From a virus: a DNA stretch of 38,885 nucleotides. The position numbers and the translations under genes were made by a program. The notes below the pieces were generated by a model. That model worked only from the letters and a program-made list of their open reading frames with translations. It was not told the origin of the DNA and searched no databases. Each line of letters begins with the position of its first letter. Within the stretch, counting starts at the first letter, position 1. The DNA lies in the IMG/VR virus record IMGVR_UViG_3300033144_001637, positions 1 to 38,885 of that record; one strand, 5' to 3'. Shown in pieces: positions 1 through 38,885 of this stretch.

Positions 1-57
1 GATAGGAGCTTTGTAGGTCAAATAAAGGCAAAGGCCTATCGAGAGCTTAACACGCTT
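1..57. repeat. Terminal direct repeat, identical to 38829..38885 (overlap of a circular or terminally redundant genome)
   Basis: Bases 1-57 (GATAGGAGCTTTGTAGGTCAAATAAAGGCAAAGGCCTATCGAGAGCTTAACACGCTT) recur exactly as the last 57 bases of the window. Confidence 0.95.
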
Positions 58-267
58 ATGCAGGGCATAGGTCCTGGCCTGTGGCTATCTGTTCCGAGAA
101 TAATGATCTTCGCAAAACAGCTTGGAGCGAACCTTCAGGACATTTTAACCCTGGAAAGATACAAGACGAGACGAGGGTTGAAGGGAGTCGAGGGTCTTAA
201 ACGACAATTAACCCCACAAGTAGTTAGACAGCTTACGAGAGAGAAAAAGAAAAAGAGGGCAAGATAA
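1..267 (+). CDS. C-terminal end of the large internal virion/ejection protein that starts at 35382 (the ORF wraps the contig junction)
   Basis: Frame 1 is open from base 1 (DRSFVGQIKAKAYRELNTL, then MQGIG...KKKKRAR, stop at 265-267). The 35382 ORF reaches 38885 in the same frame as the repeat, so track ORF 58..267 is not an independent gene. Confidence 0.8.
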   Translation, partial: DRSFVGQIKAKAYRELNTLMQGIGPGLWLSVPRIMIFAKQLGANLQDILTLERYKTRRGLKGVEGLKRQLTPQVVRQLTREKKKKRAR

Positions 268-1059
268 ATGTCTATCACTTCAGAGACGATAAGAAATGAT
301 TACACAGGAGATGGGGGTACAGATACCTTTGCCTTCGAGTTCATTATATATGACCAGGACGAGATCGATGTTTATGTGGATGGAGTGATCCAGACCGTAG
401 ACATCCATTACACTATAGCCGCCACAGACATTGAAGATCCGACCGGGGGGAATATCGTCTTTGGGGTCTCGTATGTACCGGCGAATTTGTCAGAGGTCTC
501 TATTGTTAGCAGCGCACCTTACAAGCAGTCAACCGTATTGGCCTTGAGGGATCAGACCTATGAAGACACCTATGATAAGGCCGTTATCCTAATTAAACAA
601 CTCAAGGAACTGATCGGGCGTTGTATTCAGCTTTCCGTGGATTCAACCTATTCCGGCTTGACCCTGCCGGAACCAAGGTCAGAATACTATCTCAGGTGGA
701 AAGATGATTTGTCAGGGCTGGAGAACATTAGCCATCCGAGTGACAGGTTTAGCCTGCCGAGGGTCAGCGTTACACTGGACGCTGCCGGTGAGATCACGGT
801 TACAGGTGGTCCGGCCCATTATGTTGTAAGCACTTACGGAGGGGCTACGAGTGATGATTTGGTGAAAGTTAACGGATTAGACGAGGGCGACGTATTCCGC
901 ATATCAGCCGCAAGCAATACCGTCGTGGTCAAGAATGGCTCTTTCTTCGATACTGCCGGTGGAATAGATTGCACTTTGAATGATACGAAATATAGGATGT
1001 TCTTTACTATGGGGGTTGGCAATGTCGCTGAAGAAGATTCGAGGTCAGCTAATGCTTAA
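268..1059 (+). CDS. Tail fibre / fibre-anchor protein
   Basis: N-terminal Y-TGDGGTDTFAFEF...VYVDGV motif typical of phage tail-fibre N-terminal domains. It sits directly after the ejection proteins and before the fibre genes. The ATG abuts the upstream stop. Confidence 0.5.
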   Translation: MSITSETIRNDYTGDGGTDTFAFEFIIYDQDEIDVYVDGVIQTVDIHYTIAATDIEDPTGGNIVFGVSYVPANLSEVSIVSSAPYKQSTVLALRDQTYEDTYDKAVILIKQLKELIGRCIQLSVDSTYSGLTLPEPRSEYYLRWKDDLSGLENISHPSDRFSLPRVSVTLDAAGEITVTGGPAHYVVSTYGGATSDDLVKVNGLDEGDVFRISAASNTVVVKNGSFFDTAGGIDCTLNDTKYRMFFTMGVGNVAEEDSRSANA

Positions 1060-2347
1060 AAAGATATTATTAACGGTATTTATGATTACCTTGTTTTCCT
1101 GGGGCAACGCCTATCCTTCCGGTAATCCTGGGGATTATATTCAGGTTGGTGACGGATATTTAGGGACTGCGGCCACCCTTAACAAGGCTGACGTTGTAGC
1201 CAGCAATAATGATCTCCCCACCGGCGCGGCTATTATTGCCTGGGGTGGAGGCGGCGGAGGCACAGGGTATTGGACGCAAGACGGATCAGACATCTATTAT
1301 ACTACTGGAAATGTTTCGATCGGGACTAATACGGCTACTCAACTATTTCATACTTATGTTGCCGCCGCCGGGATATACAACTTGATTGAGTCAGGTGGAG
1401 CCTATTATGCTGGATTAATACTTGAGAACACTTCCAACACAGCATATATTCAAAATACCGGGGCCGGGGTTTTCAATATTGTAACTGGAGGGGCTGAGAG
1501 GTTAACCATAGCTTCCGGCGGAAACGTAGGTATAGGAGCTATTGTTGCCGGGACTAAACTTGAAGTGGATGGTGTCATAACGGCGACCGATGGGACCTCG
1601 ACCAATTGGAATACTGCTTACACAGATCGTCTTAAATGGGATGGTGGGGCGGATAGCCTTGTATCTGCAACGGCCATAACTTCCCTTGGATTAGATGGAA
1701 CGGCCAGCGGAACCACATCAGGGGCTTACTTGGTCGGGGTGTTCGATGAGTTCACCTTCTCCAGTTCCAGCACGGTCCAAGAAGTGCTTGCAGACCTTGA
1801 TTACGCTATCTCAACTCCAACCGAGGTTTCCGATGTTAGAATGGGGAGGGCAAGGTTCAATAGCACGACTGGCGTAACCGTACCCTTCAGCCTTCCCGCC
1901 CTCGGCAACGCCGACTATGATGTTGTCATATCTAATTACACTCAAGCGGTTAATGTCGGAGAAATCAGCATTGAAAGCAAAACGGTAAACGGATTTGTTT
2001 TAAAGAATAGTGGTTCGGATGATACTCATTTCTTTGAATACTTTGCTATTCCTTACGCCTTTAAGGGTGAAACCATGCAGGAGGGTACGGACACTTTCAA
2101 TAGCACAACGGGTGTTTCGGTAGCCATGGCCCCTAATCAGGCCGACACCGATTACAGTGTTATTATTGCCGTTCCGGCCCAAACTGATATTGAGGATATC
2201 GGGGTGGTTAGCATAGAGACGAAGGCTATAGGGTCTTTCGTGGTTAAGAACTCAGGAGATGATACTGTTACAGACTTTAAATGGATGGTGATCCCTTATA
2301 CCGTTGCTGCCGACACGGATCAGCAAGGGACTGATAATTTAAAGTAA
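1052..2347 (+). CDS. Tail fibre protein with a hydrophobic signal-like N-terminus and two tandem C-terminal beta-sandwich-like repeats
   Basis: I prefer the ATG at 1052 (MLKKILLTVFMITLFSWGNAYPSG), which overlaps the upstream stop by 8 nt, over the track start at 980. It has a G-rich linker (GGGGGGTG) and the fibre motifs WTQDGSDIYYTTGNVSIGT and NWNTAYTDRLKWDGGA. The C-terminus is duplicated (FNSTTGVTVPF...GFVLKNSG and FNSTTGVSVAM...SFVVKNSG). Confidence 0.6.
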   Translation: MLKKILLTVFMITLFSWGNAYPSGNPGDYIQVGDGYLGTAATLNKADVVASNNDLPTGAAIIAWGGGGGGTGYWTQDGSDIYYTTGNVSIGTNTATQLFHTYVAAAGIYNLIESGGAYYAGLILENTSNTAYIQNTGAGVFNIVTGGAERLTIASGGNVGIGAIVAGTKLEVDGVITATDGTSTNWNTAYTDRLKWDGGADSLVSATAITSLGLDGTASGTTSGAYLVGVFDEFTFSSSSTVQEVLADLDYAISTPTEVSDVRMGRARFNSTTGVTVPFSLPALGNADYDVVISNYTQAVNVGEISIESKTVNGFVLKNSGSDDTHFFEYFAIPYAFKGETMQEGTDTFNSTTGVSVAMAPNQADTDYSVIIAVPAQTDIEDIGVVSIETKAIGSFVVKNSGDDTVTDFKWMVIPYTVAADTDQQGTDNLK

Positions 2348-2415
2348 AAAACAGTGGCTCCGGGACAAGCGTCTTCGCGTGGAGAGTTTTCCCTGGCACT
2401 CCTGGAGACGCTGAT

Positions 2416-4722
2416 ATGTATCGGGCCACTTATGATGCTGACTATAATGGAATGATTGACATAGAAGCTGGAGGGTTCAATGAAAACATATCAGGCTTGA
2501 CAGGCCTTCTCAAGGTAACTGCGGGGGCTCCATCGGCCATTACAGATAGCTCTTCTAATTGGGACGATGCTTACACAGAACGCTTGAGATGGGATGGCGG
2601 TGCGACTGATTTAGTGGCTGCAACCGGACGGACAAGTTTAGGTTTGGGATCTGCGGCCCTACGCGACGCTGAGGATGTCTTAACAGACGGATCGAACTTA
2701 CCGGACGGAGCAGCAATTAAAACCTACGGAGATGCTAATTGGGGGGCAGGGTTATGGACTGCTTCTGGATCTGATATTTATTTTGACACTGGCAAGGTGG
2801 CCGTTGGTCATTCATCTTTTGCCAATGATTATAAATTTCATGTTACCACAACGGCCACAGATAGCCATTCGGCGGCTTTAAGGGTGGTCCATAGTGGAAT
2901 TACTGCCGGAACCGCATGGGGCGGATATTTCGCGTCCACTGGTGCTGGGTTGTCTAATGTTGCCCTATATGCCACGGCCACAGGTAGTACATATAACTAC
3001 GCTGCGATATTCGCAGCCGGGAATGTTGGGATCGGGGACACCACTCCTGATACAGCCTTGGACGTGGTTGGAACCGTGACAGCGACGGCTTTTGCGGGAC
3101 CTTTGACCGGAGCAGTTACGGGGAACGTGACCGGAAACCTAACGGGTAATGTAACGGGAAACCTAACCGGAGTCGCGTCCACGGCTACGGCCTTGGCTAA
3201 TGCCAGGGATATTGGAGGGGTTTCGTTTAATGGAACCGCAAACATCGTCCCGGAAACAAATGCGATCATAGATGAAAGTGGAGACACCTCTTGCTACCTT
3301 ACTTATGTGAGTTCTGCTACAGGAGCCTTGCAACTTAAAACGGGTACTAATCTTACCTTCAATTCGAGTTCGGGAGTTTTAACGGCTACCGGATTTTCAG
3401 GGCCTTTAACTGGCAACGCCACAACGGCGAGTCATGCATCTGATCTTAACCTGCCAGGAATAGAAGCACAAGGGGATATTGCGTACTATAACGGTTCTAA
3501 TTGGGCCAGGTTGCCACAGTCTACAAGTGGGTATGTCCTAACAACTAAAGGACCTGGAGCTAATCCTATATGGGCTGCCGGTGGTGGTGGGTCTGGAGAC
3601 ATTACAGGTGTTATAGCTGGATCAGGCTTGACAGGGGGTGGACTTTCAGGTGACGTGACCCTAAATGTAGGAGGGAGTTCAACGATCACCGTGGCGGCTA
3701 ACAGTCTCAGTGTCGCCACTTCTTCTATTGGGAGTACGCAACTGGCTTCAACTGCCGTGACACCTGGGAGCTATACCTCAACCAATTTAACCGTGGATGC
3801 TGATGGTAGGATCACGGCGGCCTCCAGCGGTTCGGGGGGGAGTGGAACGGGGTACACTCTCATTTACAATGCAGATAATTATTCGACCGGACATGGTACG
3901 CAAGCCGCAGTTCAAGCAGCCATAAATGCTGCCGATGATGCTAATCAGGGGGGAACGGTTTACTTGAGTAAAGGGGTTTGGACATTTACTTCCGGCGTAA
4001 CCGTGAATGATGTTAGAATACACATCCAGGGGGCAGGGAAAGGGGCCACTGAAATAGCCCTTACTGGCGGGACTAAGGGGATAACCTTTACGGGGACCTC
4101 CTATTATTGCGGGGTCCACGACCTTAGCTTTAGGTCCACGTCTTCAAGGATGGCCATTTACTTAACTAATGGGGGCGCAGGGAATTACAGCAACTTCACG
4201 GACCTCCATTTTGGGGAAGGGATATCCTATGGAATTAGGATAGGTTATCTTTGTGGGTGGGGGTTGGCAAGCAATATCTCATCAACGGCGGCAACAAGTA
4301 TGCAAGCCATTATCCATTTTGACACCGGGGCTGCTTCATGGGCTCAAAATCCGACCGGGTGGGTAATCAACAATGTGAACGGTGACACAAGAAGGGCCGG
4401 GATACTAATGACCGGGAACTCTTTTGGGGATGCTGTCTTTAGCAACTTAAATATCCATATTGCTTCTGGAGCGTCTTCTGTGTGCGGGGTTGAAATGGTT
4501 GGTGGAGGGGCTTATTCTTCAAACATAACGATAATGAATATTCACCTTGACGGCATGGGAACAGGGGTCTTGGGCGCAGGAGAAGCCACAATTAAGGCAA
4601 CAAATTGCAATAAAATAACAGCCCTTGGAATTGCCAAGGGAGGATATGTTACTAACTATGTAGACTTTTCAGGATCGTCTTCATATTATTACATTTATAC
4701 TGGCGGCGTAGGGTCAGGATGA
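2416..4722 (+). CDS. Tailspike / tail fibre with a C-terminal right-handed beta-helix (pectate-lyase-like depolymerase) domain
   Basis: Fibre motifs NWDDAYTERLRWDGGA and WTASGSDIYFDTGKVAVG. A TGNV/TGNL tetrapeptide repeat. The C-terminal part (GGTVYLSKGVWTFTSGVTVNDVRIHIQGAGKGATEI, repeated G-rich strands) is typical of the pectate-lyase-3 / tailspike fold. GGAGA lies 7 nt upstream of the ATG. The ORF ends in a TGA-TAA double stop. Confidence 0.65.
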   Translation: MYRATYDADYNGMIDIEAGGFNENISGLTGLLKVTAGAPSAITDSSSNWDDAYTERLRWDGGATDLVAATGRTSLGLGSAALRDAEDVLTDGSNLPDGAAIKTYGDANWGAGLWTASGSDIYFDTGKVAVGHSSFANDYKFHVTTTATDSHSAALRVVHSGITAGTAWGGYFASTGAGLSNVALYATATGSTYNYAAIFAAGNVGIGDTTPDTALDVVGTVTATAFAGPLTGAVTGNVTGNLTGNVTGNLTGVASTATALANARDIGGVSFNGTANIVPETNAIIDESGDTSCYLTYVSSATGALQLKTGTNLTFNSSSGVLTATGFSGPLTGNATTASHASDLNLPGIEAQGDIAYYNGSNWARLPQSTSGYVLTTKGPGANPIWAAGGGGSGDITGVIAGSGLTGGGLSGDVTLNVGGSSTITVAANSLSVATSSIGSTQLASTAVTPGSYTSTNLTVDADGRITAASSGSGGSGTGYTLIYNADNYSTGHGTQAAVQAAINAADDANQGGTVYLSKGVWTFTSGVTVNDVRIHIQGAGKGATEIALTGGTKGITFTGTSYYCGVHDLSFRSTSSRMAIYLTNGGAGNYSNFTDLHFGEGISYGIRIGYLCGWGLASNISSTAATSMQAIIHFDTGAASWAQNPTGWVINNVNGDTRRAGILMTGNSFGDAVFSNLNIHIASGASSVCGVEMVGGGAYSSNITIMNIHLDGMGTGVLGAGEATIKATNCNKITALGIAKGGYVTNYVDFSGSSSYYYIYTGGVGSG

Positions 4723-4755
4723 TAATGCCAATGTCTAACCTAAAGGAGAAGTAAA

Positions 4756-6111
4756 ATGAAAAAGCTATTTTTAACATTACTTGTTAGCATCTGTCTTATG
4801 GCTTCGCCTGTCTTTGGTGCGGCCATAACGGACAAGTCCATCGGTGGGCTTATCGTGGTCCTGGAGGCTGGGGCCACCACTGAGATGCTTGTCGGTGGGG
4901 GCGGGGCCGGGAATATTCCTGTCTGGACTACGGTTACTGGAACGGGTGCGCCTGTTCTGGCAACTACTCCAACGCTGGTTACTCCTGTACTTGGAGCCGC
5001 AACGGGAACGAGCCTTGATATGTCTGGGACCATAAGTGGAAATCTTTTTACGCCTGATGCTGCGGATGGGGCCGATATCGGATCTGCTGCCCTGGAGTTT
5101 TCTGATATTTATCTTGCTGATGGTTCAATCATTAAGTTCCAGAACGATCAGAGTGTTACGCTAACAAGTAGTGCTACTGGATTGACCGGCAATCTTGATC
5201 TCCAAGGAAAGACCGTAACCGCTGAAGACTCTTTTAACCCGGATGCGGCCAATAGCGCAACGCTGGGAACTGTGGACCTTGAGTTTTCTGATTTATTCCT
5301 TGCTGCGGGTGGTATCATTTACGGTGAAGCCGATCAGGGTAATACCTTGACAAGTTCCGCTACTGAATGGACGGCGAATCTTGGGTTAACAGCTTTGGGT
5401 AACATTAACGCCGGGGCTGACGATGATATAGCGCATATTTATATTCATCATGCTGGGACACTGGTTTTTAATGATGCGTCAGACGATACGACCGTTACGC
5501 TTGGTCCTGTTGGGGATGGAACGACGAATCTTGGAATCACTGGCGGGTTGACTATTTCGGCGGCAAGCTCACTAACCGCTGGAGATTTCACATTAACTAA
5601 TGGTAATCTTGTGATCGGCACATCCGGCAAGGGGATTGATTTTTCGGCTACGGGTGATAGTGGTGGTATGACAAACGAATTATTGGATGATTACGAGGAA
5701 GGAACGTGGACTCCAGTATATACACCCCAAACTGGATCGTTTACAACAATGACAATGGAGGTTCTGACTGCGAAATATATCAAAATCGGAAGGCGTGTCT
5801 GGTTGATAGTGAACATTCAAACAGATAGTGTTGATGCGACTGGAGCATCCGGTGATCTCTTTATTAGTGGACTACCATTCACGGTAGCTAACCAATCGGG
5901 TAGCGGGTCGGTGACTGTTAATTACGCAAATTCCTGGGCTGGCGATCATCCGTTAAATGGCACTATGACTGATAATAGCACAAGTTTAAAGCTTAGATAT
6001 AGGACCTCCACTCCTGGTTCAGATCTTGATCTTGATGTTTCTGATTTGACAGCCGGGGTAACAGCTAACCAAAATAGAGTAATGATTATGGGGACATATA
6101 CAACCGAATAA
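4756..6111 (+). CDS. Tail fibre protein with a signal-peptide-like N-terminus and internal repeats
   Basis: The N-terminus is MKKLFLTLLVSICLMASPVFGAA. Internal repeats are GSAALEFSDIYLADGSIIKFQNDQSVTLTSSATGLTGNL and GTVDLEFSDLFLAAGGIIYGEADQGNTLTSSATEWTANL. The C-terminal tip has the DDYEEGTWTP motif common in fibre tip domains. AAGGAG SD. Confidence 0.6.
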   Translation: MKKLFLTLLVSICLMASPVFGAAITDKSIGGLIVVLEAGATTEMLVGGGGAGNIPVWTTVTGTGAPVLATTPTLVTPVLGAATGTSLDMSGTISGNLFTPDAADGADIGSAALEFSDIYLADGSIIKFQNDQSVTLTSSATGLTGNLDLQGKTVTAEDSFNPDAANSATLGTVDLEFSDLFLAAGGIIYGEADQGNTLTSSATEWTANLGLTALGNINAGADDDIAHIYIHHAGTLVFNDASDDTTVTLGPVGDGTTNLGITGGLTISAASSLTAGDFTLTNGNLVIGTSGKGIDFSATGDSGGMTNELLDDYEEGTWTPVYTPQTGSFTTMTMEVLTAKYIKIGRRVWLIVNIQTDSVDATGASGDLFISGLPFTVANQSGSGSVTVNYANSWAGDHPLNGTMTDNSTSLKLRYRTSTPGSDLDLDVSDLTAGVTANQNRVMIMGTYTTE

Positions 6112-6123
6112 AAGGAGGTTATT

Positions 6124-6675
6124 ATGAAAAAATTATTTACGTTTGCATTTGGAATCTCTTTCGTTTGCTATTTTCTTTGTGGATATGGAATTGCAGGAGG
6201 TCTTACAAAAGATACTGTGATTGATCGCATAGAGGTTATTGATAATGGTTGTGTTCAAGTCCGTGAAGCCATTCAGATAGCGGAAGACGGTAAGATTATT
6301 GGACAAGAATTTCACCGCTACGTTGTGGCTCCTGGGGATGATTATTCAAAACGAGATGCAAAAGTGAAAGCTATTTGTGCAACAATCCATACTCAAGCGG
6401 TAATTGATGCTTTCATTAAAGCCAACGAGTTAGCCCTGAATCCGCCTGAGCCAGTCAACCATCCGGGGCTGTCAAAAGAGATAGTAATTAGCAAAATCTA
6501 TATTCTTAGAGATGAAACTGTTATTCCGATTCAAACTGTTAAAATATATGAAAATAGTAAAATGGTTGGTGCGTCTATTAAAACTTTAGCGAAAATTAAG
6601 CCTGGGGATGATTATTCAATGTCCAACAAACGAGTTAGGGATATTTGTGATACGTTGAAAATCTTGAAGGAGTAA
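6124..6675 (+). CDS. Secreted/periplasmic protein with an internal duplication, adjacent to the fibre genes
   Basis: The signal-like N-terminus is MKKLFTFAFGISFVCYFLCGYGIAGG. There are two homologous halves ending in PGDDYSKRDAKVKAICATIH and PGDDYSMSNKRVRDICDTLK. AAGGAGG SD. Confidence 0.55.
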   Translation: MKKLFTFAFGISFVCYFLCGYGIAGGLTKDTVIDRIEVIDNGCVQVREAIQIAEDGKIIGQEFHRYVVAPGDDYSKRDAKVKAICATIHTQAVIDAFIKANELALNPPEPVNHPGLSKEIVISKIYILRDETVIPIQTVKIYENSKMVGASIKTLAKIKPGDDYSMSNKRVRDICDTLKILKE

Positions 6676-6690
6676 AAAGGCGGAATAATC

Positions 6691-7062
6691 ATGGCTAAAT
6701 GCCCAGACCCGAAATGCCACGAAGAGATGCAACTGAAGTTGAAGGGTAAAGTTAAGTATGACGACTTCAACTCATTGAAGAGATGTGTCGGCCACAAGGT
6801 TAGCAAGAAAGTGGTCTGGGTGGTCTTTGTAGTTGTTGTCCTACCGTTGTTAGTTACAGGGATTAAGGTTTGGTCTGGGCAGGAAGCTGATCCCTTGAGG
6901 TACGCTACCAAGGATGAATTGGCTACTTGCAATAAAGACGTTGTTGAAACCAAGATCCTCATAAGGCAGCTTAAAGAAGACATGAGGGAGGTAAAGCGGG
7001 GGCAGGAGATCCAAGTGAAGGACACTAAGGAGATCTTAAGATACCTCCGGGACAGCCGCTAA
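6691..7062 (+). CDS. Single-pass membrane protein with a coiled-coil C-terminal half
   Basis: It has an N-terminal CPDPKC...H cysteine cluster, the TM segment VVWVVFVVVVLPLLVTGIKVW, then a charged helical tail. It is the last gene of the plus-strand block. Confidence 0.45.
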   Translation: MAKCPDPKCHEEMQLKLKGKVKYDDFNSLKRCVGHKVSKKVVWVVFVVVVLPLLVTGIKVWSGQEADPLRYATKDELATCNKDVVETKILIRQLKEDMREVKRGQEIQVKDTKEILRYLRDSR

Positions 7063-7063
7063 T

Positions 7064-7312
7064 CTATTTCCCCTGGATTACAACCTCGCCGTCCCCGGCG
7101 TACACGGTCCCCCGTTCTATCATGATCCTGGGGGTGTTCCGGTATCTCTCCCGGAACTCCTGGGCGACCTTGGCCTCTATTACCGCCTCTATACTATCGT
7201 TTTGCATAGTCTGATTGTGGCAGAGTATGACAACCCCTAAGATCATTAAAGCTAAGACGCTGAAAGCTATTATTTCACGGTGTAGTAGGTCGAACATCTT
7301 TAATCCTCCCAA
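7064..7312 (-). CDS. Small membrane protein (hypothetical)
   Basis: ORF with one TM segment (IIAFSVLALMILGVVILC). It is the last gene of the minus-strand early operon. The start is uncertain (MGGLK or MFDLL). Confidence 0.4.
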   Translation of the reverse strand: MGGLKMFDLLHREIIAFSVLALMILGVVILCHNQTMQNDSIEAVIEAKVAQEFRERYRNTPRIMIERGTVYAGDGEVVIQGK

Positions 7313-7482
7313 AATCCCTTTTGCCTGGTGGGCTTATTGCTCAACCATGACACACTAAAGGTTTTGATCTGTTTCTGTTCAACGTCGTCCAGGGCAGCTT
7401 TAACTGCGTCCCTGAGTTCATCCTCGTCCTCAAGCTCATCGATAAACTTTTGATCGTCTTGATACGTCGTTATTCGGTACAC
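7300..7482 (-). CDS. Small acidic hypothetical protein
   Basis: 60-codon ORF with a GTG start, acidic and helical (DELEDEDELRDAVKAALDD). It overlaps the upstream ORF by 47 nt, so the pair could be one frameshifted gene. Confidence 0.3.
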   Translation of the reverse strand: MYRITTYQDDQKFIDELEDEDELRDAVKAALDDVEQKQIKTFSVSWLSNKPTRQKGFWED

Positions 7483-7633
7483 TTGTCTCCCCTTCCAGCC
7501 ACTCCCAAAGATCCTCTCCGAGGCACTTCCTCATATTCTCGGCCTGCTGCTGAGGCCCCCATTCGTCCCATGGACGGCGGGGGGTTGTGCGTTCGGGGTA
7601 ATCTTCAGGAGTGGCTATAGGCTTAAAAGGCAT
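7436..7633 (-). CDS. Small hypothetical protein
   Basis: 65-codon ORF starting 3 nt after the RecT-like stop. No recognisable motif. Confidence 0.35.
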   Translation of the reverse strand: MPFKPIATPEDYPERTTPRRPWDEWGPQQQAENMRKCLGEDLWEWLEGETSVPNNDVSRRSKVYR

Positions 7634-7636
7634 TGT

Positions 7637-8776
7637 TTACGCTCCTGGGATCTCGGCCTTCACAATGGACAATATCATGGCTTCCTGGTCAGGATCTTCC
7701 GGGACATCGTTGGCCGACTCGTAACCATTAGCCCCCAAAGTGTTGAAGTAGACGACTTCATTCTTATCGTGGAGAGCCTTCATTTCGTCCAGAAAGTTCT
7801 TCCGGCGCGTCCATGGCGGGAGAGTCTTAGGGATGAAAGAAGATTGCTCCCCTTCCCCCTGATCTTCGAGGGGCGGCTCCGGCGGTCGGCCCTCTTCCTT
7901 ATCTTCAGGCGGAACGATAAGCCCGTTGAAGGATTCGTCCGGGAAGGTATTGTTCCACTTCAGCCGGAGATAGTCCTGGTCCTTAGCCTCCCATCCCCGG
8001 ATTGCCACAATATTCTCCAACACTAAGGCTCGGAAGATCCCCTTGTTCTTATCTGAGGTATTTGGCCTCATTGCCTTTAGTTCGTCGAAGAGGGTAACTT
8101 CTTCAGGTGGCGCATCGTCAGCCCGATCCTTAATCCAAGTTTCGGCGGCTACCTTGAAAGCAACTTGATCCTTCATGACCTCGGCTTCAACTTTGTCCAC
8201 TGACAGCCCATTAGCCTTTGCGGTCTCTTTAACGAATTTCTCCACCATGTTAGGCGGTAGGCCCATTCCCTTGACGGCGGAGATAAAGACCGTGTGCTGG
8301 TTAGCTTCGTCATTCTCGGTGGGTATCTTTGCTGGAATGTCCCCCTGAGGCTTACCTTCGTCCGGTTTCTCGTAAGCACCTGTAGCGTCCGGGTACATAT
8401 CAATCGCGTCCATATTGTCCTCAGACAACCTCATTCCCTTGAGGACATCCCCGAACTCATCACGAAGCGGGAAGTTCCGACATTTGAATTGCATCATGCG
8501 CCTGGTGTACTTGGCCCATGGACTCGGAGGGGATATCTTGTCAAACCCGGCGCGGATCGTATCCTGCCAGGACCAGGTTCCCTTTCTCTCGTCAGGCATA
8601 CCCTTGCGCTTCATGAGGCAATGGAAGGTCCAGTCGTCCGTGTAGGGTGTTCCCTCTTCCCATTCCTTGAACTTCTCCAGGAGCCCGGAAGCCCTAACTA
8701 TTGCCAGGGCTGCGTCCCCAAAGATCCCCGCCTTCCCGTTGATTACGGCAATGTCCAGGGACAATCCCCTTTTCAA
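7637..8776 (-). CDS. recT: RecT/Red-beta-family single-strand annealing protein with a long acidic/proline-rich C-terminal extension
   Basis: IAVINGKAGIFGDAALAIVRASG and SPWAKYTRRMMQFKCRNFPLRDEFG resemble the RecT/Red-beta core (G..G...rsG, then PW....M..K). It is partnered with a PD-(D/E)XK exonuclease in the same operon. The only in-frame start is a TTG with no SD. A good SD and ATG lie at 8825 in another frame (see findings). Confidence 0.55.
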   Translation of the reverse strand: MKRGLSLDIAVINGKAGIFGDAALAIVRASGLLEKFKEWEEGTPYTDDWTFHCLMKRKGMPDERKGTWSWQDTIRAGFDKISPPSPWAKYTRRMMQFKCRNFPLRDEFGDVLKGMRLSEDNMDAIDMYPDATGAYEKPDEGKPQGDIPAKIPTENDEANQHTVFISAVKGMGLPPNMVEKFVKETAKANGLSVDKVEAEVMKDQVAFKVAAETWIKDRADDAPPEEVTLFDELKAMRPNTSDKNKGIFRALVLENIVAIRGWEAKDQDYLRLKWNNTFPDESFNGLIVPPEDKEEGRPPEPPLEDQGEGEQSSFIPKTLPPWTRRKNFLDEMKALHDKNEVVYFNTLGANGYESANDVPEDPDQEAMILSIVKAEIPGA

Positions 8777-8842
8777 AGTCGATGTTAATCGGTTGCCGCT
8801 TGACTACTTCTTTTCCTTCTTCCATGTTTCTCCTTTCTTAGG

Positions 8843-9505
8843 TTAAAATAGTTTTTGTTGCCTGGTTTCTCTCTCAAACCTCTCACAAGCCGCCTTAAAG
8901 TATTCTTCGTCAATTTCGCATATATCCAGGTCATACCCCTCATGCCAGCAAGCTATAGCCGAGCTAAATGACCCGCCGTGTGTGTCTAAGATTGTTTGTC
9001 CGGGTTTGGCGTAGTTGGTGAGTAACCAGCGGTAGAGGGATACGGGTTTTTGGGTGGGGTGGATGCGGTGTTCTTTGGCGGCCATGTTTTGCTGAAGCAT
9101 ACCCTGCCATTTCCAAGTGAATTTTCTTACCGCTGAATTGAAAGATGTCCAAGCAAGTTCGCAATCTGCAAAATCGTTTTCTCCATTGTCTTTGTCCCAG
9201 ACAATAAAACAAGAGCTTGGTGGTAACTTAAAAAAGTTACCACCCCATATTATTTGGTTTTGTGAAATTCGTTGTAGTTCTAAAAAATATTCTTTATTTG
9301 ATATCTCTCTATCCCAATTTTTCGGAGTAAACTTCGTAGTTTCAGCCATACAACCCCTGGAATGATTTTTAAGCCCGTCCTCACCTATCCCATAAGGCGG
9401 GTCCACAATAGCCAGGTGATAATGGTCATCTGGCGCATCGGCCATTAGCCCCATACAATCCCCTCTATCCGCTCTAATCAGCGGCTTATGGGATAGCTCT
9501 ATCAT
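8843..9505 (-). CDS. DNA methyltransferase, N6-adenine/N4-cytosine type (beta class, DPPY)
   Basis: IVDPPYGIG (motif IV) sits near the N-terminus. An AdoMet motif I-like ILDTHGGSFSSAIA sits near the C-terminus. This is the permuted order of the PF01555-type enzymes. No cognate nuclease is nearby, so it is an orphan MTase. Confidence 0.75.
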   Translation of the reverse strand: MIELSHKPLIRADRGDCMGLMADAPDDHYHLAIVDPPYGIGEDGLKNHSRGCMAETTKFTPKNWDREISNKEYFLELQRISQNQIIWGGNFFKLPPSSCFIVWDKDNGENDFADCELAWTSFNSAVRKFTWKWQGMLQQNMAAKEHRIHPTQKPVSLYRWLLTNYAKPGQTILDTHGGSFSSAIACWHEGYDLDICEIDEEYFKAACERFERETRQQKLF

Positions 9506-9507
9506 CT

Positions 9508-10266
9508 TTACACCCTCAATTTAACTTGAGTATCCTGATAAATCTTCAATCCAGGGGCTTCCCTCATTCCAGCCTTAACCGCCTCGTTGATCTTCTTCAT
9601 ATCCGGGGAGCAGAATTGACGCTCAACGGCCCCAGCGTCCACGACCTCGGCCTTCCAGGGCCGGGCCATAGTTACGGAGGCCCCGGACTCCCCCCTCGTA
9701 ACCTTATCAATCTGGGGGACTACAGGGGAGGGTAGATTGACAGTTTCAATCCCCTTTTCCTTGGCTTCCTTGTCAATGGCAGCTTGGAGCGCCTTGGCCG
9801 CCTCCTGGGCCTTCTTCTCTTTCTCTCGGCGCTCCAATTCTTGTTTAAGGGTGAACTCCGTGATCTTCTTCTTTAAGACGGCTTCGATCTTATTGATTAA
9901 ACCAGCCTTTGTTTTAGGGTTGGTGTCATAAAACGTCTTAGCCAATGAGTTGACGAATTTCACATACTTATTGGGTTTGTCCACGATGGACTTCCGGTTA
10001 ACTTCTAATTTCTTTCCAAGGGTGACGGCCTCTCCCAGCATAACCACGGCGTTCTCCATGCCGGCTTGATCTAAGATCCGATATTCATTGGCTTGGTCGA
10101 GCATGGAGTTAACCGTCTCGAGATGGGCGTTGAACCGGGCCTTTACGGACTCCAGGTCGAAGGGATCTGAAACCTTACCGCTAACTATAGGTCCAACCAT
10201 GTCAGCACATTCCGCTTCCGTCATAGCTTCCCCTTCTGGTATGGTGTCTCCATCGAATAATCCCAT
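9508..10266 (-). CDS. Coiled-coil protein, Gp157-like (recombination-module accessory)
   Basis: I prefer the ATG at 10266 (MGLFDGD), which has GGGAGGAAG upstream and a TGATG overlap with the upstream gene. It has a long central K/E/A-rich coiled coil. The C-terminal WKAEVVDAGAVERQFCSPDMKKINEAVKAGMREAPGLKIYQD resembles the Siphovirus Gp157 family tail. Confidence 0.4.
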   Translation of the reverse strand: MGLFDGDTIPEGEAMTEAECADMVGPIVSGKVSDPFDLESVKARFNAHLETVNSMLDQANEYRILDQAGMENAVVMLGEAVTLGKKLEVNRKSIVDKPNKYVKFVNSLAKTFYDTNPKTKAGLINKIEAVLKKKITEFTLKQELERREKEKKAQEAAKALQAAIDKEAKEKGIETVNLPSPVVPQIDKVTRGESGASVTMARPWKAEVVDAGAVERQFCSPDMKKINEAVKAGMREAPGLKIYQDTQVKLRV

Positions 10267-10457
10267 CACTCTTCCTCCCTTCTTTCGCCAAAGGATTTCC
10301 ATGTATCCGGGGCGAGTATAAAGTCCTCCAGACCAATAAAGAGATCGTCCCTAGTCGCAAACGCAAGTCTCCCCCTATCCCCGAACTTAACAATAAAGCC
10401 CATATTGGCTGTGGGGATGATTTCCAGTTTAGTGTTAATGACTTTTCCCACTTTCAT
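10266..10457 (-). CDS. Small hypothetical protein
   Basis: 63-codon ORF with a GAAAGGAGAAAATC-ATG start context, translationally coupled to the next gene. Confidence 0.5.
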   Translation of the reverse strand: MKVGKVINTKLEIIPTANMGFIVKFGDRGRLAFATRDDLFIGLEDFILAPDTWKSFGERREEE

Positions 10458-10558
10458 GATTTTCTCCTTTCTTATTTAAAGTGTCCTTGGTTGTGCAAAT
10501 AACAATAAGCGTCTGTGTGGCTATTGCATCCGGGCCATCCGTGATCGACTTCGGCCTT

Positions 10559-11008
10559 TCATCGTGCCTTGACTGCTTCCGTGAAATCTTTGAAATAGCC
10601 AAGGTATTTCCGTTTATGGTCTACTTGGATGTCGGCTCCCCATTTATCATGTTGGGTGTGCCAATAAACTCCAGTGACCCCGCTAATATTGTCCTTGCGC
10701 TGCTTGCTGTTCCGGGTATTACATTGCGCTGATACATGGCGAAGGTTTACCCATCTATCATCGTCTCTTATCCGGTTAATGTGATCCATTTGATTTTCGG
10801 GAAAATATCCCTCCATGTATAACCAGGCCAAACGTGAGGCGAGATATTTTTTACCATCAAGCCGAATCCGCCTGTAACCCTTTACGTTTACGCCTCCACC
10901 CAGGTCTCTCGCCGCATACCTTCCCCTTGAGATCTTCCAGGTGAAAATCCCCGTTATTGGGTTGTAATCCAAGAGTTCTTTGAGCCTATCCTGGGTCAGC
11001 TTACCCAT
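10559..11008 (-). CDS. HNH homing endonuclease with an AP2-type DNA-binding domain (copy 1, ends at an in-frame TGA)
   Basis: DHINRIRDDDRWVNLRHVSAQCNTRN is the HNH_3-type catalytic motif. SGVTGVYWHTQHDKWGADIQVDHKRKYLGYF is an AP2 domain. It is a paralogue of 17579..18106. Confidence 0.8.
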   Translation of the reverse strand: MGKLTQDRLKELLDYNPITGIFTWKISRGRYAARDLGGGVNVKGYRRIRLDGKKYLASRLAWLYMEGYFPENQMDHINRIRDDDRWVNLRHVSAQCNTRNSKQRKDNISGVTGVYWHTQHDKWGADIQVDHKRKYLGYFKDFTEAVKAR

Positions 11009-11574
11009 TATTTGCCTCCACTATTAAAATATTTCCAGGTTGTTAGTGCTGCTAAGAAAACTGCAAAAGCTGTATTTATACTTTGCGTATACTCAACCAT
11101 TTTTGCAGCCTTGCCTTTGGGGTGGAGCATCACCGCCGCCGCCCTCTCTACCCTCATACCATCGGGTAAGCCACCATGCTTATCTACCAAGTGGCAATAG
11201 GACGCAATTTGAAGGGGCCAGGTTTTAGATTCACTAACTGGACTTTTCCAATCCAAAACAACCGCTGAGGGGTTGCCTTTAAGGATCAAACAGCAATCAG
11301 GGTGCCCATGGAATCCATGACAATCGCAAGCAAGCTCTTCCTCTACCAGGATCACCTTATCGACCATAATATCCGCCCATCTCTTAAAGCTGTCAAACCT
11401 GGGTTGAGCCTCATCGTCCAGCTTAGGGACCCATAACCCTAAAAGGTGCGCGGCTATGGCTCCATGTATCCTCGTCCCTCGTTCCGCTGCATGGCGCAGG
11501 ACTTCCGGGGGTATCCTGGAAAAGTCAGCGTAGGGGCTTAGGACTGTGGTTGAGCTTGGATTTGGGTTATCCAT
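11008..11574 (-). CDS. PD-(D/E)XK exonuclease (lambda Exo / YqaJ / Cas4-like recombination nuclease)
   Basis: GTRIHGAIAAH, then GHPDCCLIL...VVLDWKS (D ... D-x-K), then a QIASYCHL-type C-terminal helix. It lies in the same operon as the RecT-like gene. Confidence 0.65.
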   Translation of the reverse strand: MDNPNPSSTTVLSPYADFSRIPPEVLRHAAERGTRIHGAIAAHLLGLWVPKLDDEAQPRFDSFKRWADIMVDKVILVEEELACDCHGFHGHPDCCLILKGNPSAVVLDWKSPVSESKTWPLQIASYCHLVDKHGGLPDGMRVERAAAVMLHPKGKAAKMVEYTQSINTAFAVFLAALTTWKYFNSGGK

Positions 11575-11997
11575 ATTATCTTTCTCCGTAAAAGATAACC
11601 CTGGCAGAGCAACCGTCCAAGAAACAGACCCTTCCGACTGCTTGGCGATTGATACCAGGGTCCCCGCCCCGCCGATCTGCTGACCCTTCGCTTATTGTGT
11701 CGGGTTCTGAGTGTCGAACGGGGCAGGCGGTCACTAAGCTCAAATGTGAGGGCGGAGTGGGTTGATGGTGGGCGTTAGCATCCCTAACGCCTCTTTTCTT
11801 GTGAACCGGCACAAGGAGGTGAACCATCTTTTCTCCGCCTGGACCCACAGGAACAAGAACAACACTCAGACTCCGCGGAGGAGTTTTGAGTATGCTGCTT
11901 TTGAAGGATTGCTCCCGCCACCTTGCGGCTCCATCACGGTGAGCGAAGTTTGTTTCCTGGGGGTTCATATTACCTCACATTTCAATTTAGCGAATGA
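11575..11997 (-). ncRNA. Candidate structured RNA or other non-coding element (GC-rich spacer between the MTase and exonuclease genes)
   Basis: This roughly 420-nt gap is by far the largest in a tightly packed operon. It has many nested complementary segments (see findings). The only ORFs across it, one on each strand, have R/P/H-rich, junk-like translations. Confidence 0.35.
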
Positions 11998-12996
11998 TTA
12001 ATATTTAAGATTTTTTATCGCTTGCATTATCGGCACTACAACTTGAGGGACTATGGCGTTTCCGAGTGATTTAAGTCGGTCCACCCGAGAGGGTATCCCA
12101 TGAGCCACTCGACCCATGTTGGGTTCAACTGTCCACCATCCGGGTGAGAACGGTTCAAGTACATATAAGGATGATGTTCTGATTCCTTCCCTCCCCTTAG
12201 TCCGTTTGCCGCTGAAGGAGTCGGCCACAACTTTGTTTCCCTCACTTGATCTTGTAGTCTCAGACTGTGGTGCATTCCTGATGGACGTTTCAGCTTGTTC
12301 TCTGCTAAATATGCCAGCATTTCCTTTGATGCTGTTCCCCCTGCACAAGTGTCCGGTGTGAGCCACAATCCAGACCCGATCCCGTCTGTGCGGGGCGTTT
12401 TGGGCGCAAGCTGGAATAATAAACGCTTGTGTGGCGTAGCCTTGATCTTCCAGGTCAGAAAGCACCGTGTCGAGTGCCATATTGACGATTCCAGCAACAT
12501 TCTCGCCAATGACCCAACGGGGCCGGACTGCCTTAATAACCTCAAACATTTCCGGCCAGAGATAACGGTCATCTTCCTTGCCTCTTCGCTTCCCGGCGAC
12601 ACTAAAACCTTGACAGGGGAATCCCCCTGTGAGAAGATCGATATTTGTTGAGGTATTTTTTGGATAGGAATATTCCCTTTTTCTATTGCCTTCACAGCTT
12701 TGATTAGTTTGGCTTGACCATCTACTCCCTGATTGCTTTTTATCCTCGGGCTGTTCCCCTTCCATTCCACTTCTCGAACTACATCTATTGTGTCGGTTGC
12801 CTGTGGTGTAGGCCAAAATGTTATTGACATCTCTCACATCCTCCACGATAGGTACATCAGGCCAATGTTTCCTGAGTACCTTCTGACAAAACTTATCCTG
12901 TTCAACAAAACAAACGACTTCATGTTCCTCCCCCCATACGGTTCGAGCGGCAAGGGCGAACCCTCCTATCCCTGAAAAAAGATCTAAATGTTTCAT
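11998..12996 (-). CDS. DNA (cytosine-5)-methyltransferase
   Basis: The full motif set is present in order: DLFSGIGGF (I), GGFPCQGFS (IV), GENVAG (VI), QNAPHRRDRVWIVA (VIII), RVDRLKSLGNAIVPQV (X). It is the first gene downstream of the leftward promoter. Confidence 0.85.
   Translation of the reverse strand: MKHLDLFSGIGGFALAARTVWGEEHEVVCFVEQDKFCQKVLRKHWPDVPIVEDVRDVNNILAYTTGNRHNRCSSRSGMEGEQPEDKKQSGSRWSSQTNQSCEGNRKREYSYPKNTSTNIDLLTGGFPCQGFSVAGKRRGKEDDRYLWPEMFEVIKAVRPRWVIGENVAGIVNMALDTVLSDLEDQGYATQAFIIPACAQNAPHRRDRVWIVAHTGHLCRGNSIKGNAGIFSREQAETSIRNAPQSETTRSSEGNKVVADSFSGKRTKGREGIRTSSLYVLEPFSPGWWTVEPNMGRVAHGIPSRVDRLKSLGNAIVPQVVVPIMQAIKNLKY
12051..12830 (-). CDS. 259-codon ORF nested in the +1 frame of the C5-MTase gene, with WPTP and EWLMGYPLGWT motifs (possible overprinted gene)
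   Basis: The frame is open for 259 codons inside another gene. The ATG at 12830 is preceded by GGAGGA (12839..12844) with an 8-nt spacer. The translation contains FWPTPQATD, LWLTPDT, LWPTPSAANG and LNPTWVEWLMGYPLGWTDL. Confidence 0.4.
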   Translation of the reverse strand: MSITFWPTPQATDTIDVVREVEWKGNSPRIKSNQGVDGQAKLIKAVKAIEKGNIPIQKIPQQISIFSQGDSPVKVLVSPGSEEARKMTVISGRKCLRLLRQSGPVGSLARMLLESSIWHSTRCFLTWKIKATPHKRLLFQLAPKTPRTDGIGSGLWLTPDTCAGGTASKEMLAYLAENKLKRPSGMHHSLRLQDQVRETKLWPTPSAANGLRGGKESEHHPYMYLNRSHPDGGQLNPTWVEWLMGYPLGWTDLNHSETP

Positions 12997-13049
12997 TACA
13001 TTTCAGTCTATAAATTGTTGACGTTTACTATTCGTTAATCTTGGTCTGA

Positions 13050-13078
13050 AGTATAGACGATAAAGAATAGTTTGTCAA
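13050..13078 (-). promoter_or_regulatory. Leftward sigma70-type promoter for the early minus-strand operon
   Basis: On the minus strand: TTGACA (13078..13073), a 17-nt spacer, then TATACT (13055..13050), about 55 nt upstream of the MTase ATG. Confidence 0.6.
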
Positions 13079-13155
13079 GCAAAATCTTTCACTTTTTCAT
13101 ATAAATCGTAATTCACTAATATATTCAAACCCTTAAAACAAGTTAAAAAAAAGAC

Positions 13156-13185
13156 TTGACATTTAAATTTTAGACGTGATACCTT
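13156..13185 (+). promoter_or_regulatory. Rightward sigma70-type promoter (extended -10) for the HTH regulator / replication operon
   Basis: TTGACA (13156..13161), an 18-nt spacer containing TG (13177-78), then TACCTT (13180..13185). It is followed by AAAGGAG and the ATG at 13207. Confidence 0.45.
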
Positions 13186-13206
13186 TCGCACAAAGGAGAC
13201 TACACA

Positions 13207-13419
13207 ATGAATTATAGGAAAACTTTAAAACTCAATCAGGCAAAAGTGAAGGCGGAGATGAAAAGGCAGGGGTTGTCTTATCAGGACCTCGGAGATAAGC
13301 TCCATATCTCCAGACAGGCAGTTGGTTACTATTTCTACAATAAGCCAGCCCTGTCTATGAGAACAGTATCGAGGTTGGCCTGGGCGCTTAACTGCGATCC
13401 TAAAGATCTGTTAATTTAA
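13207..13419 (+). CDS. XRE/Cro-family helix-turn-helix transcriptional regulator
   Basis: The 70-aa protein has QGLSYQDLGDKLHISRQAVGYYF, a classic HTH_3 motif. It is the first gene of a divergent promoter region. Confidence 0.75.
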   Translation: MNYRKTLKLNQAKVKAEMKRQGLSYQDLGDKLHISRQAVGYYFYNKPALSMRTVSRLAWALNCDPKDLLI

Positions 13420-13443
13420 GGTTCAACCTTGAAAGGACTCTCG

Positions 13444-14133
13444 ATGGAAAAGGGTTTTGTTAAGCTATCCCGCAACCTACTAAACAATCGAATGTGGTTG
13501 GCCGAGCCTTTCACAAGGGGGCAGGCCTGGGTCGATATGTTTTCATTGGCAAATCATAGGGATGGATACATCCGTAAAAGGGGTGTAAAGGTGGTGGTTA
13601 AGCGGGGTCAATTAGGGTGGTCAGAAAGGGCGTTAGCGGAACGCTGGAAGTGGTCAAGAGGGAAGGTTAGACGGTTTTTAAATGAATTAAAAAAAGACGA
13701 AAATATAGTACCACAAAAATCAAACGTAACTACCTTAATTACCATAACTAATTACGACGAGTACCAGGGATACGGACCACAAACAGTACCACAGACGGAC
13801 CACAAACAGTACCAGAACAAGAATGATAAGAAAGATAAGAAGAAAGAAAGAAGAGATAAGAAAGAAAATTTTAAGCCTCCAATGGTCGAAGAAGTTGTCT
13901 CGTATTTCACCTCTAAGGGTTATTCTGAAAAAGCAGCCCGTAAGGCCTACGATTTTTACGATACTGCCAACTGGCACGACTCAAGGGGAAATAAAGTTAG
14001 AAACTGGAAACAGAAGATGATCGCTGTTTGGTTTAAGGATGAAAACAAACAGGGGATGTTTAAAACAGGCAATCGGATGGAAGACCAAAACATTGAAGCT
14101 GCAAGGCAATTTCTTCAAGGGGGTGCGCCATGA
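13444..14133 (+). CDS. Replication initiator / replisome organiser (winged-helix N-terminal domain, DnaD-like C-terminal domain)
   Basis: I prefer the ATG at 13444 (AAAGGA SD) over the track TTG at 13429. The N-terminal part has RGQLGWSERALAERWKWSRGKVRRFLNEL. The C-terminal part has VVSYFTSKGYSEKAARKAYDFYDTANWHDSRGNKVRNWKQKM, typical of phage replication-organiser C-termini. A K/D/E-rich linker contains the iterons. Confidence 0.6.
   Translation: MEKGFVKLSRNLLNNRMWLAEPFTRGQAWVDMFSLANHRDGYIRKRGVKVVVKRGQLGWSERALAERWKWSRGKVRRFLNELKKDENIVPQKSNVTTLITITNYDEYQGYGPQTVPQTDHKQYQNKNDKKDKKKERRDKKENFKPPMVEEVVSYFTSKGYSEKAARKAYDFYDTANWHDSRGNKVRNWKQKMIAVWFKDENKQGMFKTGNRMEDQNIEAARQFLQGGAP
13772..13814. repeat. 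Two 20-nt direct repeats (candidate ori iterons) followed by a purine/A-rich tract
   Basis: ACGGACCACAAACAGTACCA occurs at 13772..13791 and 13795..13814, a 23-nt period. It is followed by GAACAAGAATGATAAGAAAGATAAGAAGAAAGAAAGAAGAGATAAGAAAGAAAATTTT. Confidence 0.5.
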
Positions 14134-14606
14134 ATAAAAAAGACAGACCTCGGTTTACTCAACTTATGTTAGGGATGGCTGACAATTTCAGGGACACAAT
14201 AACGAAACGAGGGCTTGATATGAGGTTCGATATGTTAAAAGAGTTCTCAATGGACCAGGTGGAGTTTGCATCCAGGAAGATCCTAAGAACCCGTAAGTTC
14301 ACCAAGATGCCACCTATCGCTGAATTTATCGAAGCCCTGGAGGGCAATGCGAAGACAAAGGGGTTAGAGGCTTGGGCGGTGGTTATGGAAACCCTTGCGA
14401 TGGGTTTTAGCCCCCCCGAAGACCTTAAGATCACGGAAGTCGTTAATCATATTGGAGGCTGGTCGTGGTTAATAGCTCGGAGCTACGATGAACTTCACTG
14501 GATAGAAAAGAGGTTTATCGACCACTATGAGAGCCTCGAAGGAAAACAATTACCGGGGCTGATCGATGGTAGGGTCACTAAGTTGCTGGAGAGAGTTAAT
14601 TTCTAA
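14130..14606 (+). CDS. Hypothetical replication-module protein (possibly a G39P-like loader/accessory)
   Basis: ATGA-coupled to the initiator gene. MLKEFSMDQVEFASRKILRTRKFTKMPPIAEFIEAL resembles phage helicase-loader-type accessory proteins. This is a weak call. Confidence 0.3.
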   Translation: MNKKDRPRFTQLMLGMADNFRDTITKRGLDMRFDMLKEFSMDQVEFASRKILRTRKFTKMPPIAEFIEALEGNAKTKGLEAWAVVMETLAMGFSPPEDLKITEVVNHIGGWSWLIARSYDELHWIEKRFIDHYESLEGKQLPGLIDGRVTKLLERVNF

Positions 14607-14623
14607 CTACGGGAGGGGTTAAA

Positions 14624-14776
14624 ATGGACATCATGAATATTAAGAGGATCTTAGGGAAGTTTTTTTATCCGCAGGGCGAAGTCGGTGGGGACCGAAGACA
14701 GCTAACTAAGGCACAGAAGGTCCACCGTAAAGCCAGGAACAAGATGGCGCGGGAGAGCCGCAGGAGAAACAGGTAA
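14624..14776 (+). CDS. Small, very basic protein (50 aa) not present in the ORF track
   Basis: GGGAGGGG SD, then an ATG at 14624. The translation is MDIMNIKRILGKFFYPQGEVGGDRRQLTKAQKVHRKARNKMARESRRRNR. It is coupled to the next gene by a TAATG overlap. Confidence 0.45.
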   Translation: MDIMNIKRILGKFFYPQGEVGGDRRQLTKAQKVHRKARNKMARESRRRNR

Positions 14777-15348
14777 TGTCTAAGAATGAATTTACAAACG
14801 AGTGGTATATAGCGTATATGGCGAAACGTAGGTTGGAGAAAAACCCCATGTATGGTGTTGACAATGAGGGGCAGGTTGTTCTTATTGGCCCAGAGGATAT
14901 CCCAGAGCTCTCCACTCCAGGCCCGGAGAAAGCCCTTCAACAAAAGGTCCAGGACTATTGCAAAGAAAACGGATGGCCCTGCTTTCATGATCGGAGCAAG
15001 AAGGTCAACACTCCTGGATGGCCGGACTGTTTTATCTTTTTACCAGGCATGGGGGAAGCAACGGCTTACAAGATAGCAGCTCATTGTTTAACACCCATTG
15101 AACACGAAATAGAACCACATAAAGGACAGCAGATTGCCGACAAGATTGTGGCGCAGCTAAGGGGAAAGGGAAAGGTGGTTCTCATAGAATTGAAATCTGA
15201 GTCCGGGACCTTTCGGAAGGAACAGAAAGAGCTTAGGCTGATACTGTACCGGCTGGGACATAAGGTTTATAGCGCCAGGTCGTTTAAGAGAGTAGTCGAA
15301 ATTATTGAATGGGAAAGGGAGGATAAAGGTGGCTACGATAATGGTTAA
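14776..15348 (+). CDS. VRR-NUC-type PD-(D/E)XK nuclease
   Basis: LQQKVQDYCKENGW ... GWPDCFIF ... VVLIELKSESGTFRKEQKE ... LGHKVYSARS matches the VRR-NUC layout (PD ... E-x-K ... Q). A roughly 45-aa insert sits between the PD and ExK motifs. Confidence 0.55.
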   Translation: MSKNEFTNEWYIAYMAKRRLEKNPMYGVDNEGQVVLIGPEDIPELSTPGPEKALQQKVQDYCKENGWPCFHDRSKKVNTPGWPDCFIFLPGMGEATAYKIAAHCLTPIEHEIEPHKGQQIADKIVAQLRGKGKVVLIELKSESGTFRKEQKELRLILYRLGHKVYSARSFKRVVEIIEWEREDKGGYDNG

Positions 15349-15706
15349 AATACGCTCATTGTCCATAGGATTGATCCTGATAGCGATCGGGGGGTGTATT
15401 CATACCGACCCCTGGACTAAGACGGACAAGGCCATGGAGGGGGTTTATATGGCCTTACACGCTATGGACTGGAATCAGACCCGGAACGCAGATTGGGATA
15501 AATTCTACGAAAAGAACCCTATCCTGGGGTCAGCCCCAAGCAAGCTCAAGACGGATCTCTATTTCTTAACCACAGGGCTCTTACACCCACTTGTCACCCA
15601 TATCCTGCCTCAGGAGTGGCGGGTGTATTGGCAGTCAATCACAATCGGAATGGAGGTCTATACAGTGGGGAATAATTTCAGGATCGGGATGGGGTTTGGT
15701 TTTTGA
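15341..15706 (+). CDS. Lipoprotein (hypothetical)
   Basis: I prefer the ATG at 15341. MVKIRSLSIGLILIAIGGC has a lipobox-like IGGC. No known domain recognised. Confidence 0.5.
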   Translation: MVKIRSLSIGLILIAIGGCIHTDPWTKTDKAMEGVYMALHAMDWNQTRNADWDKFYEKNPILGSAPSKLKTDLYFLTTGLLHPLVTHILPQEWRVYWQSITIGMEVYTVGNNFRIGMGFGF

Positions 15707-15733
15707 CCCCAATTAAGGGGCCAGGGGTAAGGG

Positions 15734-15871
15734 TTAGGCCTTATTGCTCTCCACGACTCTCCAGAGAACGTCTATAATCAACCGTCTAATCGTGATGTCC
15801 TTCCGGGCTGCCAGGGTCTTAACCCTTCGCCACAGCACCAGATCAATGTTTCTTAGGAGATATGTTTTCAT
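15734..15871 (-). CDS. Ribbon-helix-helix (Arc/CopG-like) DNA-binding protein, 45 aa, not in the ORF track
   Basis: ATGA overlap with the upstream stop and a GGGAGGAATC SD. MKTYLLRNIDLVLWRRVKTLAARKDITIRRLIIDVLWRVVESNKA fits the RHH pattern: a beta-strand followed by two helices. Confidence 0.5.
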   Translation of the reverse strand: MKTYLLRNIDLVLWRRVKTLAARKDITIRRLIIDVLWRVVESNKA

Positions 15872-16197
15872 GATTCCTCCCATATCTTCCACTTATCCGT
15901 CCCTATTGGGGCGATTGCGCTACAGTGGTTACATCGTTTAAACGTGACGAAACACATCTGACCGTCAGGCCCCACCGGCTTCCTAATCATGCTCCAGTCT
16001 TCATGCTTACAAGCCAGGTGCGCCGTAACCCGCTGCTTCCCCTCGAACTCAACGATCTTTCGGATGATTCGCATTTCCGGGTAGTTTAAGCCCCACATAC
16101 CCCAATGACTCAAGGTGTCTAAAGAACTGGCAATGTCTTCAAGATCCTTGTCGGACATCAGCTTTAAGCTGTTTTCCCATTCTATTAACTTAGGCAT
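15868..16197 (-). CDS. Hypothetical protein
   Basis: 109-codon ORF coupled to the upstream gene by TAATG. No recognisable motif. Confidence 0.5.
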   Translation of the reverse strand: MPKLIEWENSLKLMSDKDLEDIASSLDTLSHWGMWGLNYPEMRIIRKIVEFEGKQRVTAHLACKHEDWSMIRKPVGPDGQMCFVTFKRCNHCSAIAPIGTDKWKIWEES

Positions 16198-16433
16198 TAC
16201 ACTAACCCCCTTTCGAGTAATTTTGTTCGTGGATGTCCAAACTTCCCCATGAAATGATCGCGCCCCGCTTCATACTTGTGGTGGCAAGAATTACAACGTA
16301 ATCCTGTAATTTTACCAGACTTATCAAGTAAGTTTTTTCGGTCAAGCACATTTAATTTAATTGGCTTGTTGCATCCAGGCTCACAACATACAACGCTCAA
16401 CGATATTTTATTAAACGGATACGGTTTTTTCAT
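16197..16433 (-). CDS. Small zinc-ribbon protein
   Basis: I prefer the ATG at 16433 (MKKPYPFN), which has a TAATG overlap with the upstream gene. Two Cys pairs are present (CCEPGC ... CNSCHH). Confidence 0.5.
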   Translation of the reverse strand: MKKPYPFNKISLSVVCCEPGCNKPIKLNVLDRKNLLDKSGKITGLRCNSCHHKYEAGRDHFMGKFGHPRTKLLERGLV

Positions 16434-16594
16434 TACACTAACCCCCTTTCGATCAACATATTCGCGGTGCGGCCATAATGACCCTGTAACTCCCATGCCA
16501 GCCCGGACTCAATCAAGTCCTGGAAGAACTCAATCGTGTCCTCTTCTGACATTTCCCCGTTCTCGTACTCAATGATCTGCTCTATTGCGGTCAT
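16433..16594 (-). CDS. Small acidic protein (53 aa), not in the ORF track
   Basis: AAGGAGAAAAAACC-ATG at 16594. The translation is MTAIEQIIEYENGEMSEEDTIEFFQDLIESGLAWELQGHYGRTANMLIERGLV. It is the first gene of the short leftward operon. Confidence 0.5.
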   Translation of the reverse strand: MTAIEQIIEYENGEMSEEDTIEFFQDLIESGLAWELQGHYGRTANMLIERGLV

Positions 16595-16643
16595 GGTTTT
16601 TTCTCCTTGTGTTAGTGGTTAGCGGGTTACGAACTGTATATCT

Positions 16644-16672
16644 TTATAACTAAGATAACACCCCCCTGTCAA
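16644..16672 (-). promoter_or_regulatory. Leftward sigma70-type promoter for the 16594->15734 operon
   Basis: On the minus strand: TTGACA (16672..16667), a 17-nt spacer, then TTATAA (16649..16644). Confidence 0.45.
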
Positions 16673-16817
16673 CCCCAGAATAACGCCAGATTCAGCAAGC
16701 TAACGGAGTTATGGGGCCACAGCTAACTCCAGAGAACTAAGATCAGCCATTTCCTAAGATTTCCTTCGATTACACCCCTTCACGCCACTAAATAAGCCCT
16801 CTAACGTAATTAAAAAC

Positions 16818-16846
16818 TTGACAGCGTTAAAATATAATGCTACACA
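16818..16846 (+). promoter_or_regulatory. Possible rightward promoter for the packaging/structural block
   Basis: TTGACA (16818..16823), a 17-nt spacer ending in TG, then TACACA (16841..16846). A TATAAT at 16833 is too close to the -35 (9 nt). This is a weak call. Confidence 0.3.
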
Positions 16847-16933
16847 ACAGATGTTTATCTTTTCCTCCTTGTAGTGGCTCCGGGTAGTCTGCGGGGGCTC
16901 CCGGAGTCCAACCTCCCGCAATTACAAGAGAAA

Positions 16934-17161
16934 ATGAAGACAGCACTGTTAAGCGCAATCGTGATTCTATCATGGGTCGGAGGTTACAACGAGCCGAACC
17001 AATACCAGGTCAACCACGAAACCCAATTCCCAGCCGCTAATCAATTCTACATCGATGACTTTAACAGGACGCAAAGAAACACCAGGGGTATTGTTATCCC
17101 TGGAGCTTATAGTTATGATCCAGCCTGGGTTATCTCAGAAGAGCCGAGGATAGACTTCTAA
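16934..17161 (+). CDS. Small secreted/membrane protein (hypothetical)
   Basis: I prefer the ATG at 16934 (MKTALLSAIVILSWVGG, a hydrophobic N-terminus) over the track GTG at 16874. Confidence 0.4.
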   Translation: MKTALLSAIVILSWVGGYNEPNQYQVNHETQFPAANQFYIDDFNRTQRNTRGIVIPGAYSYDPAWVISEEPRIDF

Positions 17162-17601
17162 TGGCAGGTGGAAGACCTACAAAATACCGTAAAGAATATT
17201 GCGAGACGATTATACCTCTAATGGCCGAGGGAATGGCTAAGGTTGAGGTATGCGCGAAATTAGGCATAGATTACAATACGTTCATGTCTTGGCAGGATAA
17301 ACACCCTAAGTTTTTCTTATCCGTAAAAAAAGGGGATAAACTTTCTAAGGCCTGGTGGATGAAGCAAGGACGCATTGCTTTACGGGATGGCACATTCAAC
17401 TCAACGCTATGGTACATGAACATGAAGAACCGCCACGGCTGGGCCGATAAGAAGGAAGTTAAGGTCGCTGGAGCCCTGGATCTCAACGTGAACGAGATGT
17501 CAGAAGAGCGTAAGGCGGAGCTTAAAGAGATTGCGAAGATAAGGTCAGAGATGGCTATTAAGGCATTAAGGGAGAAGGATGGCGAAGCTGACGCAAAATA
17601 G
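17161..17601 (+). CDS. terS: Terminase small subunit
   Basis: The N-terminal HTH pattern is GGRPTKYRKEYCETIIPLMAEGMAKVEVCAKLGIDYNTFMSWQDKHPKF, followed by FNSTLWYMNMKNRHGWADK. This pattern is typical of phage terS. It lies upstream of terL. Confidence 0.75.
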   Translation: MAGGRPTKYRKEYCETIIPLMAEGMAKVEVCAKLGIDYNTFMSWQDKHPKFFLSVKKGDKLSKAWWMKQGRIALRDGTFNSTLWYMNMKNRHGWADKKEVKVAGALDLNVNEMSEERKAELKEIAKIRSEMAIKALREKDGEADAK

Positions 17602-18106
17602 GCTCAGACATTTTTTGAATTATAACCCTGGAACGGGAGTGTTTACCTGGAAGGTTTCAAGGGGTGGTGTCAAGGTTGGCTCACAAGCTGGAGACGTTAA
17701 AGCATCCGGGTATAGATACATTGCCGTGTCCGGTAAAAGGTATCTTGCCTCCCGGTTAGCCTGGTTGTTTATGGAAGGATATTTCCCTGAGCATGAAATG
17801 GATCATATTAATCGGTTTCGGGATGATAACAGATGGGAGAACCTTCGCCACGTCACGAAACAATGTAACGCAAGGAACAGCAAGAGGCTTAACACTAACA
17901 CCAGCGGGATCACCGGGGTTTCTTGGCATAAGAAAACTGGCAAATGGAGAGCTTCAGCGGTTATAGATGGGGAACCAAAACACCTTGGTCTTTTCAGGTC
18001 TTTCATTAATGCAGTCAAGGCACGATGGCAAGCCGAAGTAGAACATGGTTGGCCTGGCTGTAATAGCCACACGGATGCTTTTTGCTATTTGCATGGAGAG
18101 GGGTAA
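17579..18106 (+). CDS. HNH homing endonuclease with an AP2 domain (copy 2), inserted between terS and terL
   Basis: DHINRFRDDNRWENLRHVTKQCNARN (HNH) and SGITGVSWHKKTGKWRASAVIDGEPKHLGLF (AP2). It overlaps the terS end by 23 nt and the terL start region. Confidence 0.8.
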   Translation: MAKLTQNRLRHFLNYNPGTGVFTWKVSRGGVKVGSQAGDVKASGYRYIAVSGKRYLASRLAWLFMEGYFPEHEMDHINRFRDDNRWENLRHVTKQCNARNSKRLNTNTSGITGVSWHKKTGKWRASAVIDGEPKHLGLFRSFINAVKARWQAEVEHGWPGCNSHTDAFCYLHGEG

Positions 18107-19715
18107 TTTGACAGCGCAATCACAAACTGAGCCAACCCCCGAAGAGATAGCGGCCTTAGATGCTTGGTATTGGGCTTGGTTCAATAAGATCCGGCTTCAG
18201 GCCAGTGTTTACACGCTGCAGGGCCATGAATGGCAAATCAAACCCATGGAGTCAGACCATAAGCACCGAGTTGGTAAGAAGGCTGCCCAGCTTGGATGGT
18301 CAGAGATGGAGGTCCTTAGAACTATCCACGGAATGATATATGGGAAGTATCCTTCAGGCTGTCTTTACCTGTTCCCCACTGGAGACGATGTGTCAGACTT
18401 CTCTAAAGCCCGTTTCAATCCCCTCATAGCAGACAATCCTCGAACCATTGGCAAGTACGTCCAGTCCACAGACTCCACTAACATTAAGCGGATCGGATCT
18501 GGGATGCTGTATCTCCGTGGTGCGCGCCTATCATCCGTAATCGAAGGGATGAAGAAGGATAGCTCGAAACTACGCTCCATTCCGGTTGACAAGATCGTGC
18601 TTGATGAGAGAGATCTTATGGACTCCAAGGCCGTTGATATGGCTATGGAGCGTATGAGCCACAGCAAGGTCCAGGAATATGCGTCCTTCTCAACGCCTAC
18701 GGTCCCGGACTTCGGAGTTGATAAGGAGTATCAGGAGTCAAACCAGCAAGTTTGGATGATTAAGTGCCGAAAGTGTAATACATACACCTGCTTAGAGACA
18801 GAGTTCCCGGAGTGCGTAGGTGATAATGGGTTAAGACTTTGTAAGAAGTGTCGTCAAGAGATCTTTCCCATGGATGGCGAGTGGGTGGCTAAGTACCCGG
18901 ACCGGATGGGGTCCGAAGGCTACTGGCTAAGTCAACTCAACTCCGCCTACATTGATCCTGGTCAGATCCTCAGGCTCTACAATGATCCCCCGGAGGGTAA
19001 CATTCAGGAAGTCTACAACTCTAAGCTGGGTATGGCTTACATAGCCGCCGAGAATAAGCTCACCAGGAATGATGTCTATGCCACCTGCGGTCAGGAAGTC
19101 ATGAGAACAAGCGCACCTGGGCCTTGTGCTATGGGTGTGGATGTGGGCAAGACTCTCAACGTCGTGATCGGAGGGAAGCCTGGTCATGATCGTAGGCAGA
19201 TCCTCAAGATGGCGAGGGTTAGCTCCTTCCAGGATCTTCACGACTTAGCCATACGCTTCAACGTGAAGTGTGCGGTCCTTGATATCGAACCTGAGACCAG
19301 GGCAGCCAGGGACTTCCAAGATAATGAGCCTTACGAGGTATGGCTATGTGATTACACGGACAACCCCGGAACCTCTCTAAGATGGAGGGAGGACAACCGG
19401 ACGATCATGGCCTTCAGGACGGAAGCCTTAGACGTGGTTCACAACCTCGTTACAAAGGAAGGTCTCCTGGAGATCCCCCGGATGTGTGATGAGGTAGAGG
19501 AATATGCAAGCCAGATGTCTAACATCGCTAAGGTGCTGGAAGAGGACAAGGAGACAGGTGGCCGTAAGTATCGATACCGTAAGCTGGGTGCTGACCACTA
19601 TTTTCATACGACCGCTTACTTCTGCCTTGCTGCCAAGAGGATCGGTATTATGAAGGACTCGTTTCACGTTAACAAGACGGCTTCAATAGCCAAGACTGAG
19701 TTTGAGGTAATATGA
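18093..19715 (+). CDS. terL: Terminase large subunit
   Basis: A Walker-A-like RVGKKAAQLGWSE, a DE-type Walker B (IVLDERD), an internal Cys4 ribbon (CRKCNTYTC...CKKCRQ) and a C-terminal nuclease-like region (AVLDIEPE ... GADHYFH). The start is uncertain: ATG 18093, or the track start at 18045. Confidence 0.75.
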   Translation: MERGNLTAQSQTEPTPEEIAALDAWYWAWFNKIRLQASVYTLQGHEWQIKPMESDHKHRVGKKAAQLGWSEMEVLRTIHGMIYGKYPSGCLYLFPTGDDVSDFSKARFNPLIADNPRTIGKYVQSTDSTNIKRIGSGMLYLRGARLSSVIEGMKKDSSKLRSIPVDKIVLDERDLMDSKAVDMAMERMSHSKVQEYASFSTPTVPDFGVDKEYQESNQQVWMIKCRKCNTYTCLETEFPECVGDNGLRLCKKCRQEIFPMDGEWVAKYPDRMGSEGYWLSQLNSAYIDPGQILRLYNDPPEGNIQEVYNSKLGMAYIAAENKLTRNDVYATCGQEVMRTSAPGPCAMGVDVGKTLNVVIGGKPGHDRRQILKMARVSSFQDLHDLAIRFNVKCAVLDIEPETRAARDFQDNEPYEVWLCDYTDNPGTSLRWREDNRTIMAFRTEALDVVHNLVTKEGLLEIPRMCDEVEEYASQMSNIAKVLEEDKETGGRKYRYRKLGADHYFHTTAYFCLAAKRIGIMKDSFHVNKTASIAKTEFEVI

Positions 19716-19969
19716 TGAAATTAATAGAGATGAGCCTTGTATGTTTCGGTGGTGGCGGTTACACTCCCCCTCCACCTCCTGCTGTTCCAACCGAGGATGA
19801 TCCTGCGGTCAAGGCGGCTGCTGAGGATGCAGCTAAGAAGGAGAAGGATCTTGCCCGGAAGCGTAAGGGCCGGAGATCCACGATCTTAACGAGTGGCCTG
19901 GGGCTGTCTGGAGAGGCTTCTACTAAGTACGGACAGCTAACGGGCGGCAAGACTAAGCTGGGGCAATGA
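19712..19969 (+). CDS. Small virion-module protein (hypothetical)
   Basis: 85-aa ORF ATGA-coupled to terL. It has a Pro-rich stretch, then RKRKGRRSTILTSGLGL, a motif commonly seen in small phage proteins next to portal genes. Confidence 0.5.
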   Translation: MMKLIEMSLVCFGGGGYTPPPPPAVPTEDDPAVKAAAEDAAKKEKDLARKRKGRRSTILTSGLGLSGEASTKYGQLTGGKTKLGQ

Positions 19970-20094
19970 AAGGAGAAGCTATTAAAAAAGGTGGGTTTGC
20001 GCTACCTCAGCCAGGTGGTCCAGGGAGCCGTTTAACGATGGAGGCATTACGGAAGGCTATAGAAATTATAAGAGGAACGAAACATGAACGGTAA
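19966..20094 (+). CDS. Possible 42-aa ORF bridging to the portal gene
   Basis: It has an ATGA overlap with the upstream stop and ends 11 nt inside the portal ORF. The translation is MKGEAIKKGGFALPQPGGPGSRLTMEALRKAIEIIRGTKHER. No independent support. Confidence 0.2.
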   Translation: MKGEAIKKGGFALPQPGGPGSRLTMEALRKAIEIIRGTKHER

Positions 20095-21727
20095 AGAGCT
20101 ATGTAAAGTCAATGACAATCTCAAGGAGGCCCGGTCTAACTGGGACAGCACTTGGCAAGAGATAGCGGATAACATTGTCTTTAGAAAGACCAGCATCGTT
20201 GGCACGTCTGAGGCTGGGACTAAGAGAACGCAAAAGATGTTTGACTCAACCGCTACCATGGCCGCGCAGGACTTAGCAGCCTGGATATCCGGTAATCTAA
20301 CGTCCGGGGAATGGTTCAGGCTGAAGATGGGAGGCGGTTCTAAGGAAGTCAAGGAGTACCAGGAGTGGCTTGAAGAGGCCAGGAAGATCCAGCATGAGGC
20401 CTTTAGAGATAGCAACTTTAGCAGCGAGTGGAACGAGGTTCTCCTGGATTTGGTACAGTTCAATACCGGGGCCTTCCACGTTGAAGAGAACGAGCTTACC
20501 TCTTCCGGGTTTAATGGGTTCAACTTCATTCCCATGCCTCCTGGGTCGTACTGTGTGATGCTGGGACGGAACAGGAGGGCTCAGGGGATCTTCAGGGAAC
20601 TTAAACTACAAGCTCATGAGGTTATCGAACGATGGCCGGACAAGGCCAGCGACGAGATCCAGAAGAGTGCGGAGAAGGACCCTGCGAAGCTCCATGACTT
20701 CCTTCAGGCCTGTTTCCCTCAAGAATGGTTCGGGGGTAAGCATAGGGTTAAATCTAAGCCCTTCGTGTCCTACTATGTGGATGTTAAGGCTAAGACCTTA
20801 ATGCAAGAGGGGGGCTATTTCTGGTTTCCCTTCTTCGTGATCCCATGGCTGCGGGAGAGTGGTGAGGACTATGGCCGGGGTCCTGGGTGGACCTCCTTAC
20901 CGGATGTCAAAACTATCCATAAAGCCAGTGAGTTAGCCCTGAAGGAATGGGCCTTAACCATAGCACCGCCGCTATTGATCCAGGACAACGGAGTTATAGG
21001 ATCAGTGCGTATGACCCCTTTCGGGCTTACAGTAGTTAAGGATGTTGATAAGAGCCTGAAACCCCTGAATACCGGAGCCAGGTTCTCCGACAATAGGATT
21101 AAAAAGGAAGACCTTAGAGCGTCCATCCGGGAGATCTTCCACGGAGACAAGGTTAAGTTCATCCCTCCAAGAGAGCAGACCGGGCAAATGACCGCGCATG
21201 AGGTTGAGCGCCGGTATCAGATGGCTCAAGTCTTATTGGGGCCGACCTTTGGCAACATCGTGGACCATGGCTTTGATCCCTTGATTGAGACCACGTTCAA
21301 TATGATGTACACAGCCGGGGCCTTCCCTGATCCTCCAGGAGGATTAGCCGAGCTTATAGCCAAAGAAGGGGAGAACGTAGGGGTTGAGTATGAGTCCCCG
21401 CTTGCCAGGGCTCAAAGGGTCCAGGAGTTAGATTCTATCGTGGGGACCATTGCGCAGACCATGGCCCTCACCGAGGCTAAGCCGGACATTATGGATAACA
21501 TTAAACTGGACGAAACTGTGGTGTATGTGGCGAAGGCTAAGGGCTTCCCGGCCAAGCTCCTTAATGATGAAGGCGAAAGGGATGAGATCCGTAAAGGTAG
21601 GGCCGACGCTCAGGCTAAGGCACAGGAGGCCGAGAAAGCTGCGCTATTGGCTAAGGCCGCTAAGGATGGAGCCGGAGCTATGAGGGATATGCCAGCGGGG
21701 GTTATGGAGGGATTAGCCGGTCAATGA
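20084..21727 (+). CDS. Portal (head-to-tail connector) protein, podovirus type
   Basis: 547 aa. The N-terminal RSNWDSTWQEIADNIVFRK ... MFDSTATMAAQDLAAWISGNLTSGEWFRL matches the T7-type connector N-terminal pattern. It sits after terL. Confidence 0.75.
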   Translation: MNGKELCKVNDNLKEARSNWDSTWQEIADNIVFRKTSIVGTSEAGTKRTQKMFDSTATMAAQDLAAWISGNLTSGEWFRLKMGGGSKEVKEYQEWLEEARKIQHEAFRDSNFSSEWNEVLLDLVQFNTGAFHVEENELTSSGFNGFNFIPMPPGSYCVMLGRNRRAQGIFRELKLQAHEVIERWPDKASDEIQKSAEKDPAKLHDFLQACFPQEWFGGKHRVKSKPFVSYYVDVKAKTLMQEGGYFWFPFFVIPWLRESGEDYGRGPGWTSLPDVKTIHKASELALKEWALTIAPPLLIQDNGVIGSVRMTPFGLTVVKDVDKSLKPLNTGARFSDNRIKKEDLRASIREIFHGDKVKFIPPREQTGQMTAHEVERRYQMAQVLLGPTFGNIVDHGFDPLIETTFNMMYTAGAFPDPPGGLAELIAKEGENVGVEYESPLARAQRVQELDSIVGTIAQTMALTEAKPDIMDNIKLDETVVYVAKAKGFPAKLLNDEGERDEIRKGRADAQAKAQEAEKAALLAKAAKDGAGAMRDMPAGVMEGLAGQ

Positions 21728-22017
21728 GAAAACAACAATCAAAATTCATGCTACTTTTAAGCCATTTAATCCTCCATGCTTACGGCCAGGGCTATGAGCT
21801 TACAGGCGGTGATTTGTGGGCCAGGAGCGGCCATATGAAGAATAGTCTCCATTATGATCGGCTGGCTATCGACCTTAACTTGTTTAAGGATGGGGTGTAC
21901 CTCACACTAACTGAGGACCACCGTTTCCTTGGAGAGTATTGGAACTCCTTAGACCCTGATTGCAGGTGGGGTGGTCAGTTTAACGATGGAAACCATTATG
22001 AGATGTTGAAGCCATGA
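21724..22017 (+). CDS. Zinc peptidase M15 family (D-Ala-D-Ala / L-Ala-D-Glu peptidase), probable endolysin
   Basis: SLHYDRLAIDL (H-x6-D) and DGNHYE (the second His ligand), with the GGDLWAR and WGGQF context typical of M15 phage peptidases. 97 aa. Confidence 0.7.
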   Translation: MRKQQSKFMLLLSHLILHAYGQGYELTGGDLWARSGHMKNSLHYDRLAIDLNLFKDGVYLTLTEDHRFLGEYWNSLDPDCRWGGQFNDGNHYEMLKP

Positions 22018-22265
22018 GACGACAACAACGCAGAGCCTTAGAGCGAAAGGAAACCAAGATGAGTAATGACAAAATACCAAGTATAGGGCCTGGAGGGATT
22101 ATCCCCTCGGCCATTAAGAACATTGTAGGCGACGATGCTCTTAGGGAAAAGAAGTGCCTTGTCGAAGTTAACCAGATCCTTCAGCGGTACGACTGTGTGT
22201 TGGTCCCTAAGTTGGTTCCTCAGGTTGCGATAACCGCAATTCCAAGGGGGCCGTTAAATGGCTGA
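22014..22265 (+). CDS. Hypothetical protein
   Basis: 83-codon ORF, ATGA-coupled on its upstream side. Confidence 0.45.
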   Translation: MRRQQRRALERKETKMSNDKIPSIGPGGIIPSAIKNIVGDDALREKKCLVEVNQILQRYDCVLVPKLVPQVAITAIPRGPLNG

Positions 22266-22545
22266 AGACTCTAAAGCCCTCCAGAAGAGGCAGGAGAAGG
22301 AATATAAGAAGCGCCTTGGCGATTACCTTGCTACCTTCACGTCGGCGCATGGTAGGCGGGTCCTGAAGGATATGAGGCGGTCTTATTGTGGAAGCATTGT
22401 TCCAGGTGAGTTACCAGAGTTTGCCTTTGCCCTTGGGAAGCGCCAAGTCGTTAAGGATATTGAGGTCATGCTTATTGCAGGCAAGAACCCTCAAGCGATT
22501 GAAGATTTGTTTAGGAACCCGGAAGATGATGGATTCACCTTTTAA
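22258..22545 (+). CDS. Hypothetical protein (Bbp19-like)
   Basis: HGRRVLKDMRR ... LGKRQVVKDIEVML resembles a small conserved phage family found near head genes. Confidence 0.4.
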   Translation: MAEDSKALQKRQEKEYKKRLGDYLATFTSAHGRRVLKDMRRSYCGSIVPGELPEFAFALGKRQVVKDIEVMLIAGKNPQAIEDLFRNPEDDGFTF

Positions 22546-22562
22546 CATGAAAGGAATATGAG

Positions 22563-22883
22563 ATGGAAAAAACATTACACAATTCAGATGTTTCAGGAGC
22601 GCACGACAATGTAGGTGACTTGGAGGTTTTTGGCTATGGCGATATGTTCCGGCTTCTTTGCAAGGCCAGTTCAAAGGAAGAGGGTTGGATGAAGTCAACG
22701 AAGGCAATGGAGATCCCTGGAGTGGGTTGTGTTGTTCAGGTTACAACTCAACAAGGGGATAACGTCGCCGAAGCGGTTTGCTTTGTCCCTGGGGTTATGA
22801 TTGCTGATACTGAAGAAGGAGGCCAGGGTCGGATGTTAGCACCCATATTCAATGAAATAGGGCGGAGAATCAATCCGTCATAA
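22563..22883 (+). CDS. Hypothetical protein
   Basis: 106-codon ORF in the head-gene block. The GWMKSTKAMEIPGVGCVVQVTTQQG segment looks like a conserved small phage domain. Confidence 0.45.
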   Translation: MEKTLHNSDVSGAHDNVGDLEVFGYGDMFRLLCKASSKEEGWMKSTKAMEIPGVGCVVQVTTQQGDNVAEAVCFVPGVMIADTEEGGQGRMLAPIFNEIGRRINPS

Positions 22884-22897
22884 CGAAAGGAGCTTAA

Positions 22898-23749
22898 ATG
22901 GCAGAATTGGACGAAGATGGAAATGTGATTGAGCCAGGAGCAGGAGGCGACGATGGGGACGATCAAGGCGATAATGGGGGCGGCCAGGACGGTGGGGGAG
23001 ATAGCCGTGACTGGATACCTGAAGACCTCCGGGATGAGAAATCCCTGGATGCTATTAAAGACGTTGGGGGGTTGGCTAAAAGCTACGTTGAAGCCCAAAA
23101 GATGATCGGAGGGAGTGTCCGTATCCCCGGAGAGGATGCCACGCCTGAAGATTGGGATGCCTTCCATGCCAAGATGGGCCGCCCGGATAACCCTGAAGAC
23201 TATGGGCTTGTAAAGCCGGATCTCCCAGAGGGAGTTGAATGGGACGAAGGGATGGTTGAATGGTTCGGGAAAGCCTCCCATAAGGCCGGTTTAAGTAAGA
23301 CTCAGGCTGGGGCCTTAATGGAGAGTTGGAATGAGATCCAGTTCAATAAGGCCCATGCAGGGCAGAAGGACATGAAGGCTGCCCTGGATGGACTCAAGGA
23401 GTCCTGGGGCGACAAGTTTGATGGCCGGGTAGAGTTAGGCCTTCGAGGTATAGAGAGGCTTCTCCCAGCCGAAGATGTAACGCAGTTCAAGGGGCTCTTA
23501 GATTCAACGGGCCTTGGTAATCATCCTTTGATGCTCAAGTTCGCCTATCAGGTGGGCAATATGCTCAAGGAAGATGGTTACATCATGGGAGATGGACAAG
23601 GTGGGGTCCTGGGGGCCGACTCAGCAAAGGCAAAGATCGCAGAGATCAACGCAGACAAGAGCCATGCCCATTGGGATGATACTAATCCTGGGCATAGGGC
23701 TGCCGTAGCAGAAATGGCACAACTATTCAAGATAGCTTACCCAGCGTAA
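22898..23749 (+). CDS. Head scaffolding protein
   Basis: It sits between portal and major capsid. It has an acidic G/D-rich N-terminus, and LAKSYVEAQKMIGGSVRIPGEDATPEDWDAFHAKMGRPDNPEDY is a pattern typical of podovirus scaffold proteins. Confidence 0.55.
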   Translation: MAELDEDGNVIEPGAGGDDGDDQGDNGGGQDGGGDSRDWIPEDLRDEKSLDAIKDVGGLAKSYVEAQKMIGGSVRIPGEDATPEDWDAFHAKMGRPDNPEDYGLVKPDLPEGVEWDEGMVEWFGKASHKAGLSKTQAGALMESWNEIQFNKAHAGQKDMKAALDGLKESWGDKFDGRVELGLRGIERLLPAEDVTQFKGLLDSTGLGNHPLMLKFAYQVGNMLKEDGYIMGDGQGGVLGADSAKAKIAEINADKSHAHWDDTNPGHRAAVAEMAQLFKIAYPA

Positions 23750-23842
23750 GGAGATTGACTTGTCCCTTGAATATTGGATGTCCCTTAAATATCAAGGGAC
23801 CTTTAAACATTGAGGGACATATTAACACATGAAAGGAGAACC

Positions 23843-24148
23843 ATGAAGAAAGTATTGTTGTTAGTTGGTGGATTTATTGGAGTTTTAGCCGTTCTCGCAT
23901 GGTCAGGGCCAGTAAAGGCAGACTTCAAGCCTGGTGTCCACGAAGAGATTAGGGCTGAGATCGGGGCCTTCTTCCAGAGAAACGAGGGCAACAAGATCAC
24001 CATAGATGTCATGGACGGCCTCATGTTACATCTTAACCAGATCTTCGAGAAGAATGTTATCAAGCCACCGGCGGAGCCTAAAGTTAGCACGATCCCAGAC
24101 ACAAAACTGCCGCCGAGACCGAAGCCAAACCTTCCGCCCAAGAAGTAG
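23843..24148 (+). CDS. Small secreted protein (hypothetical)
   Basis: I prefer the ATG at 23843 (GAAAGGAGAACC SD). The signal peptide is MKKVLLLVGGFIGVLAVLAWSGPVKA. The C-terminus is Pro/Lys-rich. Confidence 0.5.
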   Translation: MKKVLLLVGGFIGVLAVLAWSGPVKADFKPGVHEEIRAEIGAFFQRNEGNKITIDVMDGLMLHLNQIFEKNVIKPPAEPKVSTIPDTKLPPRPKPNLPPKK

Positions 24149-24170
24149 GCAGCATAAGAAAGGAGCTTAA

Positions 24171-24527
24171 ATGGCAGTAGAGCGCACAATGAAGACGGCC
24201 CTATCAGAAGAGGATTACAACCTTTGGGATGAGGGTAAAAGGCCTGTGAAGGTCCCAGCCCCTGTTCACCCGGAGCCTAAACTGCAAAAGGCGGGTAAAA
24301 TTTTATCCCTTGACAAAATCAAATTGGATAAAGTATCCTTAGCGGTAACAGGCCGTAGGAACATTAAGCAGAATAAGGATGGAGTTAGGTTTATCGGCTT
24401 CAATGTGGCCTTACAGATGAAAGAAGGGAAGGACGTTGAGGGCTGGATGCCTGAAGCGGATTATATAGAGATGAGGCGTATCTTGTTTCGAGACGGAGCC
24501 GTGAACGTGGACAATTTGGAGTATTGA
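24171..24527 (+). CDS. Hypothetical protein
   Basis: 118-codon ORF. Its 20-nt initiation region is identical to that of the scaffold gene. Confidence 0.5.
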   Translation: MAVERTMKTALSEEDYNLWDEGKRPVKVPAPVHPEPKLQKAGKILSLDKIKLDKVSLAVTGRRNIKQNKDGVRFIGFNVALQMKEGKDVEGWMPEADYIEMRRILFRDGAVNVDNLEY

Positions 24528-24763
24528 AAACACAACTCATCCGGCACGACCGGAAGGAGATGGACTGTCCATTTGAGGCAGTCCCATTCATAACAAATCG
24601 GATAGCCCTCCGGGGTCCGAGACATAGCACGAAATAGACTGGACAACCTTTACAGGTCCAGGCCCGTAGTATCAAGACAAAGGCCTTTAGGCCTGGAGGA
24701 TCAGCGCGGCTGATAATCCTTCAGAATTATTAACGAAGTATGTTAACTTTTTGGAGGCTTATC
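24528..24763 (+). promoter_or_regulatory. Structured 236-nt leader upstream of the major capsid gene
   Basis: No ORF. Hairpins: GGACTG/CAGTCC (24562..24584), TCCAGGCC/GGCCTGGA (24657..24697), and AGGATCAGC-GCG-GCTGAT..ATCCT (24697..24720). Confidence 0.4.
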
Positions 24764-25627
24764 ATGGCCGAATCAATTGAACAATATTATGTAGAACAGT
24801 ACCAGAATACTATCCGTATTCTGGTCCAACAAAAGACAAGTAGGCTTGAGGGAACTACCATCCCGCCCATCCAGGTGACAGGAGATGCCTTGTATTGGGA
24901 GAGGATGGGATCTACCGAAGCCGTTGATCTTGTCACTCGCCACGACGATACCCCTAACATTGAAGTCGATCATTCCCGGAGAAAGCAGACCGCCACGCCG
25001 AAGGTATGGGCTACGCTGCTTGACAAGGAGGATCAGGTTAGGATGCTTGTCGACCCGAAGAACTACTATAACCAGATCGCTCGTATGGCCTTCAACCGGG
25101 CCAAGGATAGTATTATCATAACCGCCCTCGGTGGCACGTCTTACTCCGGTCAGACTGGAACGACCGCCGTAGTTTTGCCCTCAGATCAGAAGATAGCGCA
25201 TGGTGGTGTGGGACTCACCTTAACCAAGCTCATCACGGCTAAAGAGACCATGGACGCTGACGAAGTGGACGAAGAGGCTGAGAGGTATATCGTCGTTGCC
25301 GCACGTCAGATCTCCGACCTTCTGGCCGTCACGGAAGTTAAGAGCGCCGACTATAACACGGTCAAGGCTCTTGTAGAGGGTAAGATTGACACCTTCATGG
25401 GGTTCAAGTTTATCAGGACTCAACTCCTGGAGCTTACCTCCAACGTCCGTTACTGCTATGCTTACTCTAAGGGTGCTATTGGTTATGGGACCCTGAGTGA
25501 GATCGAGTCCAAGATCGACCAGCGGAGCGACAAGAATTACGCATGGCAGGTCTGGGGTAAGATGGACATGGGCGCAACCAGGATCGAAGAAGAGCAGGTC
25601 ATAGAAATCGCCTGTTCCGAATCTTGA
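24764..25627 (+). CDS. Major capsid protein
   Basis: I prefer the ATG at 24764 (GGAGG SD). The N-terminal IEQYYVEQYQNTIRILVQQKTSRLEG and the later DHSRRKQTATPKVWATLLDKEDQVRMLVDPKNYY and AFNRAKDSIII match a widespread phage major-capsid N-terminal pattern. It follows the scaffold gene. Confidence 0.7.
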   Translation: MAESIEQYYVEQYQNTIRILVQQKTSRLEGTTIPPIQVTGDALYWERMGSTEAVDLVTRHDDTPNIEVDHSRRKQTATPKVWATLLDKEDQVRMLVDPKNYYNQIARMAFNRAKDSIIITALGGTSYSGQTGTTAVVLPSDQKIAHGGVGLTLTKLITAKETMDADEVDEEAERYIVVAARQISDLLAVTEVKSADYNTVKALVEGKIDTFMGFKFIRTQLLELTSNVRYCYAYSKGAIGYGTLSEIESKIDQRSDKNYAWQVWGKMDMGATRIEEEQVIEIACSES

Positions 25628-25642
25628 TAAGGGGGTAACATT

Positions 25643-26059
25643 ATGTCTAATCTTAATTTCCCAGTCCCGGAAGGCGGAACGGCTGATTTACCGGTGTTCT
25701 TGTCGAGTGACGCAGGTGAATTGGTTGACAAGGCTATCGCCGACGCGCTGGTAGCCCTTGGTTTAGATGCAACTGCCGCTGAGGTCAACATGGTCTGTGA
25801 TGGGGTCCTGAAGGGGAGTGATACCTGGGACCCTGGTAGCTTAATCGACGGAGCGCAGGAGTCCAAAGACTTCACGGTTACGGGTGCTGCCCTTGGTGAT
25901 TTTGCCATTGCGGGTGCTGGAATAGATGTCGTGGACATTGGTGTTTCTGCGGTGGTTACAATAGCCAACAAAGTCACGGTCACTCTTATCAATGAGACAG
26001 GTGGGACCGTTGACTTAGCCACTTCCACTTGGAATGTGCTGGTGTTAAAGAACAACTAA
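25643..26059 (+). CDS. Head decoration-like protein, paralogue 1
   Basis: 138 aa, immediately after the capsid gene. The beta-rich C-terminal half is TWDPGSLIDGAQESKDFTVTGAALGDFAIAGAG...VTVTLINETGGTVDL. Confidence 0.45.
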   Translation: MSNLNFPVPEGGTADLPVFLSSDAGELVDKAIADALVALGLDATAAEVNMVCDGVLKGSDTWDPGSLIDGAQESKDFTVTGAALGDFAIAGAGIDVVDIGVSAVVTIANKVTVTLINETGGTVDLATSTWNVLVLKNN

Positions 26060-26088
26060 CCCTAACGTAGTAACTCGGAGGTAATTTT

Positions 26089-26499
26089 ATGGCTTTAAAT
26101 TTACCAGTCCCGGAAGGCGGGACCGCCGACCTCCCGGTGTTTATGTCGGATGATGCCCATGAGTTAGTCGATAAAGCTGTCGCTGATGCCTTGACTGCTA
26201 TGGGCTTGGACGCTACGGCTGCGGAGATTAACAGTGTTTGTGATGGAGTCTTGAAAGGGACTGCTACTTGGAACCCGGCAAGTATAGCTGCTGCGGCGCA
26301 GGAGTCTAAGGACTTTACTGTTACAGGGGCAGCTTTAGGCGATTTTGCCATAGCTGGAGCCGGTGTTGATGTCACTGACCTGTTTGTTTCTGCGGTAGTC
26401 ACGGCAACCAATACCGTCACGGTAACTCTCATTAATCAAACAGTCGGAGCTATTGACTTAGCCAGTAGTACATGGAAGATCATGGTGTTGAAAGCATAA
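26089..26499 (+). CDS. Head decoration-like protein, paralogue 2
   Basis: 136 aa. It is collinear with and clearly homologous to 25643..26059 over its full length. Confidence 0.45.
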   Translation: MALNLPVPEGGTADLPVFMSDDAHELVDKAVADALTAMGLDATAAEINSVCDGVLKGTATWNPASIAAAAQESKDFTVTGAALGDFAIAGAGVDVTDLFVSAVVTATNTVTVTLINQTVGAIDLASSTWKIMVLKA

Positions 26500-26536
26500 C
26501 CATAAACCCTAACGTACCACTATGGAGGACGAAAAA

Positions 26537-27268
26537 ATGTTAACTAAATTTCAAGCGTTTGAACCTCATCTTTTAGGTGTGGTTGGTAAACCGAAGAACC
26601 TGTTTATCCCGGAGGCTACTCAGAGGTATCCCTTGGGGGCCAGGTTCAAGTACGGCCAGAGAGTTTTTCACTATGCCTTTGCCGGTGGGGTTGAACTCGG
26701 TATTGCTGCCTTGGTTCGCAGTACTGACTCTCCGGCTGAAGCTAACGTAACCGTTGGCACAATAGCGGCCATAGGGGCCACTGAGGTCCCCAATATTACC
26801 ACCACCGCTGCCGAGGCCAATCTTGACGGTGGAATCATGATCGTTAATGACGTAGACGGCCAGGGACAAACCTGTGATATCATTAAGTCAGCGGCTAATG
26901 CTACAACGGCTACCTCAACCGATGTTTGGTTGCGCGATCCTCTCACAATAGCACTGGCAATCACATCACAGGTTGAGCTATATAGCTCTCCGTTCTATGA
27001 CCTGGATGTTGTAACCGGCGTTAATGATATAATTGCGGGTCTCCCGAACATGGTTGTTGCGCTCAATAACTATTTTTGGCTGCAAACCTGGGGGCCGTGT
27101 TCATGTATAGCAGGAGGAACCCTTGTTGCTGGAGAGCCTATCATACCTCATACCGATGGGTCCGTACTTCCGGCTACCGCTGTCACAGAGCAAATGACCA
27201 TTGGTAGAGCCTTAACGGGCGGAACGTCAGGAGAGTATAACGGGATTTATCTAATGATCCATCCGTAA
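26537..27268 (+). CDS. Structural protein (possible capsid cement/decoration)
   Basis: I prefer the ATG at 26537 (GGAGGA SD 7 nt upstream). NYFWLQTWGPCSCIAGGTLVAGEPI resembles the core of DUF2190-like capsid cement proteins. Confidence 0.35.
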   Translation: MLTKFQAFEPHLLGVVGKPKNLFIPEATQRYPLGARFKYGQRVFHYAFAGGVELGIAALVRSTDSPAEANVTVGTIAAIGATEVPNITTTAAEANLDGGIMIVNDVDGQGQTCDIIKSAANATTATSTDVWLRDPLTIALAITSQVELYSSPFYDLDVVTGVNDIIAGLPNMVVALNNYFWLQTWGPCSCIAGGTLVAGEPIIPHTDGSVLPATAVTEQMTIGRALTGGTSGEYNGIYLMIHP

Positions 27269-27297
27269 ACCTGTTAACCCGAAACCTAACCCTAAAA

Positions 27298-27327
27298 TGC
27301 CGGGGAGGCCGATTAGCTTCCCCGGCA
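27298..27327 (+). other. Strong 9-bp GC-rich hairpin after the head-gene cluster
   Basis: TGCCGGGGA - 12-nt loop - TCCCCGGCA. No U-tract follows, so it is not a canonical intrinsic terminator. Confidence 0.4.
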
Positions 27328-27342
27328 CTTGAGGAAAAGGAT

Positions 27343-27579
27343 ATGTTCTGGAAAATGTTGCTGGTCATTGGGCTCCTATACATGGTCGGATGTGCAAGCA
27401 TAGAATATAACCCTAAAACCGGCAAGGTGTCATACTCCAGGATTGGAGATCAGCAAATTCAGGGGTTCGAGGTTAGGCAAACTAAAGATGGTTTAATAAT
27501 TAAAATGGACAAGCAACAATCAGAAGCCGATGCCTTAGCGGAAGCAATAAAGGTGATCGGCATTTTGTCTGTGAAATAA
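27343..27579 (+). CDS. Small lipoprotein
   Basis: MFWKMLLVIGLLYMVGCAS has a lipobox (MVGC). 78 aa. Confidence 0.55.
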   Translation: MFWKMLLVIGLLYMVGCASIEYNPKTGKVSYSRIGDQQIQGFEVRQTKDGLIIKMDKQQSEADALAEAIKVIGILSVK

Positions 27580-27589
27580 GGAGTGAATT

Positions 27590-28180
27590 ATGGGACACCC
27601 CAGAGGAATATTAGGAGGCGAAAGCCTTGATAAGATAGACAAACGTGCCGTCAATGGTTTACTTGGAGTGAGCAACTCTTTAGCTTACAAGGTCCATGAG
27701 ATTGAAAAACACTTCCATAGTCGTGAACGATGGTTAGGGTTAAAGGCTGTTCCGACTGGAACTGATTGGGCTGACGACGTATTGACCCCTTTTGTTGCTA
27801 TCTCTGGGGCCGGTGTGGTTGGGGCTGACGCGAACGATGAGGCCTTAGTCCTGGGGACCGATAATACTCCGGTCATTTCAGGCATGGTTAAGTTTGACAT
27901 CCATCGGATTTTAATTACTGACGTTGATCACGACACTCCTTACAAACTTAGAATCATATATGGGTCTGGGACTATGGCCGCAGCCATTACTGCTTTGCAG
28001 TTTTCGGAGGTTATGGTTCAATTCGACGCTACAAACCCTCAGCTATCTGCGGGGGTCCCGGTAGAGGTAATGATGCCAAGGGCAACTTGTGGAACGGACA
28101 AGATATGGGTTCAAGCCCGTAACGCTACCGATAACTCAGAAATTGATTTCCTGGTTGGAGTCCATGAATACGTTGGATAA
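27590..28180 (+). CDS. Structural protein (hypothetical)
   Basis: 196 aa in the head/tail block. YKVHEIEKHFHSRERWLG ... FLVGVHEYVG resembles a conserved phage virion protein family of unknown function. Confidence 0.4.
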   Translation: MGHPRGILGGESLDKIDKRAVNGLLGVSNSLAYKVHEIEKHFHSRERWLGLKAVPTGTDWADDVLTPFVAISGAGVVGADANDEALVLGTDNTPVISGMVKFDIHRILITDVDHDTPYKLRIIYGSGTMAAAITALQFSEVMVQFDATNPQLSAGVPVEVMMPRATCGTDKIWVQARNATDNSEIDFLVGVHEYVG

Positions 28181-28206
28181 GAATAAAGCCTAATGGAGGT
28201 TTGAAA

Positions 28207-28488
28207 ATGACAATCGGATATGTATATAAAGCGATATCAGCGGAGAATGTTTATTCTGACAGCATTGCTATCTATGGAGATTTCAATGTTTCTATCTCCG
28301 GTATATCAGGTGATACCGTTCACGTCCAGAGATCCATAGATGGAGGGGTTCTTTGGAAGGATGTTGAGGCCTATACCGCTGACAAGGAGGACTCCGGGGA
28401 AGAAGTCGAGAGAGGTTGGATCTATAGGATAGGAGTTAAGACCGGCAATTATGGAGCCGGAGCTATTCTGGCAAGACTTAGCTTCTAA
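28207..28488 (+). CDS. Small structural protein (hypothetical)
   Basis: I prefer the ATG at 28207 (GGAGG SD 7 nt upstream) over the track TTG at 28201. Confidence 0.45.
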   Translation: MTIGYVYKAISAENVYSDSIAIYGDFNVSISGISGDTVHVQRSIDGGVLWKDVEAYTADKEDSGEEVERGWIYRIGVKTGNYGAGAILARLSF

Positions 28489-28499
28489 GGAGGTCTATC

Positions 28500-29069
28500 A
28501 TGTCAAGCATTGTTGAGATATGTAACATGGGCCTCACCTTGATAGGCGATCAGGTCATTACTGCCTTGTCCGATGATAATGACAGGGCCAGGGTTGCCAC
28601 AATCTTTTATGAGCCTACCAGAGACGCAGTTCTTAGGGCTCATCCGTGGGGATTCGCAAAAACCAGGGTGGCGCTTGCTGCGGCTGCTGGCAGCCCTGCG
28701 TTTGAATGGAGCTATCATTTCACATTACCCACAGATCCTAAATGCCTCAGAGTCTTGAGCGTTGAAGAGGACTATCCGGGGCAAATCCCCTATTCGATTG
28801 AAGGGCGTAAGCTGCTCACCGACGATTCAACCATTACCATCCTTTACATAGCCCAGATAACGGACTCAGGTAACTTCGATGCGCTCTTTAATGATTGCCT
28901 TGCCGCTCGGCTTGCTATGGCCTTCGCTATGGCCTTGACTAAGCAGAAGACCCTCATAGAGCTTGCTGCCAATGTCTACGATGCTAAGATAGGAGAGGCC
29001 CGGACCATAGATGGCCTGGAGAGTACGAAGAAGGAGATCTATAATGATACGCTGACGGTGGTGAGATAA
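28500..29069 (+). CDS. Tail tubular protein A / head-tail adaptor (T7 gp11-like)
   Basis: ICNMGLTLIGDQVITALSDDNDRARVATIFYEPTRDAVLRAHPWGFA ... FTLPTDPKCLRV ... FNDCLAARLAMAFA follows the gp11-type adaptor pattern. It lies directly upstream of the nozzle gene. Confidence 0.55.
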   Translation: MSSIVEICNMGLTLIGDQVITALSDDNDRARVATIFYEPTRDAVLRAHPWGFAKTRVALAAAAGSPAFEWSYHFTLPTDPKCLRVLSVEEDYPGQIPYSIEGRKLLTDDSTITILYIAQITDSGNFDALFNDCLAARLAMAFAMALTKQKTLIELAANVYDAKIGEARTIDGLESTKKEIYNDTLTVVR

Positions 29070-29070
29070 G

Positions 29071-32000
29071 ATGAGATCCAAGCCAGTACAGATGAACTTT
29101 ACTAATGGGGAAGTTGCTCCAAGATTATATGGCCGGTCCGATCTTGCTAAATATTGGGCTTCCGTAGAAACCCTTGAGAACTTCGTTATCCTTCCTTATG
29201 GTGGTGTTGCCAGGCGCGACGGCCTTCAATACGTCGTGGCTCAAGGTGACGAGGCCAGGAAAGTCAGGTTGATCCCTTTCATCTTCAGTACGGAACAGGC
29301 TTATGTCATTGAAGCTGGACATGAGTATATGAGGTTCCTCATGAACCATGGTCAGATCGTAGGTGGGCTTGACTCCGATACCGTCTTGCTACTTCACATG
29401 AACGGGGTCGATGGGAGTCAGACCTTTACCGACGAAACCGGGACGCATACCGTTACGGCTAACACGACGGCTCAGATTGACACTGATAAGAGTAAGTTTG
29501 GTGGAGCTTCTGGGTTGTTCACTAAGTTGGATCTAAGTTATCTTAGAGTCCCGGACTCTTCAGACTTTGACTTCAGTGCTGACGATATTTTCACGATTGA
29601 GGTCAACCTTTATCAGACGGCTTTGCAGACAGGAGTAATCTGTAGCCAATACACGGATACTAATAATAAATTCAGACTTATGGTCTGGGCCGACGGTCAT
29701 GTTGAGTTTACTGTTTGGCATACGGGAGTGACTCAATCTCTTTCCACGGCCATATCGAAGCTAACCGTGGACACTTGGCACCATATTAGGATTGTCGGAG
29801 ATGGAACCAATTACTACCTTTTCGTGGATGGGATAAAGCTGGTTGAGGCTGCCATTACTAAGAGTATGCAGAATTATACCGGGGACTTGCTCATTGGAAC
29901 CATGACTGGGATAGTAGCTTTTTATGGAGGGTGGATGGATGAGCTTAGGATTTCGGATGCTGCTCGTTCAACTGCCGACTTTGTACCTCCAACACAGGAA
30001 TATCCTATCGGTGGGGCTGCTTATGAGGTAGCGACTCCATACCTTGAATCAGACCTGCCGCTTCTTAAATATTTTCAGTCATACGATACCATGTATATCT
30101 TTCATCCAGATCATGAATGGATGAAGTTAACCAGGACCGGCCATGCAGCTTGGACTTTGGCCGAGGTTGACTTCACTAATGGACCATGGCTTGATGAGGA
30201 GACGGATATAGCCTTTACTCCCTCGGCGACTACTGGCGATATTGATTTAACATCAAACGCAGACTTTTTCTTAGATGGGCACGTAGGTGCTTTGCTTCGT
30301 CTCTATAACTCAACCGTTTGGGGGTATGTTAAAATAGCTACCGTTGCCGATGCACAAACCGCCACGGCCACAGTGATCAGTGAGTTAGGCTCAACCGCTG
30401 ATTCTACGAAGTACCAGGAGGGCGCATGGTCCACCGTCAGGGGGTTCCCTTCTTCTGGGGCTTTCAATGAGGCCAGTCTGGTAGCCGTAGCGAATGACGA
30501 TCAGCCTCAGACTATTTGGGCCAGCAAAAAAGGTGACTTTGAGAACTTCGACGTGGGGACCGGGTTAGACGACGAAGGATTCATTTATACAATTCCTGCA
30601 AGCAATCGAATACTGTGGCCTGGGGCATTGCGGGAGTTAGTTCTGGGGACCGGGGATGGTATGTATAAAATGACAGGTGGGATAGATGATTATATCTCTC
30701 CGACCAACGTAAGGGTCCGACCTGGCATGGCTATCGGGGCAATGGATTTAAGCCCTATCCCTGTAAACAACAGCTTACTGTATTGGCAGAAAGGCTCTCG
30801 TAAGCTCAGGGAATTAACCTATGATCCTAACTCCTATGACGAGAACTATGTGGCCCCAGACCTTAGCCTCTTGGCGGATCACATAACGCTTGGAGGGGTC
30901 AAGTATAGCGCATGGCAGCAAGAACCTAACTCAATCCTATGGACCGTCAGGGCCGATGGAGTTCTATTGGGAATGTCCTATATGAGGACTGAGGACATCG
31001 TTGGATGGGGTAGGCATATCACAGATGGAGAGATTGAGAGCGTTGCCGTTATTCCAGATCCTACGGATAGCTTTAACGAAGTTTGGGTCTCAGTCAAAAG
31101 AGATATCGACACAGTGGACGCTAATACAGTCCTATTGCTAAGGATGAACGGAGTGGATGAAAGCACGTCCTTCCCTGATGCAAGCGCCGGGACGCATACT
31201 GTAACTGCGGTGGGGACGGCCCAGATTGATACGGCTCAAAGTAAATTTGGAGGTGCTTCGGGCCTTTTTAGTGGAGGAAATCTTACCATCCCTGATTCTT
31301 CCGATTTTGATTTCAGTGCTGATGATATCTTTACGATCGAGACCTGGGTTAGAATGAACCATGTCTCATCTGCGGCATACGGTATCTGCGCTCAACAAAT
31401 AGATGCTGACAATGGGTTTGAGTTCTCTGTTATTTTAGATGGTGCTGTAGAATTTAAGGTCGGAAATGCTGCGGTATGGCAAACCCTTACAACATCCACA
31501 GGGGTCGTAACGGCTGACTCATGGCATCACATTAGAATAGTGGGGGATGGAACCAATTATTACCTTTTTGTCGATGGGATATTACTTGTTGAAGAAGCCA
31601 TCACCGAGAGTATGTCAAACTATACGTCTTTATTTTACATTGGCAAAAAGGTTGACTATTTTTACATGAGTGGATGGTTAGATTACTTTAAGGTTTCTGA
31701 CCTTGCCAGGTCCACGACCGATTTTACTCCACCTGAGGTCGAGGGTATCACTCATCGTTACATTGAATTTATGAACCCGGATATGATGGTTGACTCAGGG
31801 TTAATCTATTCCGGGGGAGAAGTTAGCTCAGTCTCCGGCCTGAGCCATCTTGAGGGCGAGACAGTCAATATAGTGGCCGATGGAGTGGTTTACGCTCAAC
31901 AAGTAGTCTCAAGCGGGGCCGTAGCCATTTCTCCGGCTGCAAGCGAAATTCAGATTGGACTCCCCTACACTTCTAAGATCGTGACTATGAAGCCTGTCAT

Positions 32001-32286
32001 TCCGGCCAAGGATGGCACAACGGCTGGACTACCTAAGAAGTGGGCTGAATTGTTTGTGTCGGTCTATGAGACTTCTGGTTTGACTATCAATTCAGGGGGG
32101 TCAGACGAGATCATAGACTTTAGAAAATACTCCGACGTTGGCCTGGGAGAAGCCATCCCTCTTTATACTGGAGACATTAGAGTCTCTCAGCTTGGATGGG
32201 TTGATGGCCGGATCACTCTCACGCATGACGATCCGCTACCTTGCACTATTTTGGGGATCTTCGGGGTTCTGGAGACAGGTAATTAA
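29071..32286 (+). CDS. Tail tubular protein B / nozzle (T7 gp12-like) carrying two LamG/concanavalin-A-like lectin-fold inserts
   Basis: The N-terminal NFTNGEVAPRLYGRSDLAKYWASVETLENFVILPYGGVARRDG is the gp12-type start. Two roughly 208-aa inserts (29371..29994 and 31117..31740) share SKFGGASGLF, PDSSDFDFSADDIFTIE and WHHIRIVGDGTNYYLFVDGI, a pattern typical of Laminin_G_3 domains. Confidence 0.6.
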   Translation: MRSKPVQMNFTNGEVAPRLYGRSDLAKYWASVETLENFVILPYGGVARRDGLQYVVAQGDEARKVRLIPFIFSTEQAYVIEAGHEYMRFLMNHGQIVGGLDSDTVLLLHMNGVDGSQTFTDETGTHTVTANTTAQIDTDKSKFGGASGLFTKLDLSYLRVPDSSDFDFSADDIFTIEVNLYQTALQTGVICSQYTDTNNKFRLMVWADGHVEFTVWHTGVTQSLSTAISKLTVDTWHHIRIVGDGTNYYLFVDGIKLVEAAITKSMQNYTGDLLIGTMTGIVAFYGGWMDELRISDAARSTADFVPPTQEYPIGGAAYEVATPYLESDLPLLKYFQSYDTMYIFHPDHEWMKLTRTGHAAWTLAEVDFTNGPWLDEETDIAFTPSATTGDIDLTSNADFFLDGHVGALLRLYNSTVWGYVKIATVADAQTATATVISELGSTADSTKYQEGAWSTVRGFPSSGAFNEASLVAVANDDQPQTIWASKKGDFENFDVGTGLDDEGFIYTIPASNRILWPGALRELVLGTGDGMYKMTGGIDDYISPTNVRVRPGMAIGAMDLSPIPVNNSLLYWQKGSRKLRELTYDPNSYDENYVAPDLSLLADHITLGGVKYSAWQQEPNSILWTVRADGVLLGMSYMRTEDIVGWGRHITDGEIESVAVIPDPTDSFNEVWVSVKRDIDTVDANTVLLLRMNGVDESTSFPDASAGTHTVTAVGTAQIDTAQSKFGGASGLFSGGNLTIPDSSDFDFSADDIFTIETWVRMNHVSSAAYGICAQQIDADNGFEFSVILDGAVEFKVGNAAVWQTLTTSTGVVTADSWHHIRIVGDGTNYYLFVDGILLVEEAITESMSNYTSLFYIGKKVDYFYMSGWLDYFKVSDLARSTTDFTPPEVEGITHRYIEFMNPDMMVDSGLIYSGGEVSSVSGLSHLEGETVNIVADGVVYAQQVVSSGAVAISPAASEIQIGLPYTSKIVTMKPVIPAKDGTTAGLPKKWAELFVSVYETSGLTINSGGSDEIIDFRKYSDVGLGEAIPLYTGDIRVSQLGWVDGRITLTHDDPLPCTILGIFGVLETGN

Positions 32287-32287
32287 A

Positions 32288-32770
32288 ATGGACGAATTGA
32301 TTGCGCGTACAGGTAAGTATGAAATGAGGGCATACAACAAGAAACACCTAATACAACTAAGGGTAGGCCCTGAAACAAGGGACATGGTTGACTTCATTGG
32401 AGTTGATGCCCTGAGTGACAGCTTCCAAGCAAGAGGCCCTGCCTTTAGTGCCTTCTTTGATGGTGCGCTTTTTGTTATTGCCGGGATCAACATCCTATGG
32501 CCTGGGGTCGGAGAGGCCTGGGCTATGTTTGGGAGTGGATATCAAAGGCATGGGTTCTTTATTCACCGGACGACTATTCGATACATAAACCGCTTATCGG
32601 ATGATTACAACCTTGAGCGACTCCAGGCGGTTGTTAAGCAAGATCATTGGGCCGGGATAGAGTGGATTGATAGGCTCGGTTTCAAATATGAAGGTGAAAT
32701 GAAAAAATACTTTCAGGGCAAAACTTACTTGAGATATGCGAAAATCTTTAATCAACAGGCTTCGAGGTGA
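32288..32770 (+). CDS. GNAT-fold-like phage protein (DUF2833-like)
   Basis: I prefer the ATG at 32288, 2 nt after the nozzle stop. WPGVGEAWAMFG ... LERLQAVVKQDHWAGIEWIDRLGFKYEGEMKKYFQGKTY resembles acetyltransferase-fold phage proteins. Confidence 0.4.
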   Translation: MDELIARTGKYEMRAYNKKHLIQLRVGPETRDMVDFIGVDALSDSFQARGPAFSAFFDGALFVIAGINILWPGVGEAWAMFGSGYQRHGFFIHRTTIRYINRLSDDYNLERLQAVVKQDHWAGIEWIDRLGFKYEGEMKKYFQGKTYLRYAKIFNQQASR

Positions 32771-32774
32771 TATT

Positions 32775-32894
32775 ATGATAAAGGAACTTATCGCTGAGAC
32801 AACCTTCTTCGGACTTCTGATTATTGAATGGGCGGCAATTGTTTGTGGGGCGGCTTTTTTTACTACCGTCATTTTTTATATTGGGGGTAAATAA
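32775..32894 (+). CDS. 39-aa single-TM peptide, not in the ORF track
   Basis: The translation is MIKELIAETTFFGLLIIEWAAIVCGAAFFTTVIFYIGGK. It has a TAATG overlap with the next gene. Confidence 0.35.
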   Translation: MIKELIAETTFFGLLIIEWAAIVCGAAFFTTVIFYIGGK

Positions 32895-33142
32895 TGTTAA
32901 AATATATGTTAAACATATTGATCGGGCTGGATCAGTTTGGCAACTCTATTCTGGGCGGAGACCCTGATGAGACCATTTCAAGTCGATTGGGAAAGTTGAA
33001 AATTCGCCACGGTGGAAGTATCCCATGGTATAGGCCTTTGTCAAAGATTGTCGATTGGGGGTTGGATAAGATTGACCCAAACCATAGCATTGACGCAATC
33101 GAAGAGGATGAAGGTAAAGATGCGTTGATAGACAAGGAGTAA
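32894..33142 (+). CDS. Hypothetical protein
   Basis: 82-codon ORF. LDQFGNSILGGDPDETISSRLGK is a motif seen in small conserved phage proteins. Confidence 0.45.
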   Translation: MLKYMLNILIGLDQFGNSILGGDPDETISSRLGKLKIRHGGSIPWYRPLSKIVDWGLDKIDPNHSIDAIEEDEGKDALIDKE

Positions 33143-33145
33143 ATT

Positions 33146-33643
33146 ATGACTGGATTAGGTGGTGCTGCCATAGCTGGCTATATAGCTGCTGCTGCCGCAG
33201 TAGCGGGTGCTGGAGTTTCGGCTTATAGTGCTTATGAGTCAGGGCAAGAGCAAAAGAAGGTCGCCGAAGCTAATGCCAGGATGGCCGAGTACCAGGCGAA
33301 GCAAGCCAAAGAAGCTGCCGACCTGAAGGCGACCTATTACAAGAAAGAAGCTGATAAGCGTATGGCCTCTATCCGGGCTGGATTTGCAGCTTCAGGAGTT
33401 GCAACCACGGAAGGAACCCCTCTTATGGTCCTAATGGAGTCAGCTTCCGAGGTAGCCAAGGATGAATTAAGGATCAGAAGAGGTGGAGAACAGACCGCCT
33501 GGGGCCTGTTGTCAGAGGCTAATATCCAACGCATGGGCGGGAAAAGCGCGGCTACTCGCGGGGCCTGGGGAGCCGGAGCGTCTCTTCTTGGAGGGGCTGC
33601 CAGGGTTGCCAAAAGTTACGGACAATGGGGAGCTAAAGAATGA
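33146..33643 (+). CDS. Internal virion protein (A/G-rich, N-terminal TM segment)
   Basis: AIAGYIAAAAAVAGAGVSAY is a TM segment, followed by a coiled coil and GFAASGVATTEGTPLMVL. This composition and position are typical of podovirus core proteins. Confidence 0.45.
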   Translation: MTGLGGAAIAGYIAAAAAVAGAGVSAYSAYESGQEQKKVAEANARMAEYQAKQAKEAADLKATYYKKEADKRMASIRAGFAASGVATTEGTPLMVLMESASEVAKDELRIRRGGEQTAWGLLSEANIQRMGGKSAATRGAWGAGASLLGGAARVAKSYGQWGAKE

Positions 33644-35382
33644 GAATAAGACCAATACAATCTTCCATTGAAACTGGAATAGCCCCCACAGTCCGGGCTC
33701 CTTTAGGGATTACAAGCGGATTCGCTGAAGGCCTGGGGCAGGTGGGTCAAGCCATAAGTGGGTCAGGAGAAGCAGCCGGGCAAATTAGCCGGACTCTCCA
33801 GATCATCGAAGCCAAAGAAAAGGCCTTTTCTGACTCCGTTTCGTTGACCGAACTTGCAAACCAGGCGAAGGTGTCTGTTTTTGACCATAAGGCCCTTATC
33901 CAAGAAACTGACTACTTGGATATCCCGGAAACAAATAAGAAAGGGCTTGAGAGAATAAAGCAGGAAACCTTTGATGCTGCTATCGCCATAGGCCCTGAAG
34001 TGGCCGAAAATTGGAAAAAGGTTTGGAGTACCATTGAAGCTGATACAATCATAGATGTGGGCCGGATTAAACTTGAGAAATTTGGGCAACGGACTGTGGC
34101 TGGGGGCATAAGCTATATTAACCTATTACAAGGGGAGGCCGTAAAGGCTACCCTTGAGGGTGACACCGAAAAGCTGGAGTTGCTCAATCAGTCTGTCAAT
34201 ACCGTCGCTGATAACCTAAGAAAGAATTTCAAGGTCCCCGGAGCTATGGCCGAGGGAATGAAGGAAGGATACCGAAAAGGAGTTGAGGCTAAAGTCTTAG
34301 CCGCTGAAAGGGAGGCCCAGAGGTTGAGTGAGAAGAGCCTCTTAACGGGAGCTTACCTGGGGGTCAGCCAGGCGGCTAAAGATCCTGAGACCGGAAAGAC
34401 GGACTACACGAAGGCCTATGAATTATTAAGGCAGCCCGGAACGCTGGAACAATATGGGATAACCGCAGAGCAGAAAAGGGAGTTGACCAATATCTTCGTC
34501 AATGAACAGGCGAGAGAAAAAGAGGTAACGGATAAGGCACTGGAACAGGAAAGAAAGATCTTACTTCCAATGGTGTCAGATGGAACCGCAACCATTGAGC
34601 AAATTAGGGAAAGCACTCTTCCAGAAAAAGAAAAATACACCCTTGAAGGAAAACTGAGGGCTCGTTCTAAGGCCATTAACGCCGGTAAGGAAGATCCTTT
34701 CAAGGTTTACGATCCAGGAAAACGAGCGGAGGTATCAAGGCTAATCCGTACAGATCCAGGACTAATTGAGAGTAAGGGAGGCATTGATTATATCTATTCT
34801 CTTGTAGGCAAAGGAACTGACGGCGGGATCACTGTTGAGCAGGCTGAACGGTTTGTCGGAGAATATGAAAAGAGGAACGAACCTTCCGATCCTAAAGACC
34901 CCTTGAAGCAAGAGACGTATAAACAAGCTGCCGGGAGCCTGGACCTTTTTAGACGAAATTGGCACTTTATAGAGGCGGAAGTGGGCGACGATATTGACGA
35001 TGCCGAAGCCAGTGAAAATGAATATACCTATGGCAAGCTCGTTGAAGAGTTAGAGTCGCGGGTAAAAGAGGGTGAAAAGCCGTATGAAGTCTTAGAGGAC
35101 ATTATGAGGCCGTTTGCTGAAAAAGAATCTGGTAGTATCATTGGCTGGTTTCTTGATTGGATGAAGGATTATCCTGCTGGGCAAACTCTTGAAGAGGGGG
35201 CCATTAAAAAAGGTATTGAATTAGGAAAGGGCGCAAGGATCGAAAGAAAAGAAATTAAGACACCTAAAATCAAGAAGATCCCTATTGCTAAAGATGATAG
35301 ATCAAGGGCCATTGAAATCCTAAAAAGGAATGGCCTTTTAATCAACGAGGACAGTATTAAACAGGTTATGGAACAATTCTAA
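33640..35382 (+). CDS. Internal virion protein (helical/coiled-coil)
   Basis: 580 aa, charged and helical, ATGA-coupled upstream and TAATG-coupled downstream. The call is by position. Confidence 0.4.
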   Translation: MRIRPIQSSIETGIAPTVRAPLGITSGFAEGLGQVGQAISGSGEAAGQISRTLQIIEAKEKAFSDSVSLTELANQAKVSVFDHKALIQETDYLDIPETNKKGLERIKQETFDAAIAIGPEVAENWKKVWSTIEADTIIDVGRIKLEKFGQRTVAGGISYINLLQGEAVKATLEGDTEKLELLNQSVNTVADNLRKNFKVPGAMAEGMKEGYRKGVEAKVLAAEREAQRLSEKSLLTGAYLGVSQAAKDPETGKTDYTKAYELLRQPGTLEQYGITAEQKRELTNIFVNEQAREKEVTDKALEQERKILLPMVSDGTATIEQIRESTLPEKEKYTLEGKLRARSKAINAGKEDPFKVYDPGKRAEVSRLIRTDPGLIESKGGIDYIYSLVGKGTDGGITVEQAERFVGEYEKRNEPSDPKDPLKQETYKQAAGSLDLFRRNWHFIEAEVGDDIDDAEASENEYTYGKLVEELESRVKEGEKPYEVLEDIMRPFAEKESGSIIGWFLDWMKDYPAGQTLEEGAIKKGIELGKGARIERKEIKTPKIKKIPIAKDDRSRAIEILKRNGLLINEDSIKQVMEQF

Positions 35383-38300
35383 TGCCGATTGAAACCGATA
35401 TAGACAAAAACATTGATCTTTCAGGTATTCCTAAAGCTCCTGACCCTGGGATTGATCTATCCGGTATCCCAAAGGCTGACCTTCAGAACAGCCAAAGTGA
35501 AGCCAAGTCCATGATGGGCGAAGCCTGGAAGACTGCTCAAGAGATTGGGAACGTGTACCCTATGGCGGAGGCGGCGGCTCATCTTCTTACGGGTATTGGC
35601 GGGGGCGCGGTTGCAGGACTTGGAGGGCTTTTCTCTTTGCCGTTTCTTGGTAGTGAGGGCGCGGTTGGAGTAATTGAAACGATAAATAAATGGCTGGTGT
35701 ATCAACCACAGACAAAGGCCGGAACGTCTTTGAGCGATACGGCCTTGTATCCCTTGAAGAAACTTGAACAAGCGGGATCGGCGCTTGGTGAGGAAGTCAT
35801 GGACCGGACCGGCAATCCTTACCTGGCGACTGCGGTTTACACAGCTATTGTGGGAGCCCCGGCCTTAATAGGGCTTCGGAGCCTACCGAAAGTCATTCAA
35901 GGCAAGATCCAGACCTCCACGGCCTGGCGGCAAATGAATATCAAGGAGCGTGGTCTTGTCCTTCAGGGTCTTGAGGAAACGATTAGGAAAAACCCGAAAA
36001 TGACTGAGGGTCAGATAGTTAGGCGATATGAAGGGCTTAAAGATGAGGCCTTGGCAAGAAGGGCTGAAGGGGAGAAGGTTGCACCGCCGGTTAGGCCAAT
36101 AAAAACACCGGAACAGGTTTATCGTCCTCGTGATTTTCAAGACGCGGTTCTTATTCGTGAAGAAATGGGAAGCCTTAAAGGTTATGATCTTCAAAGTCAA
36201 AAAGAATGGCTTGGGGGCAAAACGCCTCCTAAAGACGGCAACCTCACTATTTATAGGGCAACTCCAGAGGGTGCAGAGATTAAGCCTGGTGATTATGTCA
36301 CGAATGATCTTGCTTATGCTGAATTGCACATGGAGAGCAACTTAGGGGGTAAGGGTAAGATAACGGAATTGAATGTAACTCTTGATGATATTTTCCCTGC
36401 TGATGGTCCTAAAGAGTTTTGGTATGCGCCCAAAGCAATAGAAAAACCCAAACCTCCCCGCGAAACCGAAGCCGACAAATTCAACCGGGAAGTAGCCGAG
36501 ATAGTCCGCGCAGAGACCGACCTGAGCGACGCTGAGATTGATGTGGTGTTCTTGGGTGGGGAGGGGCCGGTTAAGCCTAAGATTGAAGTTCCCGTTGAAG
36601 CCAAACCCATATCAAATTTCGAGGCTGCGGAGGCCTCTATTGACAAGGCCGTTGAAGCATTTCTCAAGAAACCTGAACTTATCAAGGCGACGAAAGCGCA
36701 TCTTGCCAAAATACGGAAAGCCCTAAAACCACGGAAGGCCAAAGCTGTAAAGAAGCAAGTTCGGACAGCTACCGGTCAAATCAAGTTAGGAAAGATGGTT
36801 GAAGGGCTAACAGAACGAACGGCCTTAGCAGATCAAATACGCTTCGAGGCAAGGGCCGCAAGGGACGCATACCGGGCCGGGAAGTTAGAGGAAACGATCA
36901 AGCACAAAAACAAAGCGATTTCCCTATATCGCCGGCGTGAAAGACTCAGGGCTATTAGAGATTATCTTGTTATCCCTGAAAGGATCATGAAGAAACTGAC
37001 AAGGAACCGGGATATTGGCTTAATGTCTAATTGGGAGTTCAAGCAATACAAGGACGATCTTCTTGTTAAAGCTGTTGAAATGACAGAACAATTAGAGGCA
37101 AAGAATCGACTCATTAAGTTGATTTCCGATAAGAGGCTCCAGAGGGTTGATAATTACCGTAAGGCTTTAGAGCTTCCGCCTATTGGTAAGATGACCATAA
37201 AGGAGCTTGAAGAGTTTGAAAAGCTCCTGGAGCCCTTTGCCGATGAAGATATCTTCTTAACAGAGAGGGAGCTTGAAACTGTTGATAGAACGGACCTCAA
37301 AGGAATACGCACCTGGAGGGAGGCAAGGCTGGCCTTGGCTAAAGAAGTTGGGGCAACTATTGAGCAGATCGAAGCTATCAAGGTCCATGAGCTTGATGAT
37401 TACCGATATGACACGGCACTTGCAGAACAGAACCCTTTTTACCGGATGCTGGTCACTGAATCCGCAAGGAAGCTTCTGGAGGCCGATGCACGATATTACG
37501 AGATAGAGGCGAAGGTCTTGGTTTTGGCTAAAAAAGCGGAGAAGTCCAGGCCTCGAACCCTTATCGAAAGAGCGATCCCTCAAGATAAGAAGATCATGGA
37601 ATATATGGAGGCTCCGCAAGAGTTTAAACCGGCACTTGCAGAGGAATTAACGGGCGCTCAGTTAGATTATGCTCATTACATGGAAGAATATTTTGGAAGC
37701 GCCCTTGATTATCTCATCCAGATCCAGGCCTTAACGAAAGGTCGGGAAAACTATTTTGTCCATATGCGCCGGACCTTCCTTGAAGAAGTGAAAGAATCAG
37801 GGCTAAAAAAGGCATTTTTGAGTCTCTATAAGAACTACAAGCAGGATGAAGCGGTTTTCAATATCCTTGACGAGGATACCGGGAACATCCTACCCATGGA
37901 GAAGTTCTTTCAATTTGCCCTCCATCGGTCCGGGGAGCTTTTACCGACTTCTAATATCACAAGGGCCTTTACAAATTACGTCAGGATGTTTGAACGGAAA
38001 CGGTCTTATGATGAACTTATCCCAAAGATGGACATTTACGCTCAAGCTTTAACGCCTCAGAAATTCACTCCGAAAGGGTTGGAAATAGATAGATCTATTA
38101 AGAAGTTTGTCAATAAATACATTAACAGCAAGAAAGGCCGTAAAATTAGGTGGATAGGGAAACAGTACGGAGTGATTGACTTAACTATCAGGGGAGTCCG
38201 GACCTTTACAACTCTCCTGGATCTTGGCCTTAATATTCCTGTAAGCATTGCGTCAATAATCGGTGAACAGGCTACAGGATTGCAGGGCTTGGGCTTTAAG

Positions 38301-38885
38301 AAGTACGCTCTCGGGACAAAGCGCCTCCAGACTGAACAAGGAAAGAAGATAGTCCGGGACAATATCGCCTTTGTTGGCAAGTCCGTCTTTGCTGAACTGG
38401 CCGAACCGGGCAAGATCGTCACTGAAAGGTTTATGGAGGGCATTTTCAGCCTCTTTAGGGTAGCAACTGTTACGGCAAATAAACAGTATCTTTTAGGATC
38501 ATTGACAAAGCGCGAGTTTGAGTCAGGTAAGATCAGCGGTAAACGCCTTTCAGAATTAAAGGTTGATATGGGCCGATGGCGTAAGGTTACGGGGGCCGAA
38601 TCCCTTGTTGGTGCTACCGGAGCCGGGGGTGCTGCTATTCAATATAAGACATGGGCCGTTCCCATAATTAGCACAACCTTGAGGGACCTCAAGATCTTCG
38701 CAAAGGACATGAAGGCTAAGGGTGTCAATGAAGCCCTGAAATCAAGAGAGGCTAAGGAATTATGGCGATTCTTCCTGATTGGCTCCTTTGTTGCCATTGT
38801 TGGGGCCATGATAGCCGCTGAGAAGGACGATAGGAGCTTTGTAGGTCAAATAAAGGCAAAGGCCTATCGAGAGCTTAACACGCTT
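35382..38885 (+). CDS. Large internal virion / DNA-ejection protein (about 1237 aa once joined to 58..267)
   Basis: The ATG at 35382 shares one base with the upstream TAA. The frame stays open to the window end (1168 codons) and continues in frame through the terminal repeat. It has hydrophobic segments near both ends. It is missing from the ORF track because there is no stop in the window. Confidence 0.7.
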   Translation, partial: MPIETDIDKNIDLSGIPKAPDPGIDLSGIPKADLQNSQSEAKSMMGEAWKTAQEIGNVYPMAEAAAHLLTGIGGGAVAGLGGLFSLPFLGSEGAVGVIETINKWLVYQPQTKAGTSLSDTALYPLKKLEQAGSALGEEVMDRTGNPYLATAVYTAIVGAPALIGLRSLPKVIQGKIQTSTAWRQMNIKERGLVLQGLEETIRKNPKMTEGQIVRRYEGLKDEALARRAEGEKVAPPVRPIKTPEQVYRPRDFQDAVLIREEMGSLKGYDLQSQKEWLGGKTPPKDGNLTIYRATPEGAEIKPGDYVTNDLAYAELHMESNLGGKGKITELNVTLDDIFPADGPKEFWYAPKAIEKPKPPRETEADKFNREVAEIVRAETDLSDAEIDVVFLGGEGPVKPKIEVPVEAKPISNFEAAEASIDKAVEAFLKKPELIKATKAHLAKIRKALKPRKAKAVKKQVRTATGQIKLGKMVEGLTERTALADQIRFEARAARDAYRAGKLEETIKHKNKAISLYRRRERLRAIRDYLVIPERIMKKLTRNRDIGLMSNWEFKQYKDDLLVKAVEMTEQLEAKNRLIKLISDKRLQRVDNYRKALELPPIGKMTIKELEEFEKLLEPFADEDIFLTERELETVDRTDLKGIRTWREARLALAKEVGATIEQIEAIKVHELDDYRYDTALAEQNPFYRMLVTESARKLLEADARYYEIEAKVLVLAKKAEKSRPRTLIERAIPQDKKIMEYMEAPQEFKPALAEELTGAQLDYAHYMEEYFGSALDYLIQIQALTKGRENYFVHMRRTFLEEVKESGLKKAFLSLYKNYKQDEAVFNILDEDTGNILPMEKFFQFALHRSGELLPTSNITRAFTNYVRMFERKRSYDELIPKMDIYAQALTPQKFTPKGLEIDRSIKKFVNKYINSKKGRKIRWIGKQYGVIDLTIRGVRTFTTLLDLGLNIPVSIASIIGEQATGLQGLGFKKYALGTKRLQTEQGKKIVRDNIAFVGKSVFAELAEPGKIVTERFMEGIFSLFRVATVTANKQYLLGSLTKREFESGKISGKRLSELKVDMGRWRKVTGAESLVGATGAGGAAIQYKTWAVPIISTTLRDLKIFAKDMKAKGVNEALKSREAKELWRFFLIGSFVAIVGAMIAAEKDDRSFVGQIKAKAYRELNTL
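38829..38885. repeat. Second copy of the 57-bp terminal direct repeat
   Basis: Exact copy of bases 1-57. Confidence 0.95.

Follow-up and report, generated by a model that had tools for sequence, protein, structure and literature searches.

Gene order and transcription signals around the segment

The window analyzed here comprises 38,885 nucleotides of viral DNA (IMG/VR record IMGVR_UViG_3300033144_001637, positions 1 to 38,885). On its minus strand a C5-methyltransferase gene is followed by an exonuclease gene, and between the stop codon of the first and the start codon of the second lies a gap of 423 nt (11575-11997), in agreement with the spacer of about 420 nt reported in a preliminary description of this DNA. 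The two open reading frames (ORFs) named there, one of 130 codons on the minus strand and one of 79 codons on the plus strand, are both present. The locus contains the following features:

13050..13078, minus strand: sigma-70-like early promoter (TTGACA, 17 nt, TATACT; 11 of 12 matches), predicted by consensus scan
12000-11998, minus strand: stop codon TAA of the C5-methyltransferase gene
11575..11997, minus strand: whole folded module, filling the gap between methyltransferase and exonuclease (minimum free energy, MFE, -170 kcal/mol, z -5.06)
11973..11976, minus strand: GAGG Shine-Dalgarno sequence of the 130-codon ORF, 4 nt ahead of its ATG, three of the four bases lying in the closing helix of the predicted fold
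11576..11968, minus strand: orphan ORF of 130 codons (ATG 11968-11966, TAA 11578-11576)
11575..11605, minus strand: last ~30 nt of the segment, common to the exonuclease relatives L025 and L026
11574-11572, minus strand: ATG of the exonuclease gene
11762..12001, plus strand: ORF of 79 codons, from the ORF listing

Judged from the sequence, the methyltransferase gene, the segment and the exonuclease gene would be transcribed from the predicted promoter at 13050..13078. In a consensus scan of 10900-13500, no terminator-like site was found on the minus strand between this promoter and position 10900, and neither promoter-like nor terminator-like sites were found at the segment borders on this strand. 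Therefore, the segment would belong to a polycistronic early transcript and would not represent a discrete RNA gene. It was described as GC-rich; the enrichment is real but modest, with 53% G+C (58.5% for 11600-11799) compared to roughly 45-50% in the neighbouring genes.

Predicted folding of the segment

The preliminary description proposed a structured RNA and named beforehand the comparison of its folding energy with shuffled controls as a test. The MFE of the minus-strand RNA of 11575-11997 is -170 kcal/mol compared to -135.8±6.8 kcal/mol in dinucleotide shuffles (z -5.06), and none of 100 shuffles was as stable. Four sub-domains are each significant alone (z -5.6, -4.8, -3.1 and -4.5), and the ensemble diversity is 52.7 against 107.8±22.3 in shuffles. 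The high self-complementarity noticed earlier is a property of the nested whole, which is beyond chance, but not of single helices. The longest Watson-Crick/G-U stem has 12 bp (shuffle mean 11.1, P 0.29), while 78 stems of at least 7 bp were counted compared to 56.5±8.5 in shuffles (P 0.01). When 1.2 kb (11175-12400) was folded, all 147 pairs were retained and none crossed the segment boundaries. The fold is thus predicted to be autonomous within the larger context, and the structural part of the earlier proposal stands. A scan of the whole window was ranked by MFE-on-GC residuals and not by shuffle z-scores; scan windows covering the segment took first place on the plus strand and places four and five on the minus strand. 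The predicted fold consists of the following elements, all on the minus strand:

11731..11993: domain 1 (263 nt), z -5.57, pair probabilities 0.97-1.00
11993-11987 / 11737-11731 and 11982-11974 / 11750-11742: closing helix of domain 1, ~18 bp, from the fold prediction
11751..11840: domain 1b, a three-way junction, z -4.80, pair probabilities 0.95-1.00
11839-11833 / 11757-11751 and 11828-11823 / 11769-11764: stems of domain 1b
11815-11798 and 11791-11771: hairpins of domain 1b
11822-11816: single-stranded UCACCUC in domain 1b
11663..11729: domain 2, a hairpin, z -3.09, pair probability 0.95
11727-11718 / 11672-11663: basal stem of domain 2, 10 bp, G+C-rich
11597..11662: domain 3, a long imperfect hairpin of ~25 bp, z -4.51
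11564..11601: junction hairpins around the exonuclease start (inverted repeats I10 and I11)
11596-11590 / 11584-11578: 7-bp junction stem, probability 0.96, with the exonuclease GGAG (11587-11584) at its loop
11601-11594 / 11571-11564: 8-bp junction stem, which excludes the 7-bp form (-10.3 kcal/mol, z -2.6)

Domain 1 contains the inverted repeat I1 (21 nt, 81% complementary). In domain 3, three of the four stems reach pair probabilities of 0.91-1.00 and the apical one of 4 bp reaches 0.61. All helices listed in the preliminary description occur in the sequence, although two arms had been placed one position off, GGCGGAG being located at 11839..11833 and GATGGT at 11828..11823. The pairing 11870-11860 / 11716-11706 would indeed cross the stem 11727-11719 / 11671-11663, as expected for the proposed pseudoknot, but the minimum-energy fold does without it, keeping this stem and pairing 11870-11860 locally.

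Both translation starts would be affected by the predicted pairing. The helix bearing the Shine-Dalgarno sequence of the 130-codon ORF (11982-11974 / 11750-11742) has a pair probability of 1.00. Opening this ribosome-binding site costs 13.2 kcal/mol, which is tied third-highest among 39 genes; terL shows the same value and two genes reach 17.8 and 18.3 kcal/mol, so the ORF is high but not an outlier. At the other border, the 8-bp alternative of the junction encloses both the Shine-Dalgarno sequence and the AUG of the exonuclease gene. A conserved structured leader of the exonuclease gene was rejected as an explanation, since the 423 nt upstream of the gene show no exceptional folding in 18 relatives (z +1.7 to -2.6).

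As RNA, the transcribed minus strand folds better than the plus strand (z -5.06 compared to -3.86), and domain 3 gains 10 kcal/mol on the minus strand (z -4.51 compared to -2.61). The evidence on the strand is weak in view of the nearly symmetric G-U counts (15 and 13) and of z values of about -4 on both strands with DNA parameters (-3.98 and -4.09). These two observations would fit a DNA-level element, whose self-complementarity serves single-stranded or cruciform DNA and not RNA. Such an element could, for example, be a signal for priming or for single-strand initiation, or a recombination hot spot beside the exonuclease/RecT-like module. A presumed lack of polymerase and primase genes in the phage would point in the same direction. 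We nevertheless consider it very improbable. The better RNA folding of the transcribed strand, especially of domain 3, speaks against it, iterons are absent from the segment, the iteron array downstream of the related methyltransferase genes L003 and L004 looks quite different, and the open frame would be left unexplained.

On the plus strand, the consensus scan revealed two sites:

11550-11579, plus strand: weak promoter-like site, 9 of 12 positions
11770..11802, plus strand: terminator-like hairpin with T-rich tail, formed by the same hairpin as 11791-11771

They have the right order and orientation for a small RNA of ~215 nt (11550-11579 to 11770-11802) antisense to the 3' half of the 130-codon ORF, for which the lambda oop RNA would be a model. 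The terminator consensus match has 9 pairs and the tail CTTTTCTTGT, and its G+C-rich hairpin of 8-9 bp has a pair probability of 1.00. However, two such terminator-like sites compare with 2.8±1.6 in shuffles, and promoter-like counts in the region are not above shuffles either. The promoter match is poor, the plus strand folds less well as RNA and only half of the structured stretch would be accounted for, which makes such a transcript very unlikely. Even taken jointly, the DNA-level and the antisense explanations seem improbable.

Coding evidence and searches for relatives

The earlier statement that the gap carries no convincing gene is too strong. An ORF of at least 130 codons occurs in shuffles with P 0.0028 on the sense strand and P 0.0054 over six frames, and a stop-free run of this length in 3.8% of shuffles. 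The ORF is preceded by its Shine-Dalgarno sequence, with a distance of 4 nt that is rather short for this phage, and its stop codon lies 1 nt ahead of the exonuclease ATG (TAA-T-ATG). Tight junctions of this kind are common in relatives: in 17 of the 19 with a determinable exonuclease start and enough upstream sequence, an upstream frame on the same strand ends no more than 7 nt away from this start or overlaps it. The codon score of the ORF (z 1.5 compared to shuffles, P 0.06) equals that of the neighbouring early genes, whose coding status is certain (1.1-1.8). It is matched by frame +1 and by one antisense frame, and with a raw codon log-odds of -0.062 the ORF falls short of each of the 26 reference genes.

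The product of the ORF was called junk-like, which is confirmed in so far as homologues, family matches and a predicted fold (pLDDT 30-37) are all lacking. It is basic, with 10% R, 9% P and 5% H, and its composition is unlike that of the other proteins of this phage. The confidence of the predicted fold is very low with both ESM (pLDDT 0.30) and AlphaFold2 (36.8). A search of 5.8 billion clusters and an exhaustive HMMER search of 1.84 billion representatives returned only the protein itself, and the best score in the ESM Atlas was 0.75, which is noise level. NCBIfam and PDB gave no match for the product, and Pfam and PHROGs gave none for the ORF or for another eight frames read from stop to stop. 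Only the last five or so codons are homologous to another sequence, namely in the same frame to the upstream ORF of L025, as seen from the alignment and the ORF list. Since the terminal ~30 nt are shared with L025 and L026, the orphan part proper is about 11606-11997.

At the nucleotide level, the segment seems to be equally isolated. No homologue was detected by blastn against phages and plasmids, and a translated comparison (tblastx) with all loci and the remainder of the window was likewise negative. The same holds for 18 methyltransferase-related and 24 exonuclease-related loci (42 in total), which were taken from contigs other than those of the nearest relatives, i.e., P0003-P0005 for the exonuclease (73-79% identity) and P0024 for the methyltransferase (59%). 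Exact 20-21-mers of the segment were not found in IMG/VR. A degenerate 21-mer of the putative terminal inverted repeat was absent from the 185,579 species genomes scanned, and this also speaks against a host MITE. In 401 genomes from the order of a Desulfamplus MAG, which encodes a distant exonuclease relative, only scattered matches of 18-35 nt at chance level occurred. Among public sequencing runs, none contains the segment and no RNA run was listed; in the seven DNA runs, word matches are confined to the methyltransferase gene, namely to its conserved 3' part (12012-12142). An internal duplication, a DGR-like origin and an iteron origin were rejected, as no repeats were found within the window. 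Short repeats in the segment are restricted to two-copy repeats of 8-12 nt, with no iterons or repeated short motifs.

Known RNA classes were not recognized either, in agreement with the preliminary description. Rfam 15, whose families include GOLLD, ROOL, OLE, HEARO, group I/II introns, ribozymes, riboswitches, 6S and RNase P, gave no match in the whole window at gathering thresholds. At E values up to 10 over 11400-12150 there was no match on the minus strand. The sole match was a plus-strand C/D-box model inside the methyltransferase gene (15.9 bits compared to a threshold of 70). ARAGORN detected no tRNA or tmRNA genes in the window. An RNA family linked to the methyltransferase gene was also considered and rejected. 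In L003 and L004, the closest methyltransferases in IMG/VR, the 423 nt that follow the gene also fold strongly (z -5.4 and -5.6), but this fold consists of an intrinsic terminator and a TGCGTCAGT repeat array in both orientations and is unrelated to the segment.

These results have to be weighed between RNA and protein. The segment could be an untranslated structured RNA, i.e., a cis-acting or processed module of the early transcript in which the open frame is fortuitous. It could act between cistrons as an RNase III/E processing and stability element, or be released as a stable RNA of ~260-420 nt, for example as protein sponge or anti-defence decoy. The fold statistics of the whole, of its sub-domains and of the ensemble, together with the 147 retained pairs, are in favour of this explanation. 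The same is true for the missing homologues and family or structure matches of the product, its very low pLDDT and odd composition, and the equal codon scores of frame +1 and one antisense frame. In addition, the near-continuous helix of ~25 bp in domain 3 and the closing helix of ~18 bp have lengths compatible with RNase III substrates. However, a fortuitous frame is difficult to reconcile with its rarity in shuffles (3.8% for the stop-free run, 0.28% for the full ORF) and with the GAGG-N4-ATG start and the stop 1 nt before the next gene, which resemble real genes here and in relatives. The minus strand offers no promoter or terminator of the segment's own, and no tRNA, tmRNA or Rfam family up to E 10. 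We consider a purely untranslated RNA rather unlikely.

Synonymous-codon shuffling of the 130-codon ORF costs about 29 kcal/mol (z -4.9), whereas three neighbouring genes show z values of -0.15, -0.03 and -0.9. Therefore, the structure appears to reside partly in synonymous sites. This bears on the assumption of an ordinary orphan early gene. Its product would be a small, basic and probably disordered protein, perhaps one that counters host defence or serves host takeover, and its strong mRNA fold would have arisen through the history of the sequence, without a function. Uncultured phages commonly carry orphan genes. The gene-like anatomy, the non-random ORF and its neighbour-like codon score are in line with such a gene, and the ORF has already been called in a public protein collection. 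Strong folding within genes is not unique here, since another coding region of this phage reaches z -3.6 (synonymous-shuffle z -3.2). Nevertheless, the values of -5.1 and -4.9 for the segment are well beyond the other genes tested, every sub-domain is individually significant, the fold ends exactly at the ORF borders and no fold is predicted for the protein. An ordinary gene is therefore an unlikely explanation.

Proposed model of serial translation and comparison with known systems

We tentatively favour, at somewhat less than even chances, an orphan ORF restricted to this lineage which is translated and in which selection also acts on the mRNA fold, an ORF-wide unit gating serial translation. 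The segment would be a lineage-specific insert, acquired with or beside the C5-methyltransferase gene, and its RNA would be part of the early-left polycistronic mRNA. The 130-codon frame would stay open so that ribosomes can pass from the methyltransferase stop to the exonuclease start, while its nucleotide sequence, down to which synonymous codons are used and where, would be arranged into an autonomous four-domain fold matching the ORF exactly. With the Shine-Dalgarno sequence of the ORF held in the closing helix of ~18 bp, initiation would be rare unless a ribosome melts the 5' arm. This could be done by ribosomes terminating 5 nt upstream at the methyltransferase stop. Ribosomes arriving at the TAA at 11578-11576 would then open the hairpins over the Shine-Dalgarno sequence and the AUG of the exonuclease gene and re-initiate 1 nt downstream of the ORF stop. 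Expression would thus be gated in the order methyltransferase, ORF, exonuclease, and the fold would throttle and couple the genes behind the segment; possibly it also stabilizes the mRNA or undergoes processing. What the sequence itself shows is the fold statistics and their restriction to the ORF, the non-random frame, the make-up of the junctions and the orphan status; translation of the segment, its coupling, which is deduced from predicted folds only, and its regulatory role are what we infer. The basic R/P/H-rich peptide may have little or no function of its own.

A related but rather improbable assumption is that the segment is a single-lineage ornate RNA of ~400 nt which acts as RNA and is translatable only for ribosome access to the exonuclease gene. 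For example, it might sequester a defence factor or an RNA-binding factor of the host as a decoy or sponge, or it might be a processed stable RNA. Lying beside a presumably self-protecting methyltransferase, the segment would be a dual-constraint element with the peptide as passenger.

If the fold is functional, the segment would be a natural case of a phage operon cistron shaped mainly at the RNA level and still translatable. This bears on the way in which phages adjust the relative expression of genes in densely packed early operons, and on how many metagenomic "orphan proteins" are RNA elements in disguise. It is also a warning for annotation: the gene call is formally sound, yet about 15 billion proteins include no relative of the product, and no fold is predicted for it. 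As a singleton, the element is of value as a well-defined candidate for bench tests rather than as a finding.

Several known systems show partial similarity. In the early genes of T7, single RNase III processing hairpins of about 50-60 nt are located between the ORFs. Similarly, folding is predicted here between the cistrons of a polycistronic early transcript, again in a podovirus-like phage, and the predicted domain 3 and closing helix are long enough to be candidate RNase III substrates. Here, however, the 420-nt module is itself the ORF. Dual-function RNAs like RNAIII/hld of S. aureus and SgrS/SgrT of E. coli are structured regulators as well as mRNAs. Like them, the segment is a highly structured RNA of a few hundred nucleotides carrying an ORF, the translation of which is presumed here. 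They differ by their own promoters and terminators, by ORFs of 26-43 codons which occupy a small part of the RNA, and by known base-pairing targets.

GOLLD, ROOL and OLE are large ornate RNAs of bacteria and phages with known cryo-EM structures (PMC12286853). They are comparable in being several hundred nucleotides long, multi-domain, G+C-enriched relative to their surroundings, phage-associated and of unknown function when first found. In contrast, they are defined by covariation across many genomes, and the segment matches none of their Rfam models. Unlike them, it has a full-length ORF, no conservation and no transcription signals of its own.

In MS2 and Qbeta, which are RNA phages, a ribosome-binding site is masked by long-range helices, so that initiation at one cistron depends on the ribosomes or the structure at another (for example PMC2978339 for Qbeta). 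Those interactions were mapped experimentally in RNA genomes, whereas here only predicted folds in the early operon of a DNA phage are considered. The arrangement is similar, with the Shine-Dalgarno sequence of the ORF in a helix closing 263 nt and the Shine-Dalgarno sequence and AUG of the exonuclease gene flanked by alternative stems. In E. coli operons, ORF-wide units of mRNA structure, insulated from neighbouring ORFs, were shown to track translation efficiency (Burkhardt et al., 2017, eLife, PMC5318159). This is a moderate, genome-wide statistical tendency, while the segment is one extreme outlier ORF (z -5) whose product looks non-functional. In both cases the structural unit corresponds to one ORF, as none of the 147 pairs crosses the borders here, and by analogy a low translation rate would be expected for the 130-codon ORF.

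Genomic context and search for relatives

The window, 38,885 bp long, is a complete virus record that ends in direct terminal repeats. The segment analyzed here is located in an early operon, and its sequence, both of its ORFs and the complementary stretches were found as listed in the preliminary description.

Features of the early operon around the segment
13078-13050, minus strand: sigma-70-like promoter (11/12 matches, consensus scan)
12996-11998, minus strand: C5-cytosine methyltransferase (Pfam PF00145, 1.5e-37; phrog_363, 1.6e-76)
11997-11575, minus strand: flagged segment of 423 nt between methyltransferase and exonuclease
11574-11008, minus strand: PD-(D/E)XK exonuclease (phrog_298, 1.1e-19)
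10559-11008, minus strand: HNH-AP2 endonuclease, 3' of the exonuclease, followed by more early genes

Since the promoter lies upstream and consensus scans found no minus-strand terminator-like site from there to position 10900, the segment should be transcribed inside an early polycistronic RNA. The HNH-AP2 gene sits between the exonuclease gene and a gene for a 264-aa protein. In the loci of exonuclease relatives L021-L027, the exonuclease gene either overlaps that of the 264-aa homologue behind it or is separated from it by at most ~100 nt, and there is no HNH match, which fits a recent homing-endonuclease insertion in the window.

The segment showed no match to tRNA, tmRNA or, in the scan suggested in the preliminary description, any Rfam family. 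Exonuclease relatives from metagenomes and IMG/VR (36-70% identity) and from a Desulfamplus MAG (34%) have other small genes upstream, no methyltransferase and nothing segment-like; this comparison covers 34-70% identity, the closest exonuclease contigs (73-79%) lying outside it. Downstream of methyltransferase relatives (30-62% identity in the best segment) there is neither an exonuclease nor the segment, and the contig encoding the nearest methyltransferase in the protein collection (59% identical) is not related to the exonuclease relatives. Words shared with sequencing runs were restricted to 12012-12142 inside the methyltransferase gene, with none in the segment. As judged by sequence comparison, the segment is a singleton among everything searched. 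The segment is no host MITE, as far as can be told from scanning 185,579 species genomes with a degenerate 21-mer.

The methyltransferase gene (11998-12996, minus strand) contains a nested 259-codon frame (12051-12830, minus strand) matching phrog_1008 'DNA methyltransferase' (8.5e-30). Both frames are kept together in 13 related loci (tblastn; same DNA, up to 41% identity). Likewise, L004, one of the IMG/VR loci with the closest methyltransferases, has a 251-aa ORF (4967-5722) nested in a 314-aa methyltransferase (4804-5748). Word matches to public metagenome contigs fall exactly in the doubly read 3' part of the gene, 12012-12142.

Folding of the segment

The minus-strand RNA of the segment folds with -170 kcal/mol, compared to -135.8±6.8 kcal/mol in shuffled controls (z -5.06). 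This test had been named beforehand, and the fold proved well beyond controls; the helices described earlier are present, two of them displaced by one base. Single helices are unremarkable: the longest Watson-Crick/G-U stem has 12 bp (mean of 11.1 bp in dinucleotide shuffles, P 0.29) and stems of ≥7 bp are only moderately enriched (78 vs 56.5±8.5, P 0.01). It is the nested whole that is remarkable, and the four sub-domains below are significant individually.

Predicted domains of the segment
11993-11731, minus strand: domain 1, z -5.6
11840-11751, minus strand: three-way junction inside domain 1 (domain 1b), z -4.8
11729-11663, minus strand: domain 2, z -3.1
11662-11598, minus strand: domain 3, a long hairpin, z -4.5

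With a diversity of 52.7 vs 107.8±22.3 in controls, the ensemble is well defined. After folding in the context of 11175-12400, 147 of 147 pairs are retained, none crosses 11575 or 11997, and most helices have a probability of ≥0.9. In a scan of the whole window for residuals of MFE on GC, segment-covering windows took rank 1 for the plus strand and ranks 4 and 5 for the minus strand; the control 9201-9623, another minus-strand outlier inside a certain gene, reached a shuffle z of -3.6. The structured feature is real and statistically robust. Besides the segment, the 5' part of an N6-methyltransferase-like gene with its preceding junction (9113-9623, minus strand; z -3.6, synonymous-codon shuffle z -3.2) is among the most structured parts of the window.

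A conserved exonuclease leader was ruled out, as in 18 relatives the 423-nt stretch ahead of the exonuclease gave z values of +1.7 to -2.6. An RNA family linked to the methyltransferase was rejected as well: the DNA 3' of the nearest IMG/VR methyltransferases folds strongly but consists of a terminator and arrayed TGCGTCAGT repeats. Directly 3' of the methyltransferase in L004 (5749-6171) and L003 (2305-2727), a classic intrinsic terminator is followed by at least 10 copies of TGCGTCAGT in both orientations. This resembles an iteron or operator array next to a primase/helicase-like gene, and the arrangement explains the z of -5.4 to -5.6 at these loci.

The evidence leans towards the transcribed strand, not decisively: as RNA it has a z of -5.06 vs -3.86 for the plus strand and a domain 3 that is better by 10 kcal/mol, but G-U pair counts are nearly even (15 vs 13) and DNA parameters hardly separate the strands. 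An antisense sRNA would find a hairpin with a T-rich tail matching the terminator consensus (11791-11771) and a weak promoter-like site (11550-11579) on the plus strand; the frequency of such sites is not above that in shuffles, and this reading is improbable. A DNA-level element, for which DNA parameters give z of ~-4 on both strands and against which the lack of iterons and internal repeats in the segment speaks, is the least probable reading. The 9-mer CACCTCCTT (11813-11821, minus strand), part of which is unpaired within the domain 1b three-way junction, is identical to the consensus sequence at the 3' end of 16S rRNA in bacteria (anti-Shine-Dalgarno sequence). This observation is post hoc; the exact 9-mer is expected by chance in 423 nt with a probability of ~0.002.

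The 130-codon reading frame

Of the first reading, the structural part is borne out in part and the absence of a plausible gene is not. An ORF of ≥130 codons on the sense strand occurs in 0.28% of 5,000 dinucleotide shuffles, and a stop-free run of 130 codons in 3.8%. The ATG of the 130-codon ORF (11968..11576) lies 30 nt past the methyltransferase stop and follows a GAGG at a distance of 4 nt, and the TAA of the ORF (11578-11576) is located 1 base ahead of the exonuclease ATG. In 17 of the 19 relatives where this junction could be judged, an upstream frame on the same strand stops ≤7 nt from the exonuclease start or overlaps it; in one more, the gap is 23 nt. Therefore, a translated ORF ending at the exonuclease start is the family norm. 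An untranslated structured RNA would agree with the fold but make the ORF and its gene-like junctions an unlikely coincidence (roughly 0.1-4%); we consider it rather unlikely, and it is doubtful that the segment represents a new functional RNA.

Because its last ~30 nt (CCAGGG...TTTTACGGAG) are common to L025 and L026, in the same reading frame there, the orphan part proper comprises ~11606-11997. In L025 (2112-2405; exonuclease 57% identical), the end of the coupled upstream ORF looks like a small membrane peptide; all that recurs in the window is the last ~5 codons of this ORF and the ribosome-binding site of the exonuclease.

The codon score of the 130-codon ORF (z 1.5 vs shuffles; 1.1-1.8 for adjacent certain early genes) is equalled by two other frames of the segment and is uninformative on coding. 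The product matched only itself in 5.8 billion clusters and 1.84 billion representatives (the latter by exhaustive HMMER) and nothing in Pfam, PHROG, NCBIfam or PDB. Its predicted fold confidence is low (ESM pLDDT 0.30; AlphaFold2 36.8), and it is R-, P- and H-rich, unlike the phage's other proteins. The lone self-match, missing family, low pLDDT and odd composition argue against a functional protein. Exchange of synonymous codons among positions of the same amino acid, with the ORF kept, cost ~29 kcal/mol (z -4.9; -0.15, -0.03 and -0.9 in three neighbouring genes), and therefore the nucleotide arrangement is tuned to pair, whatever the frame encodes. An ordinary orphan gene would suit the junctions but leave the z of -5, which is restricted to the ORF and resides partly in synonymous sites, as a similarly unlikely coincidence; it is unlikely, slightly more so than the untranslated RNA. 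Our leading, still tentative, reading is a translated ORF whose fold is under selection, as it covers the gene-like junctions, the z -5 fold and the junk-like product together. An internal in-frame ATG (11827-11825, minus strand; product of 83 aa) has GGAG at 6-nt spacing, better than the annotated start; this GGAG (within 11825-11839) is base-paired in the basal stem of domain 1b.

Proposed coupling and comparison with known systems

The closing helix of ~18 bp (11993-11974 with 11750-11731, probability 0.97-1.00) holds three of the four Shine-Dalgarno bases of the 130-codon ORF. Opening this ribosome-binding site takes 13.2 kcal/mol, a value that shares third place from the top among 39 genes and is no outlier. 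A ribosome terminating at 11998, 5 nt from the helix, would unwind its 5' arm, which could permit re-initiation at 11968. The 3' end could form either of two stems that exclude each other, one of 7 bp with the exonuclease GGAG in its loop and one of 8 bp enclosing Shine-Dalgarno sequence and AUG; ribosomes arriving at the TAA (11578-11576) would open either. We propose fold-gated serial re-initiation, and would class the segment as a new and extreme case of a structured cistron within a phage operon. Structure-gated translational coupling is known in RNA phages (PMC2978339), and the gating suggested here from predicted folds would follow the same logic. In E. coli operons, ORF-wide, mutually insulated structural units track translation efficiency (PMC5318159), and the arrangement proposed for the segment would be alike.

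Follow-up and report, generated by a model that had tools for sequence, protein, structure and literature searches.

The described enzyme whose layout comes closest to the locus analysed here is M.EcoHK31I, an isoschizomer of M.EaeI. In published accounts (PMC2836561, PMC3404938), M.EcoHK31I (YGGCCR; Lee, Kam and Shaw, 1995) is presented as a two-chain enzyme with β encoded in another frame inside the α gene, in which α carries motifs I–VIII and X, β carries motif IX and activity needs both; the plasmid names M38 and C23 imply subunits of ∼38 and 23 kDa. M.AquI is likewise a heterodimeric C5 methylase that takes its small DNA-recognition part from a second polypeptide (PMC3404938), but its β has motifs IX and X and its ORFs are consecutive, whereas in the present locus motif X is in α and one ORF lies inside the other in a different frame.

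Among overlapping genes of viruses, the Rz/Rz1 spanins are comparable in that complex-forming, functionally linked proteins are read from different frames of one DNA stretch, and the inner gene Rz1 is often missed by gene callers (PMC11445585). The overlap described here is far longer (190–350 codons) and runs across a highly conserved enzymatic core, which puts both frames under strong constraint. Nested methylase genes have reached GenBank in Paenibacillus larvae phages, where both CDSs (e.g. LIKHA_51 and LIKHA_52 of Likha) are annotated as DNA cytosine methyltransferase; the overlap is not discussed in the Paenibacillus phage genomics paper, and in the literature that we searched there was no relevant general account of nested phage methylase genes.

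We analysed a viral DNA of 38,885 nt (IMG/VR record IMGVR_UViG_3300033144_001637, positions 1 to 38,885; referred to as the window), in which a C5-methyltransferase gene with a 259-codon ORF nested in its +1 frame had been pointed out from the letters alone. This original prediction did not mention that such a nested architecture is known experimentally for M.EcoHK31I (PMC2836561, PMC3404938). All features below are on the minus strand.

Frame A encodes a catalytic domain lacking motif IX

Frame A (11998..12996, 332 aa), the putative gene of the α (large) subunit, encodes a C5-cytosine DNA methyltransferase catalytic domain. It matches PF00145 of Pfam at 1.5e-37, phrog_363 of PHROGs at 1.6e-76 and TIGR00675 of NCBIfam above the family cutoff, and it has the hallmarks of the class, i.e. 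motif I (FxGxG, AdoMet binding), the catalytic Cys of motif IV, motif VI and RxR of motif VIII. The core is intact from motif I to VIII, plus X, with DLFSGIGGF at 12984-12958, GGFPCQGFS with PCQ of motif IV at 12627-12601, ENV of motif VI at 12504-12496, QNAPHRRDRVWIVA at 12402-12361 and, including motif VIII among those present, motif X LGNAIVPQV (residues 311–319) at 12066-12040, after which a confident C-terminal helix follows in the AF2 model. Motif X was recognised by inspection, as the Pfam HMM alignment ends before reaching it; none of the residues L308, L311, G312 and N313 varies among 112 homologues.

The AF2 model of frame A reached a pTM of 0.65 with a core pLDDT of >90, and by Foldseek this core resembles M.HaeIII (1dct) and M.HhaI with E ∼1e-11 over ∼222 columns. 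Outside the core the picture is different. Pfam and TIGR alignments of A end at profile position ∼163–195 of 324–329, A residues 78–104 and 225–299 have pLDDT <50 and are without secondary structure, and amino-acid identity of A over residues 225–299 is only 0.10–0.25. By all three measures, i.e. Pfam/TIGR alignments, AF2 and conservation of A, a folded small domain (TRD plus motif IX) was not found within the A polypeptide. Hence α has neither a foldable variable region nor motif IX.

No Shine–Dalgarno sequence is evident before the frame-A ATG. Upstream of the methylase gene, at 13050..13078, lies a σ70-type promoter-like site (TTGACA-17 nt-TATACT, 11/12 consensus matches), which, as a consensus match only, probably drives a leftward early operon. 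Neighbours of the methylase gene are those of phage recombination and replication (exonucleases, an HNH endonuclease, a second methylase, RecT-like and DnaD-like genes); no type II endonuclease that would make up a restriction–modification pair was recognised among them.

Frame B is a nested +1 gene with its own putative start and its own family

Frame B (12051..12830, 259 aa), the putative gene of the β (small) subunit, is wholly nested in A with an offset of 166 nt, i.e. in the +1 frame. Its WPTP-type boxes are FWPTPQATD (12818-12792), LWLTPDT (12368-12348) and LWPTPSAANG (12230-12201), and its tail LNPTWVEWLMGYPLGWTDL (12072..12128), which is motif-IX-like, is overprinted on EPNMGRVAHGIPSRVDRLK of frame A. 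The stop codon of B (12053-12051) falls within motif X of A. Both ORFs agree exactly with the original prediction in coordinates, length and +1 nesting, and the motifs quoted there for A and B all lie at the expected places, including KVVADSFSGKR (A) and KLWPTPSAANG (B), which are the same nucleotides read with a shift of one base.

The ATG of B at 12830 is the earliest possible start in this frame, because an in-frame stop lies two codons upstream. The GGAGGA and 8-nt spacer that had been noted before this ATG are present, at 12839..12844, inside frame-A codons V-E-D, and AGGAG or GGAGG with comparable spacing precedes other genes of the same phage. In a survey across loci, 22% of B-frame ATGs had a Shine–Dalgarno sequence, compared with 8–12% in control frames, and an ATG with a preceding Shine–Dalgarno sequence was found in the N-terminal part of B at only 36/84 loci; this mildly positive survey weighs little because the hosts are mixed.

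A homologue search, which had been proposed as a check, returned a significant family of 6227 homologues for frame B. In PHROGs, frame B corresponds to phrog_1008 (E = 8.5e-30, B 61–254 against profile positions 36–282 of 329). Searches of Pfam and NCBIfam with frame B gave no family, and PDB sequences searched with B itself or with the profile of its family gave only chance matches and no solved C5 methylase. The AF2 model of B alone is of low confidence (pLDDT 62, pTM 0.32), and Foldseek of this model against the PDB found nothing at E ≤ 0.001. By hhalign of the B family against the M.HhaI family, the sole alignment pairs B 227–250 (GGQLNPTWVEWLMGYPLGW) with HhaI 266–289 (LVNGKTRKLHPRECARVMGYPDSY), which is motif IX, at a statistically non-significant E = 0.13 and a probability of <1%; L-x-P-x6-MGYP is common to the B tail and HhaI motif IX by eye. 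We also built a chimera of A motifs I–VIII, the B variable region and tail, and A motif X, which against PF00145 and TIGR00675 showed no extension or score gain over native A; C-terminal fragments, chimeric or native, gave no score against Pfam or NCBIfam.

The +1 nesting is general among related loci

A B homologue was found at +1 of a C5-methyltransferase gene in 263/263 loci from phages and bacteria of many phyla. The nesting was seen in 85/85 loci reached by way of B, in 14/14 and 80/80 of those reached by way of A, and in 80/80 contigs of bacterial genomes from many phyla, as well as in four distant GenBank phages (Mycobacterium KBG, Salmonella S9-5, Acinetobacter ABMM1 and Synechococcus Ssp-JY42). 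The +1 frame is open at all related loci, whether selected through B or through A, which answers the question raised with the original prediction of whether B stays open in relatives; at the A-found loci it is open for a median of 250 codons vs 62 for +2. The boxes of B had been assigned originally to another class of phage DNA methylases, but in every case checked they belong to the +1 frame of the same C5 methylase class. We also expected relatives, e.g. in mycobacteriophages, with WPTP and LNPxFVEWLMG in frame within a single polypeptide, but in KBG and the three other distant phages the B-like segment lies at +1 of the annotated methylase. Only two in-frame fusions were encountered, each a single short contig: P0007, which joins B and motif X, and P0054, which joins motif I and B.

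Relatives in E. coli are restricted to four genomes, in each of them within a prophage. When 24 kb of the window were compared with GenBank phages by megablast, no match was obtained.

Both frames are constrained across the overlap

Synonymous codons of A were permuted with the protein and the codon set kept (20,000 trials). In the permuted sequences the longest open +1 stretch averages 97 codons and reaches at least 259 in a fraction of 5e-5, and the +2 frame in the window is open for only 49 codons. Against a B-family HMM built without the window sequence, frame B scores 288 bits, compared with 67 ± 16 bits (maximum 112) for codon-permuted A.

Synonymous constraint on A, which had been suggested as a further check, was measured as codon identity at columns with identical A amino acids in pairs of <60% identity. 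At B-found loci, codon identity falls from 0.634 within the overlap to 0.367 beyond it, and identity at four-fold third positions from 0.67 to 0.33. A-selected loci replicate this constraint (codon identity 0.526 inside vs 0.354 outside; four-fold third positions 0.544 vs 0.319). Strong constraint on synonymous sites of A is thus confined to the part that B overlaps. These comparisons indicate that β is under purifying selection across hundreds of loci.

The overlap in the window can be divided according to which frame is conserved. In the core (12361..12627, A motifs IV–VIII) both frames are conserved, with identities of 0.38–0.73 for A amino acids, 0.32–0.63 for B and 0.46–0.68 for A third positions; frame B reads PGSEEARKMTVISGRKC...SLARMLLESS.W.ST.C.LTWK...RLLFQLAP.TPRT here, with nearly invariant columns among them. 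The variable region (12127..12360, A residues 213–290) holds two WPTP modules of B (12368-12348 and 12230-12201), and A is poorly conserved and mostly predicted to be disordered, with pLDDT <50 from residue 225. In this region and the tail, variation is greatest at codon position 3 of B (position 1 of A), and amino acids are better conserved in B than in A; identity of the B tail is 0.91, compared with 0.76 for A at the same stretch.

The atypical A insert of ∼60 aa that had been predicted before motif IV is real and comprises 56 residues (59–114; 12655..12822). It is extra relative to M.HhaI because in the phmmer alignment A 2–58 corresponds to HhaI 13–65 and A 115–214 to HhaI 68–172, so that the alignment jumps from A 58/HhaI 65 to A 115/HhaI 68. 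The insert is of low complexity in A and partly has pLDDT <50, and frame B across it forms an additional N-terminal WPTP module, FWPTPQATD...GNSPRIKSNQGVDGQAKL. Compared with the closest relative, identity over the insert is 62% for B and 31% for A, and differences at B codon positions 1, 2 and 3 are 0.27, 0.15 and 0.53. Disorder of A in the AF2 model coincides exactly with the WPTP modules of B and its LNPxWVEWLMGYPxGWT tail. For variable region, tail and insert alike, the pattern is one of purifying selection on B, which A merely follows. The idea that loops of A accommodate B is thus borne out by identities, codon positions and AF2, B being conserved where A is variable or disordered.

DISCUSSION

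Taken together, the thousands of B homologues, the universal +1 openness, the constraint on A confined to the overlap and the Shine–Dalgarno sequence indicate that the locus is a genuine overprinted gene pair, as was one of the readings proposed originally. The same comparative data effectively refute the reading of frame B as a non-functional by-product of the composition and conservation of the A core, to which we give next to no probability. Codon-permuted A still has ∼67 bits of B-likeness and a mean open +1 stretch of 97 codons, and part of the B resemblance is therefore inherited from A, but the 288 bits and 259 codons observed (P = 5e-5) lie far from these values. Moreover, conservation of four-fold third positions of A is roughly twofold higher within the overlap than beyond it, B is better conserved than A in variable region, tail and insert and has the third-position pattern of its own frame there, and the compared loci are not near-identical copies, as pairs of >60% identity were left out. 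A real and selected B might have an unrelated role, e.g. in regulation or anti-defence, and simply reside in the methylase gene, which would agree with the absence of any significant sequence or fold match of B to a solved C5 methylase and with the chimera of A, B and A having gained nothing. We consider this improbable, as none of the 263 loci has B without a C5 methylase gene, the one profile alignment of B to a canonical methylase (E = 0.13) falls on motif IX, the very motif that α lacks, and the stop of B lies exactly at motif X of α; in addition, the studied enzyme of the same layout needs both chains (PMC2836561).

Ribosomal frameshifting or transcriptional slippage could instead join the frames (A motifs I–VIII, the B variable region and motif IX, A motif X) into one canonical polypeptide. 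The junction from B to A would then read ...GWTDL|KSLGNAIVPQV, in the canonical order of IX followed by X, and P0007 is an in-frame fusion of exactly this kind, of B and motif X, while P0054 has motif I fused to B, but both are single short contigs. Two shifts would be required, no X XXY YYZ heptamer occurs in the B frame across the gene, and the heptamers in the A frame lead to +2. B is also conserved, and third positions of A constrained, ∼75 codons upstream of motif VIII, far from any useful fusion point, and B in the window has its own Shine–Dalgarno sequence and ATG with an N-terminal module under B-frame selection. We therefore regard joining of the frames as very unlikely, and the frameshifted isoforms considered in the original prediction are disfavoured on the same grounds. 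Its suggestion that the two frames interconvert through compensated frameshifts found no support, B being at +1 in 263/263 loci.

In our preferred reading, the gene pair quite probably encodes a heterodimeric orphan phage C5-cytosine methyltransferase of the M.EcoHK31I type. One early transcript with two overlapping cistrons would be made, probably starting at the TTGACA-17-TATACT promoter (13078-13050). [quoted passage not shown] On account of these modules and this segment, β may supply the parts of the small DNA-recognition domain missing from α. The two chains would associate to form the active enzyme, which would methylate phage DNA, presumably to evade host restriction. We infer the translation of β, its association with α, its role in DNA recognition and the anti-restriction purpose.

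The likeness to M.EcoHK31I is one of published layout: the gene of the large chain, with motifs I–VIII and X, contains the whole small-chain ORF in another frame, and where the small chain of M.EcoHK31I ends with motif IX, that of the present locus ends with a motif-IX-like segment (E = 0.13). Chain sizes are similar (∼38 and 23 kDa there, 332 and 259 aa here), β varies in or can dispense with its N-terminal part, and translation could also begin internally. M.EcoHK31I is part of a cellular restriction–modification system, whereas the present pair would be an orphan methylase of a phage early operon. The published TRD is in α; here the data suggest that the constrained frame across the variable region is that of β with its WPTP repeats. 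The window differs further by an extra N-terminal WPTP module of β, carried by the 56-residue insert of α. The pairs of Paenibacillus larvae phages, together with phrog_363 and phrog_1008, are homologous in both frames with the same +1 nesting, and these phages share the features PGSEKARKMT...LWPTP...LNPxWVECLMGFPIGWT. Their identity to the window is ∼47% for A and ∼40% for the B tail, and their β is without the N-terminal WPTP extension of the window β.

Beyond this locus we would propose, tentatively and with a little less than even confidence, three linked ideas. The layout of M.EcoHK31I, instead of being peculiar to one or two restriction–modification enzymes, would be the ancestral rule of a very large clade of C5 methylases from phages and prophages in many bacterial phyla; the +1 protein would supply motif IX and with it the whole DNA-recognition domain, with one to five or more WPTPxAxD modules and without a Pfam model or solved structure; and these pairs would be among the longest (190–350 codons) and most widespread doubly constrained same-strand overlaps in prokaryotic viruses, with specificity changing by added modules that are absorbed in α as disordered inserts, as in the window.

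Most nested pairs of this kind lack annotation, and they are far commoner than the searched literature suggests. The inner gene is uncalled in the source record and unannotated in RefSeq E. coli and most GenBank phages, and in one metagenome the gene caller kept B and dropped A. Most records thus miss the inner gene, and a probable subunit is left out when specificity is predicted for thousands of phage methylases. These loci offer a clean, deep and abundant natural case in which 200 or more codons are shared by two proteins under strong constraint, and on which theories of overprinting and methods for detecting overlaps can be tested. If β carries DNA recognition, a small separate chain could allow methylation specificity in this family to be exchanged or engineered, an idea already put to use with M.EcoHK31I for targeted methylation (PMC2836561).

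Two overlapping reading frames in one methylase gene

The ORF listing reproduced exactly the two minus-strand frames of the original prediction, frame A (alpha, 12996..11998 (-), 332 aa) and the inner frame B (beta, 12830..12051 (-), 259 aa); all peptides quoted for them were found in the frames to which they had been assigned, and in each paired motif the two frames read the same nucleotides with a one-base shift. The starts of A and B are offset by 166 nt, thus each B codon consists of positions 2 and 3 of one A codon and position 1 of the next. The frame-B ATG at 12830 is preceded by GGAGGA (12844-12839) with an 8-nt spacer, as had been claimed, and a B-frame stop lies two codons upstream of this ATG. 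AGGAG or GGAGG occurs at similar spacing before other genes of the same phage, and no Shine-Dalgarno sequence was evident at the frame-A start.

At 38,885 nt, the window spans a complete JGI metagenome contig. Its genes for a terminase, a portal-type connector, replication, recombination and a second methylase are those of a tailed phage or prophage, and no close relative was found among GenBank phages. Besides frames A and B, the leftward operon encodes another DNA methyltransferase, from a different class (8843-9505 (-); phrog_23224/phrog_67, 2e-39), an HNH endonuclease (10559-11008 (-); phrog_99, 1.7e-60), a RecT-like protein and two exonuclease-like proteins; the ORF directly downstream of the methylase (11576-11968, 130 aa) had no PHROG match. 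A divergent control region (12997-13206) separates this operon from a rightward XRE-type repressor-like gene (13207-13419), and its best promoter match is a strong promoter-like site, TTGACA, 17 nt, TATACT, at 13078-13050 (-), directed leftward into the methylase gene.

Features of the alpha and beta chains

Frame A is a C5-cytosine methyltransferase (PF00145, 1.5e-37; TIGR00675; phrog_363, 1.6e-76). In alignment with M.HhaI, A 2-58 and A 115-214 correspond to HhaI 13-65 and 68-172, and the gap between them marks A 59-114 as an insert. An AF2 model based on 112 homologues (pTM 0.65) shows a confident catalytic domain, which matches M.HaeIII and M.HhaI (E about 1e-11, about 222 columns); pLDDT falls below 50 at residues 78-104 and 225-299, where the model has no secondary structure. 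Since these residues are modelled as disordered and HMM alignments of frame A end after motif VIII, alpha, which has motifs I-VIII and X, lacks motif IX and a variable region able to fold.

Frame B matched no family in Pfam or NCBIfam. It matches phrog_1008 ('DNA methyltransferase', 8.5e-30), and the homology search proposed with the original prediction returned significant homologues, 6,227 at E <= 1e-3 in a 5.8-billion-protein collection. The 120 matches listed of these contain no Pfam domain, are 182-355 aa long and hold 1-5 WPTP-type modules each. The family consensus starts with ...PGSxEARxMTVTSGRKC..SGPLGSLVRMLLESSxWRSTRCxLTWKxxATPxxRLLFRLVPSTPRT..., followed by LWPTPxAxD modules and then GGQLNPTWVEWLMGFPxGWTDL. 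The M.HhaI sequence, 100% identical to a database protein, was used to align its family, and profiles were compared. In the only hhalign alignment obtained, B 227-250 (RSHPDGGQLNPTWVEWLMGYPLGW) was paired with HhaI 266-289 (LVNGKTRKLHPRECARVMGYPDSY), which is motif IX; at E = 0.13, the correspondence of the B tail to this motif is no more than suggestive.

Two homologues, each on one short contig, join the frames. P0007 (281 aa) ends in ...GWTDLNARNAIVPQVAYQIIK, i.e. frame B joined in-frame to alpha's motif X, and P0054 (330 aa) starts with MKVLDLFSGI, alpha's motif I, and continues as frame B; both may be natural fusions into a single chain or may stem from a one-base sequencing error. In several relatives, among them the IMG/VR loci L017 (1447-2559), L016 and L037, B is open across nearly the whole alpha gene or for at least 50 codons beyond alpha's stop, and the C-terminal tails are S/R/K-rich (...SSRKSRxKSS...), thus beta's ends are much more plastic than its core.

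Nesting is conserved across phages and bacteria

Of 85 loci, 80 from IMG/VR picked through B and 5 from GenBank or E. coli picked through whole-gene DNA, all 85 carry B in the +1 frame of a C5 methylase. As the original prediction proposed asking, frame B stays open in relatives picked through A. In all 14 full-length IMG/VR loci of this kind, the open +1 stretch measures 165-314 codons and matches B at E 2.5e-4 or better, and +2 is open for at most 94; in 80/80 IMG/VR loci picked through the A alignment, the longest +1 ORF (median 250 codons versus 62 for +2) matches the B HMM at >=98 bits. Of 80 bacterial genome contigs picked through B (Bacillota, Bacteroidota, Pseudomonadota, Patescibacteria, Acidobacteriota, Verrucomicrobiota, Spirochaetota and others), 80 have B at +1 of A. 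Neither a stand-alone B gene nor B in another frame was seen in four larger locus samples, and exceptions to nesting numbered 0 of the 263 loci examined.

The nested pair is also found in Paenibacillus phage Likha, phage C72C1 and Lacticaseibacillus phage R9.1, and both CDSs are annotated in P. larvae phages. A B-like ORF lies at +1 of the annotated methylase in Mycobacterium KBG, Salmonella S9-5, Acinetobacter ABMM1 and Synechococcus Ssp-JY42 phages. In a proteobacterial clade that includes the E. coli PT62 prophage (NZ_CP090448, 1398-2157 of locus L004), Salmonella phage S9-5 (L105) and Acinetobacter phage ABMM1 (L106), beta (MSWLFSQAL.EEYS...) is at least as long as alpha, and its ATG is only 4 nt after alpha's GTG/ATG start, thus one ribosome-binding site may serve two starts in two frames. 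In PT62, beta has 251 aa versus 245 for alpha, which starts with GTG. Beta is unannotated in the RefSeq/GenBank records of all three. Complete E. coli genomes rarely carry the clade (4 of 5,426); at least one of the four (NZ_CM129871) has alpha annotated as a pseudogene that contains an internal stop.

The closest relative of the window's frame B is at 2370-3827 of locus L188 (JGI 3300031673 Ga0307377_10024788). Its alpha-frame ORF is open for 485 codons and includes an extra segment of roughly 150 codons, with an HNH-endonuclease-like ORF in another frame (2555-3004) and the alpha peptide DDIKTF duplicated, one copy on each side. Located shortly before the beta start, this segment resembles an insertion of a mobile HNH or intron-like element. 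At this locus, the JGI annotation includes the HNH ORF and frame B and omits frame A.

Both frames are under selection

In pairs of A proteins below 60% identity, codons were compared at those columns in which both have one and the same degenerate amino acid. In the B-selected set, identical codons made up 0.634 inside the B overlap and 0.367 outside the B ORF, and identical four-fold third positions 0.67 and 0.33; in the A-selected set, these values were 0.526 and 0.354, and 0.544 and 0.319. Synonymous variation of A is therefore suppressed in the overlap, the signal for which the original prediction had proposed a test.

Conservation per codon position was measured along a B-guided alignment. 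Over motifs IV-VIII both proteins are conserved (amino-acid identity 0.38-0.73 for A, 0.32-0.63 for B), and the A third position is the least conserved, yet at 0.46-0.68. From the first WPTP module on, this pattern reverses, and the B third position (A first) is the most variable; identity is 0.39-0.51 for B versus 0.21-0.36 for A in the WPTP blocks, and 0.91 for B and 0.76 for A in the tail. The N-terminal B extension of the window was compared with its closest relative only (P0001, locus L188): differences at B codon positions 1/2/3 are 0.27/0.15/0.53, and identity is 62% for B and 31% for A. Given this B-frame pattern, alpha's 56-residue insert exists to encode an extra beta module, in line with the earlier suspicion that the insert accommodates frame B.

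Possible explanations of the overlap

If frame B were a compositional by-product of A, which is scarcely credible, similar frames should arise by chance. With synonymous codons of A permuted in 20,000 trials (protein and codon set fixed), the longest open +1 stretch averaged 97 codons and reached >=259 in 5e-5 of trials; the +2 frame of real A is open for only 49. A B-family HMM built without the window scored real frame B at 288 bits, versus 67 ± 16 (maximum 112) for +1 translations of 500 codon-permuted A genes, thus the family likeness of B is partly inherited from A's conserved protein, but mostly not. These tests and the codon-level selection data refute the by-product reading. With nesting in 263/263 loci, A and B are a real, conserved dual-coding gene pair, the first reading of the original prediction.

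We consider it likely that two chains, independently translated from one mRNA, together form an active methylase, in which alpha would be the catalytic domain and the motif-IX segment would come from beta, as would, probably, the modules for DNA recognition. That B is functional but unrelated to methylation is improbable given its strict coupling to the methylase and its stop exactly at motif X. A frameshift fusion of both frames, for which the two known in-frame fusions could speak, is very unlikely: no slippery heptamer was found in the B frame, and B conservation extends far upstream of any useful junction.

The window's locus shares the published architecture of M.EcoHK31I, whose beta chain is encoded in another frame inside the alpha gene. 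In that enzyme, the TRD and motifs I-VIII and X are in alpha, and motif IX is in beta (PMC2836561, PMC3404938); activity needs alpha-beta association, beta can do without its first 42 residues in vitro, and translation can start at internal Met codons (PMC2836561). In solved C5 methylases, the variable region and motif IX form the small domain (PMC3404938). Unlike M.EcoHK31I, the window's methylase is an orphan encoded in an early operon of a phage, its N-terminus has one more WPTP module, and constraint on its variable region acts in the beta frame, not the alpha frame. BA_3814, an orphan prophage C5 methylase of Bacillus anthracis LambdaBa01, has the predicted specificity of M.EaeI or M.EagI (PMC4722110), a group that includes EcoHK31I, and may be another unrecognised nested pair.

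We found no paper describing such breadth of nesting, within incomplete literature coverage, and it may well be familiar to REBASE curators. The scale of the nested pairs and the evidence on the recognition region may be new: the inner gene, with more than 6,000 protein clusters and no Pfam family, is mostly unannotated, and the recognition region appears to be carried by the inner frame, not the outer.
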